A DNA stretch of 64,000 bases from NCBI RefSeq assembly GCF_009914755.1, contig NC_060928.1. One strand, written 5' to 3'. This document shows, one piece after another, positions 1 through 64,000 of the stretch (positions within the stretch are counted from its first letter, which is position 1; each line of letters opens with the position of its first letter). The stretch is from the human T2T-CHM13v2.0 reference genome, Homo sapiens. The position numbers and the translations under genes were made by a program. The notes under the pieces were generated by a model. That model saw only the letters and a program-made list of their open reading frames with translations. It was not told the DNA's origin and made no database searches.

Positions 1-339
1 GTTGGCCTAGGACCAGGCACTTTTGTTTTTCTCATTTGCAGTGCAAAATAAATGCCGATTTCTTGTTGACAACCTGCGGTGCACTTGAAGCAGTCCGTGA
101 TTTAAGCACTGTCCTCGTTTTATGGAAAAGGATTCGAGGAAGAAATAGACAAACCACATGAAGAATATTGGTGAAGTGGGAATATTTATTCACTAAGGAA
201 GCCCTTAAGTTAGAGGGTTCTTACCACAAGCAAGAACTTTCCTTTCCTCAATCTTTCAACAGGTGAAGGGAGCAAAACAAGGCCCTGGCTTTCATATATA
301 AATAAAGATATAGACTTTTCTATGAAGAAAAGTAAAGCA

Positions 340-510
340 AAGCAGGGCAAGGGGGAACCCTGTGACAGGGTGTGTTTTATTTGAAGTAGGCCTCTCTGAG
401 CACATGGCATCTGACTAGAGACACCCAAGAAGGTGAAAGAGGTGTGAATGGAGGCCATGCGGCTACCTGGGGAGAAGGGTATTCTAGAAAGAGGGAAGCA
501 GAAGGCATTA
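340..510 (-). mobile_element. L2 LINE fragment
   Basis: ggcctctctgag...ggggagaagggtattctagaaagaggg resembles antisense L2 3' region. Confidence 0.5.
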
Positions 511-551
511 CCATAATGATGTATAGCTTTTGCATAAACATGTGATACTGG

Positions 552-1026
552 TTGCTTTAGTTACCTACGGCTGCTGTAACAAATTACTACAAACTCATTG
601 GCTTAAAATGCCACAAACTTACAAGCTTACATTTCTGGAGGTCAACGGTCTAAAGTGGGTCTTCCAGGCCAAAATCAAGGTGTCAATAGATCTGCATTCC
701 TTCCATAGGTTCTTGGGGAGAACCTGTCCTCTCACCTTTTCCAGCTTCCAGAAGTCGCCGGCATTTCTTGGCTCATGGCCCCTTCCTGGCATCACTCTAA
801 CCTCTGCTGTCATCATACCTCCTACTTGGTGACCCTCCTGCTCCCTCTTGTAAAGATCCTATGATGACATTTGTCCTACTGTAAAATCTAGAACAACCTT
901 CCCATTTTAAGATCCTTTATCTAACCATATCTGCAAAGTCCTTTTTGGAACAGAAGGTAATATATTCAAAGGTTCCTGGGATTAGGATGTGTACCACTTT
1001 GGGGGGCCATTATTCAGCCTACCACA
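552..1026 (-). mobile_element. MLT1-family (MaLR) solo LTR
   Basis: gctgctgtaacaaattactacaaac...ggggccattattcagcctaccaca, typical MLT1 termini in reverse orientation. Confidence 0.85.
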
Positions 1027-1519
1027 CCAGTGTTCGGCTAACATTTGGCTAATCAGAATGCTGGGACCTTCAGTCTTCAGGGCCTGCTGGCCTGGGGTGG
1101 GTGAACAGGAAAGGACCCAGAAGCAGGTGACTGGCATGTGAAGCTCTGGGGAGGCTGGGCACAGATAATCAGAGTGAGGTTCAGGCAGCTTTGGTCCATT
1201 GGGGGCCTATAGGTGGGGCTCCCAAAGGCAGGATGGCCACAGATGTCTCTCCAGGTGAGAAGCCAGGCATGAAGGCAGAGGAACAAGCTAAGTGACAGCA
1301 TGAGGAAATAATCGGCCGGATCCAGACAACTGAGAAAACCTGAATATGGATATTGCAGAATTGTCCATTTTATTAGTTGGCATAATGGCATAAGTGATGT
1401 TTTTTTAAAAAAAAAAAATCCTGATTAGGCAGAGCTGCAAACTAACTTTAGAGTGAGATAGCATTTGGTCTGGAATTGGCTTTAAAACATTCCACTGACA
1501 ACCACTAAAAAAAAAAAAA

Positions 1520-2250
1520 ATGCGGGGGAATAGCTGAAACAAGGTTGGCGAAATGTTAACAGTTGATGCAGGGGGTGGATACACGGGAGTTCATTATAAA
1601 ACATCTATATATTTATGCATGTTTGAAAAATCTCATTAAAAAACCTGAAGTCTTTTGGGAAGAAGCAAATGAGGGTTAAGGGAAGAAATCTGGCTTTTGA
1701 ATTAGAAAATGTATATGCGCATGATGACATGTTCAAACTCACCAGTAATCAAAAGAGATGCAAATTAAAACAAAGAGATATTAACTTGGCAAAAATGAGC
1801 AAGTAGAATAATACCAATTGCTGGCAGAGATGTAGGTGGACGTGTCCACGGGACAGGCATAGTGAAGAATATGGCCCTACTTGCTTGAATAAGCCCATTC
1901 TATGATCTGGCATATAGCACAGAGAGTCTCATAGGGAAAATGTGCAAGAATGGCTCACTGCAGCTTCATTTACTGCAGTGCAAAGCTGTGAGTCAGTCAC
2001 CGGGAGGGTAGGCTGGGAAGATGTCGGGGTTGTACCTGCAAACAGTATGGAATAACCAGAAGCGACCAATTAAATGTCCCCATAGCAAGAATGGGCCTTA
2101 AGCCATCAAGCTGAGAGAAAAACAAACAAACAAAAATAAGCAACAAAATGATATCAAAAATGTAAATTCAAAATACAGCCCCACAAAACAACATATTCAT
2201 TTGGAAGGACATACATAAACAAGAAAATTCACATGAAACACAGAGTTACC
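1520..2250 (+). mobile_element. Old L1M 3' fragments
   Basis: ctcaccagtaatcaaaagagatgcaaattaaaac and ggatacacgggagttcattat motifs of L1M 3' ends. Confidence 0.6.
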
Positions 2251-2256
2251 TGAAAG

Positions 2257-2360
2257 CAGAGATCAGCAAACTGTGACTCTCAGGTGAAATCCACCCTTAG
2301 CCTGTTTTTGTAACATTTTATTGGAACACCGCCATGCCCATTTGTTTATGTATTGTCAGA
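2257..2360. mobile_element. MER58-type hAT MITE fragment
   Basis: gatcagcaaact...gcctgtttttgtaa...ttttattggaacac...catgcccatttgtttatgtattgtc. Confidence 0.7.
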
Positions 2361-3049
2361 GACACATTACATGAACAAGCGATGATAATGTGTCATATAC
2401 TAAAGGGTACATAGTATTCACTCAAACCTCTGCACCCGAGCTTTAAAAAAAGAAGGTAAAATTTAGGCTGAGATTCAATAACTAGGAGAGCCTTGGGAAG
2501 GCGCTTTTCCTGCTTGAGCTGCAGTCTTTACAGTCTTCACAATTACAAAAACAGGGTACCGTCCATCTCAGAGATAATATACCTGCAAGTGCCTTGTGAA
2601 TTAGAATCACACTTTCAAATGCAAAGGTTTCTTATTATCAGGGTAACAAGGAAACAGCAATGGTTTCACAATGTGTTCTCCCAGCCTTCTAATAGAATGT
2701 CTTATCCATTAGTTCCTTGCCCACTTTCTATGGTGAAACTAATGGTAAGGAAGTAATTAGAAGGCAAAACAAAGACAAGGGAAACCGCAGACCAACAGGA
2801 TCCACAAATGGGAAGCAAACCGGGGCAAGCTTGGAAATGCCACAGAGGAGCCACCAAGGGCAAATGGGAATGGGTTTTTCCATGAAGGTAAATGTGGAAT
2901 GGGTCCGACCTTGTGCCCACTGCCCGTCAGCCCTCAGAAGAGGAAGCAGGCTTCATCAGGGTAATGTCACCTCATCACATCTGATAGAGGGATGGAAAAA
3001 TGGGCGATTTCCTCTAACAGGATACAGCAAGCATAGCTGCCATGGCTTA

Positions 3050-3420
3050 GGTGTTGAGCAGGTACCAGGCATATGCCCAACTTCTCACAATTGTCTTATT
3101 TAATCATCAAAGTACCCTATGAGGTAGGTATTACTATTATTATCCCATCTTACAGATAATCATATTGAGGTATCAAATATTGTAATAGGAAGCATCAAAG
3201 ATTAAGTAATTATCCCCAGGTAACCTGAGTGGGAAGTGGCAGAATCAGTAGAGTCAGCCCTACTCACAACCCTAAATGACAGGTATTACCATCACCAGTG
3301 AACAGAGGGAGAAACTGTCTCAGAGATGTGAAGTTACTCAGCTGGGAGTGTGGAGCCAGGGCCTGAATCAAAAACTGGCTGACTCCAATTGTCCTACCCT
3401 TTCACTACTGCATCATAATG
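3050..3420. mobile_element. MIR SINE fragments
   Basis: ccctatgaggtaggtattactattattatcccatcttacagat and gagaaactgtctcagagatgtgaagt MIR core motifs. Confidence 0.7.
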
Positions 3421-3819
3421 CGTCCCTGAGCCCAAAGGATCATTTCCTAGAAAAGCCCCTTCACCTCTCCAAGCCCCGAGCCTTGTCATCCAGCACAGTA
3501 TTCCTAGAAAGGAAATGCAGATTGGGTGCAGCTGGAGGCATCACTGTGTGGGTGCTTCGGCAGCTCTGTGTTTACATTCCCTTGGTAAAGACATCCAGCT
3601 CATTTCTGTTGGCTTATTTGAGGGAATGCTGTCTGCTGTAGCTAAGAAGCTGAAATTGAAAAGGGGAGGCGGCATGGAATGATGATGAGATTAGGTTTGG
3701 AGGAGGAAAACAGGATCGTAGGTCTGCCTGTGACAACTTGGGCAAGTCATTTCTCAAACCTTGTAAAGGTTGGGTTTGCTTCACTGAAAATGGAGACATC
3801 CTTTCCACTCCCACAATGA

Positions 3820-4150
<331 letters not shown>

Positions 4151-4351
4151 CAGACCTCTTAATAATTTATTGAATACTTGAACTTAGCTGGGGACTATGC
4201 TGGTTTTGCATACATGACATAATTTTATACTTAATAGAAATATAGGAAATAGATGGCTATCCCCATTTTACAGATGACAAAACTGAAAAAGGGTTAATTT
4301 CCTCAGTGGACCCAGGATTTGAATCCAACTCCGATACCAGAGCCCATTTTA

Positions 4352-4478
4352 GCCCAGTGGTTCTCAACCCTGGATTTGTATTAAAAGCAAATGAGGACTC
4401 ATGAAAAAAATGCTGATGCTTGGGCCCCAGACTTGATTTAACTAATCTGAGGTGGGGGCTGAGTTAGGAACCACTGTT
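4352..4478. mobile_element. MER5-type hAT MITE
   Basis: cagtggttctcaac...ggaaccactg terminal inverted repeats. Confidence 0.65.
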
Positions 4479-5574
4479 TTAACCACGTTACAAAGCAGCA
4501 CCCTTAAAACTAGCAGTTCCTCTCTCATCTCATGTCCACGCACAGAAATGCACAAAAGGGAATACAGCTGTATAATAAACTAAGACGGCTTCATAATATG
4601 TGGCAAATTATATTCTTAAGCAATTAACTGTTGCTAACTCTCAGCTATTATATTAATTTATAATAAATGCAAATGAATATATTTGGCTTTGCAATTTTAA
4701 AAAAATCTGAATTTGAAAGGTGTAGCATTCTGATAATGCACATCACTTTAGAATGCTGGGTTTTTTTCTTTCTGTTTTTAGTGAAGACATAAATCAGGAA
4801 AAATCAATCAAGCAATAAAGAGCTCTGGTAAAACAGAGTCCAGCCAGCACTCCCACCAAAACAGGAGTAAGTTAACTTCCAAATTGCTAAGGATGGCCCA
4901 CCGGCAGTTAGAGCTTTGTTAGGCTGAGGTTTACACCAGGGTGACTTTTTGAAAGGTCAAGTTACACCGGAGTGACCTGCACCTTCTCTCTTATACCCAT
5001 AATAAGACGAATTAATCCTTAAATTGGGGAACTAAGCTTCTGCCAGTAGGTATTCCTAAAAATGTGTAGGTTTAAGCAGAAACTGGCACTGTATATTGAA
5101 GTACCATTTTGTGGCACTTAGTGCTTTATAATCTTCTCATCTTCTTACTGCCTAAGTGACCCGGGACAGTTAATATCTCTTAGCCTTACTTCATATATTT
5201 AATGCAATAGGAATAACACCCTGGGTTCTTCCTAGGGTTGCCATTAGAATTAAATGAGCTCATTGTGCCAGTAGGTCTAGCAGAATGCCAGAGAAGAGGC
5301 TCACTAAATATCAGATCTCCACCTTTTTCTAGTCATGCTTACGTTCGGTTAATGGAAATGGGGCTTGACTCAGACATACCCTTAAAGGATCTTGGTGCCA
5401 TCTTCTTCTGCTAAGAGTTAAAAAGATTTCATTTTAAATACAATTCACAACTGTACCTTCACCATAAGCCTCATTGTATTCTCCCAGCCTTCTAATAGGT
5501 CTTATCCTTATTTCCTTGCCCATTCACTGGGGTTAGGTCAAATGGCACAAAACCACATGAGACCTGTGCATGTT

Positions 5575-5925
5575 GCCCATCAGACAGGATAGGCTAAGTT
5601 ACACAGTAGTAACAAACAGCCCCAAATCTGAGTGGCTCCTACAACATCAATTGATTTCTTGCTCATCTCCATCTTGGGTCTGTTGGGAGCTTTGCTCTAT
5701 GATGCCTCATGCTGGAACGTTGCCACAGCAGGGGGAGAGGGAGCACGGTGAAATGACATTGTGCTTGTACAGCTGCCACCCAGATGTGACCCCATCACTT
5801 CTGCTCAATCCTGTTGACCTAAGCAAGTCTCACCTGGCTATATGTAACTTCAAGGGGGCAGTGCAAACCTACCACATGCCTGAAATTAGAAATATTTGGA
5901 GAACAGCATTAATGACTACCACAGC
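5575..5925. mobile_element. Old MLT1 LTR
   Basis: caggataggctaagttacacagtagtaacaaacagccccaaatct...gcattaatgactaccaca. Confidence 0.7.
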
Positions 5926-7081
5926 GATCTTAGTTTACAAAGCATCTGTCACAATGATTACCCAACTTAATCCTCACAATTCCAAGATGGTAATTAATCA
6001 TTAAATGTGATCATTTAATTATAAGGCATCAGCAAGCACCAACCAAAACAGAAAACCCAATATAAACAGTTCAGGCAACTCTGCCCACTAGTGAGTGAAA
6101 GTGTCTGGAGTGCATGAGATACGAGGTATGAATCTGCTACGTGCTCAAGCCTTATCCACCTCTCCAACCTCTCCATGTGTGTGTCATCTATGAGTGGGAT
6201 TCTGCTTTTGATAAAGATATTTCTTTTTTTGTATGTGGCCTCTGAATGAAGGCCAACCAAGATTCTCAGCTCAAAAGCTGTAATCTTTCAATGTTGGAGG
6301 GAAAAAAAGGCCATTTTCCCCCTGCAAAGTAATCAAGCATGCTTCCCTGTCACACCACCTTCTTAGGGAGACTCAATTTGGACTATATCATGATTTCTGC
6401 CTTAAGGACTGACTTTAGAGTCTGCCCCTGGATGAGAGCTGAGACATCACTTCATCATTCTCTAAAAGATGAAGAAATGAACAAAGTTTCAGCAGTCAAC
6501 AAGGACACTGAGCAAGGAAGTGGCTCAAAATTCCCATTTCTTTAAGGCAAGTCTCCTGTAAGGGAATAGCTTAGATGTGGCTCTCCCCATCCAGCTCAGT
6601 ATTTCACCTACCTATTCCACAATGAAGATGAAAAGTGTGAAGCAGGAGGGTAGCAAATAGTCCTCACTTTTGTTAACCCCCTCAGGGAGGTTTTGGTTTC
6701 AAAGTCTGACCACTGGGTGTCAGGCTTCGGGGGAAAGAAAATAGAGATGGTTTATCAACCCCACTTAATTATGCCAGAGAATGCAGGTGAGATTTGCTAA
6801 AGGACAGAAAATCAGCTGGCTTAAGTCTGTCAATATGTCTGAAGAAGCTTACTAAACTTTCACTCATCTGACTACACCAATAAATATTTATCTTTTCTAA
6901 ATCTGTACAAATAATTCATTAGACAGCACACAGCGATACTGACCTCAATCCTGTCCTTGATTTAAAGATTAAAAGGGAGTGGTCAACTTCTGTATCTAGC
7001 AATTCTGAAGACAGATAATCTGAAAGCGTCCCTGCAACAAAATACCTAGAAATGCATATAATGAATATGCTTAGGGAATAA

Positions 7082-7405
<324 letters not shown>

Positions 7406-8202
7406 ATAAATACGTATTTTTAAATACACAGCTGAGTTTATTCTGGGATGGGAAGAAGGGACTGGAAAAATTCAAACAGTAAGAGTGATGTGACTGGGTA
7501 TGCATTGGAGACAGGAAGAGGAGGAATGAGTCAAGTGCTGTAGAACTGAGATTTCTACATAAAGTCTGGGCCTTTAAAGGGACACAGGCATAGGACAATG
7601 AAGTTCTCTGCACTGGCTGCAGGTGGTGTAAGGTATACCGAGGAAAATAACCAGCTCTACAGATTAAGTTAATGGGCTCTGTGGACCTTTCCCATCCCTC
7701 TGCCTGGGGTTCACCGTTCTCACTAGTCCTAAACCTTGGGCAGGTTACATAACCTTATGGTACCCCGTTTGCCTTGGTTGTGGTATTGTGAAGAGCCGAT
7801 AAACCTCGTGCATATTAAGTGCTAAGTGTACAAAAGCATGGAAGGGGCAAATCAAAAGTGGAAATATGTTTTTCTCCCAGAGATCAAGATTTTTCCTTAA
7901 GAAAGTCAAGATATGGTTATGCATTATCTGCCTATTTAATGAAAAATAAACATCTTTAGTTATAAAGGACCAGGATTTCATAGCCTTATCAAATGCTAAT
8001 GAAATGAGAAAAAAAAGTTTAAAATTAGCAAAACGCTTAAAATTTCCTCCATAGTTATATCACTAAAATAATGGGGGGAAATGTTCTTTTGATAACTATC
8101 AAGTTTTATATCCTTTCCTTAATGCCACTGGCAGAGTTCAAAAACGGTTTTTATTTGGGGAAAGCAAGAAACCAAATAGGATTATAAAATACCACAGGTA
8201 CA

Positions 8203-8502
8203 GCCGGGCGCGGTGGCTCACGCCTGTAATCCCAGCACTGTGGGAGGCTGAGGCAGGTGGATCACCTGAGGTCAGGAGTTCGAGACCAGCCTGGCCAACG
8301 TGGTGAAACCCTGTCTCTACTAAAAATACAAAAGTCAGCCAGGCATGGATGTGCATGCCCGTAGTGCCAGCTACTGGGGAGGCAGAATTACTCGAACCTG
8401 GGAGGCGGAGGTTGCAGTGAGCCGAGATCTTGCCACTGCACTCTAGCCTGGTGGACAGAGCGAGACTCTGTCTCAAACAAACAAAAACAAAACAAAACAA
8501 AA
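8203..8502 (+). mobile_element. AluS
   Basis: Full dimer, (CAAAA)n tail, TSD cacaggtaca on both sides. Confidence 0.95.
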
Positions 8503-10519
8503 CACAGGTACAGGATATACTCCATAGAGAGGAAATGCTCTCGCTTAGGATGAGACAAAATAACAAACTGAATGACCTTGAACAGAACTTGGTTATCTTT
8601 GGGTCTTGGTTTTCTTTGAGTATGAGGATTTGAAATCAATTACTTCTGGGGTCTCTTCCAGCACTTCCTGATTTTATGACAGTTATTCCAATTGCAAAAG
8701 AAACTAACTACCCATTTGGCCCTCCCATTCCACAAAAACAAAACACACAGTATCATTTCAAGAGTCAGAGTCAGATTCTTGTTTTGAATTTAAAGTGCTA
8801 CATGACTGCTAAGGTTAAAACTCCTTTCAAAAATCAAAAAGGTTGAATCATCAGAGGATAAAACCCATCACCACTGCAAACCAAAGTGGATTTTCAACCT
8901 AGTAGAAAATGTGAATTGACAAAGCATGCAAAAATTAGCTCAAGTAGCTGCAACCTTCTTCTATAAGTATCCTGGTAAATGCTTAGGAGTTTAAGTGTGT
9001 ATTGTTTATGCTGCAAGAAGCATATGAGGTTGAAAGCATGGATGTGTTATGCCCAGAAACTGGAATCTTAATTCAATAGGGAAAGAGTCTTCTTCAAGTA
9101 AAAATAACACAACTAAAAAATTACAAAGTCTTAATACGAACTGTTTAATTGTTATAACAAGATTTGAGAGGCAGGGGTAGGTAAGTAAGTCACCAACTGG
9201 CGATAAGTCACCAACTGTTAATATGTGTCTGCAAGTTTCTTGTTTTTCACAATCACTAGATTTACATACAATTATAGGTTATGGTTCTCCATGTACACAT
9301 ACAGTGAAAGACATTTTCCAAATACCTTTTGATGTAGAATGGAACCTGAGACAAAAAAATCACTTAAGAAATCAAATCTCATATAATGGAAATACTTTAA
9401 CCACAGCATTCACACATTTGACTGTGGATTCCAAATGCTTATCTAAACAGAGGCAACGCAATTAAACTGCCTTCACTCAAAATGGTGTCAGAAGGCAACT
9501 ACCCTATTTACTAGCCACTGATAAGTTATGACAACACTATTTCATAGCCTGTCACTATATTTCTTTTAACCCCCCAGCAGTAGGATTTAGGATTTCCTCA
9601 ACACTAAGGGCTTATCTCAAATGCTTTAGTGCACGAACAGTAAAAAATCAGAGTTGCAATGCCACATTGAGAAACTAGATAATGACTTGGAAATAAAAGT
9701 GGGGGAAGTGATGAACTGCCACTACCTGTTTTTCTAAGTTTTCTATTTTCTAATACAGAGCAAAACTTTAAATGCTAACGACAAAAATAAATCTAACAGG
9801 CCTAGAAATTCTGAAGGTAACCCAGTGACAATAGAAAACTTTTAGATCACTATTAAGAGGTCTTTATATTGTTCATAAACAATAGGAAAATAAGACTGAT
9901 ACTGTTTATAATTACTAACTAGATAAAATTTGGCAAAAGACATCTAATATACTTTTTACAATGAAAATGATTTCTAAAAATGATTCCCTTGATCTCATAC
10001 CTATAGAAAAACTATCAGTGATTACTTTTTAGTATGAAAATAATAAGCTAGTTACACAATTTAAATATTATTTTCTGACTTTTCTCTCTTCCTTATGAGA
10101 CTGGGGAAAAAAGATGTTAGAGGAGAAAAATAACTGTTACATGCCAAATAGTTCAAAATCTTCCCCTGGAAACTGAAACAGGATCCTTAGAAAGTACATA
10201 ATGTCCTGGAGTTTCCCTTGTAGACAAATACTTTGGTCATTTATTTGTAATCAGATACTGATTTTAGCAGATTACAGCACTTATAAACATTGTCACAGAC
10301 CGCACAATGTCCATTCATAAATAAAGGAGGTTTATTCATGAAAAGGTTGTGATTCTTCTGAAAGCATCCAATACAACCTTTCTGGACATTTCCCTTTCAG
10401 TATTACCTGGCATGTAATCAGGAAAGGGAAACATTCAGGTAAGTTACAACCTCCAGTCATATTCACAGCAATATGCAATATGGACATTTACAGGGGGAAT
10501 CCCTTTGCAGGTGACTTCA

Positions 10520-10948
<429 letters not shown>

Positions 10949-12440
10949 TTAAGAAACTCAAAGCCTAGCAGAGGAAAACAGCTTTAAATACCTGAACAGG
11001 TTCCAAGGACAGAGATAGAAAAAACAGTCTATCTTAATGATGGCTCCAAGTTATGGATAAAAGCAGTGTAGTGTAAATAAGCAGAAGAGAATGGGTGGTT
11101 CACCTTGCAAATACTTCTAATCCCCAAACCAAGCAAGTGACTTCTAGACTATGTTCACTTCAGACTAGTCATATCATTGCTCTACTTTAAAAACAATACG
11201 AAGAAATGATTGTACTCAAAACCTGTATTATATTAAGCAGCAAGCCACCAGTAAAAAGATCTTCCGGTCAGACCCTTGTAGCACTACTTAAGGAAAAGGA
11301 AGACCAGGAGTGCAGGAAAGTCCTCTTCCATGTCTGTTTTCTTGTCAACATTAAACCAGAATGAAAAATAATTAGACCCACCTTGTCCACGCAGGTGTGT
11401 AACTTCCTAAACTTAGGATGAAAATCACAATCTTAGAACCATGCACCTATCAAGGACATCAACCAAGCTTTACATATCCAAGCTCCCCTGGCACCCAGCT
11501 CAGGAAAAATAGCATCAAGGTTGAGGGAGCACTTAGCTAAGCAGAGTGGAATGCCAGCTCTGCAGATAAACAGCCATGTGACCTGGGGCCTCAGTTCTTC
11601 TGAAATAAGGAAATAATACAATCTACCCCAGATATCACAACTTAACTGTAAGGTTCAGTTCTAAGAGTTCCTGCAAATTATTATATAAGTTGTTACTGAC
11701 TGCTTTCTTTCCTTCCACCATGTTGATCATTTTTCCTACTGTCTTCAGTCTGCCTTACTGCTGCTTGTTTAAAACAGTGACTGTCCAAGAGCCACCTGTA
11801 CTGTTTAAAAGTTAGCTATACCAAAAGACACCAACTATTACATTTCTCCATGGTAATAAAACAAAAACGGGAAAATTTGCATCTCAAAAACTCTCCTCAC
11901 CCTGACAAGCGACATAACTTTACCAAAGACGACATGAGTAGATCCTGATCAGTTACACATCACTTCAGGGAGAAACCGCTAAAGCAGCCGACACTTTTTG
12001 TAGAAAATCCTACATGTTTCTCTAAGGTTATTAAAATATTTCTGGAGAGGCAAGGAAAGCATACTCAGACATTTAACACTTAAGACAATACCTTAAAAGT
12101 TATCCATTCAGCCCTCCTTAAGTGTAAAAAGGGAAATAATAAGAAAAAAGAAAATGAGTTGTAAGCTGTATTTCATTAATATAATCTTGGGAAACAGTGA
12201 TTCAACAAAACACCCAAATATAAAACTTTAAAATTTTTTAAGTAAATATCTTACAAAAAAGTCTTCAGCATGTTTTTGTGTAAGCAGAACTGAGACAGTA
12301 CACTAAAAAGCAAATAATCTAAAATAATAACATACTCGTTATCACAAATCAGTCAGAGATGAAATTCTAATCATTTCTTTTATAATCTACTGCACAAGTT
12401 TTATCTATCTTCCTTAAAAATCAATGTATTTCCCTTCTTA

Positions 12441-12845
<405 letters not shown>

Positions 12846-14769
12846 TTAGCAACTGTACTTTTTAATATAATCTAAAATAAAAAACACACACCTGTGTAAT
12901 CATTAGAATGAATTTCTATCTATTCATGGTTTTAAGTAACTCAGTCCCTCAAACTGATAGCATGCCTTATTTTAATCTTACCTCAGATTTGGCTGAGCCA
13001 AATTTTCTAGTTTAAACTGCCTAACAATTCTTTACATAAGTTGCAAATCTATGAGCTGAAATGAAGAAACCTCTCAGCAAAGTCTTCATGTTTATTATTG
13101 AGTGTAGAGTATGTTCATCAATGCTACTAACCAAAAACCACAGAACATGACATACAGAAAATCCACTGGTTCTTGATGAGTTTATGGGTATAACTGCCAC
13201 GCAAATCTAAACACACTGAACGCATTAAACCCTAAGTAATGATCTTTAATCATCTGCCCCACCTGATGATTCTTTTAAAGGGCAAGATCTTAAAGACTTT
13301 AGCACTTTTCTACATCCCTGCTACCCATCATCAACCAGGGGTAGCCTTCCACTTCAGTTCTCAGGCTAGCGTGAATTCATCATCAAAATTGTAAGATCTA
13401 AGTATGCCCATGATCTAAGGCATCTCTTTCACCATCTCTTGCTTACTCACAATCAAACTACTTTCAAAGTCTCATGCATTACTCCCTCTCTCAAGCCTGA
13501 ACTTGATCCACCTCAGATTAACAGATACATCCCTCTGTGCCAAGATAAGAGAGACTAAATTTAAGCTGAAGTCCCTTGTAACTTTCCCTTCTATCTTCGT
13601 CCTGGTCTATGAAAATCTCTATTTTCAAGGCAACATCACCAAGTTTGACCTCAACTTCAGATCAAGTGTGGCCATAATCCCAGTCTCTCCCATGACACAG
13701 GTACAGGTTTTGCCTAAAATTTCAAGGTAGTCCATTAACTTGAAGTTTCTTTCCTCTTGGTCTCAATCCTGCCCATGAAACTTTCCGTTAAAAGCAGTCT
13801 TTGCAAGCTTTCCCACTTCAAAACCCTTTCTCACCCAACAATGCCTACAGGTAGACTAAATGAAGGCATGCAAGGGGTTCTGGCAAACTGAAGAATACAT
13901 GCCTACCTACAAAGCAGCTAATTAACAGTGTGTCAGGAGAAACTTCAGGTAGGCCCACCCTTGCCAGACTCAGGAATATTTTGAAAACTTTACGTGGATC
14001 TATTTTTACAGAAAGGTGCTCTATTTCTTTGAAACACTTCATGAGGATCACATCAGGGCAGGCTGCATCTGGGCCCTTTTGACTACCTGCTTGTATCCTC
14101 TACCTTAAACTTACATAAGCTGGCTAAAGACTAAATTACCAATTCCCATAGCTTTCAGGATTCACAATTCCCTTCCACTACACACCTCTCTGAAGCATGA
14201 AACTCCACTATCTAAATAAATTATTTTACTTTCTGGCTGCTCCTTCGCCCCTCCCCTTCTCTTATTAAAGGTTCTGTGCTTTTTAATCTTCACCATTTTT
14301 TTCTCTCTCAGCAGCAACTAGGATCTCAAACTGATCTGCAGCCTAGATTCACGATTGGCACCCCAAGCCATGCATCTCATATAGCCTACACAAGCTATCT
14401 CTGATGACTCTTCTGCTTTACACCACCACTTCATCTCTGACCCTTTCATTCTGATTCTTCTTTTCTGGTTCAATCTCATTACCTGGGTTATTGTGTGGTA
14501 TTTTTTCTAAATGACTTCAGTGAACCCTCTTCCGACAATCTATCCTCTATATTGAACTCAGATGCACACCTAGCCTAACCTTCAAGTTCCTCCACAACTC
14601 AACCCCAACCTAAATTCATAGTCTCCTGTTTTTACCTAAATAAAGAGATCATGCTCCACTCAAACCAGACTGTTCTTTGCTGTCCTCTTAGCATACCACC
14701 AAAACTGACCCTGACCAAAAAGCACAAACCATTAAACCATTTAAGAAAACAAACAAAAACCAACCCAAA

Positions 14770-16020
<1,251 letters not shown>

Positions 16021-16343
16021 TCTCTGAACCATGACTCGTGCTCTGAAATGCTGTTAATCATCTAAGAAATCCTTATAGCCCATTTTTTAGGGACCACTAA
16101 AAATGCACAAGACCAGAAAACCACCTCATCATGTTCTCTAATATTAAAGAAACTGCAAAATTCAAATTAATGTTTACATGCAATCATTTACTAAAATCTG
16201 TCAACTTCATTTTTAAATGTAACATTGATAAAAACTGCGTTTGAAATAATGTGGTTTCATACTAGAAGAATTCTGAGACTGTTAGAAAACATTTAAAATT
16301 AAGATATTCCTATCCTGCCTTTAATTTTTTTAAATGTCATTAA

Positions 16344-16393
16344 TGAGCTATGGACATATTTGAACATGTGAGCTATGGATATATTTGAACATG
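16344..16393. repeat. 25-bp tandem duplication
   Basis: tgagctatggacatatttgaacatg / tgagctatggatatatttgaacatg (1 mismatch). Confidence 0.9.
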
Positions 16394-17472
16394 TGGGGTG
16401 AAGTCTCCGAAGATTAACACGACCCAAGGTCTGTGAAGGTCCCTTCTCAGCCCTGAGCCACAAAGATTAACATTCTCAAGTAATAATTACGTGCCTTAAA
16501 TTTATACTAAGATTAATATGAAACAAAAGTATGCTGTGGTTGCTTGAAAGGTTAATGTAATCTGAAATTGTAGTAACAGAAGTGATGGTAGGCCTGGTCC
16601 TTTGGGAAATAGCAAGTTCAACTGCAGTCTGTCCAGCTTAGACCATAGTACTGACTGCAATCCACAGAGTATTTGGCAGATGTTAACCAGGAATGTACAG
16701 AATAGCTGGAAACCATGTTAAAGACAAATGTTGACAGGAAAGAAAACAAACAAACAAACAAAACCAGGGTATTCAGTCTAAATTAAAAATAAGGGAAGAT
16801 GACAGTTAACTCCAAATATCTAAATGGCCATCAAGTAGCAGAATGGCCTTGTTTAATTATGTTCTAGAAGGAAAAACTGGAATCAGGTGTTACACAGAAA
16901 GGGCTTTAGCTTAGCATTTCTAAGAGCTATTAGGCAGCCTTCAAGGGTAATGAACTGTTTTGCTTGATGTATCTGGTTAGGGAGGATAGCCATTAAAATT
17001 ACTTCTAAGTATATGCGAGTACCTTATAAACCTAAAATTCTAGAATTAAGTCATATGCCGTACAAAAAACTTGAGTATAGAATGCTTTTGGATTCTAGCT
17101 AAATTGGTTTATTGTAGGGCATCTTTTGTCCCATTTCTCACAAGTTGTGTTAATTTCCTGACATTTGCAGGGTCAATGGTTCTACTTACTGATGGCTTTC
17201 TTTCCTTATACCATAATGCAACAAGCAGTTCACCTATTCCAAGTTGAGAGATAAGGAAGGTGACCTCTTCAGGTAATCTCCAAAAAACTTTTTAATTTTC
17301 TTGTTGTATAGCACAAATAAATTATTTGATAGTCATAGCTCTATGTGAACAAAGGAAACTAACAACTTTGCTGTTCAGCTGCCAAATTTGTAAGATAAGG
17401 AGGTTGAGAGAAGACCATTTTTAAAAGCCACAACTTTGTCAATAACATCAATGGTAAGAATCTTCAGCTTTA

Positions 17473-17779
<307 letters not shown>

Positions 17780-19149
17780 GAATTTTCAGCTTTGGTCAGA
17801 TGTAGGCAGGCTAGAACAACTGGAGATGGTGGGGGATAGACATCATGATAAAAACTCAACTTGCTCTTTCTATGTGGCCATTCTCAATGCACACCCATGA
17901 TTCCTAGAAGCTCTGCCAAATACCAAACTTTATTCTAGATATCTGAAAACTCTAACACGTAACAGTTTCTCTGTAAGAAAACCTAATGGTCTAACTTCAC
18001 ATTTTACACAGCCCAAGATTAAATAATACGTTACACCACTCTGAGACCTACTTAAAATTGGATGGTCAGATTATAAAGATACACAACAACTTACAAACTA
18101 CACTTGCAGCTTAAATTAACAAGCAAAATATTCCTCTGGTGAGAGCTGCCATTTCAGTGAGAACAGTCTGACCAAGTACTTAGACTTTTTCAACATAACT
18201 TTAAGACATTCTGGCAATGTTGCCAATGCTTAATGTTGCATGAATATCTAACCAATATTTAAATGTAACCTGAAGTATTATTCCACCATGTAAATTATTC
18301 CATGGGAACAAAATGAGGCACTTATAGAAGGCACATTAACTTTTTCAAGCCACTAGGCATCATTTAGTAACACCTACCTACACTAAAAAGCATACTAGTT
18401 AGCTTCAAAGAGTTAACTTGCCCAACTCCCTAAGTCACATGCTAGTTACCAAGTATATTTAAATGCCAGGCACACACCTATATATTTCCTTTAACACTTA
18501 AAAACTTATAAAGGTAGGAGGGGAAGAAGAGGGAAGTCCAGACTAATGAGTACAGTATTTAGTCTTCATATGAAAATAACTGATTAAAAAACATTTTATG
18601 GGCCACATAAAACACCTCAATTTTCATTCCAAAATGAATGTAGACAAGTTTTCAACTTGTCTACTGCCTGTCATAGAAAATGGAAGGTCAAATGTACATT
18701 TTAACACACTATACAAATTATTTTGTATACTGCATAAAACTTCCATCACTAAGAATTTTGTTAAACTGAGATCTAAAATATGCTTTCCTCTTACCTAATA
18801 CTAATAAACGTGTTTGAGAAGCTAGAAGTATAATAAAAACATCTGACAAAAATGTAGTTAATAAATTATGAGCCTTATGAAAGGAACTCTAAGAAAGACA
18901 AGTAGAGAGCTCTCCTTTCATTATTCTCTCTTTTGGGGTCCAGTTTCAAATGATCACTACACACATTTTACCCCTTTTAGATTGATCACATCCTGATTAA
19001 CCTAACAAAGCGCTAAGCCATGCTCTTAAAAATACTGCTTTAACAGCTACTTTTCCTAAGGAGTACTCCTGGTAGAAAGATACTAAATATGTAGTAACAG
19101 TATAATTATAATAATAAAAAAGCTCCACACTTGAAAAACAACTATATTT

Positions 19150-19209
19150 AGAGACTAGAACAAAGATACCAAAGGGCTTTGGCCAAAATTAGTATAAATA
19201 GACTTTATT
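19150..19209 (-). terminator. Polyadenylation signal and downstream U/GU-rich element
   Basis: AATAAA (plus strand tttatt 19204-19209) followed on minus strand by TTTTGG...CTTTGGTATCTTTGTT. Confidence 0.8.
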
Positions 19210-19637
19210 GAAGTCAGTGCCTCTGTACTGAGACAGAAGATTGTGTCTACATAAGCACAAGTTGTAACATTTCACAACTTCTAAAAGGAATGTCAACAAT
19301 TACAACGATCATGCATACCATGGTCGATAATCACATTTTAGAAGCATTTTCAACCATTTCTAAAGAAATGCTTATAACATTGTTATATATAGAACTACTT
19401 TCAATAAACTGCAAAACATTGATCGACTTTTCCAGTATGAGCTACAGTGTCAACACAAAAGGGAGGCATAAATGTTTAATTTATGAAATCAGAATGGAAT
19501 ATTTACTGTAAAGAAAAATTAAAAAGCTTTCAAATAAAGGCCATTATCGAACCAACGTGAAGAGCACAACTCGAACTTTTGAGTTCATTCATCTTTTAAA
19601 GCTGTCCTCTCAATAACTTCAGTTCTAAGCACTGAAT
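19186..19637 (-). other. DHX15: DHX15 3'UTR
   Basis: Lies between the stop codon and AATAAA; repeat-free; cleavage position estimated. Confidence 0.85.
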
Positions 19638-19793
<156 letters not shown>

Positions 19794-20754
19794 TTAATTG
19801 AAGTACTGGAGTTGTTAATAGGATAGGCATTATTCATTAATATACTGATGAACCAAGGCAAATCTATGAATTCAAGTCTCAGAAAAATACAAATAACTAA
19901 TCCTTACAAATAGCACTTTTAGAAATGTGTTAAGTATTTTATTTAGTAAGATGTGAATTTTCTGATGTTGGACTTACCATAAACTTAATAACAAACCCCT
20001 CAAGATACATTAATGTAAAGATAACAGATAAAGTCACTGATTTCTTTACTCTGGCACACTATTAATTTGCCACTCCAAGGATATAGTAATATATAACAGG
20101 TTCTGTGTAGGAAACATCGTGGTATTCAAATGATTGGATCTTCTCATTTTCAATGTTTTAATAACTGTAACTCTATACCCCCAAAATACACTTGACTGAA
20201 ATCTTTTATAAAGTTTAGCTATATAATTTTTTTCTCAACAAAGCGTTTAAGATAAAATGGTAATGTCCTACACAATTTAAGTGTCAGAAGTCCCAAATCC
20301 GTATAAGAAAGCAGCTGCACAATATAAAGCGGTGACAGCACCTAGAATATGTGCCTTCAGTCCCACTACTCTTGGCTGACATTTCCTGTCATAGGTTATA
20401 GAATAGATTCTGGCATAAATAAAACAAAAAACCATGAAGGTGAGGGTTATTTTGCTTAAAATAAAACAATCCGTTCTTACTCTACATTTTGTAGAAGCTA
20501 GTATGTTAAAACACAAAGAGCTATCATTTTTATGCCTGCACAGTTCCTAAAAACCAATATATAAATAATAAATAGTTGAGGGCTAATTGTAATGGGACAA
20601 AAAAAATGTTAAAAAACAAAACAAAACAAAAAAAAACAGATTTCTGCAAGCAAGAAACAGTACTGACTTGAGAATCACAACAGCAAGAGAATGGCTCCAA
20701 AGAAACTCTAAAAATTAAAAAAATTAAAAAAAAACCCTTTTTTAAAAGTATGTC

Positions 20755-21113
<359 letters not shown>

Positions 21114-21313
21114 TAAATATCAACAATCCCACTGTCCACTTAACAAAGGAAGGGTGTGAAAGATTAATCACACCATCCAGTCAATTCCCTCATACCTACA
21201 CACTGAAATATAAATTCTCAATGAGTGAATGCAAGGCCATGACTCTAGCAACAGTCAGGTTCCATTTTGAGCAAAGTACTAACAAAAAACTGTTAGAACA
21301 AAAGGTGTACTTA

Positions 21314-21505
<192 letters not shown>

Positions 21506-21624
21506 TTATTAATACAATGCTTCTGACTTGCTAGTTGTAAAGCTACCTACATAATTAGGAAGAGGCAGGCCTCCCTTTTACTTTTCATTCTATGGCTATA
21601 CTTATTTATCACTGTCTGATAAAA

Positions 21625-21930
21625 GCAGAGATAAGCAAACTGCTGCCTGTGGGCCAAATCCAATTCATAGCCTCTATTTGTAAGGTCTGTGAATCCAAAA
21701 TGGTTTATTTATCTTTAATTAGAAAGAAAAAATATCATACAAAAAACATTCCGTGAAGCATGAGTAGCATGTAAAATTCAAACTTCAGTATCCATAAGGA
21801 AAGTTTTATTAGAACACAGGCATGCCCATTTGTCTATACCTATTATGCTCCAAGAGCAGGCAGTGTTAGGTAGTTTTGACAAGGACTTCATGGGTCCACA
21901 GAGCCCAACATTTACTATCTGATCTTTCCT
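21625..21930. mobile_element. MER58B-type hAT MITE
   Basis: agcaaactgctgcctgtgggccaaatc...aagttttattagaacacag...acatttactatctg. Confidence 0.7.
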
Positions 21931-22023
21931 GCCTGAGACCATCTAGAGCAGGCTCTTCAGCACTGGGCGCCAACTATGAGCAGACAATTACCAGAACATT
22001 CATGTCTAAGGTAGAAAACTAAA

Positions 22024-22323
22024 GCCAGGTGCAGTAATCCCAGCACTTTGGGAGGCTGAGACAGGCAGATCACCTGAGGTCAGGAGTTCGAGACCAGCCT
22101 GGCCAACACGGTGAAACCTCATCTCTACTAAAAGTACAAAAATTAGACAAGCGTGGTGGCGGGTGTCTGTATCCCAGCTACTCAGGAGGCTGAGGCAGGA
22201 GAATTGCCTGAACCCAGGAGGCGGAGGTTGCAGTGAGCTGAGATCAAGTCACTGCACTCCAGCCTGGGCGACAGACCGAGAGGCTCCATTTCAAAAAAGA
22301 AAATAAAGAAATAGAATAAAAAA
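22024..22323 (+). mobile_element. AluS with short 5' internal deletion
   Basis: gccaggtgcagtaatccc lacks ggctcacgcct; 17-bp TSD taaggtagaaaactaaa at 22007-22023 and 22324-22340. Confidence 0.93.
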
Positions 22324-22617
22324 TAAGGTAGAAAACTAAAGAGGGCAAAGAGGAAAAGAAAAAGGTAACCTACAAAGACAGGAAAATAAAAATGGGAAAA
22401 AAAAAAAGAGCTTGCACGTGCTTCCCTCTCATTTCTTTTTTTGGTAACACCTTGACTGGTGATACTCATCAAAATGGACAGTTCTCCCTTTCCAATTCTA
22501 ATATTCTGTGCTTAAAGAATGAGCATGAATAATAGAAAAGAAACTCAATTTCATTCGAAATATTTACTAAACACCTATTAGGTGTCAGGTACTATAATGC
22601 ATGCTGTTTCTAATAAA

Positions 22618-22745
22618 TTTTTTGTTTGTTTTTAAAAAGAGATAGGGTTTTCCTATGTTGCCTGGGCTGGCTTCAACGCTCCTTGCTCTCCACTCAACTT
22701 CTCTAGTAGCTAGGACTACAAGCACACTCTGTGGTGCCTAGCTGT
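22618..22745 (-). mobile_element. Diverged Alu monomer
   Basis: gagatagggttttcctatgttgcctgggctgg...agtagctaggactacaagc. Confidence 0.65.
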
Positions 22746-22783
22746 TTGTAACAAATTTTAATCTACATAATTAAGAAGTATAA

Positions 22784-23102
<319 letters not shown>

Positions 23103-23146
23103 AGTTTTTTTCTGAAATATAAAAAGCAAATTTAAGAACATGTCAA

Positions 23147-23459
23147 CCCAGGCCTGGTGGCTCACGTCTGTAATCTCAGCACTTTGGGAGGTCGAGGTAG
23201 GAGGATCATTTGAAGCCAGAAGTTCAAGATCAGCCTGGGCAACGTGGCGAGGCCCTCTCTCTACACACACAAAAAGGCAAAAATTAGCTAGGCATAGTGG
23301 TGCGTGCCTGTAGTCCCAGGAACTCAGGAGTCTGAGGTGGGAGGATCACCAGAGCCCAGGGAGGTAAAAGCTGCAGTGAGCCGTGATTGCACCACTGCAC
23401 TCCAGCCTGGGAGTGAGACATTGCCTCCCTCACCCCATCCCCTCCCCCTAAAAAAGAAC
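23147..23459 (+). mobile_element. AluJ
   Basis: Diverged dimer; TSD agaacatgtcaa. Confidence 0.9.
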
Positions 23460-24569
23460 AGAACATGTCAAAGAGAAGCCAGTACAACATATCAAATATT
23501 AAGAATATAGTTAAGAGTTTCAAGAAAGAATGCTCATACCTATCATTCACCAAACTCTAATAAGCCTATTATATAATAAGATGCCACAATAAACACTGTG
23601 TTACTTAGATTCAAATACAGACATCTCACCAATCTCCTTTGATTTTTGATTCTGAAACTGAGTGTCCTCAGGCTCATATTCTAGCTACTGAGCCCATCTG
23701 GCCTTAAGGGTAAGCCACATCGTGCTTAAAAGACACAGCCAAAGAGAGAATGAACAAACAGAAAAGAGATAGAAGAGACTTATCCCAAATCAGGTGATTT
23801 GTTTTCAATTTTATCACCACAAAATTTTCTTGCATTTTTCTCAAAGTTTCTCTTATTTTATAAACACCTTAAAATAACTGTTCACAGTATTTACTTGACA
23901 AGTTTTACTTCTGTTCTTATAGCCGTTAACACAGCATACTTAAACTAAATAAAACCTTTTAAATTATGTTTCATCTTTATTGCTACTCAACAGACGTTTT
24001 TGGCTTTTGCAGTACGCAAGGGTCTTGGTCATAATTACCAATGATCACTCTGTAGAGGACTGTAAATGAAATCCACGTATTTGAATATTTGAATTTGGAG
24101 GTGCTTAGTTTTTAGATAAAGACTAAAGCCAACTGTATGTACTTTTGGATCCGCTCAATTGCTTCCTTTTAGTACTCTGTTATGACAATGTATTTCCAAT
24201 TAAGCCCTAGATTCAGAGAAACTTTAATGCACTGATCAATATTCACATTCCTGAAGAAACAGGTGCCTAATCACATCTGAAAGTAGCCAAAGTTTCCATT
24301 TTGTATAACAAAGGCTCTATTAATAAAATAATTCTAAAAACGATTCCTGTATAACTAGACTACCTTAGCCATTTAGTACATTAATTTGTTACTCATTAAA
24401 TACTTAAAATTTCTTAGTATATTAATTCACTCAAAGAAACTGGATGTACCAACATTTAAGATAAATTTTTATGAGCATGCACAAACTCACTTTTGCTTTT
24501 GAGTGGATTCAAAGGACTGTTAATAGAAATCAGTGTCATATGAATACTTAGTTATTCATTCCCATATTA

Positions 24570-24950
<381 letters not shown>

Positions 24951-27799
24951 TCAACATTAGAAACAGTAACAAGGCTTTTGGATTTGGATGCCAAAACAAT
25001 GCTTTTGAATTAACTGTTTTTAGTGAATTACTTCTCCCATTAACATCCACCTGGTTGTTTCCAAAAGATGGTCTATCAGATAAGGGAAGGCTGGAAGTAT
25101 TTGGTAAAAGTCATGGCCTGTTCATTTTCAATGAAACTACAGCTTTAGATTAAGATAACTGCAAACAATTGTTGTGTATTGTTCTTTATGCCTGACACAG
25201 AGCACCTCAGACTTAAAGACGGCAAAGTTTTATTGCGACACACGTGTCTCTCAGCAATTTATGAGCAAGTCCTGAAACAGAAGAAAGTTTACAAGGATGC
25301 CCGAAACCTCCACTCATGTTTAATAAACAAGACCTAAGTCTAAGCACTTCAAGTAATTTTATTACATGTATTATCAAAAGGATATTTCTCCACTGATGAA
25401 TCCTTGATAAGCTTCCAACTAGCCTAGTGTTGCTCACTTAAAGAGCTCAACCTGTAGCATCATGAAAGAAATTTTACAGTGACATCTTTCATGTGCCAAA
25501 GACAGTCATGGCAAAGAATTGCATTATTTATTTCAGAGGACCTTTGATAAATAAAACTAACAGGGTTATTGTGAAATGGGAGAGAGAAAACAAAAATTAA
25601 AACTGTTGATCCTTCTCTTGCTACTGTGATGTATGCTTATCTTCAGCATACTCTTTTCTCTTTGGTTCTAGGATTCTACCAGTTATAGTGTATAACTCTG
25701 CCTTAATGTTTTTTAGACATAACAAATATATAAGTACATTTTTATCCATTACAAAATGCATCCCCATTTCAGAAATTAAGGATGGGTGAGGTGGAGATAG
25801 GAAATAGATTTTTGAATTAAAGAATACAATAACATATTAGAACACCCATTAATTAATCCACCTGGAATGAGAAATAAAAGTTAACCATCTGAAGCCATTG
25901 ACATTTAAATCAAAGCACTGAATATCTTTGGGAGCTGAAACAGCACACCTTAGAGGTAATTTTACTTATGCTGATGCTCTGTAACAAGCTGAAAGGCAGA
26001 AAAATGCCCAAGCTGGACAATAAAAAGGCAAATTTTTGAAAAGGTTGTTGATTTGCAGACTATGGCTTGAAATGTAGCTTTTTTGTGTGGTTCTCAATTT
26101 TTAGAATTCATGTACTACAGATGGAAAAATTGCAAATCTAAGTTATTTGTTAAGAACAAATGACTAGTAACTAACATCTGATGGTTCTACTGTATTTCTA
26201 AACTTGTGAGAAATAATTGGGTAAATGGGAAAATTAAATCTAAAACTGGGAACATTAATATAATTCTAGCTGTTTATCTCTCACCAATACAGTAAATCAC
26301 CCCTAAGATCTAAAGCCAAACCATTTGTCTGATTTTTAGAGAGAAATCTCCCCTCCCTAGACAGATCAAGGTACTGCAAAATAACTTGAATCTAGTTTTC
26401 GATTTCAAAGGGTTATTTACATAAATAGTATTAAGACAACATTTTAATTGACATGACATTTTAGCTTCACTATGTAATCAACTATTGTCTCTAATGCAAA
26501 ACATCTTGACCAGTATCTGAAACACGCTTTTTTCAAATATACTCAATGTTTCAATTAATAACATACAACCATTTAAAAAGCTTTCGTGAAAATATTCCAA
26601 ATATTTTCATATCCATATATATATGGATATATCGAAATAATAACACGTGGGGATCTGGCAAAGTTTTTTGCTTTTTTTTTTTTTAAGAGCTTCTCTTATT
26701 TGAAAAGGTGGCAATCAGTGATTAAAGGCTAAATCCTCACCTTTAACTAATAAGGACAGCTCTACCAAATGTCAAGTCATCACATACTGCAAACCCCTAA
26801 AAACCACCAATGGCTAATCATCCCTTTGGCAGTGAGAGATCATAGTACCTCTCACTAATAATGCATTTCTTGGGCAAACAATAGACTTGAACTTTTCCAC
26901 CTCTTGTTTACAGGCCACTTGTAGCCTAAGAACCATCATTCATACTTGTCCGTTTTTCTATTTTATTAGTTGTATTTTGATGTAGAAAGTAGTATTTTGA
27001 TGTATTTATCAGAAATAGGTCATACATCTAGTGAGTGGATAACACCATTTTAACTTACTACATCCCCTCTGACTGAATCTGTTCCTTCTCAAGGCTTTAA
27101 TAGGTTATGTATCTCTTGGTCACCCAGCATGTTTCGCATAGAAGAGGAATACAGTAGGTTTTTTGAGTAGATCTGTCTAATCAGGGGTAAGTCTTTAACG
27201 CTAGGTAATACCAGTATTTGGATACAAGAAAGATTAAATAACTGTTCTAAGGTAAACCATGTGCTGGTCTTCAGCCTGTGGTTTCATAACCACATTTCCC
27301 TTAACTCTCATATCTGCCCCCAAGTTTTCTGGGCCTGGGCAGAGAAGGGCTCCATTCTTTCTCACTGCTAGTCATCAATTCTTTTCAACTCATATCAGGG
27401 TTCTGGAGTAAGGAACAGATGTAAATCAAGTTAGGTACTACGTCTGGTGCACACACTGGCCCTCTAGCACTTCTGGACCCCAAGACAAATAAATTCACCA
27501 TCACCCCTACAGAGATGTGCCAAAGTCAACAGGCTCCCCATTTTAAGAGTATAACTGAGATGTTTATGAGATAATAAAAATGAGTTACAAATAAAACCAG
27601 ACATACAAAATTGGAACGTCAACTTTATAAATTAAGAAACCAATTTCTCATGAGAAGAAACTACAAACTTAGTGACAGAATTCCACATTTTTGGCACAGG
27701 GTGATGATGTAGGGCTATCAGTTAAAAAAAAAATGTCAGATCCAGTTGCAATTTCTGTATTTTTTTTCTCCTTTAAATTTATTAAGGTTTCCTCTCAAT

Positions 27800-28550
27800 T
27801 TTTGCAAATGGTACATTCCAACAGCAGCAGCTAGCAATAACTTCATTGTTATTATGTTTCCTCATTTACAAGTCACTGACAAATGTTTTTCAGGTCACTA
27901 AATATTCTATGATAAGATGATTTAAAGCTAGAACAATTACTTCATATGTCTACAGCATAACTCACAATTTTTCCACTGGTGGGCATTTAGGTAGCCAATT
28001 TTTTTTTTACCACCATAAATAATTCTGGTGAAATTATTTAATCAAATCAGTGTCCACAGAATACCAAAAAATAACTTTCTAAATTATTTCTGGGTCAAAG
28101 AGTATACAGTTGCTAAAGTTCCTGGTAACATAAAATCAACTTTTCATAAAGACCACAACTAACCCCACTCCCATACAGCTAAGGAATATTTTTCAATATC
28201 TGCAAATTTTATGTGAGAAAATGGTAATGCCTTTCATTATCAATAATAATGCCAAAATAATAATGCACTTCTTGGGCTAACAGTAGAGCTGAACTTTTCC
28301 ATATCATGTTTAGAGACCACTGGTAGCCTAAGAACCATCATTCATACTTGTCCATTTTTTTCTATTAGTTTTATTTTGGTGTAAAAAGTTCTTTATTAGT
28401 AAAAATGTTAGAGTAATGATTGTATAAACAATATAAAACTATTCTTAAAAATGTAAAATGCACAGAAATAAAAGTATATAAAAACGTGTATGTTAGTGAT
28501 ACATGTTATACAAGTCTGTCATTTTTATCACTGTTATTTTTCAGGTTTTC
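27800..28550. mobile_element. Old L1M fragments
   Basis: gggcatttaggtag..., ttctgggtcaaagagtat..., atatctgcaaattttatgtgagaaaatggta. Confidence 0.55.
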
Positions 28551-28712
28551 TACAATTGGTGCTTTATCCCCTGATTATAAACATAAACAACTTTGAAAAA
28601 GATTGGCAATTTCTATTTTAAATGCTCGTCAGGAGTTTTTCAAAAGTACCTCTGGGTTTCTAATATAAGTTGTCACGGATAATAAATCAAAGTGGGACAA
28701 AGAAACATCTTA

Positions 28713-28943
<231 letters not shown>

Positions 28944-31658
28944 TCACAGATAGAGGAACAAGGCCTAGCTAGGTCAGTTCACAGAGCATAGGGCAGGGCA
29001 GGATGGCCTCCAACTGCATCTTGGATTGTTTACTACCTTGATTTGGTACATCAACACCTAACCACATCTGTAAGACAAGAGGGTTTCAAAGCTACAGAGT
29101 ACCTGATTATTTTAACTAGATCTAAAAGTAGGCATCAAAACAGCTATTCTGAAGGCCATCAGGATACTAAAAAGCTCAACTTATTTAAAAAAACCAGTGC
29201 TGATAGCTCTACCAATAACCAGAATAACGGTGTCAATTGCCTTTTAGCTAACTGTAATTTTTCAAAAGGGCATCCACTAAATCTACTGAATGGCTGTGAA
29301 AGTTAGGAAGCTATGCTTGCCCACTGCAGAGCTAACAACAACTTTGAAACCAGTCTACTGCCATGTTTCTATCAGAATTTTTTCCCTAATACTGTGGCTA
29401 TTACCAACTGGTGGGTATCACTATTAGCACCGGTGAGCAGAAGCATATGTAAACATAAAAATATCAAGAATTCTTGGGTTTGGATGATAGCAGTAGTGGT
29501 GGAAGGTTAAACCGCCTTTGAATTAAGAAAATTCAAAAAGGCTGGGATATTCAGCCTAGTGTTTCAGCATTTTAACAAAAGGATTAGAAAATAAAGTCCC
29601 AAATTTAAAAAAGAAAAAAAACAAACTTATTTGAATCAAAACCTCAATATAAAAGCAAAGTCCAATATTTCAAAAGTTGACAATTAGTCTGAAACAATCA
29701 TATCAAGGGTCATCAAGATATGTAACTACAGTTATTTGTTTAGAGCCTCAATATTAATTCACATAAAACTTTAAATTGTTACAAAGCATGTACTACATTT
29801 TTTGAAATACAACTTTCCTTAATTCAGTTTAGCAATTCCATAGTCATAAAAGCAGTATGAAAATAAAAATACTTAACAGCTTGGGACTTTTTCAACACAT
29901 TTTAAAAGCTCTTAAAACCTTGTCAATGAAAAAATTCATAAATTATCGGTTCGGATAGAAGATAATGGGAATAATCAACAACAAGATAAAATACAGTATC
30001 ATATTACTCTTTCCCATACAGTTTCCCCTTTAAAAAGATGCCAAAATAGCCAAATAGTGACAACAAAACATGATCATAATAAATATTAAAACTCTTGCTT
30101 AATTTAATTGAAGCAAGGTAATTCATAAAAGCACACAAACTTCTCACAGCTGTGAATTTTAATGTGAACTAGCCACTAGAGTTAAGTGGGAATAAATAAG
30201 TAGTGCTCTCAAAGGCCTCTAGATTTGCACTGTTAGTATCAGGACCTCAAAACTTCAAAAACTATTTTAATGTCAAACAAAGCATTACAAGCTCAGCAAA
30301 CTATTTTTTATTCCCTGACTTCTTACTTGCCTCTTATTTCAACACTTTTCCTATAAATGGACCATTTAAAAACAGTCCATTTACATTGCTGCACATAAAT
30401 GCTCATTCTCCTGACAAACTAAAGGTTTTTATTTGTGATAAATAAAAATAAGTTTTTTTTAATTACAAATAAAACTGAGATGTAGTTGGAAGATTACAAC
30501 TACATCACAACAACAAACTTCTTAAAGAGCTAATATTCTAAACTCAAACAACAGTAATCATGTAAGTATATCTGATAAGAGAACCTAGAGAAATAAAAAC
30601 TAGGCAGATAGACAAGTAAGTACACAATCCATTAGTTCTTGCCCCACACTTTCTCTAAAAACTAAAATCTTGGGAGAAGTACAACTGGGAGAATCTATAA
30701 AACAACATATAAGAAAGGCAGACAACAACCTACCACCACCTCCGCAAATGAAGCTACAATTTAATTAAAGTGACTCAATACTGCCCTGCCCATCTGCTCT
30801 GAGTCTGATCAGTCATAACTCTGCAAGAAAACATTTTAGCTACTTCTTAAATAAAAAATTCACACCATTAGAATATACCATACGTCTAAACTAAGCCATA
30901 ATTTTACATTTAAATTTTTTTCAATTTATCCTTTAATTCCACAGAATATTTTGAAATATTTGCAGCATTAAGTTCAATAAACCACTCAGCAATAGGGAGT
31001 CAGTTCTCTCCCGTGCTAAAACTAGTAGCAGAGAATATTTTAATCGTCAGTAAGAACTTATTTTCTATTTTTAGCTGTAAGAATAGCTATTCATTTGTTT
31101 CTTAACAATATTTCTTCTCCTTTAGGGAAAATCTAATTTCCAAGTTACTATTCATTTGTGGATTACATTTTATTGTTACTAAAAACAGCATTATTTCCTT
31201 AGCTTAATGGTCCAATTTTACAAAATTAGCGATTTTATATATTAGGTATGTTTCTTTTACCAAGTTTTTCTACCATTGTAAAAGAATACCATTATCAGAT
31301 TAGATTTTAAGCCTAAAATTATACATTACTATTTCTATTTACTTGATATGAAGTTTGAAATTCATGTTTGTTCGGGTGCCATTGGAGTACATATATAGAA
31401 AAGGCTCAACTTAATGTATAGCTTTCAGTTTGTCACAGGCACACTTAATAGAGCTAAGTACTAGAGCAAAGTTCTTCCTGTACTTGCAGTAAAAAACAAA
31501 AAACAAAAAAACCACAAAGATAGCAGTGATGGACCTTTAACCAAAGAATTCAGTTACAACTGTGCTCAAACTTACTGCAATTTTTATTAGCACTCAAGAG
31601 AGCCAATGCTTTACTTATCTTTTGTGCACAATGACTTACTTTACTTTTGTAAGCACTA

Positions 31659-32102
<444 letters not shown>

Positions 32103-32501
32103 TCATTTTGCAGTGGACCAAACTCAAACTCAAACTGTCATCCAATTCAATTATACAGATCTAGCAAACAATGAATCATAAAAACATTGCAAAATTTTCC
32201 TGTAGGCAAAACTGTCTTCTTCCGAAATACATTAAATAATTGCTAATTCATCAATGTGTTTATCAAACTGTTTTTCCCCAAAGAAAACTTAGGAATTCTC
32301 ACATTTTCATGCCCAGAGGATAATTCAATTTACCCAAACTCCCCCATAATAACTTTTGAAGAAAAAAAAAAAATGTGCTCATATAACTGTCACCTTTTTT
32401 AGTTTTAATGCTATCATGTAAGACTTAATCTTGATGCATACTGGATGGAAAAAGCAAAATGTATTTAATACATATATTAAATAGGATGGAGAAAAACACT
32501 A

Positions 32502-32663
<162 letters not shown>

Positions 32664-32901
32664 CTAGCAAAGAACAAAAACATTTATTGGTTATGTTAAA
32701 AATGCCTCAGTCTCCTCGTTCCAGAAAACAAAAATCTGCTGCCTCCTGAGCTATTTGTTTTGGCATTACTTCTACACTGTCTCAGTAGAGATAAATACTT
32801 GTAGGCTAGACTAGAGAGAAACCATTTTTCTCCAACTATCTTTATAGTATTCAGTGTTTGCTACTGTCCATAAAACTCGCAACTGCAGAAAGAAATTCGT
32901 A

Positions 32902-33432
32902 TAGTAGTCTTCACTCATCTGAACTCGCAATTTCCATGGTTTCAGTTAAGCAGTGTCAACAGAAAAAATTTTAAAGATTCCAGAAAAAATTCATCAAGTT
33001 TAAATTGTGCACCATTCTTAGTAGTATGCTATATACACTATACACCCATTTGTCACTTAGCAACCATCTGTTATTAGATCAACTTTTGCAGTATCACAGT
33101 GCTTGTGCTCAAGTAACCTTTTACTTAATAATGGCCCCAAAGCGCCAAGAATATTGATGCTGGCAATTTGGATATGCCAATGAGAGGCCCTGAAGTGCTT
33201 CCTTTAAGTGAAACGCTGAAAGTTAGTAAGGAAAGAAAAAAAGTTGAAACCTAGTAACAAAAGAGCAAAAAAATCACATCTAAAGAAAGAATGCATCTTC
33301 TATCAGTGAAATTGTAAAGAAAGATATTTATACATAGTATATGTAAGTAAGGTTCAGCATATTCCAGTTTTTAGGCGTGGGAGGGGGAGGGTCTTGGAAT
33401 GTATCAGCCTGGAATAAGGGGGTGTACGACTA
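32902..33432. mobile_element. MER44/Tigger7-derived DNA transposon
   Basis: cagtagtc-like TIR ends; ttacttaataatggccccaaagcgc...tgatgctggcaatttggatatgcca. Confidence 0.78.
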
Positions 33433-33554
33433 TCTAAGTTAATTACACCATACATTTCACTCCTGGAAAAGCTAAGGAGCTTTTAATCCTAAAAGGCAAG
33501 ATTAAGTAAATAAGGCAATGTTCTTCTGGTAAGATAATTCAACCTAACATTTTA

Positions 33555-33737
<183 letters not shown>

Positions 33738-34645
33738 CTATTGGAATTGAAATAACACAAGAGTCTTTCTTCAGTCAAACACAAAATTGTGATGCAACAG
33801 AAGTATCCAAAGCCCACAGTTAATTCCAAAATAAATAAAGAAATATCGATAGCCATAAATCATGCTGCTACAATAGACAACCCACCATCCTGAACCTTAA
33901 AGTTCTTTCAGACATTCTAATTCGATCATCTGAAAGACTCTAACATGAAAAACTTCTTGTCAAACACACAGCTTATATAATCCTTACTCCTCCTAATTTC
34001 AGTTCTATCAGGCTGACCTTGTTCCTTGCTTTTTATATGCTGGGCAGTCAAGGATTCTGCCCGAAAAGAAACCTTCACTTTCAAAACTCGACGGTCTGAG
34101 TACTATTACTCTGTTACTGTTTAATGAAAAAATTTCCATCAATAACAAAATGTAATCAATTTATCCAAAAGATATTTGAAAAATAAAACGTATTTATTGA
34201 ATAGCCACTTCACCTGCATTTCACTTCATTTAGTATACAGCACTGTTAAACTAGAGGAGTAACATAGTACTGTTTTCAAATAGTGTGCCTAGTTGACAGC
34301 AGTAACTCTAATAATGTTGGGAGAAGTGACTGAACTGCAGGGATAGAAATCCTGTACTTTATTACTAAACCCATACTGTTAAATGAATATACAAGCCAAA
34401 ACACCCACCGTCACTACACTGAAACAAAGAAAGCAAAGCAACTCTAAAAGAAAAAAAAGCCTAGAATTACATATTAAATACTGTCTTAATTTCTGAGAGC
34501 CAGCCAAAACATAAAGGGTTCATACAGCAGAAATTTGCAAATAAAAAAAAAGATAGGAAAATAATTCTGAAAGGTAAATTTTAGCCATTAAATGAATTGG
34601 TTGTAAGTACTGTTAAACCAACTCTAATTTATAAAGTATCCACTA

Positions 34646-34744
<99 letters not shown>

Positions 34745-36545
34745 TTAAGAAATAGAGTATATAAATTATATTACATATCAAATAAAATTAACAGGACTGT
34801 TAAAGATCAGCCACTAACTTTCACTGACACAAGGAATTTCAAGCCAGCAAATAAACTAGAAATATCATTTGATCTTCAATGGCCAATGCTTTAAAAAGGT
34901 AAATTAATATTTAAGGAACCAAAATTTTGTTTACACCACAACAGCAACTTCTTTCTCAACAAAGCTATTACTTCAGGTTATCACTCAACCGCATTACATT
35001 TTGCTTAATCAAATTAATGGACAGCATAAAAAGAAAAATACTGATGAAGCAATATAACGTGCCTTACAAAACGTCTGATAAAACAGCCCTTATAATTAGT
35101 ATTCAAATTTCCACAAGTGTATATTTCAATGTTTTTGGGCAATATTTACAAATGAAAACTTCGTTATTTATATCACCAAAATTCAACTCAACATTTTAAA
35201 CAAAATGCCACATGGAAAAAAACTCAAGTTATAATCCAGTAAGAATGGACAGATCAGCAGAATCAAATGTAAATATTTCGGTAAGTGCATGGTCTCAACG
35301 GGATGACATGTAATACGTTACTACATACAAAGCAACTGTTAAGAACTATAATTCTTTATTGACGGAAAATGTTTAAAGCATTTACATACTAATATGATAG
35401 CTTGTTTGGTATACGTGCATGTTTTACTATATATTACATATGTTTTAGAAAATTAGTTAAGGACTTGGGAAATACATGTTACATATAATTTTTTTTTAAA
35501 CAATGGGAAATGGGGATTCCTCATTAGTATTTTAACTCAGGACATGATTTTCAGGAACAGGTTACTGATATTAAGTTGAAGATGTCTGTATATGCAAGCA
35601 ATTGATACAGAAGATGAATCAAACAGAGTCTGCTTTTACCATTTGTAAGGGATGATTAGACATGGATAGAAAGTGTGAGTGGCACCAAAGACACACTGTG
35701 AAATTTAAAAAGGTTTACTTCCATAGCAAAGTCAAGAAAAGCTTTACTGAAAAATAATAGCATTTAGGACAGTCCTTGACGGTAAGGTTAAGACCTACTC
35801 ATGAGAGAAGGAAACAGCACTAGCACTAAAGTTCCATCTTAAAAAAACACATGTGGGAGAAATGCCTATGGGCACATACAAAAAATGAAAAGATTTATAT
35901 TTATCCCTATTTTATTTTAAAAACACTTAATTTTATAAATCAAATAGCTTTAAAAATCATAGGCTTTTGCTGCATTAACTATTTTACTTAATATTAACAC
36001 TTTCATTTTCTGATTTCATATTTACTAAGTAGTAGACTTCCCAAAATACTAACAGGAAACCTCAGGGATTTAAAAACATAATAGCAATCTACCAAGAGGG
36101 TATTTCAGAATAATTTACAAGTCAAAAACCAAAATGTTTCCTTTTGTCAGTTGAAAAGACTGACAACTAGCAAAGGAATAAGAAACCACATGTGGTTTGA
36201 TGATGTTGCTGAAATACATTCTTCAGGACATTTAGAAAAATAATCAGCAACTAGAACTGAAGCAAACAACGACATACATAAGGTTAACAGGTGAAACTTG
36301 AATAAGCATAACCGGCATTTAATATTCTAGAAAGTCAGTTTCTTGTAGTTAAAGAAGCGATGAATTTAGAGGTAACTGGCAGACCTAGCAATCAAACCTG
36401 AGTGGCTAAAGTAACTGGAAAGGTTTTAACACCCCCAAGCTTGTATTCCTTTTATAACTTGCATATTACTTAGTCTACATAACACAGGGTTGTAGGGAAT
36501 AAATTATGTAAGGATGTGGAAATGCTCTATAAACTATACAGAATA

Positions 36546-36830
<285 letters not shown>

Positions 36831-39382
36831 TATACAGAACCAACTACATGCCTGTAAATACAGAAGACGTCTTCTGGCTTTCTGGAATTCTGGGGTGAAA
36901 ACCATAGTTCTGAAAATATTTATGAAGAAAATCACTTTTAAAAAAGTTGTTCTGGGAAAAAATACATTTCACATATTTCTTCTATAACATAATACAATGT
37001 GATAAAAATTTCTCATGTGACCAACTCTTTAGTTACCATTATAAAAAGTTAATTTTTCTCCACAAAATAATTTCATCCTGTGTGTATGTTTTTTGTCTGG
37101 GTGAGTGTATTAAATTCTGTAATACTTAACAATTCGCGGATACATGATTCTGCAAGTGTTTAAGAATCAAATGATTTATGCCAACTTGGCAAACCCTCGT
37201 CATTATTGATATTAGTAAGAGCCTATTGCCAGCCAAAAGTCAAACCCTAAAATACAAGTGTTAAATTGAGTCCTTAACAAAAAAGCACAAGTTTTAGGCC
37301 TTTCTCAAGGACTAAAAATAGCTAAGGCTAAATACACACACACACAATGCAAAAGCGAACTAATAAATGACAAGATAAAAGCTTCTTTGGTACTTCAGCA
37401 GTTGAGTGAGGCAAGCCCTAACCATGTTCTAATTGTAAATGGCACACCATACAACCAGGAACCCATCAGGAGACAAAATGACCTTGAATTTGTCGAGGGA
37501 TTTACATTATGACCAGTAAGAATCAATATAATTGTTACATGCTTTCTAGACTGCAACACTGCAGTAAGCGTTCAAAGAGCCTTAAAAAGTGTTCAAACCG
37601 CATTGACTAATATGGAACAGACCCTATGGTGAAAAGCTTGGCATCACTGTCAGGACATGCTAAGAGTAAATTTTCCTCCCTCAATAACCTGCCTTCTAAT
37701 AGAACTCACTTTTTTTCTAATAGAACCACTTCCCCCCACTCCGCCCCCAATAACTCCACTTCAAAGTAGAACTCGCAGTACTTCATTTGCCCTACCTGAA
37801 TACTGTCTGGACACAATAATGCATTTAAACTAATTTGGACTTTTAGTCCCCAGGGAACTCTGTGGTGGTCTCCAACACAAGGACATCAACTTATTTGCTT
37901 ATAAACATCCCAGCAGCACCACAGTAAGCTATCTTCAGATCCTGGATCATTAAGTCTTTCTTTAAAACTACAGGACCATCTCCACAAGGGCCATTTCTCT
38001 TTTTCACTGAGCAATGTATGCTCTGAACCATATTAATCAGCGAAATGTAGGATCAACTATAGAAAAGTCAGCTATTTGTATGAACAAAATTAATGAACAC
38101 TAAATATTTAAAAAATAATTATAGTTGTATTTTAATAACAACCAAATCCACAAAATAGCAATTTTAAGTCTCAGTCAAAAAATGCAGAAGTTATCTACTG
38201 AAGAGTAAACTTGAATGCATGTAAAGAATTACTGTAACTTTTAACTTAGTCAAATACTTGAATAAACTTCAAAAATTATCAAGAGGTAAAAATATTTACC
38301 CTCATATAAATATATGTTGCATTCTCAACCTTTCTTGATTGCTAAAAACTTGAAATCGTTCACCATTAGTGCTGTAACATGTTTAAAAGGCTGTTTTTTA
38401 TTAGTACCACAATCAAGTTATAAAATCTATTTTTCATAAACTAATAGAGAAATAAGAAATGGCACTGCCTTATAAAAGGGACTCAAATATAAAGTTATAC
38501 AGAATCACAATTAATTTGATGGAAATTAAAATTTGTATTAAGTATTATATTTGTTCAAAAACTTTCAACTTTTATATATTTGCTTTATGCTAGCTACTAT
38601 CCTTATATTAGAACAGTTTAACAAAAAAATCAAATATTTTTTCACAATTAGACACAAACAGTAAGTTTAAAATTACATATGAACAGTAAAACTTGTATAG
38701 ATCCCTCCTCTATAAGCCAGGCTTGTATGAAAACTTTAAATTTGTGCTTAACATGCTGCGCCTCAGAATGTTCTTCCTCATAATGAAAATGATGCAGCAA
38801 CTGCCAAGGAAGTCTTCCTTTACTCTCCCTAGGACTGTCCAGGGAAGCTACATCAGTGCTTTTCTCAACCTCTAAGATGAAATTGACTCAAGGCAAGGAT
38901 AACATGATTTCCCAGCAAGAGGTCCTACAGTTTCGGCTGAAACACCATCACTGGATGGCAAAGTGGCAATATAGCCCCTAGTTTTGAATTATAAGCTCAT
39001 GATCAGTCCTCAGAGTGAGCCCATCACCAGCTGTGGCCATCATCACATATCCAGCCACTGCTGAGTCACTCTTTTCAGTAAGACAAAATTCTCCTCAGCA
39101 TCCTAAGGATTTAAAACACAAAAAGCAAAACAGAAACAAAAACTTTAATTTACTTCAACGACAGCAAGAGCTCAGATGTGTAACTGTAGTAAATATGGGC
39201 CCATATATCTCAAAGAAGAACTCAATGAAACGAGAAGTACACAAAAGGATGCACAAACAGGACATCTTTGTTGTACACCAGTTTCACTCAATGGTAAACA
39301 AACACAACGTTTTAAAAATAAAACAAATACAGATATACAAAGTACACATGATTTCAAGACAAATGAAAACTAGGCAGGCTGA

Positions 39383-39518
39383 GGGCTGGGCGTAGTGGCT
39401 AATGCCTGTAGTCCTAGCACTTTGGGAGGCCCAGGAGGGGGGACTGATTGAACCCAGGAGTTTAAGACCAGCCCTGGCAACATAGTGAGACCCCATGTTG
39501 TTTAAAAAAAAAAAAAAA
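39383..39518 (+). mobile_element. FLAM (Alu left monomer)
   Basis: Single monomer followed by A tail. Confidence 0.85.
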
Positions 39519-39569
39519 TTAAAGCTTTGCCTGGAGGATGCATTAACTTATTATATAAATATTTAAGAC

Positions 39570-39576
<7 letters not shown>

Positions 39577-39601
<25 letters not shown>

Positions 39602-39701
39602 ATGTATGTGTGTGTATATATATATATATATATCTATATATCTATATATCTATATATCTATATCTATCTGCTGATGGGGACTATATATCTGCTGATGGGG
39701 A
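39577..39701. repeat. Compound microsatellite (TC)n(TG)n(TA)n plus a 21-bp tandem duplication
   Basis: Dinucleotide runs followed by tat(c/a)tatctgctgatgggga twice. Confidence 0.9.
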
Positions 39702-39778
39702 ATCAAAGATGTCTTCCCAGCCCCTCAACAAAGTATCTCAGAAATAGGGCTGAAATAATCTTGTTCCTGTCCGTTTGA

Positions 39779-40145
<367 letters not shown>

Positions 40146-40503
40146 AGATCAGTGCTACTGTTATTAGAGGTCTGCACAGGGTCAACATTTCACACCTATA
40201 GACATTACATTTGGGAAGCCTTAAACAAAATTATGGGCAGAAGGCCAAGGCACCAAAGAAAAAGTGCTTACTTTATAACAAGTGATTTAATAGGAGAAAA
40301 GACAGTACTTGGCCAACATCCTTTCTTAACCCATCCTAACTAATCTTCCATTTGCTAAGGAGGCACTACCTAGAAGAAGCAGTACTCATTCTTACTTTAG
40401 GGTCAAGAGATATGCGGAACCCTACAAATGGATATTATTTTGTTGTATAAAACCTAGATCACAATCACCCATAACTTAGTCCTTTATAACTGAATACAGT
40501 TTA

Positions 40504-40725
<222 letters not shown>

Positions 40726-41275
40726 CTACAAAATAAAAGTGAGTCTAAAAACGAATACTGAAACATTTTAAAGTATTTATTATAATCCTAGTTCTATGCA
40801 GTCTGTTTTATGTATGCCATCTTCTTTCACTTCATGGATACCCTGTTTTCAATTTAGTAACCAAAACTAATTTAGCAAATTTCAATGGGATTTCCAAAAC
40901 AATCCAAGAAACTTTCATTTTTGTATTCAAATGAATATATAACTGCCTTATTTGCATTCCACACCCCTTTTCTTAGAGTCAGATTTCCTAATTAATTCTC
41001 AACAAATTGTACTAAAATTGAAATTTCTCACTCAGGAATATTTAAATGCACTCACGACCTTTTCAATTTTCACAATCTAAAAGAAATTGATGTGCTAGAC
41101 ATTTTAAATAAGCCAATTAGGCTTTAATGTCACGTATCACTAATGCAATTATATGGAAGATTTGCTTCATTGTGCCTAATGAGAACAAACACCTTTACAG
41201 TATCAACACAGATATTTAAGAACTAGGCTAACCCAAATGTCTTAGGCAGCTACAAATTTTTTTCTCAGAAAACTA

Positions 41276-42740
41276 CAGTCACACGTTGCTTACTGACAGG
41301 AATATGTTCTGAGAAATTTGTTAGGCGATTCTGTTGTTGTGTAAACATTCTAGTGTATTCACGAACCTAAACTGTATAGCCTATTGCTCCCTAGGCTACA
41401 AACCTGAGGAGCATGTTATTGAAGTGAATAACAGTAGGCAACTGTAACACAATGGGAAGTGTTTGTTCATCTAAACAAAAGGCATGGCAAAAATATGGTA
41501 TAAAAGATAAAAACCGCCAGGCACAGTGGCTCACACCTGTAATCCCAGCACTTTGGGAGGCCGAGGTGGGCGGATCACCTGAGGTTGGGAGTTCGAGACC
41601 ACCCTGACCAACATGGAGAAACCCCGTCTCTACTAAAAATACAAAATTAGCTGGGCGTGGTGGCACATGCCTGTAATCCCAGCTACTCGGGAGGCTGAGG
41701 CGGGAGAATCGCTTGAACCCGGGACGCAGGAGGTTGCAATAAGCCGAGATTGCACCATTGCACTCCAGCCTGGGCAAAAAGAGGGAAACTCCGTCTCAAA
41801 AAAAAAAAAAAAAACGGTAAAAATCAGTACACTCATATAGGGCATCTGCCATGAAAGAAGTCTGCAGGACTGAAAGTTGCTGTGAGTGAGTGAGTACTTA
41901 GTGAATGTGATGGCCTAGGACATTCTGTACAGAACTGTAGACTTCATAAACACTGTACATTTTGGCGATACAAAATTTATAAAAAAATGTATTTTCTTTT
42001 TTTTGATATATTTTTCTTTCTTCATTAAATTAACCTTAGCTTACTACAACTTTTTAACTTTATAAACTTCTAAATTTTAACTCTGACTCTTGTGTAGTAA
42101 CACTTAGCTTAAAACACAAACACACCGTATGGCTGTGCAAAAGTATTTTCTCTTTATATCCTTATTCTATAAGCTTCATTCCAATTTAAAATTTTTTACT
42201 TTTTCAACTTATTAAACTTTTTGGTTAAAAGACACAAACACACACTTAACCTAGGCCCCCACAGGGTCAGGATCATCAATATCACTATCTTCCACCTTAA
42301 CGTATTAACCCACTGGAAGGTCTCCAAAGGCCAGTAACACACATGGAGCTGTCATCTCCTGTGATAACAATGCCTTCTCCTAGAACACCTCCTGAAGGAC
42401 CTGCCTAAGCCTGTTTTACAGTTAACATTTTTAAGTCGAAGGAGAACACTCTAAAATAATGATAAAACATGTAGTATAGTAAATACAAAAACCACTAACA
42501 ATGTCCTATTATCATTATTATTATGTACTGGACATAATTGTACATACTATATAGTACTTTTAAAACAACTGGCAGCAAAGTAGGTTTGTTTGAACTAGCA
42601 TCATCACAAAGCAGTGAGTAATGTGTTGTGCTGTGATGCTGCAAGGTTACGTTCAGCTCCACTATAATCTTACGGGAGCAGCACCACAGCTATCTGAGAA
42701 GTTTGTCTTGACCAAAACGTTGTTATGTGGCACATGACTA
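41276..42740. mobile_element. Tigger3-family DNA transposon interrupted by an Alu
   Basis: TA-flanked TIRs cagtcacacgttgcttac ... gttatgtggcacatgact; Tigger3 internal motifs. Confidence 0.85.
41516..41814 (+). mobile_element. AluSp-like
   Basis: catggagaaacccc diagnostic; nested in Tigger3. Confidence 0.93.
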
Positions 42741-43361
42741 TATTCTAACACATGTGCATTCAAGAGGAGACATAATGAATATCAAGACGGAAAAAAAGAG
42801 AGAGACAGATTATGTATGATAGCTCTGGGAGAGGCAAAGGAACTTAAAAATGGAAGGCAGCACTGCGGACAAATGTATTCTAAATTTTATTGAAGTATTA
42901 ATTCAATTAAACCCAGAAGTATGTAAAACGCTTATTATACACTAGGCAGCCTGTCCAATAAATGACCCAATCAGAAGCTACCCTTGTCAACAAAGTGCGT
43001 GTTTTTTTTCAAAGGACAATGATACTAAACGGTGAGGAAGAATTTTAGGACATTTACTTTATATTTTTTTAATGTCCAACTGTGTCTCTATATCAAAAAA
43101 CACAACGTTCTTAAACACAGTAAGAACAAATAAATTACTTTTCACTTATTTCAAACACATCAGTTTTTTTTAAAGGTTATCTGTCTCAAAAATTGTGACA
43201 CAGAAAACTATTAAAGATTCAATGTTACTAGATCCTCCTTTGAAATCTCAAGTTTCTAAAAGAAAATGAAAGTAGATGCTATTCATCTAAATAAAAAATA
43301 TAACAAAGCGAACAAATATTTTTTGAAAATACTGCTTTCAAATGTTGTATCTAGATTAGAA

Positions 43362-43376
43362 TGCCCCCTGCTGGCA
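43362..43376 (-). promoter_or_regulatory. Candidate CTCF site
   Basis: TGCCAGCAGGGGGCA on minus strand closely matches the CTCF core CCASYAGRKGGCR; isolated GC-rich word in AT-rich intron 5. Confidence 0.55.
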
Positions 43377-44732
43377 TGCAAATAAAAAATTAAGAGCTCT
43401 CCAACTTAAAAAACATTTGAACATAATATAAAACTAGGATTCCAACATTTAAGAGTATCTGCAATTTTGTTAATTTTACTGTACATAAATGAAAAATAAA
43501 TGCTCAGAAATCACAAAATATCCAGATTTCACACATTAAAAATTAAGTGCTTAAATTAGACATTTGCTTTGTGATTCCAGTATTTTAAAATGACAATTCC
43601 AACTTTACTGGAGATTAGACTACCCAATCTGCTAAGTATGCAAGGAGCTAAAACAAAATGATGACTATGTAGGATATAAAGGCATCTCTAAAATGTGGAA
43701 GAAATCCCGTAACACTTAAGTTTTTAGATAAAGTCCTAAACAGCTTTAAAACTTGCAATAAAAATTTTCCCTGAGGTTTGCCAAACTTCCAAGAAGTCAA
43801 CACTATCAGCTGAGAATGCCACAAAACTTATCTGCATTCATCAGAATATAAACAGAAACAGGTAGTGGAGGAAAAGAAGTTTCAACAGCAGCCATCTGCT
43901 TAGTTATTAGCAATACTGAGAATAAAGACAGACAGTTCAGGAGTTTTTGATTTGAGAAAAGATTTTTAACTCCAAAAGCAGCAATATGTTAGTAAATTAA
44001 TCTGGACCTTACCAATTAACTCACTGCATGTTGAAAAAAAAATTTACTAAGCAAAATTAAAAATAAAATTATTTAATTACAATCACTCTTATCTAATTAC
44101 TATCTAGGCAACACTTTAAACTGTTCTCTCTCCCTCCCAAATTAACTCATGTGACTACAGAAGCACTTTTATTTAGTGGTCAGAATATGTTCTTAAAAAC
44201 CAGTTTTAAATTTTTATGAGATTACTCAATTTCATGGAGGCTATTCAAATTTATGAAGAAAGGAGTACTGATTTCGCAGTTGCATTTAACTTACCAAGTA
44301 AAAATAATGAAGGTTCACAAAAATGAGAAGGTAATATTTACTTTAGACCAGCTCTACTACTAAATACAACAAATGAAATGTAAACAAAACGTTAGGTTTT
44401 CTGCTACCTTCTCCCCAAAACTCTTCAAATTCAAGACTGGGAATCTAAAGATAACTTAAAGAAGCAATGGTATGCAAAAAAACAGCTGACAACTAGAGCA
44501 GCATTTTATTTCATGAAAGACACTCTAGCATACATCTGAAAACCCTTCGGCTTACTCCCTTCCTTTCCCCAGCTGTGGGATTCACAGAAAATACCGCACA
44601 AAGTTGTCTCAGAGAAAAACCTTTCGGGTCCTTAACCATGAGGCCATTTGATATTTCTGATAGAATCTCAATACGCTTATGTTATCTGAGAATGATGACA
44701 ATTTTAAATAGTGATTTAAAAAATAAAAATAT

Positions 44733-45127
<395 letters not shown>

Positions 45128-45183
45128 TCAATACTACATTACAGCACAAATGCTGTTTATATGCCATCAAAAAAGCATTTTGG

Positions 45184-45500
<317 letters not shown>

Positions 45501-45628
45501 CCCTTTCGTAAAAGGCTTTTTAAAACTTTGTATTATCCAAATAGCTTCTGAATTTATTTAGCCACTCAGGTATTCCACAGCACACCTATAAACACCCTAT
45601 TGAAAAGAAGCTTAGAAACGCTACATCT

Positions 45629-45920
45629 GGCCGGGTGCGATGGCTCACGCCTGTAATCCCAGCACTTTGGGAGGCCGAGGAGAGTGGATCACGAGGTCAG
45701 GAGATTGAGACCATCCTGGCTAAAACGGTGAAACCCTGTCTCTACTAAAAATACAAAAAATTAGCCGGGTGTGGTGGCGGGCACCTGTAGTCCCAGCTAC
45801 TTGGGAGGCTGAGGCAGGAGAATGGCGTGAACCCAGAAGGCGGAGCTTGCGGTGAGCCAAGACTGCACCACTGCACTACAGCCTGGGCGACAGCGCAAGA
45901 CTCCGTCTCGAAAAAAAAAA
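45629..45920 (+). mobile_element. AluY
   Basis: gaatggcgtgaaccc...ggagcttgc; TSD agaaa(c/t)gctacatctg. Confidence 0.93.
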
Positions 45921-46407
45921 GAAATGCTACATCTGAGAATAAAATTTTAAATGAAGTAAATTCTAACTAAGAACTTTTAGTAATCCTTCCCAAATTTCAT
46001 GAGCATATGGGAAGACAAAACCAAACTGAAGTGTTTTGATGATGAATAGGCACCCAAGTTCACTCACAAGCTAAATACTGATGAAGATAACCTGATTTCA
46101 AAGCAGCTGTGATGCACATTCATGCTTCAGCATAATAGCACTTATATCCCAGGGATCTCTTAAACTACAATTGCAAAATCTTGAAATTCCAAAAGCATTT
46201 AACACTCTTAAAATAATTATAACACAAACTCTAGTGGTATACAGAAGTATTCCTACAGTATGCAGATAAAAGGGGTTATATATTTTACATATTAATACAA
46301 TCAGGTTGAAGAACATTGAAATAAAAAATATGATTAACATGTTCTTATGATTAAGGTTGCTGCATATTAGAAACAGTATGTCAAAAGCTAAATAATGAAG
46401 AAAATTA

Positions 46408-46653
<246 letters not shown>

Positions 46654-47253
46654 TTATTTGAAGCTGTCTTCAAGGATTCTTACATGGTCTTACAGTATAG
46701 CAATATTTACTATTCTACATATATCAGCTATAAAAATGCCCATGAAAACCTTCAAATAAACTGTAAATGAAAAATCAAATACATAATGGCTGAACTATAG
46801 TAAAAGTTATTTACATTTTTAAAAATTTAGAAAAAAAATAAATGCACAAACTACAGCATTTCTTCATAAAATACCTTAAAATCAGATTTTATAAAATTAT
46901 ATGTAATTCAGATTGCTAAAAGAAAACATTAATATGCAGTATAATTATTGCTACCATTATTAAAACAAAACTTTGCAAATAGGAAAAAACAGAAAATGCA
47001 AAAAAAAAAAATAAGTGGACCAGATATAAAAAGGTTCCTCCATAAAAAGTTTCATAAGAGTTCTTAATTTCTACTTTCAGGTTCTCACTAAAACCTTGGT
47101 AGCACAATAAATTTAATAAATAATGATAGTACTCACATTATTCTTTAAATATATTTTTTAAAGCATTGATCTAATTTGTATAAACAAAAACATGCTCAGG
47201 CCTCAGTTTTTTTTCTAAAGACCCAGAATCTTTCTTGCCAGTGTTGAACCCTT

Positions 47254-47300
47254 GTTTGTTTGTTTGTTTCTGCTAAGAGTCTCACTCTGTCACCAGGCTA
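47254..47300 (-). mobile_element. Severely 5'-truncated Alu
   Basis: (TTTG)n + agagtctcactctgtcaccaggct flanked by TSD tgaaccctt. Confidence 0.75.
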
Positions 47301-47936
47301 TGAACCCTTCTATAACACTTGTATCAACAAGGGATGAGTCTACATTCCAATGAATAGTATACACACACAACACAGCAAAAAGGGGAACATCATAGACTTT
47401 GGGGGACAAAAATGTCAGAAAATAGTTTTAGGCCCTTAATCAATACAGTAACAGGGGCCAAGGTACATGTGGTATGGAGGAAAGAAGTAATACACGAGGG
47501 TAAGTGACTACATTTCTAAGGAGCTGCCTGTCCTGTGTATAGTTATTTCCACTCTCCAGCATTATAAGTTACAATGGGTGTTTGTGATGAGACAAGGACA
47601 TGGATCTGAGGGAGAAAGATTTGATCCTTAAGTAAAATAAGCCTCTGTACTTAATGAAGGGTAGAGTGAGTAGCACAGTTACACATATATGTTATTAGAT
47701 TATAAAAGAACTAGGTGGGTTACAAATTGAGAAGATTGGGCTTAAAAATGCATTACTATAAAGGGGGAGAAATAAAGTCTAAAATGAAGGCACAGCAAAG
47801 CAGAAACAAAACAAGAAGGTACTTACTAGTTCCTTCTTTTACAGGTGATTTCTTACAGTTGGTTATTGATCAGTATGTATTCCCCATTTTTATGCCCACA
47901 TACACACATATATAGTTAAATGGAGAGAAGAAATTA

Positions 47937-48125
<189 letters not shown>

Positions 48126-50659
48126 TTAAAGGTTCCGTTAGGTCATTTTAAAACCAAACTTCGTGACAAAAATGAAATGCAAAGACATAAGGTAAATTAA
48201 AAATAAACTTCTGCCCCAAACAAATGTGCTACTGTTTCATGATCAATTGCAAAATTAAGTTTCAAGAAAATCTTTTAAGAGTATACAATGAAACAAGATA
48301 TGCTTCATCAATTCTTGAAAAATGTAATACTGAAATGTACTGGGAAGACATGATATGACCAATTATGGAACATAATGATCACATGGTTTCACATGAATGC
48401 CAAGGCAAAATTCGTCATTTTCAATTTCTTAAACCTTTTAAAAACATACAAATATTCAACACGCAAAATCTAATAAACCATTTTAAGTTGCTTCATGTCA
48501 CACCACTAAAATGTTACCACATGCAAATAAACATTTTTTGTTAAGCCTTAACAATTCCTTACTTAATAAGCTAACAACAGGCTCTTGGTTCAAAAGGGCT
48601 GAAAGCGTGAGTCCTCCCACCCCAAAGAAATAATCTTAAAGCACAAAAGGAATTCAATAATAAAAGAAGTGGGACTGAGGGGCAGCATCAACACTAAACA
48701 AATGCTGATACATAAATGGAAGATAAAAACAAATGACGTCAGATTGATCAATGAACCAAAAAGGGAAACCAGGCTTAGTTAGGGATGGCTCAAGTGAAGG
48801 CTGCTAATATGGACTCCAGTTATCACAAGACAGGTGCCACGTAAGAATGAAGGCAATGAGATCAAGGGTCAAGATTGTATAACTTTGCAGGGGTCAGCTA
48901 TCTCCTGTCCATTCCACACTGGTTACTGATGTCACTATGAAAAACAACTATCTTCCTTTTGGCACCTGGACAAAACACAGGATGCCTTTAGATGCTTAAG
49001 TCACAGCTCATCCAGTTAGATAAAAACCCATTATTTTATTTACGGATTTAAAAGTGGTATTAAAAAATCTGAAGCCATCATTTATGAATTCACCATTTTG
49101 GCTCTTTTTATGATTAGTCTAACCTAATCTTTCATGGACCAACTGGATATTTTTAGCTCATGCCATCTGCTGGAGCATTAAGTTCAGCAAATTGATAGTG
49201 TACAACAAAAAGAAGTGAATTCTCTTTATTTCACCTAAACTTAATTCTAAATTTCATAAACTATTGGCAAACAAATCCATCTTAACTCATTTATATGCTT
49301 TATGCTTCTTGTCCTTGGTCATATTTTTAAAAATAAACTACCACATTCCTGGGAGGGACAAACAGCATTAGCTATAAGGTTATTTTATGTAAGACCAGGA
49401 AAGAAAAAACACTGCCAATTAAATTATGACTCAGTGCCTTAAAGACAGTAAAGCATAGTGCAAGAATCAGCAACACTATAGCCCTTAGCTGCTTTGAAAT
49501 TTCTTTGATCTGAGGACGTTTGGTAATTTTTCCTGTCTTCCGATATATCACAGACACGAGAGAGGCAATACTCTTGTACATGATCTCAGTAGCAGAACAT
49601 AACATACAGCTTCCTCTATTTGTGAGTTACCTCTCTTAGCTTCAATAGAGCGGTCTGTTGATTTGCAAGGCAAAAAAAAAAAAAAAAGGATTGGTTGCTC
49701 TTCCAACATTTGCTCAAATACTAGCATATTTACACCCTATTGCTCCATTTCCCAGCCTCTTGATACTCAGTGCTCATTTCAACATGGAATCATAGTGTAA
49801 TATTTAATATTTCTGAAGGCATTTAAATTAGCAAATACTCTCAGTATATACAGACCCAACAATTCACATTATTTGAGGTGAAAATATGTACAGCTAGATC
49901 GAGTTCAAGCATTCACAGGCAATAATAACCAAACTGCCACCAACTACAAGACCTCAGTAGATTGTGAGACACATTGTAACTTCAGACAATAAAAACTTGA
50001 GAAAAAAGTCACAGAAATGATAAAATATGACTTTAAGTTGAAAACTTCTTAAAACTAGTTTTAAAAGTCACCTTCTTTATTTTGATCTTTTTTCTCCTCA
50101 CATTCCTCAAGCTTTAATCAATCACAATATGGAGCAGAGCTAACCAACAGACATTCCTTTTTATTTTTCTAAGGGAAGAAATGTTACAGATGGCAGACTA
50201 TAAATATTATAAATTAGATTAATGGAAATATTTTATTGTGCTTTATTAACTATGCATATTGCAAGTACTTAGTTAAATGGCCAAAACTTCTATCATCCAG
50301 ACAATTCCCAATGGTTCCTCAATACTGATCATCACCCAGTGATCCCATTCCATGAGGTGCTGCACTTAATTACTTCTTGCATCACCAGTTAATATGGGAT
50401 ACTGCTGTTTGTACAATGAATAATTTCAAGAAAAATGAAATTTCAAAATTTCAAAGGTCTCAAGGATATAGTCAAATTTACTTCTTTTCCAGTGAAGAAA
50501 ACGAAAAAAACCGTAGTCAACTTTTCCAGACTCTCAAAACCAGTTACTAAGACTAGGTATCACTGTACTGATTCCCAGTCCTAAGTCTCTCCTACATTAA
50601 CACACTCTTCACAAAGTCCCAGATAAAGGAACCCATTGTACGTACAAATTTCATAGCAA

Positions 50660-51070
50660 AAAGCTATTCGAAAGATATGCCCAGGTCCTAACCTCTGGTA
50701 CCTATCAACGTGACATTACTCAGAAATAGGGTCTTTGCAGAAGTAATTAAGTTATAAATTTCAGACAAGATCGCCCTGAATTTAAGAGTGGGCCCTAAAT
50801 CCAATGACCAGTATCCTTACAAAATGTAAAGAGAGGGAGATTTGAACACAAAAGGAAAGCCACGTGAAGATGAAGGCAGAGACTGTGGTTACAAAGCTAC
50901 AAGCCAAGGAATGCTAAGGACTGTTAGCCACCACCAAAAGCTAGGAGAGAATCATGAAAGACTATTGCCACTTAGAGCCTCCAGTTGGAACTAACCTGCC
51001 AACATACTGTTTTTGAACTTCTGACCTTCAGAATTGTGAGAGAATGAATTTGTCAATTTTAAGCCACTAA
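50660..51070 (+). mobile_element. MLT1-family LTR
   Basis: aaatagggtctttgcagaagtaattaag...ggccctaaatccaatgacc...ccttcagaattgtgagagaatgaattt. Confidence 0.85.
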
Positions 51071-51394
51071 AAAAAAAAAAAAAAAAAAAAGAAACAGTAC
51101 TTGACGATTTGCTATACTGTTAAATGTATGAAACCCTTTGCTTAACAACAAAAAACTAACTTGACACAGAACTCAGGAAAGGCAGAATCAGGCACTGGAG
51201 ATAAAAACTACAGTCCATTTTCCTTTATGTAAGAGTCAAGTTTTACTAACTTTCTTAGTAGTAATGAAATATTTATCCAGGCTAAGGAATGAGTCACAAT
51301 AGTAAAATTTTAAGTTTGAAGTTTCAATGATGAATTAATAAAAGTGCCACAGGATAGCCAAACTCCACACTTTACTGGGTGCCTTACTATCTAC

Positions 51395-51590
51395 AGTGTT
51401 TTCCAACTGTTTTAGGGCAGAGATGCTCTTAAAAATTTATTAGCATCACCTTGGAACTAGTAAGAACTACAAAACTTGAGTCTCATCTCAGATCTACTTA
51501 ATCAGAAATTTTGAAGGTGAGGCATAGCAATCTGCTCTAACAAGTTTTCAAGTGATTCTGATGATTGCTAAAGTTTAAGAAACACTAGTC
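51395..51590. mobile_element. MER5A-type MITE
   Basis: agcatcaccttggaactagt...atcagaaatt...caagtgattctgatg...aagtttaagaaacact. Confidence 0.7.
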
Positions 51591-52199
51591 TAAATTAATC
51601 AAATTAAACAAGAAGCAGATTACCTAAAGATGTCTAAAGTAGCAAAAACATCCTTGGAGTAAGTAACAGTTCAGCTTTTCAACTGTGACTGCTTAATAAA
51701 ATATACCAAAAACCCCATGTACTGAACAGTATCAACCTAGCTTAAGTATTTTTTTGCAACAGGCACATGTAGATGGCGTAGTATAACTACAAGCCAACTG
51801 CCAACTATGATCTCAGCAAGATGACGACACCTAACACATCACTAATTCTGATTTGAACAAACCATGGTAAAACATTACATCCTGCAAATATATTACTTAT
51901 TTATATTTTTGTATTTATATATATGTATATATATTTTATGAAACATTCCAAAAAATTACAAACTAAGCCTAAGAAAGGCAAAAAATCATTTTTATAAAAT
52001 GAAAACCAGAAATCCCTACCTCAAAGCTTATGATCCCTCCCCAGTAAAATTCCAGCTTGGTTAAATGTTTAAAACAAAAACAAAATAGTAAAATACATGG
52101 ATTAAATTATTTAAACCAACACTGGGCAGGGTATGATGCAAAACCTGGACATCATAAAAGTGGTTAATTCAATACGTGTACAAAATTCAAGTCTCTATG

Positions 52200-53935
52200 T
52201 AGCATGAAGTGTCATAAAGCAAAGAAATGTATGACAAACTGAGCAAAAATTGCAACTTATATCCAAGGTGCTAATTCTGTTATAAGCTCCTACAAATCTA
52301 TAAGAAAAAGGCCAATCCACTATAGAAATATGGGCAAAGCATATGATGAAACATCTAATTCTATCAATTTTATAATACCGCATATTTGGTCAAATTTAAA
52401 TTCTCTGAAACTAAGATGCATTTTAAAATAGCACCTTAAAAACAGCTATCAACTAGGTAGAAATCCTGAGAAGATGAAAAAAGCACCAGTCTCAGATTCC
52501 AAAAAGAAATACAAATGGCTAATATACAAAAATGTTCAATTTCACAGAAAATAAATGCAAATTAAAACCATAAAGTAATCCCATTTTTCACTTAACAAGA
52601 TTGACAAAGATAAAAAGTTTTATAATGCTGAGTTGGCAAGGGTAAAGAAACAGATGCTCATTTACTGATTCCTTACTGGTGAGAGTATATAAAAATCTCT
52701 ATGGAGGGCAATCTGCCAAAAGCTGATAAAATTCAAGTATACTCTATGACCCGAACAATTTCACTTGTAGGGAATTTATTTCACAGATGTGTATGCGTGA
52801 AAAAAATGTGTGTACAAGTTTGTAAGAGGATACGGAGGACAGCAAATGTTTCTAATAGCAAAAACTGCAAATGAGGTTCCATCAATAGAATTTGTTAAGT
52901 AAACTAAGGTACAATCACAAATGCTATGCAGCCATTAAAAATAAAGCAACTTAAAACCACAATGAGATACCATCTTATACCAGTCAGCATGGCTACTAAA
53001 AAGTCAAAAAATAACAAGGTTGTAGAGAAAAGGGAATGCTTATCCACTGCTGGTGGGATTGTATTAGTTCAGCCATTGTGGAAAGCAGTTTGGCAACTTC
53101 TCAAAGATTTATAATAGAATTACCAGTTGACCCAGCAATCCCATTATTGGGTATACAGAATATAAACCCTTCTACCATAATGACACAGGCCTGTGTATAT
53201 TCACTGCAGTACTATCCACAATAGCAAAGACATAGAATCAACTTAAATGTCCATTAAAAGTAGAATTCATTTTTAAAAGTAGCACATATACACAATGGAA
53301 TACTATGCAGCCATAAAAAAGAGATCATGTTCTTGTGACAACATATATGAAGCTAAAGGCCATCATCCTAAGCAAACTAACACAAGAACAGAAAACCAAA
53401 TACCTCATGTTCTCAGTTGGGAGCTCAACTTTGAGTAAATATGCACACAAAGAAAGGAACAACAAACCAGAGGATGGAGGGTGGGAAGAGAAAGAGAATC
53501 AGAAAAACTACCTGTCAGGTAACTATGCTTATTACCCGAGTAACAAAGTAATCTGTACACCAGCCCGTAATCCCAGCACTTTGGGAGGCCGAAGCAGGTC
53601 AATCACTTGAGGTCAAAGTTCAAGACCAGCCTGGCCAACATGTGGAAATCCCATCTCTACCAAAAAATACAAAAATTCACCAGGCGTGGTGGCGTGCACC
53701 TGTAGCCCCAGCTACTTGGGAGGCTGAGGCAAGAGAATCGAATCGCTTGAACCCAGGAGGCACAGGCTGCAGCGAGCTGAGATTGGGTCACTGCACTCCA
53801 GCCTGGAAGAGTGAGACACTGTCTCAAAAAAAAAAAAAAAAAAAAAAAATCTGTACACCAAACTCCTACAACATGCAATTTACCTATACAGCAAACCTGC
53901 ACATATACCCTTGAACCTAAAAGTTAAAAAAGCAT
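52200..53935 (+). mobile_element. L1 3' fragments (old L1M plus younger L1PB/MA-like 3' end from ~52950)
   Basis: aaaaccacaatgagataccatc..., gacccagcaatcccattattgggtat, gcaaacctgcacatatacccttgaacctaaaagtt. Confidence 0.85.
53563..53848 (+). mobile_element. 5'-truncated AluS inserted in L1
   Basis: TSD aatctgtacacca. Confidence 0.92.
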
Positions 53936-54109
53936 AAATAAAGCAACCTGAAAAAGGCATCTATTATAAATGAATGGCACTGTTTAATCTGAGTAATTAG
54001 ATTTACTGTTCTCCATATTACCTAGGAAAGCTTTACAATACACTCAGAGAATTACATGGAGCGATGAGGAACAATGATGAAGGAAATAAAACACAGAGGT
54101 TAAGAATAC

Positions 54110-54300
54110 ATACTTGCTGCAAGACAAAACTGGGTTTAAGTCCCTGTTTTCCTATTATTGTCTGATCTTGGACAATTTCTTCCGTAATGGTCCCCTTGTA
54201 AAAATGTGAACAGGGTAAAAATTGTTTAAAATAAAACAATGTACATATATAAAGTCCTCAGTACACTAACTGCCTGGCACTTGGGAAATATTCAATAAAC
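54110..54300. mobile_element. MIR fragment
   Basis: ctgggtttaagtccc...tgatcttggacaatttctt...tgcctggcac. Confidence 0.6.
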
Positions 54301-54886
54301 GGTTCTATACCACACTCTTAACTAGCCTCCATGTAACTCATAAATCCTTGGGATAGCCATACACTTTATAAAACATAGTGTAATATACACATAATCCTGT
54401 CTCCATCAGTTGGGTCAAGAGAATTACAGTTGACATGAAATGATAAACCCCAAGCATAGAAAAGAGTCATATATATGAACACCAAGTCATATGTTTCAGA
54501 AGTTTAGAACAAGATGAATCTTTCACACACACAGAACTATCAAATCTGTGAGACAATTCTGAAAGATTTAAAAGAGCCTAGAAACCAAGCATTCCAAAAG
54601 ATTGAACTGTCTTAAATTCCAGAAAAACAACTTGTGTATTTTCTAAATGTTTGAGTTTAAATTCCAGCTTTAGAATTAAATGGAATTCCAAACAAATGAA
54701 CCCATACTCAACAAAATGGTGTTGATTAATGTTAACAATAAATGAACCTATAGGTCTTATATTTAAATGTCCAGGTATAATTTTTCTATTTACAACTGAT
54801 CTTTCAGGTTTATCTTTATATACATATAAAGAAATATATATAATCTATATATAAGAAATACATATATATGTATGTATATATTTTAA

Positions 54887-55155
54887 AGAGACAAGGCCTT
54901 GCTATGTTGCCCAGGCTGGAAGGCAGTGGCTACTCACAGATACAATCCCACCACTGATCAGCTTTGACCTGCTCATTTTCCAACCTGGGCCGGTTCACAC
55001 CTCCTGGGGCAACCTGATAGTCCCCCGCTCTCCAAGGAGTTACCATATGGATGCCAAACTAGCACACTACATCCCGGAACTCTTGGACTCATGCAATCCT
55101 CCTTCCTCAGCCTCCCAAAGTATTGGGATTACAGGCATAAGCCACTGCACCTGGA
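54887..55155 (-). pseudogene. 7SL (SRP) RNA retro-pseudogene in DHX15 intron 3
   Basis: Alu-like ends plus retained S domain (tttgacctgctcattttccaacctgggccggttcacacctcctggggcaacctgatagtcccccgctc), the reverse complement of the 7SL core; diverged. Confidence 0.88.
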
Positions 55156-55299
55156 CTTGTTTACAACCTTAATGTCCATGCAGCCAAAAGAAGATTAAAC
55201 TACTTTTTTTGGGTATAAACAGATCACTCAAATGGTAGAGTAAGTTGTTGATTCCATCTGTAAATGCATTAAATGATCACCTAGAATATGTATGTTCTC

Positions 55300-56090
<791 letters not shown>

Positions 56091-57734
56091 CCTTAATAGA
56101 AACCAGCTCATCTACCTATAGTATCAGGAAAGGATTGATACTATTTGCTACTGGCTAGTCCATCTGCCTATCAAAGTCTCTCCGTCCTTCTCAACTCAGA
56201 TGAAATACCTCCTCCTCTGTGAAATCTCTATACATTCAAATCACCTTTTATTGGCTTGACAGTTTTCCCCTCCCCAACCAAGTCAGTGAAGAGCCAGTGA
56301 TATTAGCCGAGTCCTTACATAATGTTTCTTTTATTGGTGAAGGAATAAACAAAGACAGGCTCTAGTTCAATCTGGTATGTTCTTAGCAACCATATTACAC
56401 AACATGAGCAACACTAACTTACTGTAATCACAATAGCACTACATATAGCAAAATACTGGTTACAATGACAACAAACTACTAGATGTAAATGCTCACAAGG
56501 AAAGGGAACATATTTTGAATAATTTAGAATCTACAGTGTTTCAATGTTCAATACATCAAACAGGGCAAAAAGGAAACATCAAACCCTGGACTCTTAAAGA
56601 GAGCTGAAATGTTTAAGACCACAATCAAACCATACAGCTTTGTTAGTGTAAACAGCTAAAATACATTTGGTATGTATTTCAGAGTTAGATACCTAATCAC
56701 GAAAAAATGCCTAAGTTAACAATAGAAAATAAAGACAACTAAAAATATATTGCCTATTCCTCAAATTTTCACAAGTTTTAAAGGGAATATTCTTTCATCC
56801 TCAACAGAACTCACAGAAAGCTAGAATGAATGTGTAGGGTGTAGGTTCTACTTAATATTTTTTAAGATATTGGCACTGTATAAACAAAGAGAGCCTTCTC
56901 TATCTAATCCTCACAAATACTTAAGTACAAAGGTCAAATTTAACAAAACATGTAGAGCCTCAGCAAACCAAGTTAGCTTTCTAGGAATTAGCAAAAGCCA
57001 ATAGAATTCTACTTCTAGGGTGACCACAGTAACTTTTTAGTCCTCTGGCAGAAACTGCCTCAGTGTTAAATAACCACATTTATCCTTTATTCCCACCTCT
57101 TTTTAAGAGTCCAATAAAATTACCCTTACCTAACTTATGTGCTACACATGAACTAGAACCAAGACTGCCACATAACAGATGTTCAATAAATTAGTTTATA
57201 ATTGTTTGTATAATTAATGGTCCTTAAAGTGCCACATCTGTTTCACCTTTACCTCCAGCCCTAAAAGAATACTTGAATTGATTCATTCCGGTGACAAGTC
57301 ACGTCAAGGTTTAAGTTTACATCCCCAATTGTAATTCAATTATTGTGCCAAAAGGAACTTTATTAAATTGGTTTTATTGAGTCCCTCTCTAACTGGGTTA
57401 ACTGGTTAAAAAGATCCAATAATTTCTCCAACTGGATATCTACCATCATCACCAACAGCAGCAAGAATCAGCAATGCTGACTGATGCACCCCTAAACAGA
57501 GTGCCATAAATGACGAAGAGTTGTACACAGACAACTATACCTGATCTCAGAACAACCCTATCAGGTAGTTAGTACCAGCTCCATCTTTTGAAAAAGAAAC
57601 AAGCACATGAGGGCTACTTAACACATAGTTAATGTCACAGCTAATACGTGGGCAGAGCTAGGACAACTCAGACACTGACCCTAGAGGCTATGCTCTAGGA
57701 TCTATTTCCTTTTGATTCTCTTCACAAACCACCA

Positions 57735-58027
57735 TTTTTTTTTTTTTTTTAAGAGAGATGGAGTCTTGCTCTGTCACCCAGGCTGGAGCGCAGTGACACA
57801 ATCCTAGCTCACCTCAGTCTCAAACTCTTGGGTCCAAGTGATCCACTCACCTCATCCAAGTAGCTGGGACTACAGGTACATACCACCACACCTGGCTCAT
57901 TTTTTTAATATATAAATCTTTTTGGAGAGCCAGGGTCTCACTATGTTACCCACCCTGGACTCAAGTGATCCTCCTGCCTCAGCCTCCCAAAGTGTTGGGA
58001 CTACATGTGTGAGCCTCTGCTCCTGGC
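57735..58027 (-). mobile_element. AluJ
   Basis: Diverged antisense dimer. Confidence 0.88.
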
Positions 58028-58199
58028 CTCAAGGTATTTTTAAACGAAGTTGTCTTGTTGGAAACCCACTCTGGAATCTGCATAAGTAGTCTTTATACAG
58101 TTGGTGCTTCAGTCAGCTGTTTCCAGAGGCACCAAAGAATCCGCTATGGCAATGCCCTGTAATTCCCTATCCCATAACCCCTGTTCTGGCTAACCACTA

Positions 58200-58540
<341 letters not shown>

Positions 58541-58989
58541 CCAACATCTTCCCACCTAAACTTATTCTCAAATCATTCTTTCATATAAACACCCATATTC
58601 TACTTCAGAAGGTTAATCACAATGTCAAACTTTTTATTTACATTTTTATTTGCTTTAACAAGAACAGGGACTAGATTCACTTTTCATTATACCTAGTACT
58701 GCCCAACACATAGAAGGTACTTAACTATTAGCTGACTGAATGACTAATCATTATGTGTACAAATTATTAGATTCCTTCAACACAAAAATCTCTAATTTTA
58801 CAGCTTACGAAAAAATAAAAAGGAAGCATATCACCTAAAATAACAGTAAAATTACCTACCAAATTAACAACTTCAATTATTACGTTTTTCTACGCTTACA
58901 AGATTATCAAATTGTTTTCTTCCCTAAAAAATTATCAGCTCCTTCAAAAAACTGAAGGTGATTTCCTGAATTAAAATATGTTACAACCA

Positions 58990-59367
<378 letters not shown>

Positions 59368-61003
59368 TCAAAATGAATCAAGGTATTTTACACTGACTAG
59401 TCACAAATACAGCAATATATTGTTCCCTGACTGGTAAGCTCTTTAGGTATCTCTTTGGGTTTTTTCTTCATAATTTCCACTCCAAGAAAACAGGAAAGTA
59501 AGTATGTTGCAAAAAGAATGCTTCAGAAGAAAAGGATGGGGACAAGCAAACACATAAAAAAGGAAATATAAAAACCATTTAGGAGTGGCAGCTTTGTAAA
59601 CTTACTTGTTCACTGGGATGGGGTAGCCATTTAAGGCTAGACTAACAGAGTGTGCACTAAGTTATACCAGATCCAATCTTCCGAAAAGAGCACAGTGTCA
59701 GATCTATAACCTAAAATTTATGAATAGGTATCCCAAACACTGAAGAAACTATCTTATAGACCCTTAATCTATATGCGGACAATTTAAAGATACTTTATTT
59801 AGCTAAAATGCTCTCAAACTATGGTTAAATTCTGTGCTCCTCAAACATAATCTGCCTAAGTTAGCCTCTTTACCACCCTAGAGTGAAAATTAAAGTTCGC
59901 CCTGGCTACACAATGGATATATAAGCATTTTATATCTATATATGATAAGAGCTACATTTAATGAAGCATTCCCATTAGTTAAGTTCTTCCTATCAAATAG
60001 CAAAGTTACATTTGAAATTTTTAAATTTTAAGCTAACTTATTGTAATAATACACTCCTTTACTTATATTACTTAAAGGCAACACCAGGTTAGCTCCTAGA
60101 AGAAACCCCAATAAGCTTACCCTGTCTTAAGTAAGCTTTTACAAGTAGTTATAACCTCTAGAAAATGCTCCATTAAAAAAATCACAATGCCAAAAATACT
60201 TCATTTGAACTATAAAATCTGTTATTTGTCATTCCCTATGAAGTGAACCAAAATCTTTCAGAGGTACTCATCTTTTGAAAGCCTATCCTCCACCCACTTC
60301 CTACTACACATACACACAGCACCAATATTGCATAACTTTCTTGTATCCCAATTTCCAAATTCTGTTCTCAACTGTGGCTTATCAAAAAAATTCAATGCAA
60401 TGTGAATCAAGTCAGAATAATGATATTCCTCCTAAAGATGAGTAAAATCTCCCCCTTATTATCCTCAAGTCCTTGACATTACCTGCATTTTAAAGTAATA
60501 CAACATAATGAGCTATGATTTTGCTTATGCAATTATTGTCAATTATACTGTAATTACCAGTGATCAATAACGTATCACTGAACAACTACAAGAATTTATT
60601 CAGTGAAGATTAAGGTTTAAGCCAAAAATATGTCCCATAAAGTCATAAGGATAAGCTTATTTAAATATTTTAAAGTTCAACTGCTATTAAATATCACGCT
60701 GAATAAAAAGTTCTAATAAAATGAGATAAATCAAAGAATTAGAAAAAACTGACACAAATGTTGAATGAAAACTGGATATTTTGATCCAATAAATTGTTTT
60801 AAGTTATGATAGCTCTATTTTAAGAAACTATCTCAGAGATACACACTGAAATATTTATATATATAATTATTTGGTATCTAAGACTGCTTCGAAATAACAT
60901 GGGACAGGGAAATAAATTAAGATTGGATATGAAATAAATAAGACTGAAATAGTTAAAAGTCGATGATAAACACATGCAGTTCATTATTCTATTCAATTTC
61001 TGC

Positions 61004-61382
<379 letters not shown>

Positions 61383-61454
61383 TCATATCACTGCCTACAC
61401 AACGCTCCAAAATGGTTTTTAAAAACCTCAGGGAGAAGATCACATAGATATGAT

Positions 61455-61630
61455 TTTTCTTTTTTTTTAAAAGAAATGTGGTCTTGCTATGTTGCTCAGG
61501 TTCAAATGCAGTAGCTATCACAGGCATGATCAGAGCACACTGTAGCCTTGAACTCCTGGCCTCAAGCAATAATCCTGCTTCAGCCTACGAAGTGGCTGGG
61601 AATAAACAGGCATATGCCACTGAGCCCCAC
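61455..61630 (-). mobile_element. FAM-like fossil Alu monomer
   Basis: gcagtagctatcacaggcatgatcagagcacactgtagccttgaactcctgg retains the 7SL-derived segment typical of FAM. Confidence 0.75.
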
Positions 61631-62346
61631 TCAAACAAGTCACATTTAAAAGGACTTAAATATCACATAAATACAGAATAAGCAGAAGCAACCAGAGGGA
61701 AGACTTGAGAAAGAATCATCATCAGGTAGCATACATCATAACTTATGCAGAATGCAAGTATAAGACAATAAAAAGTTGGTAGAGTTAAAACATTAGAAAG
61801 CTCAATACAGTAGTCAATTATCTGCACCATAGCTATAGAGGAACAAGGACCTAGAGGCAGCTCTAACAGTGTATTACAGAACAAAAGATTCCTCTTTTTA
61901 GCTTATAACAGATGCACGGTAATAGCTGCATAATTAACATTAAAAGTCCCCTCTCCCCTAAATAAATCACATCCCATCCTATACATTCTTCTTTCTAAAA
62001 GCAGTTATCTTTTACTAAGTAAGACATATCACTTTCCTTTTCTTTCACAATTAAGTCATACACCATTGTGTCTACTAAAACCACACATTTTACAGTATCA
62101 GTAACATTTCACCTAAAATGCAGAACCAAGTAACTAAAATCTGACCTTTGAACTTCAATTTCTACCAAGTAACTATAGATTACCAATAATATATAATTAA
62201 ACTAAGGTCATGTGGTAAGTCTAAGAAGGCCTACTTTGGATAATTCTAAATTTGGATGACATAAGCCTGCACTAGCAAAGTCTTCTATCTAATAGCAGAA
62301 AATGGCAAGCAGAGGACTAAAAGCGTCATTAAAGATATAGTACTTA

Positions 62347-62541
<195 letters not shown>

Positions 62542-63637
62542 CTATCAAATAATTTCACATTTAAATTAATTCTATTCTGCCTGCATATCAAGTATATGTA
62601 ACATAAAGCACTTTATCTCATTCTAATGATTTAAAACCAAATCCAATTAGGCAAATGACTATAAGACTTGTGATTCAAAACTTGTAACAAGACAAGCTCT
62701 CTAAACCAAGGAACAGTTATGTGTAATACTGATATGACACACACCCAAGTTGGGTAGACACAATCAGGAATACACTCGACAGTGTGACTATCCCATCATG
62801 AAGTATTTCTCTATGCAATTTTAAAAAATCCAACTTACAACAAATTCTACTTTATAACAAACGTTTCTAAGAAAGTGTAACTTTTAAATTCTTACATAAT
62901 TTGAGTTGCAAAATCAAGTGGAAATCATACCCCCTTGTAACTCTGAAGCTGTACTTTTATTTAATTCAATTCAAATTTGGTTTATAAGCCAGCAGAACCT
63001 AACTCTTAGCACCCAACTCTTTTGTAATCCTATCCTTTCCCCCTCAGGAGCAGTATGCACAATGGTAGCACCTTAGGTACCATCTTAAAATCAATTTTAA
63101 GAACTGCCAGTCTCAAATTTAACAGGACCTAGAGCAGCACCACTTCGTTAAGGGCAGCCAAAGGGTTGGGGGACCCCCAAGCACAAGTTAAATTGGTTGC
63201 CATGACGGCAGTACATTTTCCCCCAGTTCCATTATCAATATAAGCTAATGGATTCCCCAATTTTACAGTTTTCCAGTCACTTAACTGGAAAAGAACCATG
63301 GGAAAAATGTAAGTGCTCACCATATTATATGGAAATCCACTGCTAGAAGAGCATAACTGGTTTACATCAAAGCTTCCAAACGCCTATCAAACTCTAATGC
63401 TACAGGAAACATGGAGTTTTCTGCACAGTATCAGTACAGTAAAACTGATAAGGAATATTGGTGGCTGCACTATTATTACATTTTAGTTAGGTTGCTTCTG
63501 CAATTGGGGGTAACTTGTCACTAACAAATATCTGAAAGGGAGGGTAATTATGCTGATTCTCTAAAATCATATATATCTTTAAAACACTTTAAATGAACAA
63601 AAATAACTAAAGAAGTAGTATCTATCGGGTTCTGTAA

Positions 63638-64000
<363 letters not shown>

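What the first reader, a model, noticed from the sequence alone, without database searches (positions are those of the whole stretch)
29037..29067. Candidate 31-nt poison cassette exon (or upstream alternative acceptor) before exon 11
Seen on the minus strand: acceptor CCCTCTTGTCTTACAG|ATG at 29068/29067, with a better pyrimidine tract than exon 11's own, and a moderate donor AAG|GTAGTA at 29037/29036. Spliced after exon 10 (phase 1) it reads GAT GTG GTT AGG TGT TGA, a stop at 29051-29053 that lies well upstream of several junctions, so NMD is expected. The same stop applies if the acceptor is used without the donor (179-nt extension of exon 11). The donor is only ~62 nt from the putative distal branch point, near the steric minimum, so the two may compete.
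Basis: partly seen in the sequence, partly recalled or inferred. Interest (0 to 1): 0.7.

Follow-up and report, generated by a model that had tools for sequence, protein, structure and literature searches.

The report
Known upstream acceptor, unproven DHX15 mini-exon
The splice signals are really there, but the upstream acceptor is already an annotated alternative start of DHX15 exon 11 that yields a stop-containing, probably degraded transcript, and nothing shows that the proposed 31-base cassette exon is used.

Summary
The acceptor is ccctcttgtcttacag|ATG, with first exon base 29067. The donor is AAG|gtagta, with last exon base 29037. The length is 31 nt. Exon 10 ends in phase 1, and the reading is D-V-V-R-C-stop, with TGA at 29053-29051.

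The hub's RefSeq table lists an alternative DHX15 exon 28766-29067. So the "acceptor without the donor" form, a 179-nt extension of exon 11, is already annotated. No exon 29037-29067 is listed.

The motifs alone are not above chance. In 42,452 intronic nt of this gene, 46 other acceptor/donor pairs score at least as well, and only 1 of them is a real exon. A stop or frameshift is what any intronic insert is expected to give.

The donor is not hopeless. It pairs with U1 in a bulged register at -7.5 kcal/mol and is the best of 15 GT sites in the extension.

Eight full-text searches, two of them for other purposes, and six supplement searches found no report of a DHX15 unproductive isoform. Conservation could not be tested.

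Verdict: an ordinary, already annotated unproductive alternative 3' splice site. The cassette and any autoregulation remain speculative. Low interest.

The parts
29068..29090 (-). Alternative upstream 3' splice site of DHX15 exon 11: tttgaaaccctcttgtcttacAG. The AG lies at 29069-29068 and the first exon base is 29067.
   Evidence: The sequence was read. The hub's RefSeq table lists exon 28766-29067. The PWM score is 2.00 against -1.38 for exon 11's own site, and the site ranks 11th or 12th (tied) among 188 AG sites in intron 10. The nearest upstream AG is only 24 nt away (29093-29092). The only branch-point-like motif inside that zone is TTGAA, with its A at 29086.
29037..29067 (-). The proposed 31-nt cassette, which is also the first 31 nt of the annotated 179-nt extension of exon 11.
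   Evidence: The length is 31 nt, so it shifts the frame by one. Read after exon 10 it gives DVVRC*. No exon with these bounds appears in the hub's table.
29051..29053 (-). In-frame TGA (premature stop), shared by the cassette form and the extension form.
   Evidence: The stop lies 285 nt upstream of the exon 11/12 junction in the extension form and 137 nt upstream in the cassette form.
29028..29039 (-). Candidate 5' splice site AAG|GTAGTAAA. The last exon base is 29037.
   Evidence: The PWM score is 0.11, at the low end of the annotated donors, which range from -0.43 to 6.0. The U1 duplex energy is -7.5 kcal/mol, with one bulged U1 base; annotated donors range from -5.6 to -10.5. It is the best of 15 GT sites in the extension. 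No annotation shows that it is used.
28889..29036 (-). The remainder of the annotated extension. This stretch would be the 148-nt intron if the cassette donor were used. It holds exon 11's 75-nt AG-free zone and branch-point-like motifs: CTCAT (A at 28932), GTGAC (A at 28936) and CTGAC (A at 28974).
28766..28888 (-). Constitutive DHX15 exon 11, with a weak acceptor: ccataccaaccttgtttag|TCC.
   Evidence: and the hub's table.
28881..28890 (-). A pair of acceptors 8 nt apart, ttAG|TCCCACAG|TG. The downstream one (first exon base 28880) is also an annotated alternative. It shifts the frame to a TGA at 28842-28840.
   Evidence: The hub's table lists exon 28766-28880. The translation is and the sequence.
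31823..32014 (-). DHX15 exon 10. It ends in phase 1 and encodes residues 533-595 of the 795-residue protein.

Best explanation
The AG at 29069-29068 is a genuine alternative upstream 3' splice site of DHX15 exon 11, and it is already annotated. When it is chosen in place of the weak constitutive site at 28889/28888, exon 11 grows from 123 to 302 nt. The reading frame then meets TGA 15 nt into the extension.

Such an mRNA meets the position rule for nonsense-mediated decay. If translated, it would give a roughly 600-residue helicase that is cut inside the ratchet-like domain and lacks the OB fold.

This is most likely a low-level unproductive by-product, favoured by exon 11's poor acceptor and distant branch points, and not an evolved switch. 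The 31-nt cassette would arise only if the GTAGTA donor at 29037/29036 were also used, removing a 148-nt intron from the extended exon. That is possible as a minor form but is not shown.

Shown here: the sequence, the frame, the stop, the annotation of the boundary, and the domain consequences. Inferred: decay by NMD, low abundance, and lack of regulation.
For: The PWM scores the upstream acceptor (2.00) above exon 11's own (-1.38). Exon 11 has a 75-nt AG-free zone with branch-point motifs at -44, -48 and -86.

The stop lies 285 nt before the next junction. Exon 10 encodes residues 533-595 of 795. It covers the HA2 winged helix plus only profile positions 1-30 of 77 of the ratchet domain. The OB fold lies in exon 13.

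For the noise reading, Fair et al. 2024 (PMC11387194, passages) estimate that about 2.3% of splicing events are unproductive, with more at weak sites. In this gene, decoy pairs of equal quality are common: 46 others, of which 1 is real.

No DHX15 RNA-level event appears in the held supplements of six studies of NMD or unproductive splicing.
Against: I saw no read-level or junction data. The hub's table gives only exon bounds, so a transcript that starts at 29067 is not formally excluded.

The upstream acceptor lacks a consensus branch point inside its short 24-nt AG-free zone, so its use may be rare or dependent on context.

The donor at 29037 is better than its PWM score suggests. Its U1 duplex energy is -7.5 kcal/mol. 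Only 53 of 2783 GT sites in the gene span and 3 of 191 in intron 10 are as good. The cassette therefore cannot be dismissed.

Absence from supplements is weak evidence. Several files were cut or unreadable, and those tables list only significant events.
Confidence: 0.7

Rival explanations
1. A true 31-nt poison cassette exon. Both the acceptor at 29067 and the donor at 29037 are used, and the exon is included between exons 10 and 11. Its stop sends the mRNA to NMD as a regulated way of lowering DHX15 output.
For: Both sites exist. The donor forms 8 base pairs with the U1 5' end in a bulged register, at -7.5 kcal/mol, which is within the range of the gene's real donors. It is the best of 15 GT sites in the extension. 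The 148-nt downstream intron has usable branch-point motifs. The stop and the NMD position rule hold.
Against: No exon 29037-29067 appears in the hub's RefSeq table, although two other exon 11 variants do. A 31-nt internal exon with a non-consensus donor (PWM 0.11) is poorly suited to exon definition; that is established knowledge which I recall. It contains a UAGG-type silencer-like motif; that motif identity is also recalled and was not tested. Forty-six other pairs of equal quality lie in the same gene, 45 of them unannotated. No paper or supplement mentions it.
Confidence: 0.12
2. An autoregulatory loop. DHX15 rejects spliceosomes on suboptimal introns, and it would set its own level by shifting intron 10 splicing between the weak productive site and the unproductive sites at 29067 and 28880.
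For: Feng et al. (bioRxiv 10.1101/2022.11.14.516533, abstract and section 7) report that DHX15-repressed introns have weak splice sites and multiple, distal branch points. They also report that depletion raises alternative and cryptic site use. Intron 10 has those features: a weak acceptor, branch-point motifs at -44, -48 and -86, and two annotated frame-breaking alternative acceptors (hub's table).
Against: No data link DHX15 dosage to these junctions, and the sign of the feedback is unclear. Dhx15+/- mice show significantly reduced Dhx15 mRNA in several organs as well as phenotypes (PMC8519955, passages). That argues against tight dosage compensation. The search DHX15 + NMD + autoregulat found 16 papers; the 15 listed titles and abstract starts show none about DHX15's own transcript.
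Confidence: 0.07
3. The annotated boundary at 29067 is not a splice acceptor. It is instead the 5' end of a partial or internally initiated transcript model, or a model artefact, and the motif match is a coincidence.
For: The hub's table gives exon bounds only. It does not say which upstream exon the variant exon is joined to.
Against: The boundary falls exactly after a CAG that is preceded by a pyrimidine run. The sister variant 28766-28880 also begins exactly after a CAG.
Confidence: 0.05

Closest known systems
Alternative 3' splice site coupled to nonsense-mediated decay (AS-NMD, 'poison 3' splice site')
   Same: An upstream AG extends a coding exon and brings in an in-frame stop more than 50-55 nt before a downstream junction. 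The boundary is annotated in the hub's table.
   Different: Neither NMD sensitivity nor any regulation has been shown for this event. I found no published description.
Poison cassette exons of splicing regulators (SR proteins, hnRNPs), as described in Pervouchine et al. 2019 (PMC6547761, passages)
   Same: The host gene is a splicing factor, the insert carries an early stop, and the insert lies between constitutive coding exons.
   Different: Classic poison exons are annotated cassettes that respond to NMD block, and many are highly conserved; the conservation point is recalled. Here the cassette form is unannotated, only 31 nt long and has a non-consensus donor. Its conservation could not be tested. 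DHX15 occurs 0 times in that paper's main text and held supplement.
Intronic pseudoexons and noisy unproductive splicing (Fair et al. 2024, PMC11387194, passages)
   Same: The site strengths are ordinary, there are many equivalent decoys in the same gene, it lies near a weak constitutive site, and the outcome breaks the frame.
   Different: Unlike most decoys, its acceptor has reached a reference annotation, so at least some transcripts use it.
Exons with distant branch points and long AG exclusion zones (a class I recall from the literature; I read no paper on it)
   Same: Exon 11 has a 75-nt AG-free zone, and its branch-point motifs lie at -44 or further.
   Different: The branch points here are motif predictions only and have not been mapped.

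Membership tests
Poison cassette exon | Both splice sites are used, so that the exon is included between the flanking exons | tested here: not met
   The hub's RefSeq table lists exons 28766-29067 and 28766-28880 but no exon 29037-29067. Junction databases and GENCODE could not be consulted.
Poison cassette exon | Inclusion brings in an in-frame premature stop or a frameshift | tested here: met
   the reading is DVVRC*, with TGA at 29053-29051. In addition, 31 nt is not a multiple of 3.
Poison cassette exon | The stop lies more than 50-55 nt upstream of a downstream exon junction | tested here: met
   137 nt to the exon 11/12 junction, with two further junctions beyond it.
Poison cassette exon | The isoform rises when NMD is blocked | not testable with these tools
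   No read data were available. DHX15 has no RNA-level entry in the held supplements searched. In one search only proteomics rows matched, and some files were cut or unreadable.
Poison cassette exon | Conservation or regulated inclusion | not testable with these tools
   Only the human genome is held, so no other vertebrate sequence was available.
Alternative 3' splice site NMD isoform | An AG preceded by a pyrimidine tract and a usable branch point | tested here: inconclusive
   The AG and the tract are present. The only branch-point-like motif inside the 24-nt AG-free zone is the non-consensus TTGAA at -19.
Alternative 3' splice site NMD isoform | The exon boundary is supported by transcript evidence | tested here: met
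   The hub's RefSeq table lists exon 28766-29067. I could not see the underlying record.
Alternative 3' splice site NMD isoform | A premature stop in an NMD-competent position | tested here: met
   the same TGA, 285 nt before the next junction.
Autoregulatory unproductive splicing | The gene's own product changes the ratio of unproductive to productive isoforms | not testable with these tools
   Supplements of the DHX15-degron preprint are closed. Reduced mRNA in Dhx15+/- mice argues weakly against tight feedback.

The most novel reading that the evidence does not exclude
DHX15 intron 10 is itself one of the 'suboptimal' introns that DHX15 polices. It has a weak acceptor, distant and multiple branch points, and two frame-breaking alternative acceptors (29067 and 28880), with an optional 31-nt mini-exon. 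On this reading the helicase would tune its own mRNA level through NMD-coupled splice-site choice. That would be a feedback loop for a spliceosome proofreading factor, and none of my searches found such a loop in print.
Probability: 0.07. Interest if true: 0.55.

Novelty: already known. Interest (0 to 1): 0.15.

Why it matters
As it stands it matters little. It adds one more unproductive isoform of a housekeeping gene, and its key boundary is already in RefSeq.

It would matter only if the isoform proved to be dosage-sensitive. DHX15 is the helicase that discards spliceosomes assembled on weak sites. A self-limiting loop through its own weak intron would therefore link splicing fidelity to DHX15 abundance, and it would give a handle for raising or lowering DHX15 with antisense oligonucleotides.

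Tried and rejected
1. Literature. I ran eight full-text searches. Five asked directly about DHX15's own isoforms: DHX15 with 'poison exon', with nonsense-mediated + cryptic 3, with 'unproductive splicing', with NMD + autoregulat, and with 'exon 11'. One located the DHX15/SUGP1 degron work. One tried to find the poison-exon screen paper. One located the heterozygous-mouse papers. By listing, none is about an unproductive DHX15 isoform. The 'exon 11' hits that I opened concern ENOSF1 or DHX15 expression only.

2. Supplements. I searched them for 'DHX15' in six papers. Karousis 2021 gave 0 occurrences. Pervouchine 2019 gave 0. Mironov 2023 gave 0 in 3.7 million characters. Boehm 2021 gave only proteomics rows, with one file cut and one unreadable. 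Fair 2024 gave 0, with one file unreadable. Neumann 2020 gave 0, with one file unreadable.

3. Papers not held. Saltzman 2008 and Thomas 2020 are not in the library, so their lists of spliceosomal AS-NMD events and conserved poison exons remain unseen. bioRxiv supplements, including the DHX15-degron event tables, are closed.

4. Earlier findings of this scan were not open.

5. Repeat origin. The 612 nt at 28889-29500 have no other copy in the window apart from one 20-nt chance match. The 232 nt at 28889-29120 match only themselves in the whole genome. So this is not a young repeat. Ancient repeats cannot be excluded.

6. Processed pseudogenes as fossils of an alternative isoform. There are none. 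Exon 11 matches only itself. Exon 10 matches itself plus a paralog-like stretch at 74% identity on contig 10.

7. Local RNA folding of 29130-28871 gave an unremarkable structure. I ran no shuffle control and draw no conclusion from it.

8. U12-type or recursive splicing. The donor has no U12 consensus. The AG|GT at 29103/29102 lacks a pyrimidine tract. Both judgements were made by eye.

Full report
THE OBSERVATION

I read the minus strand at 28700-29300 and 31760-32060. I rebuilt the DHX15 reading frame from the twelve annotated coding exons in the window. One frame is open to the terminal stop.

- Exon 10 (31823-32014) ends ..ATG TTG TCA G|gt, which is phase 1.
- The proposed acceptor reads tttgaaaccctcttgtcttacAG|ATG, with the AG at 29069-29068 and the first exon base at 29067.
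- The proposed donor reads AAG|GTAGTA, with the last exon base at 29037.
- The piece between them is 31 nt.
- Joined to exon 10 it reads G|AT GTG GTT AGG TGT TGA, that is D V V R C stop, with TGA at 29053-29051.
- The same stop is met if the acceptor is used without the donor, which extends exon 11 by 179 nt.

WHAT THE ANNOTATION ADDS

So the 'upstream alternative acceptor' form is already annotated.

The second begins 8 nt inside exon 11, after cccacAG. It shifts the frame to a TGA at 28842-28840.

No exon 29037-29067 is listed. I could not open the RefSeq records themselves, so I infer that 29067 is joined to exon 10 from the perfect acceptor context. I did not see that join.

IS IT MORE THAN CHANCE?

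As motifs, it is not.

- The acceptor scores 2.00. Exon 11's own scores -1.38, and annotated acceptors range from -7.05 to 6.02.
- The donor scores 0.11. Annotated donors range from -0.43 to 6.00.
- In the gene span 19189-64000, 193 of 2894 AG sites and 259 of 2781 GT sites score at least as well.
- They form 244 pairs spaced 25-250 nt.

A PWM undervalues this donor, so I also folded each candidate against the 5' end of U1. AAG|GUAGUA forms eight pairs with one bulged U1 base, at -7.5 kcal/mol. That is inside the range of the gene's eleven real donors, -5.6 to -10.5. Only 53 of 2783 GT sites in the gene span are as good. In intron 10 the figure is 3 of 191, one of which is exon 10's own donor. 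It is also the best of the 15 GT sites inside the 179-nt extension.

Even with this kinder measure, 46 other pairs (acceptor at or above 2.0, donor at or below -7.5, spacing 25-250 nt) lie in 42,452 intronic nt. Only 1 of the 46 is an annotated exon. The candidate itself dropped out of the list through rounding.

The 'poison' property is also the default for such inserts. A 31-nt insert shifts the frame whatever it contains. Ten random codons hold a stop with probability about 0.38.

ANATOMY OF THE SPLICE SITES

Exon 11's constitutive acceptor (ccataccaaccttgtttAG|T) is weak. It sits at the end of a 75-nt zone free of AG. The yUnAy-type motifs lie far away: CTCAT (A at 28932, -44), GTGAC (-48) and CTGAC (A at 28974, -86).

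The upstream acceptor has longer pyrimidine runs, although its pyrimidine count at -20..-4 is 11/17 against 12/17. It also has CAG rather than TAG. However, another AG lies only 24 nt upstream (29093-29092). The sole branch-point-like motif in between is the non-consensus TTGAA (A at 29086, -19).

So it is better in its tract and poorer in its branch site. That fits a site used now and then.

As I recall, the minimum distance from donor to branch point is about 45-50 nt. The nearer motifs would also leave 100 nt or more.

CONSEQUENCE FOR THE PRODUCT

Exon 10 encodes residues 533-595 of the 795-residue DHX15 seen in spliceosome structures. Pfam places the HA2 winged helix and only positions 1-30 of 77 of the ratchet-like HA2_C profile in exon 10. 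It places the OB fold in exon 13.

A translated product would therefore be about 600 residues. It would be cut within the ratchet domain and would lack the OB fold. As I recall, that region binds G-patch activators.

The stop lies 285 nt before the next exon junction in the extension form and 137 nt before it in the cassette form, with further junctions downstream. So the usual position rule for NMD is met. Decay itself is inferred.

ORIGIN

The intronic stretch has no second copy in the window or in the whole T2T genome, so it is not a young repeat.

I looked for processed pseudogenes that might have fossilised an alternative isoform. Exon 11 matches only itself. Exon 10 matches itself and one stretch of 74% identity on contig 10, presumably a paralogous helicase gene.

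No other vertebrate genome is held, so conservation could not be tested. That is the main gap in this report.

LITERATURE

Five full-text searches combined DHX15 with terms for poison exons, NMD, unproductive splicing, autoregulation and exon 11. By their listings, they returned no paper about an unproductive DHX15 isoform. The two 'exon 11' hits I opened concern other matters.

'DHX15' has no RNA-level entry in the held supplements of six studies of NMD or unproductive splicing. Some files were cut or unreadable, and such tables list only significant events.

Two relevant papers, Saltzman 2008 and Thomas 2020, are not held. bioRxiv supplements are closed.

For context:
- Fair et al. 2024 (passages) estimate that about 2.3% of splicing events are unproductive, with more at weak sites and in long introns.
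- Feng et al. (abstract and section 7) report that DHX15 represses introns with weak sites and multiple or distal branch points. They also report that its depletion raises cryptic and alternative site use.
- Dhx15+/- mice have significantly reduced Dhx15 mRNA in several organs (passages). That speaks against tight dosage compensation.

READING

The best-supported account (0.7) is as follows. The acceptor at 29067 is an annotated alternative upstream 3' splice site. It competes with a weak constitutive site and yields a stop-bearing, probably NMD-degraded transcript at a low level.

The rivals are:
- a genuinely used and regulated 31-nt poison cassette (0.12);
- DHX15 autoregulation through its own suboptimal intron (0.07);
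- a boundary that is not an acceptor at all (0.05).

The cassette remains possible because the donor pairs decently with U1, but nothing shows that it is used.

VERDICT

The kind is already known, and interest is low (0.15).

The only reading that would lift the interest is a feedback loop for a splicing proofreading helicase. That loop is testable with existing DHX15-degron RNA-seq.

Noticed in passing
window 28880-28890 (minus strand): There is a second annotated alternative acceptor 8 nt inside exon 11 (ttAG|TCCCACAG|TG; the hub's table lists exon 28766-28880). It shifts the frame to a TGA at 28842-28840, 74 nt before the exon 11 donor. Exon 11 therefore has three annotated acceptors, and two of them break the frame.
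   Followed up: partly
window 28889-28965 (minus strand): A 75-nt zone free of AG lies upstream of exon 11. Its branch-point-like motifs lie only at -44, -48 and, just outside the zone, -86. This layout suggests a distant branch point. It resembles the features that Feng et al. report for DHX15-repressed introns.
   Followed up: partly
window 29097-29110 (minus strand): An AG|GT juxtaposition (aatcAG|GTactc) lies 35 nt upstream of the alternative acceptor. Its GT pairs with U1 at -7.1 kcal/mol. It looks like a recursive splice site but has no pyrimidine tract.
   Followed up: no
window 28932-28938 (minus strand): The heptamer TGACTCA overlaps the branch-point candidates. I recall it as the AP-1/TRE consensus. 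It is probably a chance match.
   Followed up: no
window 8203-8319 (+): There is an Rfam Metazoa_SRP match of 73.6 bits against a gathering score of 70. It is not in the hub's gene table. It is only 117 nt long, so it is probably a 7SL/Alu-derived fragment. The annotated mir-573 (11896-11975, minus strand) and the 7SL pseudogene (54886-55155, minus strand) were both recovered in the same call.
   Followed up: no
L003 (G000 contig 10, 126724292-126724408, minus strand): This is the only other genomic match to DHX15 exon 10: 74% identity over 117 nt. It is presumably the homologous exon of a paralogous DEAH-box helicase gene. No DHX15 processed pseudogene carrying exons 10 or 11 was found.
   Followed up: no

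What the first reader, a model, noticed from the sequence alone, without database searches (positions are those of the whole stretch)
29490..30745. Second long-range helix nested inside the first
Seen: in the pre-mRNA, 30727-30745 (5'-GCGGAGGUGGUGGUAGGUU-3') pairs with 29490-29508 (5'-AACCUUCCACCACUACUGC-3') at 17 of 19 positions. Two of the pairs are G-U; the mismatches are one A-A and one U-U. Its 5' arm is ~35 nt from the 5' arm of the first helix and the nesting has no pseudoknot. It would loop out ~1.2 kb of U-rich spacer. Inference: two independent, compatible helices make chance less likely and suggest a multi-branch architecture.
Basis: partly seen in the sequence, partly recalled or inferred. 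Interest (0 to 1): 0.7.

Follow-up and report, generated by a model that had tools for sequence, protein, structure and literature searches.

The report
Long-range intron helix in DHX15
Two stretches 1.2 kb apart in intron 10 of human DHX15 can pair into a strong RNA helix, but equally strong pairings arise often enough in ordinary human DNA that, without cross-species evidence, it is most likely fortuitous.

Summary
On the DHX15 pre-mRNA, 30745-30727 pairs with 29508-29490 at 17 of 19 positions, with 2 G-U pairs and A-A and U-U mismatches.

The helix is longer than reported. One more G-U pair and an 8-bp inner stem (30721-30714 with 29519-29512) bring it to 26 bp and -39.5 kcal/mol. That makes it the second most stable long-range duplex of the 2934-nt intron, nested inside a -47.1 kcal/mol helix. 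Both sit in the predicted minimum-energy fold, with core pair probabilities of 0.87-1.0.

"17 of 19" is not rare in itself. The real intron has 145 such windows, and shuffles average 101. By energy the helix is in the top ~4% of shuffles: 28/687, 2/50 and 2/51. No shuffle out of 101 gives two such helices.

In real neighbouring human sequence, duplexes at least this stable are common: 38 of 60 chunks, or 28 of 55 counting single-copy arms only. At matched low GC the figure is 3 of 17.

I found no repeat, no extended inverted homology and no Rfam family. Orthologues could not be obtained, so conservation is untested.

Verdict: a real, foldable complementarity that is probably fortuitous (~55%). 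A selected intron-compacting helper of helix 1 remains possible (~27%).

The parts
30727..30745 (-). 5' arm of helix 2, core as reported (GCGGAGGUGGUGGUAGGUU)
   Evidence: Pair probabilities are 0.87-1.0 for its 17 pairs in the whole-intron ensemble.
29490..29508 (-). 3' arm of helix 2, core as reported (AACCUUCCACCACUACUGC)
   Evidence: It is unpaired in the local fold of 29545-29480, so it is accessible.
30714..30726 (-). Inner extension of the 5' arm: G30726 (G-U pair), a 4-nt loop side at 30725-30722, then CUGCCUUU at 30721-30714
   Evidence: Duplexfold with flanks gives -39.5 kcal/mol. The stem 30721-30715 / 29518-29512 is in the minimum-energy fold with mean probability 0.89.
29509..29519 (-). 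Inner extension of the 3' arm: U29509, a 2-nt loop side, then AAAGGCGG at 29519-29512
   Evidence: This stretch competes with a local hairpin at 29545-29512 (-11 kcal/mol, z -2.5).
29521..30712 (-). Spacer looped out by helix 2 (1192 nt, 41% U); holds no annotated exon
   Evidence: for length and composition; the hub's gene table for exons.
30762..30809 (-). 5' arm of the outer 'first' helix (context); core 30801-30781
   Evidence: Duplex of -47.1 kcal/mol. 18 bp are in the minimum-energy fold at probability 0.99-1.0. Net gain is 12.0 kcal/mol.
28973..29016 (-). 3' arm of the outer helix (context); core 29001-28982. It lies inside the alternative exon extension 28889-29067.
   Evidence: The extension reads into a stop after 5 codons.
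29017..29488 (-). 472-nt domain between the two 3' arms: the third branch of the junction. It contains the alternative 3' splice site at 29067/29068.
   Evidence: local duplexes of -36.5 and -34.3 kcal/mol inside it; the hub's table for the alternative exon.

Best explanation
Helix 2 is a genuine, thermodynamically competent long-range complementarity in DHX15 intron 10. A G/U-rich patch (30745-30714) matches a C/A-rich patch (29519-29490) at 26 bp and -39.5 kcal/mol. It most likely arose fortuitously and is not maintained by selection for pairing.

Shown: if the naked intron equilibrated, the helix would form. It would beat the two arms' own small local hairpins by about 10 kcal/mol, loop out about 1.2 kb, and sit inside the stronger helix 1.

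Inferred: in the cell the arms first fold locally, because the 3' arm is made about 1.2 kb later. Whether the long-range helix then forms depends on hnRNP coating and helicases. Its effect on splicing of this constitutive intron is small or nil.
For: - 17-of-19 windows are abundant: 145 in the real intron against a mean of 101.5 in 687 shuffles.
- By energy the helix is only a ~4% event per 2.9-kb sequence: 28/687, 2/50, 2/51. A shuffled 5' arm window finds a partner at -39.5 or lower somewhere downstream in 14 of 300 trials.
- The window holds about 15 such stretches of DHX15 pre-mRNA, so roughly 0.6 such helices are expected by chance.
- Real human sequence does as well. 11 of 19 neighbouring chunks and 38 of 60 chunks from the next gene region have a duplex at -39.5 or lower. 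Counting single-copy arms only, the figure is 28 of 55.
- Nested disjoint pairs both at -39.5 or lower occur in 12 of 79 chunks.
- Five equally strong duplexes in unrelated real sequence have net gains of 13.4, 10.7, 5.4, 0.0 and 3.6 kcal/mol, and 4 of 5 are in their minimum-energy fold. Helix 2's net gain of 9.7 and probability of ~0.99 are therefore not special.
- The 5' arm window pairs promiscuously: -41.1 with 29040-28963.
- At the DNA level the Watson-Crick core is 13 nt with E=0.93.
- Helix 2 encloses no annotated exon or splice site, and its arms lie 1077 nt from the 5' splice site and 601 nt from the 3' splice site.
- Published catalogues of such pairings report false-discovery rates from 10% to over 50%, even when both arms are conserved (Kalmykova et al. 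2021, PMC8052449; passages read).
Against: - For its GC content (32%) the intron is an outlier. Regression on 59 real chunks predicts a best duplex of -32.9 (sd 3.5) and a second-best of -31.1 (sd 2.9). The observed values are -47.1 (z -4.0) and -39.5 (z -2.9), and 0 of 59 chunks are as extreme.
- Among chunks with GC <=0.37, only 3 of 17 have a best duplex at -39.5 or lower, 0 of 17 at -47.1 or lower, and 1 of 17 a second-best at -39.5 or lower.
- No shuffle out of 101 gives a second-best at -39.5 or lower.
- None of the 17 real chunks with two disjoint strong duplexes has GC below 0.38.
- A shuffled 5' arm window paired against the real 3' arm window never reaches -39.5 (0 of 300; mean -18.8).
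- The duplex is 10 kcal/mol stronger on the transcribed strand than on the antisense strand (-39.5 against -29.7). Ascertainment favours this result, however.
- The two 5' arms are only 15 nt apart.
- The core of the 3' arm is locally unpaired.
Confidence: 0.55

Rival explanations
1. Helix 2 is a selected helper within a two-helix intron-compaction system.

Its 3' arm is transcribed about 470 nt before the 3' arm of helix 1. Once it pairs, it holds the helix-1 5' arm (15 nt upstream) next to the emerging 3' region. Helix 1 then closes a loop of about 490 nt instead of about 1750 nt.

Together the helices would shorten the effective intron from 2.9 kb to about 1.1 kb. They would also loop out or occlude the region around the strong-looking alternative 3' splice site at 29067. 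Use of that site gives a stop after 5 codons, so the helices would favour the productive 3' splice site at 28889.
For: - The two helices are the top two long-range duplexes of the intron.
- Both are in the minimum-energy fold at probability 0.9-1.0.
- Both are outliers for GC and in shuffles (0 of 101 for the pair).
- The arms are single copy in the genome, and there is no inverted-duplication signal.
- The helix-1 3' arm lies inside the alternative exon extension, which is closed by a stop codon.
- Nested long-range helices, and obstruction of cryptic splice sites, are documented for this class (PMC8052449; passages read).
- The nascent 5' arm is held only by weak hairpins.
Against: - No conservation or covariation data could be obtained.
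- No experimental contact data were available.
- Helix 2 itself touches no splice signal.
- Comparable nested pairs occur in 12 of 79 real chunks.
- The loop-entropy and kinetic argument is inference; the nearest-neighbour model does not capture it.
- DHX15 does not appear in the readable supplements of the catalogue papers. The files that would list it could not be read.
Confidence: 0.27
2. The two patches exist for separate, non-pairing reasons and are complementary only as a by-product of their compositions. One is a GG-run-rich intronic element (GGAGGUGGUGGUAGG) that would bind G-run or GGA-binding proteins. The other is a C/U-rich tract (CCUUCCACCACUACUGCUAUCAUCC) that would bind poly(C) or pyrimidine-tract proteins, or serve as the branch-point and pyrimidine tract of a cryptic 3' splice site.
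For: - The arms are strongly skewed: G/U-rich against C/A-rich.
- The 5' arm window pairs with more than one C-rich region.
- The authors of the PCCR catalogue note that independently conserved binding sites on opposite strands appear as complementary pairs (PMC8052449 discussion).
- By eye, UUAAC followed by a pyrimidine-rich run and an AG lies at 29511-29473.
Against: - Shuffles that keep the local composition in 40-nt blocks reach -39.5 in only 2 of 51 cases.
- Shuffled 5' arm windows paired against the real 3' arm window reach it in 0 of 300. Composition alone therefore does not give this helix.
- No protein-binding data were examined, and the motif assignments are recalled, not tested.
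Confidence: 0.1
3. The arms are the decayed ends of an old inverted duplication or of a transposon with terminal inverted repeats.
For: The arms are mirrored and nested. Both helices have short-period cores: GGU GGU GG and GGGCA GGGCA.
Against: - Each 121-nt arm region matches only itself in the whole genome.
- No inverted similarity extends beyond the arms. Helix 2 has 13 nt with E=0.93 and helix 1 has 24 nt with E=0.007, in a 400 x 810 nt comparison.
- No tandem repeat was called at either arm.
- No flanking direct repeats are visible by eye.
Confidence: 0.04

Closest known systems
Pairs of conserved complementary regions (PCCRs), i.e. long-range intronic base pairings of human pre-mRNAs (Kalmykova et al. 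2021, Nat Commun 12:2300, PMC8052449; passages read)
   Same: Both arms lie in one intron of a protein-coding gene, 1.2 kb apart (their limit is 10 kb). The arms are longer than 10 nt and nearly perfectly paired with short internal loops. The energy falls in their most stable group (-30 kcal/mol or lower). The arms are not repeats.
   Different: PCCRs require both arms to lie in conserved intronic regions. That, and covariation, could not be tested here. The BED files that would list this locus were too large to read.
[quoted passage not shown]
   Same: A nested pair of long-range helices in one pre-mRNA.
   Different: Those helices enclose a regulated exon and overlap an RBP site. Helix 2 encloses no annotated exon and no known binding site. 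Only the outer helix lies near an alternative 3' splice site.
Competing long-range structures controlling ATE1 mutually exclusive exons (PMC7797038; seen only as a search listing and abstract start)
   Same: Long-range intronic helices whose arms have alternative partners. Here the helix-2 5' arm window can also pair with the helix-1 3' region at -41.1.
   Different: The ATE1 elements are conserved and were validated by mutation. Nothing here has been validated, and no mutually exclusive exons are involved.
Inverted Alu pairs forming intronic double-stranded RNA
   Same: Intramolecular long-range duplexes in the same gene. The window holds several, at -68 to -105 kcal/mol.
   Different: Those arms are multi-copy repeats with duplexes of about 50 bp or more in my 50-nt windows. 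The arms of helix 2 are single copy and give only 26 interrupted bp.

Membership tests
PCCR / conserved long-range intronic RNA structure (Kalmykova et al. 2021) | Both arms intronic, in the same gene, 10 kb or less apart | tested here: met
   Both arms lie in intron 10 (28889-31822), 1192-1218 nt apart.
PCCR / conserved long-range intronic RNA structure (Kalmykova et al. 2021) | At least 10 nt, hybridisation energy -15 kcal/mol or lower, helices of 5 bp or more with only short loops | tested here: met
   26 bp in stems of 4, 8, 6 and 8 bp. Energy is -39.5 kcal/mol by RNAduplex. Their PrePH program itself was not run.
PCCR / conserved long-range intronic RNA structure (Kalmykova et al. 2021) | Both arms inside conserved intronic regions (phastCons elements) | not testable with these tools
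   No vertebrate genomes are held. Scans for orthologous loci gave only bacterial helicases or nothing. The PCCR BED files were unreadable.
PCCR / conserved long-range intronic RNA structure (Kalmykova et al. 2021) | Compensatory substitutions (R-scape) | not testable with these tools
   No orthologous sequences were obtainable.
PCCR / conserved long-range intronic RNA structure (Kalmykova et al. 2021) | Arms not in repeats | tested here: met
   Each 121-nt arm region has only its own match in the 3.1-Gb genome, and no tandem repeat is called. Old diverged repeats could escape this search.
Exon loop-out / RNA bridge | The helix encloses, or abuts within about 50 nt, a regulated exon or splice site | tested here: not met
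   The helix 2 loop (29521-30712) holds no annotated exon. The arms lie 1077 nt from the 5' splice site and 601 nt from the 3' splice site, and 422 nt from the alternative 3' splice site at 29067 (hub table).
Inverted-repeat (Alu-type) dsRNA or transposon terminal inverted repeats | Arms are copies of one repeat family in opposite orientation, with similarity extending beyond the paired core | tested here: not met
   (single copy). (no extended inverted similarity; Watson-Crick core of 13 nt, E=0.93).
Any Rfam family | Match to a covariance model | tested here: not met
   0 matches at E <=1 in 28700-32100 on both strands.

The most novel reading that the evidence does not exclude
Helices 1 and 2 form a co-transcriptional zipper in the pre-mRNA of DHX15, itself a spliceosomal helicase. 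Helix 2 forms first and nucleates helix 1. Together they hide the strong alternative 3' splice site at 29067, whose use ends the reading frame after 5 codons. The balance between productive and unproductive DHX15 mRNA would then depend on RNA folding kinetics or on helicase activity acting on these helices.
Probability: 0.07. Interest if true: 0.6.

Novelty: new member of a known kind. Interest (0 to 1): 0.27.

Why it matters
If the helix were selected, DHX15 would join the small set of human genes in which nested long-range intronic helices shape splice-site choice. It would do so in a gene that itself polices splice-site use, and near a 3' splice site that yields a truncated reading frame.

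As the evidence stands, the case is mainly a calibration. A 26-bp, -39.5 kcal/mol single-copy helix with predicted probability ~0.99 looks impressive against shuffled sequence. It is nonetheless matched by ordinary neighbouring human DNA. Energy and fold probability alone therefore cannot establish function for findings of this type.

Tried and rejected
- **Orthologues.** I looked for vertebrate contigs carrying DHX15 exon 10, hoping to read the adjoining intron, in the prokaryote genome collection and the viral collection. The first gave 3 planctomycete helicase loci at 46-54% identity; the second gave none. Conservation is therefore untested.
- **Published catalogues.** DHX15 is absent from the readable supplements of PMC8052449 (5 files), PMC10691357 (1 file) and PMC4174434 (1 of 2 files searched). 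The PCCR BED files are too large to read, and PMC10573301 has no readable supplement. These unseen files could list this helix.
- **Literature searches.** I searched 'DHX15 + long-range + RNA structure + intron', 'DHX15 / poison exon / unproductive splicing / intron retention / autoregulation' (none of the 15 papers listed holds DHX15) and 'DHX15 + intron 10'. The listings (titles, abstract starts, term counts) pointed to nothing about a structure in this intron; I opened none of the papers from these three searches.
- **Hard constraint.** A constraint meant to forbid only arm-to-arm pairs instead left both arms fully unpaired (first part; -657.6). I discarded that number and replaced it with a soft penalty.
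- **Repeat or inverted-duplication origin.** Rejected.
- **Rfam family.** None found.
- **High pair probability as evidence of design.** Rejected after the controls.
Full report
**Setting.** The window is human chr4 and DHX15 lies on the - strand. Both arms lie in the 2934-nt intron between exon 10 (31823-32014) and exon 11 (28766-28888). This is intron 10, at 28889-31822, running GTAATA...TTTAG with 32% GC.

**Observation.** On the - strand, 30745-30727 reads GCGGAGGTGGTGGTAGGTT and 29508-29490 reads AACCTTCCACCACTACTGC.
- They pair at 17 of 19 positions: 15 Watson-Crick pairs and 2 G-U pairs.
- The mismatches are A-A and U-U, exactly as reported.
- The duplex energy of the 19-mers is -25.3 kcal/mol.

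The helix is longer than reported.
- It continues with G30726-U29509.
- After a 4x2 internal loop, CUGCCUUU (30721-30714) pairs with AAAGGCGG (29519-29512).
- The total is 26 bp (14 G-C, 8 A-U, 4 G-U) at -39.5 kcal/mol.

These are the two most stable long-range duplexes of the intron; the third scores -36.5. The loop of helix 2 is 1192 nt and 41% U.

**Chance, by pair count.** A score of 17 of 19 is not unusual.
- The intron has 145 such windows.
- 687 dinucleotide shuffles average 101.5 (sd 21.6).

**Chance, by energy against shuffles.**
- The best 17/19 window reaches -25.3 or lower in 28 of 687 shuffles.
- With a seed-and-extend RNAduplex pipeline applied identically to real and null sequences, 50 dinucleotide shuffles give a best duplex of -33.4 (sd 2.5). 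Of these, 2 of 50 reach -39.5, 0 of 50 reach -47.1, and in 0 of 50 does the second-best reach -39.5.
- 51 shuffles confined to 40-nt blocks, which keep the local G-rich and C-rich patches, give 2/51, 0/51 and 0/51 (run, read).
- Shuffling only the 50-nt window around the 5' arm, a partner at -39.5 or lower appears somewhere downstream in 14 of 300 trials. For the 3' arm the figure is 2 of 300. Against the real 3' arm window it is 0 of 300.

Helix 2 alone is therefore roughly a 1-in-25 event per intron-sized sequence. The window contains about 15 such stretches of DHX15 pre-mRNA.

**Chance, against real sequence.**
- Of 19 neighbouring 2934-nt chunks on the same strand, 11 have a duplex at -39.5 or lower. 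Most of these involve Alu-like arms. The single-copy cases are two in chunk 2483 and one at 51697-51651 / 49952-49905.
- Of 60 chunks taken from the neighbouring gene region of the same chromosome, 38 have a duplex at -39.5 or lower and 13 have one at -47.1 or lower.
- Keeping only duplexes whose arms are single copy in the 264-kb pool, the counts are 28 of 55 and 6 of 55. The second-best reaches -39.5 in 19 of 54.
- Nested, disjoint, single-copy pairs both at -39.5 or lower occur in 12 of 79 chunks. In 2 of 79 the stronger member is at -47.1 or lower.

Energy tracks GC at about -1 kcal/mol per 1% GC, and this intron is GC-poor.
- A regression over the 59 of 79 chunks with at least two single-copy duplexes predicts -32.9 (sd 3.5) for the best and -31.1 (sd 2.9) for the second-best at 32.45% GC.
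- The observed values lie at z -4.0 and z -2.9, and 0 of 59 chunks are as extreme.
- At GC <=0.37, 3 of 17 chunks have a best duplex at -39.5 or lower, 0 of 17 at -47.1 or lower, and 1 of 17 a second-best at -39.5 or lower.
- All 17 chunks with two disjoint strong duplexes have GC >=0.38.

In absolute terms such helices are ordinary in human DNA. For an intron this AT-rich, the pair is unusual.

**Folding in context.** In the whole-intron fold the minimum energy is -696.9 kcal/mol.
- All 17 core pairs are present, with probabilities of 0.87-1.0.
- The four stems of helix 2 average 0.89-0.99, and helix 1 averages 0.99-1.0.
- 40 pairs spanning more than 1 kb have probability above 0.9. The only minimum-energy stems of that span with mean probability of 0.89 or more belong to these two helices.
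- Penalising arm-to-arm pairs gives -687.2, a net gain of 9.7 kcal/mol for helix 2. Each arm then folds into its own hairpin.
- The net gain for helix 1 is 12.0 kcal/mol.
- Before the 3' arm is transcribed, the 5' arm sits in two weak hairpins. Its local fold is -10 kcal/mol with z -0.3.
- The core of the 3' arm is locally unpaired. Its inner extension competes with a hairpin at 29545-29512 (-11 kcal/mol, z -2.5).

These properties are not special.
- Five equally strong duplexes (-39.5 to -43.0) in unrelated real chunks have net gains of 13.4, 10.7, 5.4, 0.0 and 3.6 kcal/mol. Four of the five are in their own minimum-energy fold.
- Two weaker best duplexes (-36.1 and -33.3) have zero net gain.

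**Origin.**
- Each arm region is single copy in the genome.
- No inverted similarity extends beyond the arms. At the Watson-Crick level helix 2 is 13 nt with E=0.93, and helix 1 is 24 nt with E=0.007.
- No tandem repeat is called at either arm.
- GGTGGTGG occurs 4 times in the window against 0.96 expected.
- No Rfam family matches at E <=1.
- The sense-strand duplex is 10 kcal/mol more stable than the antisense one (-39.5 against -29.7). The search itself favours that outcome.
- The 5' arm window can also pair with the helix-1 3' region (29040-28963) at -41.1. The two helices are therefore not fully independent.

**Context.**
- Helix 2 encloses no annotated exon and touches no splice signal.
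- The 3' arm of helix 1 lies inside the alternative exon extension 28889-29067. Read from exon 10, that extension reaches a stop after 5 codons.
- The alternative 3' splice site at 29067 lies between the two 3' arms. It is inside the loop of helix 1 and outside helix 2.
- A functional reading would make helix 2 a nucleating clamp for helix 1, which would favour the productive 3' splice site. This is inference only.

**What is known.** Long-range intronic pairings of this type are a described class, the PCCRs.
- The catalogue holds 916,360 of them, and the most stable group lies at -30 kcal/mol or lower.
- Nested cases are reported, as is obstruction of cryptic splice sites.
- The authors acknowledge false-discovery rates from 10% to over 50% (PMC8052449; passages read).

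Whether this locus is in that catalogue could not be checked, because the BED files are too large. The readable supplements do not mention DHX15. The listings of three literature searches pointed to nothing on a structure in DHX15 intron 10; I opened none of the papers they listed.

**Conservation.** The decisive test could not be run. No vertebrate genomes are held, and scans for contaminant orthologous contigs gave only bacterial helicases or nothing.

**Verdict.** My estimates are:
- about 55% that helix 2 is fortuitous complementarity that could still fold;
- about 27% that it is a selected helper of helix 1;
- about 10% that the arms are independent protein-binding patches that happen to be complementary;
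- about 4% that it is a relic of an inverted repeat.

If real, it is a new member of a known kind, and the interest is low to moderate.

Noticed in passing
window 30809-30762 and 29016-28973; alternative 3' splice site at 29067: The outer 'first' helix is stronger than helix 2: -47.1 kcal/mol, 18 bp in the minimum-energy fold at probability ~1.0, and a net gain of 12.0 kcal/mol. Its 3' arm lies inside the annotated alternative exon extension 28889-29067. That extension gives an in-frame stop after 5 codons. By eye, the alternative site has a good pyrimidine tract (CCCTCTTGTCTTACAG).
   Followed up: partly
window 30742-30728 (- strand): The 5' arm carries five GG runs (GGAGGUGGUGGUAGG). By eye this fits a two-tier G-quadruplex motif that would compete with the helix. 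It was not tested.
   Followed up: no
window 29511-29398 (- strand): By eye, the 3' arm resembles a cryptic 3' splice region: UUAAC, then a C/U-rich run, then an AG at 29474-29473. 68 nt downstream sits GTAATAG (29404-29398), the same 7-mer as this intron's own 5' splice site. This could be a cryptic stop-containing exon at 29472-29405 that helix 2 would mask. It is unscored and has no expression evidence.
   Followed up: no
window 51697-51651 and 49952-49905 (- strand): Another single-copy long-range duplex lies in the DHX15 pre-mRNA. It scores -41.0 kcal/mol, 37 of its 38 pairs are in the minimum-energy fold of its chunk, and its net gain is 13.4 kcal/mol. By these measures it is as good as the helix studied here.
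   Followed up: partly
window 29545-29512 (- strand): A local hairpin, built around the palindrome UUGAAUU-UUCUU-AAUUCAA, abuts the inner end of the 3' arm. It scores -11 kcal/mol with z -2.5, and 3 of 200 shuffles fold as well. It competes with the inner 8-bp extension of helix 2.
   Followed up: partly
window 31491-31510, 31748-31763, 29607-29625: Short (T)6G / (T)5G periodic tracts on the RNA strand (TRF) account for many of the weak 17-of-19 windows against purine-rich stretches.
   Followed up: no

What the first reader, a model, noticed from the sequence alone, without database searches (positions are those of the whole stretch)
28970..30810. Long-range RNA duplex in DHX15 intron 10 that encloses a candidate poison exon and reaches the exon 11 branch point
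Seen: two GC-rich words 1.8 kb apart in an AT-rich intron with no recognisable repeat are reverse complements. They are 30781-30801 (ctgccctgccc-atc-tgctctg) and 28982-29001 (cagagca-ta-gggcagggcag), giving 11+7 Watson-Crick pairs around a small internal loop. In the pre-mRNA the pairing can extend by UCAG (30805-30808) onto CUGA (28974-28977) of a branch-point consensus CUGAC. The duplex encloses the candidate PTC exon at 29037-29067. Established: splicing-factor genes often self-regulate by AS-NMD, long-range intronic pairing can control poison exons, and DHX15 with G-patch cofactors such as SUGP1 acts in U2/branch-site quality control. Inference: this may be a structure-based feedback switch in which helicase activity decides between productive and unproductive splicing of its own transcript. 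I do not know whether it has been described.
Basis: partly seen in the sequence, partly recalled or inferred. Interest (0 to 1): 0.85.

Follow-up and report, generated by a model that had tools for sequence, protein, structure and literature searches.

The report
Nested long-range RNA duplexes, DHX15 intron 10
Two pairs of complementary words in one intron of the human splicing helicase gene DHX15 could fold the pre-mRNA so that a small stop-codon-carrying exon is tucked away, but whether cells use this fold is untested.

Summary
30781-30801 and 28982-29001 are reverse complements (11+7 Watson-Crick pairs, 3x2 loop), -36.6 kcal/mol, up to -42.6 with the flanks. Shuffles do not reproduce it: 0 of 300 dinucleotide, 0 of 651 local-composition and 0 of 20,000 arm-only shuffles. 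No repeat origin was detected. All 18 core pairs form in whole-intron folding, p 0.97-1.0.

New here is a second, nested duplex, 30745-30714 with 29519-29490: 26 bp, -39.5 kcal/mol, stronger on the sense strand. Together they close off 488 nt holding the 31-nt exon. That exon, or its acceptor alone, gives an in-frame UGA 14 nt after exon 10.

Caveats:
- Equally strong pairs are common in GC-richer human DNA.
- A local hairpin competes for the upstream arm.
- CUGAC lies 86 nt from exon 11, and CUCAU lies at 44 nt.
- Conservation and experimental contacts could not be checked.
- No paper found links DHX15 to self-regulation.

Best reading (0.4): an exon loop-out structure that suppresses unproductive splice sites, a known kind. 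The helicase feedback switch stays speculative (about 0.05).

The parts
30781..30812 (-). Outer duplex, upstream arm (core 30781-30801; extension 30805-30808 and 30810-30812)
   Evidence: 25 bp in all (24 WC + 1 GU), -42.6 kcal/mol. Core pairs p 0.97-1.0.
28969..29001 (-). Outer duplex, downstream arm (core 28982-29001). It starts 35 nt after the candidate donor and overlaps CUGAC.
   Evidence: Forcing 28982-29001 single-stranded costs 19.3 kcal/mol in the intron MFE.
30714..30745 (-). Inner duplex, upstream arm, 35 nt downstream (in the RNA) of the outer upstream arm
   Evidence: 26 bp (22 WC + 4 GU) in four segments, -39.5 kcal/mol. Sense -38.3 against antisense -27.7. 25 of 26 pairs are in the intron MFE.
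29490..29519 (-). Inner duplex, downstream arm
   Evidence: helix segments with p > 0.9. Forcing it single-stranded costs 19.1 kcal/mol.
29037..29067 (-). Candidate 31-nt PTC (poison) exon inside the 488-nt segment 29002-29489 closed off by the two duplexes
   Evidence: in-frame UGA 14 nt after exon 10. AG at 29068-29069 and GU at 29035-29036. The boundary at 29067 matches the RefSeq alternative exon 28766-29067 (hub table).
29028..29040 (-). Candidate donor CAAG|GUAGUAAAC of the 31-nt exon, not in the RefSeq table
   Evidence: It can also pair weakly with 30613-30631 (-20.5 kcal/mol; pair I7).
28973..28977 (-). CUGAC branch-point consensus, adenosine at 28974, 86 nt from exon 11
   Evidence: AG dinucleotides lie 4 and 8 nt downstream of it, then none until the exon 11 acceptor.
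28945..28963 (-). Pyrimidine tract CCUUGUUCCUCUAUCUGUG just downstream of CUGAC
   Evidence: Read from the sequence printed.
28931..28935 (-). Alternative branch-point consensus CUCAU, adenosine at 28932, 44 nt from exon 11, outside the duplex
30604..30616 (-). Local competitor: pairs with 30785-30797 of the outer upstream arm (13 bp, 3 of them GU)
   Evidence: in a 601-nt local fold the arm is almost fully paired with it. Opening cost is 17.0 kcal/mol. Sense -24.1 against antisense -12.4.
28766..28888 (-). DHX15 exon 11
   Evidence: Hub table. The frame was checked.
31823..32014 (-). DHX15 exon 10
   Evidence: Hub table. The frame was checked.

Best explanation
DHX15 intron 10 carries two nested long-range RNA duplexes on the sense strand. 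The outer one is 30812-30781 with 29001-28969. The inner one is 30745-30714 with 29519-29490. If both form, they make a three-way junction. The junction closes off a 488-nt segment that holds an unproductive acceptor (29067) and a 31-nt stop-codon exon. It also shortens the path from the exon 10 donor to the exon 11 acceptor from 2.9 kb to about 1.1 kb.

The most likely effect is an exon loop-out: the enclosed unproductive splice sites are suppressed and productive exon 10-exon 11 splicing is favoured.

Shown: the complementarity, its excess over shuffles, the predicted folding, and the stop codon.

Inferred: that the fold forms in cells, that it affects splicing, and in which direction.
For: - Complementarity and energy.
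- Excess over chance: 0 of 300, 0 of 651 and 0 of 20,000 shuffles.
- The second duplex was found only after the locus had been picked on the first. It is matched as best pair by 3 of 269 block shuffles and as second-best pair by 0 of 269.
- Both duplexes are in the intron MFE (18 of 18 and 25 of 26 pairs). Each is worth about 19 kcal/mol against the best alternative. Core pair probabilities are 0.97-1.0.
- The inner duplex depends on 4 GU pairs with no A.C oppositions. It is 10.6 kcal/mol stronger on the DHX15 sense strand.
- No sign of a repeat or inverted duplication.
- The stop codon follows from the frame, and the acceptor at 29067 is annotated in RefSeq (hub table).
- Loop-out suppression of intervening exons and cryptic sites is the general behaviour reported for such pairs (PMC8052449, abstract and passages). 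A structure-controlled poison exon is reported for BRD2 (PMC10789245, abstract in the listing).
Against: - No conservation, covariation, crosslinking or splicing data could be reached.
- Energy alone is weak evidence. With 39-nt windows, 111 non-repeat clusters reach -35.7 in 264 kb of real DNA, 102 of them in spans above 0.40 G+C. The comparison set of AT-rich DNA is only about 33 kb.
- The outer duplex is all Watson-Crick and slightly stronger on the antisense strand (-45.7 against -42.2). It carries no strand information.
- The upstream arm is transcribed about 1.8 kb before its partner. Meanwhile it can sit in a local 13-bp helix that costs 17 kcal/mol to open. The folding used here is equilibrium folding, without proteins or kinetics.
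- The donor of the 31-nt cassette is not annotated.
- DHX15 is absent from the lists of 296 RNA bridges and 1,135 exon loop-outs of PMC8052449. Those lists also required eCLIP and knock-down support.
Confidence: 0.4

Rival explanations
1. Coincidental complementarity between GC-rich patches. It may or may not pair, and it has no consequence for splicing and no history of selection.
For: - Strong long-range pairs are pervasive in real human DNA: 111 non-repeat clusters at -35.7 or below in 264 kb, and 17 at -42.6 or below.
- The 11-mer GGGCAGGGCAG occurs 8,662 times in the genome. By my own hand estimate from base composition, that is roughly 25 times the expected number.
- The locus was picked out by a reader who was looking for such words.
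- PMC8052449 reports false-discovery estimates of 10% to over 50% even for conserved pairs (passage).
Against: - Shuffles that keep local composition do not reach it: 0 of 651, and 1 of 269 with wider windows.
- It is the only such pair in AT-rich context in 264 kb.
- An unselected second duplex sits nested beside it (second-best 0 of 269).
Confidence: 0.3
2. The fold forms and helps splicing in a general way, by compacting a 2.9-kb intron and bringing the exon 10 donor near the exon 11 acceptor. It has no specific role in controlling the stop-codon exon.
For: The geometry comes: the junction leaves about 1.0 kb upstream and about 80 nt downstream. Association of such pairs with intron splicing is reported in PMC8052449 (abstract).
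Against: Nothing separates this from the loop-out reading in silico. The downstream arm sits 35 nt after the candidate donor and the enclosed segment holds the annotated acceptor. That placement fits a specific role at least as well.
Confidence: 0.12
3. Relic of an old inverted duplication, or of two copies of an ancient mobile element in opposite orientation. The complementarity would then be historical, not selected.
For: The two patches are collinear in the inverted alignment, as decayed inverted repeats would be. The outer arms begin and end CAG...CTG. That this resembles the termini of some DNA transposons is my recollection and was not tested.
Against: - Complementarity stops after about 24 nt.
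- The 35-nt spacer between the upstream arms has no complement in the 488-nt spacer (score 13 against shuffle mean 15.6).
- At DNA level the inner pair is not significant (score 21 against null 21.4 +/- 2.4). Its strength comes from sense-strand GU pairs.
- The arms have no other copy in 264 kb or in the own genome.
- I saw no target-site duplication beside the arms (read by eye).
Confidence: 0.07
4. One reading: the duplex masks the exon 11 branch site or its U2 anchoring region, and DHX15 (with a G-patch partner) resolves it. Helicase level would then set the ratio of productive to NMD isoforms, giving a negative feedback.
For: - The downstream arm ends 4 nt upstream of CUGAC, which is followed by the best pyrimidine tract of the region. 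The extension pairs CUGA with p 0.64-0.75.
- DHX15 acts with SUGP1 in splicing fidelity (PMC9894173, title and abstract).
- The upstream arm has alternative partners, as a switch would need.
Against: - No report of DHX15 autoregulation or a DHX15 poison exon in six searches.
- No DHX15 in the main text of the autoregulation survey PMC6547761.
- CUGAC is 86 nt from the acceptor, and CUCAU at 44 nt stays free. The extension is absent from the MFE with exons.
- The logic is ambiguous: the same duplex would hide the poison exon (productive) and hinder the exon 11 branch site (unproductive).
- That DHX15 unwinds ordinary intronic duplexes is not established. This last point is from my own knowledge.
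Confidence: 0.05

Closest known systems
Pairs of conserved complementary regions (PCCRs) and exon loop-outs in human introns (Kalmykova et al. 2021, PMC8052449; abstract, passages and three small supplementary files seen)
   Same: Intronic, same gene, under 10 kb apart, non-repeat. The energy is in their strongest class (below -30 kcal/mol). The arms flank an alternative exon and a cryptic acceptor, which is the arrangement they report as suppressive.
   Different: Conservation of the arms is unknown. DHX15 is not in their RNA-bridge or loop-out lists. Their full catalogue was too large to read. Their pipeline excluded alternative exons (passage), so the downstream arm may have been masked if 28766-29067 was annotated. 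That last point is my inference.
BRD2 exon 3b / BRD3: RNA structure controlling unproductive splicing (PMC10789245; abstract in a search listing only)
   Same: Complementary intronic regions are proposed to control inclusion of a poison exon in a regulatory gene.
   Different: I saw only the start of that abstract. [quoted passage not shown] I did not read the paper, so I cannot say what was tested there. Here there is only sequence and folding, and the exon is 31 nt with an unannotated donor.
ATE1 long-range pairings (rows of Table 1 of PMC8052449, seen: -33.2 and -35.9 kcal/mol)
   Same: Comparable energies.
   Different: Those rows are listed for ATE1 exons 7a and 7b, which are coding exons. 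Here the competing partners are predictions, and the choice is productive against NMD-prone.
Autoregulatory splicing coupled to NMD in RNA-binding proteins (PMC6547761; abstract, and a main-text term search)
   Same: A splicing-machinery gene with an event that introduces a premature stop.
   Different: No evidence that DHX15 binds or acts on its own pre-mRNA. DHX15 is not mentioned in that paper's main text. Its supplements could not be opened.
Inverted Alu pairs in introns
   Same: They are the other strong intramolecular duplexes of this window. All 46 clusters stronger than this pair read as Alu sequence by eye (my recognition, from memory). The repeat filter leaves this pair as the only non-repeat pair at -34 or below inside the window.
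   Different: Those are hundreds of bases long and repeat-derived. This pair is short, single-copy and bounded.

Membership tests
PCCR (PrePH definition, PMC8052449) | At least 10 nt complementary, dG of -15 kcal/mol or below, helix seed of at least 5 | tested here: met
   Outer -36.6 to -42.6 and inner -39.5 kcal/mol. The energy model is ViennaRNA duplexfold, not PrePH.
PCCR (PrePH definition, PMC8052449) | Both arms in the same gene, no more than 10,000 nt apart, outside repeats | tested here: met
   Spacings are 1.8 kb and 1.2 kb within intron 10. Single copy in the own genome and in 264 kb. No RepeatMasker run was possible.
PCCR (PrePH definition, PMC8052449) | Both arms lie in evolutionarily conserved intronic regions | not testable with these tools
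   No vertebrate genomes or conservation tracks were available. The full PCCR tables were too large to read.
Exon loop-out | Duplex arms flank an alternative exon | tested here: met
   29037-29067 and the annotated acceptor at 29067 lie between the arms of the outer duplex. They lie outside the loop of the inner duplex.
Exon loop-out | Exon inclusion changes when pairing is disrupted and returns when it is restored | not testable with these tools
   This needs a minigene or antisense experiment.
Poison exon / AS-NMD event | The event introduces a premature stop upstream of later exon junctions | tested here: met
   UGA 14 nt after exon 10, both for the cassette and for the 29067 acceptor alone. 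Three exon junctions follow.
Poison exon / AS-NMD event | The isoform exists and rises when NMD is blocked | tested here: inconclusive
   The acceptor at 29067 is in a RefSeq alternative transcript (hub table). The 31-nt cassette is not. No expression data were reachable.
Autoregulatory feedback by the encoded protein | The protein acts on its own pre-mRNA and shifts the productive/unproductive ratio | not testable with these tools
   No report in six searches.
Branch-point occlusion | The paired nucleotides include the branch point that is actually used | tested here: inconclusive
   CUGAC at -86 is partly paired (p 0.64-0.75; 0 of 4 in the MFE). CUCAU at -44 is a free alternative. No lariat data.
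Known RNA family (Rfam 15) | Match to a curated covariance model | tested here: not met
   0 matches at E of 1 or below over 28700-32100, both strands.

The most novel reading that the evidence does not exclude
The two duplexes form a cage around a poison exon that is remodelled by DHX15 itself. The outer helix abuts the distal branch site of exon 11. More helicase would open the cage, expose the 29067 acceptor and the 31-nt exon, and send the transcript to NMD. This would be a structure-based negative feedback of a spliceosomal helicase on its own gene.
Probability: 0.05. Interest if true: 0.9.

Novelty: new member of a known kind. Interest (0 to 1): 0.45.

Why it matters
DHX15 is an essential spliceosome and ribosome-biogenesis helicase, and how its level is set is not described in the papers I could search. 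This is a defined, short and mutable pair of helices around an annotated unproductive acceptor. That gives a concrete handle to test whether DHX15 expression is tuned by unproductive splicing. It also gives a clean model of exon loop-out in an intron free of repeats. If the arms turn out not to be conserved, the case is a useful caution: strong, statistically unusual complementarity arises in human introns without function.

Tried and rejected
- Repeat or duplication origin. Flank alignment, spacer and wider inverted alignment, own-genome searches of both arms and of the whole intron, and copy counts in 264 kb all gave nothing beyond the arms.
- The repeat finder did not list the arm pair among its 25 longest of 103 inverted pairs. 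The tool extends seeds without gaps, and the arms are interrupted by a 3x2 loop.
- Known RNA family: none in Rfam.
- A larger real-DNA null. 200 kb was fetched. AT-rich comparison DNA therefore amounts to only about 33 kb.
- PCCR catalogue. Only the RNA-bridge list, the loop-out list and the file description were readable. There is no DHX15 in them, and none of the coordinate prefixes I tried (guessed from memory for GRCh37) matched. The full lists were too large.
- Autoregulation survey PMC6547761. No DHX15 in the main text. Its supplements could not be opened because paper reading closed, and it was not used again. PMC11632617 (cryptic poison exons), PMC10789245 and PMC10573301 were therefore seen only as listings. 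Their text and supplements may bear on this locus.
- Splice-site scoring with MaxEnt-type models and branch-point predictors was not available. Sites are judged by consensus only.
- Structure or complex prediction of proteins was not relevant and not used.
Full report
**1. What is in the sequence**

DHX15 lies on the minus strand. In the pre-mRNA the upstream arm reads 30801->30781 and the downstream arm 29001->28982.

duplexfold gives -36.6 kcal/mol for the core and -40.6 with the UCAG/CUGA extension. With three more pairs it reaches -42.6: 25 bp in all, 24 Watson-Crick and 1 GU.

**2. Is it more than chance?**

Within the intron the pair is the best of 477 evaluated seed pairs (-38.8 in 31-nt windows). 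The next independent pair scores -28.1.

| Null model | Result |
|---|---|
| Dinucleotide shuffles of the intron | best mean -24.6, sd 2.2, min -32.7; 0 of 300 reach -38.8 |
| Shuffles within 20-nt blocks (GC-rich patches stay in place) | 0 of 651, min -34.5 |
| The two arms shuffled alone | 0 of 20,000 reach -36.6; 3 reach -30 |
| 20-nt block shuffles, 39-nt windows | 1 of 269 reaches the real -42.8 |

A moment-fitted Gumbel tail gives about 1.3e-4 per intron, which is only a rough extrapolation.

Real DNA tells a more sober story. In 264 kb (the window plus 200 kb of flank), after removing repeat-like pairs and one CpG island, 11 pairs reach -38 on either strand. This one is the only pair in an AT-rich span (0.34 G+C; the others 0.41-0.56) and the only one inside the window.

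With 39-nt windows, 111 non-repeat clusters reach -35.7: 102 in spans above 0.40 G+C, 7 at 0.36-0.40 and 2 at 0.36 or below. Both of the last two belong to this intron.

So such energies are ordinary in GC-normal human DNA and unusual only against this intron's composition.

**3. Not a recognisable repeat**

- Complementarity ends after about 24 nt.
- The 200-nt surroundings of each arm and the whole intron match only themselves in the own genome. That search skips very common words.
- Each arm has one copy in 264 kb.
- The 11-mer GGGCAGGGCAG is frequent genome-wide, at 8,662 places. The 7 + N3 + 11 pattern occurs only 4 times, this locus included.
- Rfam gives nothing.

**4.

Folding the intron shows another long-range helix: 30745-30714 with 29519-29490. 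It has 26 bp (22 Watson-Crick + 4 GU) in four segments, at -39.5 kcal/mol. It is nested inside the first.

The two upstream arms are 35 nt apart. The two downstream arms are 488 nt apart, and that 488-nt piece (29002-29489) holds the candidate exon.

Because the locus was chosen on the outer pair alone, this is close to an independent test. In 269 block shuffles the best pair reaches the inner pair's -35.7 three times, and the second-best pair never does.

The inner helix is 10.6 kcal/mol stronger on the DHX15 sense strand (-38.3 against -27.7). All four of its transition-type oppositions are GU and none is A.C. At DNA level it is not a significant inverted match (score 21 against 21.4 +/- 2.4), and the spacers are not complementary. 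This speaks against a decayed inverted duplication and mildly for pairing at the RNA level. The outer helix carries no such strand signal (sense -42.2, antisense -45.7).

**5. Predicted folding**

- In the MFE of exon 10-intron-exon 11 (3,249 nt, -787.6 kcal/mol), all 18 core pairs form and none of the 4 extension pairs does.
- In the partition function of the intron alone, core pairs have p 0.97-1.0 and the extension 0.64-0.75. The only pairs more than 500 nt apart with p > 0.9 (40 pairs) belong to these two helices.
- Forcing either downstream arm single-stranded costs 19.3 or 19.1 kcal/mol.

Against easy formation: the upstream arm is made about 1.8 kb before its partner. In a 601-nt local fold it is held by a 13-bp helix with 30604-30616 (3 GU pairs), with an opening cost of 17.0 kcal/mol. 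The downstream arm costs 7.3 kcal/mol to open. These are equilibrium calculations, without proteins or transcription kinetics.

**6. The enclosed exon and the branch site**

29037-29067 is bounded by AG (29068-29069, after a CCCUCUUGUCUUAC tract) and by AAG|GUAGUA. Inserting it, or using its acceptor alone as in the RefSeq alternative exon 28766-29067 (hub table), gives UGA 14 nt after exon 10, with three exon junctions downstream. That makes the product an expected NMD substrate by the usual 50-nt rule, which I state from established knowledge. The cassette donor is not annotated.

CUGAC has its adenosine at 28974, 86 nt from exon 11. It is followed by AGs at +4 and +8, by the best pyrimidine tract of the region (28963-28945), and by no further AG. 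CUCAU, with its adenosine at 28932, lies 44 nt from the exon and outside the duplex. Either could serve, and nothing here decides between them.

**7. How it most likely works**

If both helices form, the unproductive acceptor and the 31-nt exon sit in a closed side domain. The exon 10 donor is then brought within about 1.1 kb of the exon 11 acceptor. That is the loop-out arrangement. [quoted passage not shown] BRD2 exon 3b is a published case of a structure-controlled poison exon (PMC10789245, abstract in the listing).

I put 0.4 on this reading. The rivals and their odds are:

| Reading | Odds |
|---|---|
| Exon loop-out that suppresses the unproductive sites | 0.40 |
| Coincidence without effect | 0.30 |
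| General intron compaction | 0.12 |
| Old inverted repeat | 0.07 |

The feedback idea has an internal tension: the same helix would hide the poison exon and hinder the distal branch site. It also has no support in print. Searches for DHX15 with each of the following found no paper about DHX15's own transcript, judged by titles and abstracts:
- 'poison exon' (14 papers)
- 'unproductive splicing' (7)
- 'long-range RNA' (2)
- 'autoregulat' + 'nonsense-mediated' (16)
- 'NMD' + 'cassette exon' + 'premature termination codon' (13)
- 'cryptic poison exons' (0)

**8. Limits**

No vertebrate genomes, conservation tracks, crosslinking data or expression data were reachable. Paper reading closed, so several relevant papers and all further supplements were not read. 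The full PCCR catalogue, where this pair might already be listed, was too large to open.

**9. Verdict**

If real, this is a new member of a known kind, with moderate interest.

Noticed in passing
window 30714-30745 and 29490-29519 (minus strand): A second long-range duplex nested inside the reported one. It has 26 bp and -39.5 kcal/mol, is stronger on the sense strand, and has p > 0.9. With the first duplex it closes off the 488 nt that hold the stop-codon exon.
   Followed up: yes
window 30613-30631 and 29022-29040 (minus strand): A 19-nt stretch complementary to the candidate donor of the 31-nt exon (-20.5 kcal/mol; pair I7). It would cross the inner helix. Its alignment score is near the chance level (23 against 21.4 +/- 2.4).
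   Followed up: partly
window 30604-30616 with 30785-30797 (minus strand): A local 13-bp helix (3 GU pairs, sense-specific) holds the outer upstream arm before its distant partner is transcribed. It is a possible kinetic trap or the alternative state of a switch.
   Followed up: partly
window 28766-28880: The other RefSeq alternative exon uses an acceptor 8 nt inside exon 11. This shifts the frame and gives a stop 38 nt after exon 10. It is a second unproductive acceptor choice at the same exon.
   Followed up: partly
flank, own genome C4:24,451,500-24,455,500 (loci L019-L020): A CpG-island-like stretch produces dozens of very strong chance duplexes. By the hub's coordinates it lies at the 5' end of PPARGC1A. 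It was excluded from the real-DNA null.
   Followed up: no
flank, own genome C4:24,429,077-24,429,393 (locus L016): The strongest non-Alu pair of the 264 kb: -68 kcal/mol, arms about 310 nt apart, two copies in the sample. It is probably a hairpin-forming repeat. It was not identified.
   Followed up: no
window 28889-31822: The whole 2.9-kb intron matches only itself in the own genome, while other parts of the window are dense with Alu-type pairs. The lack of repeats may hint at constraint. This was not tested.
   Followed up: no
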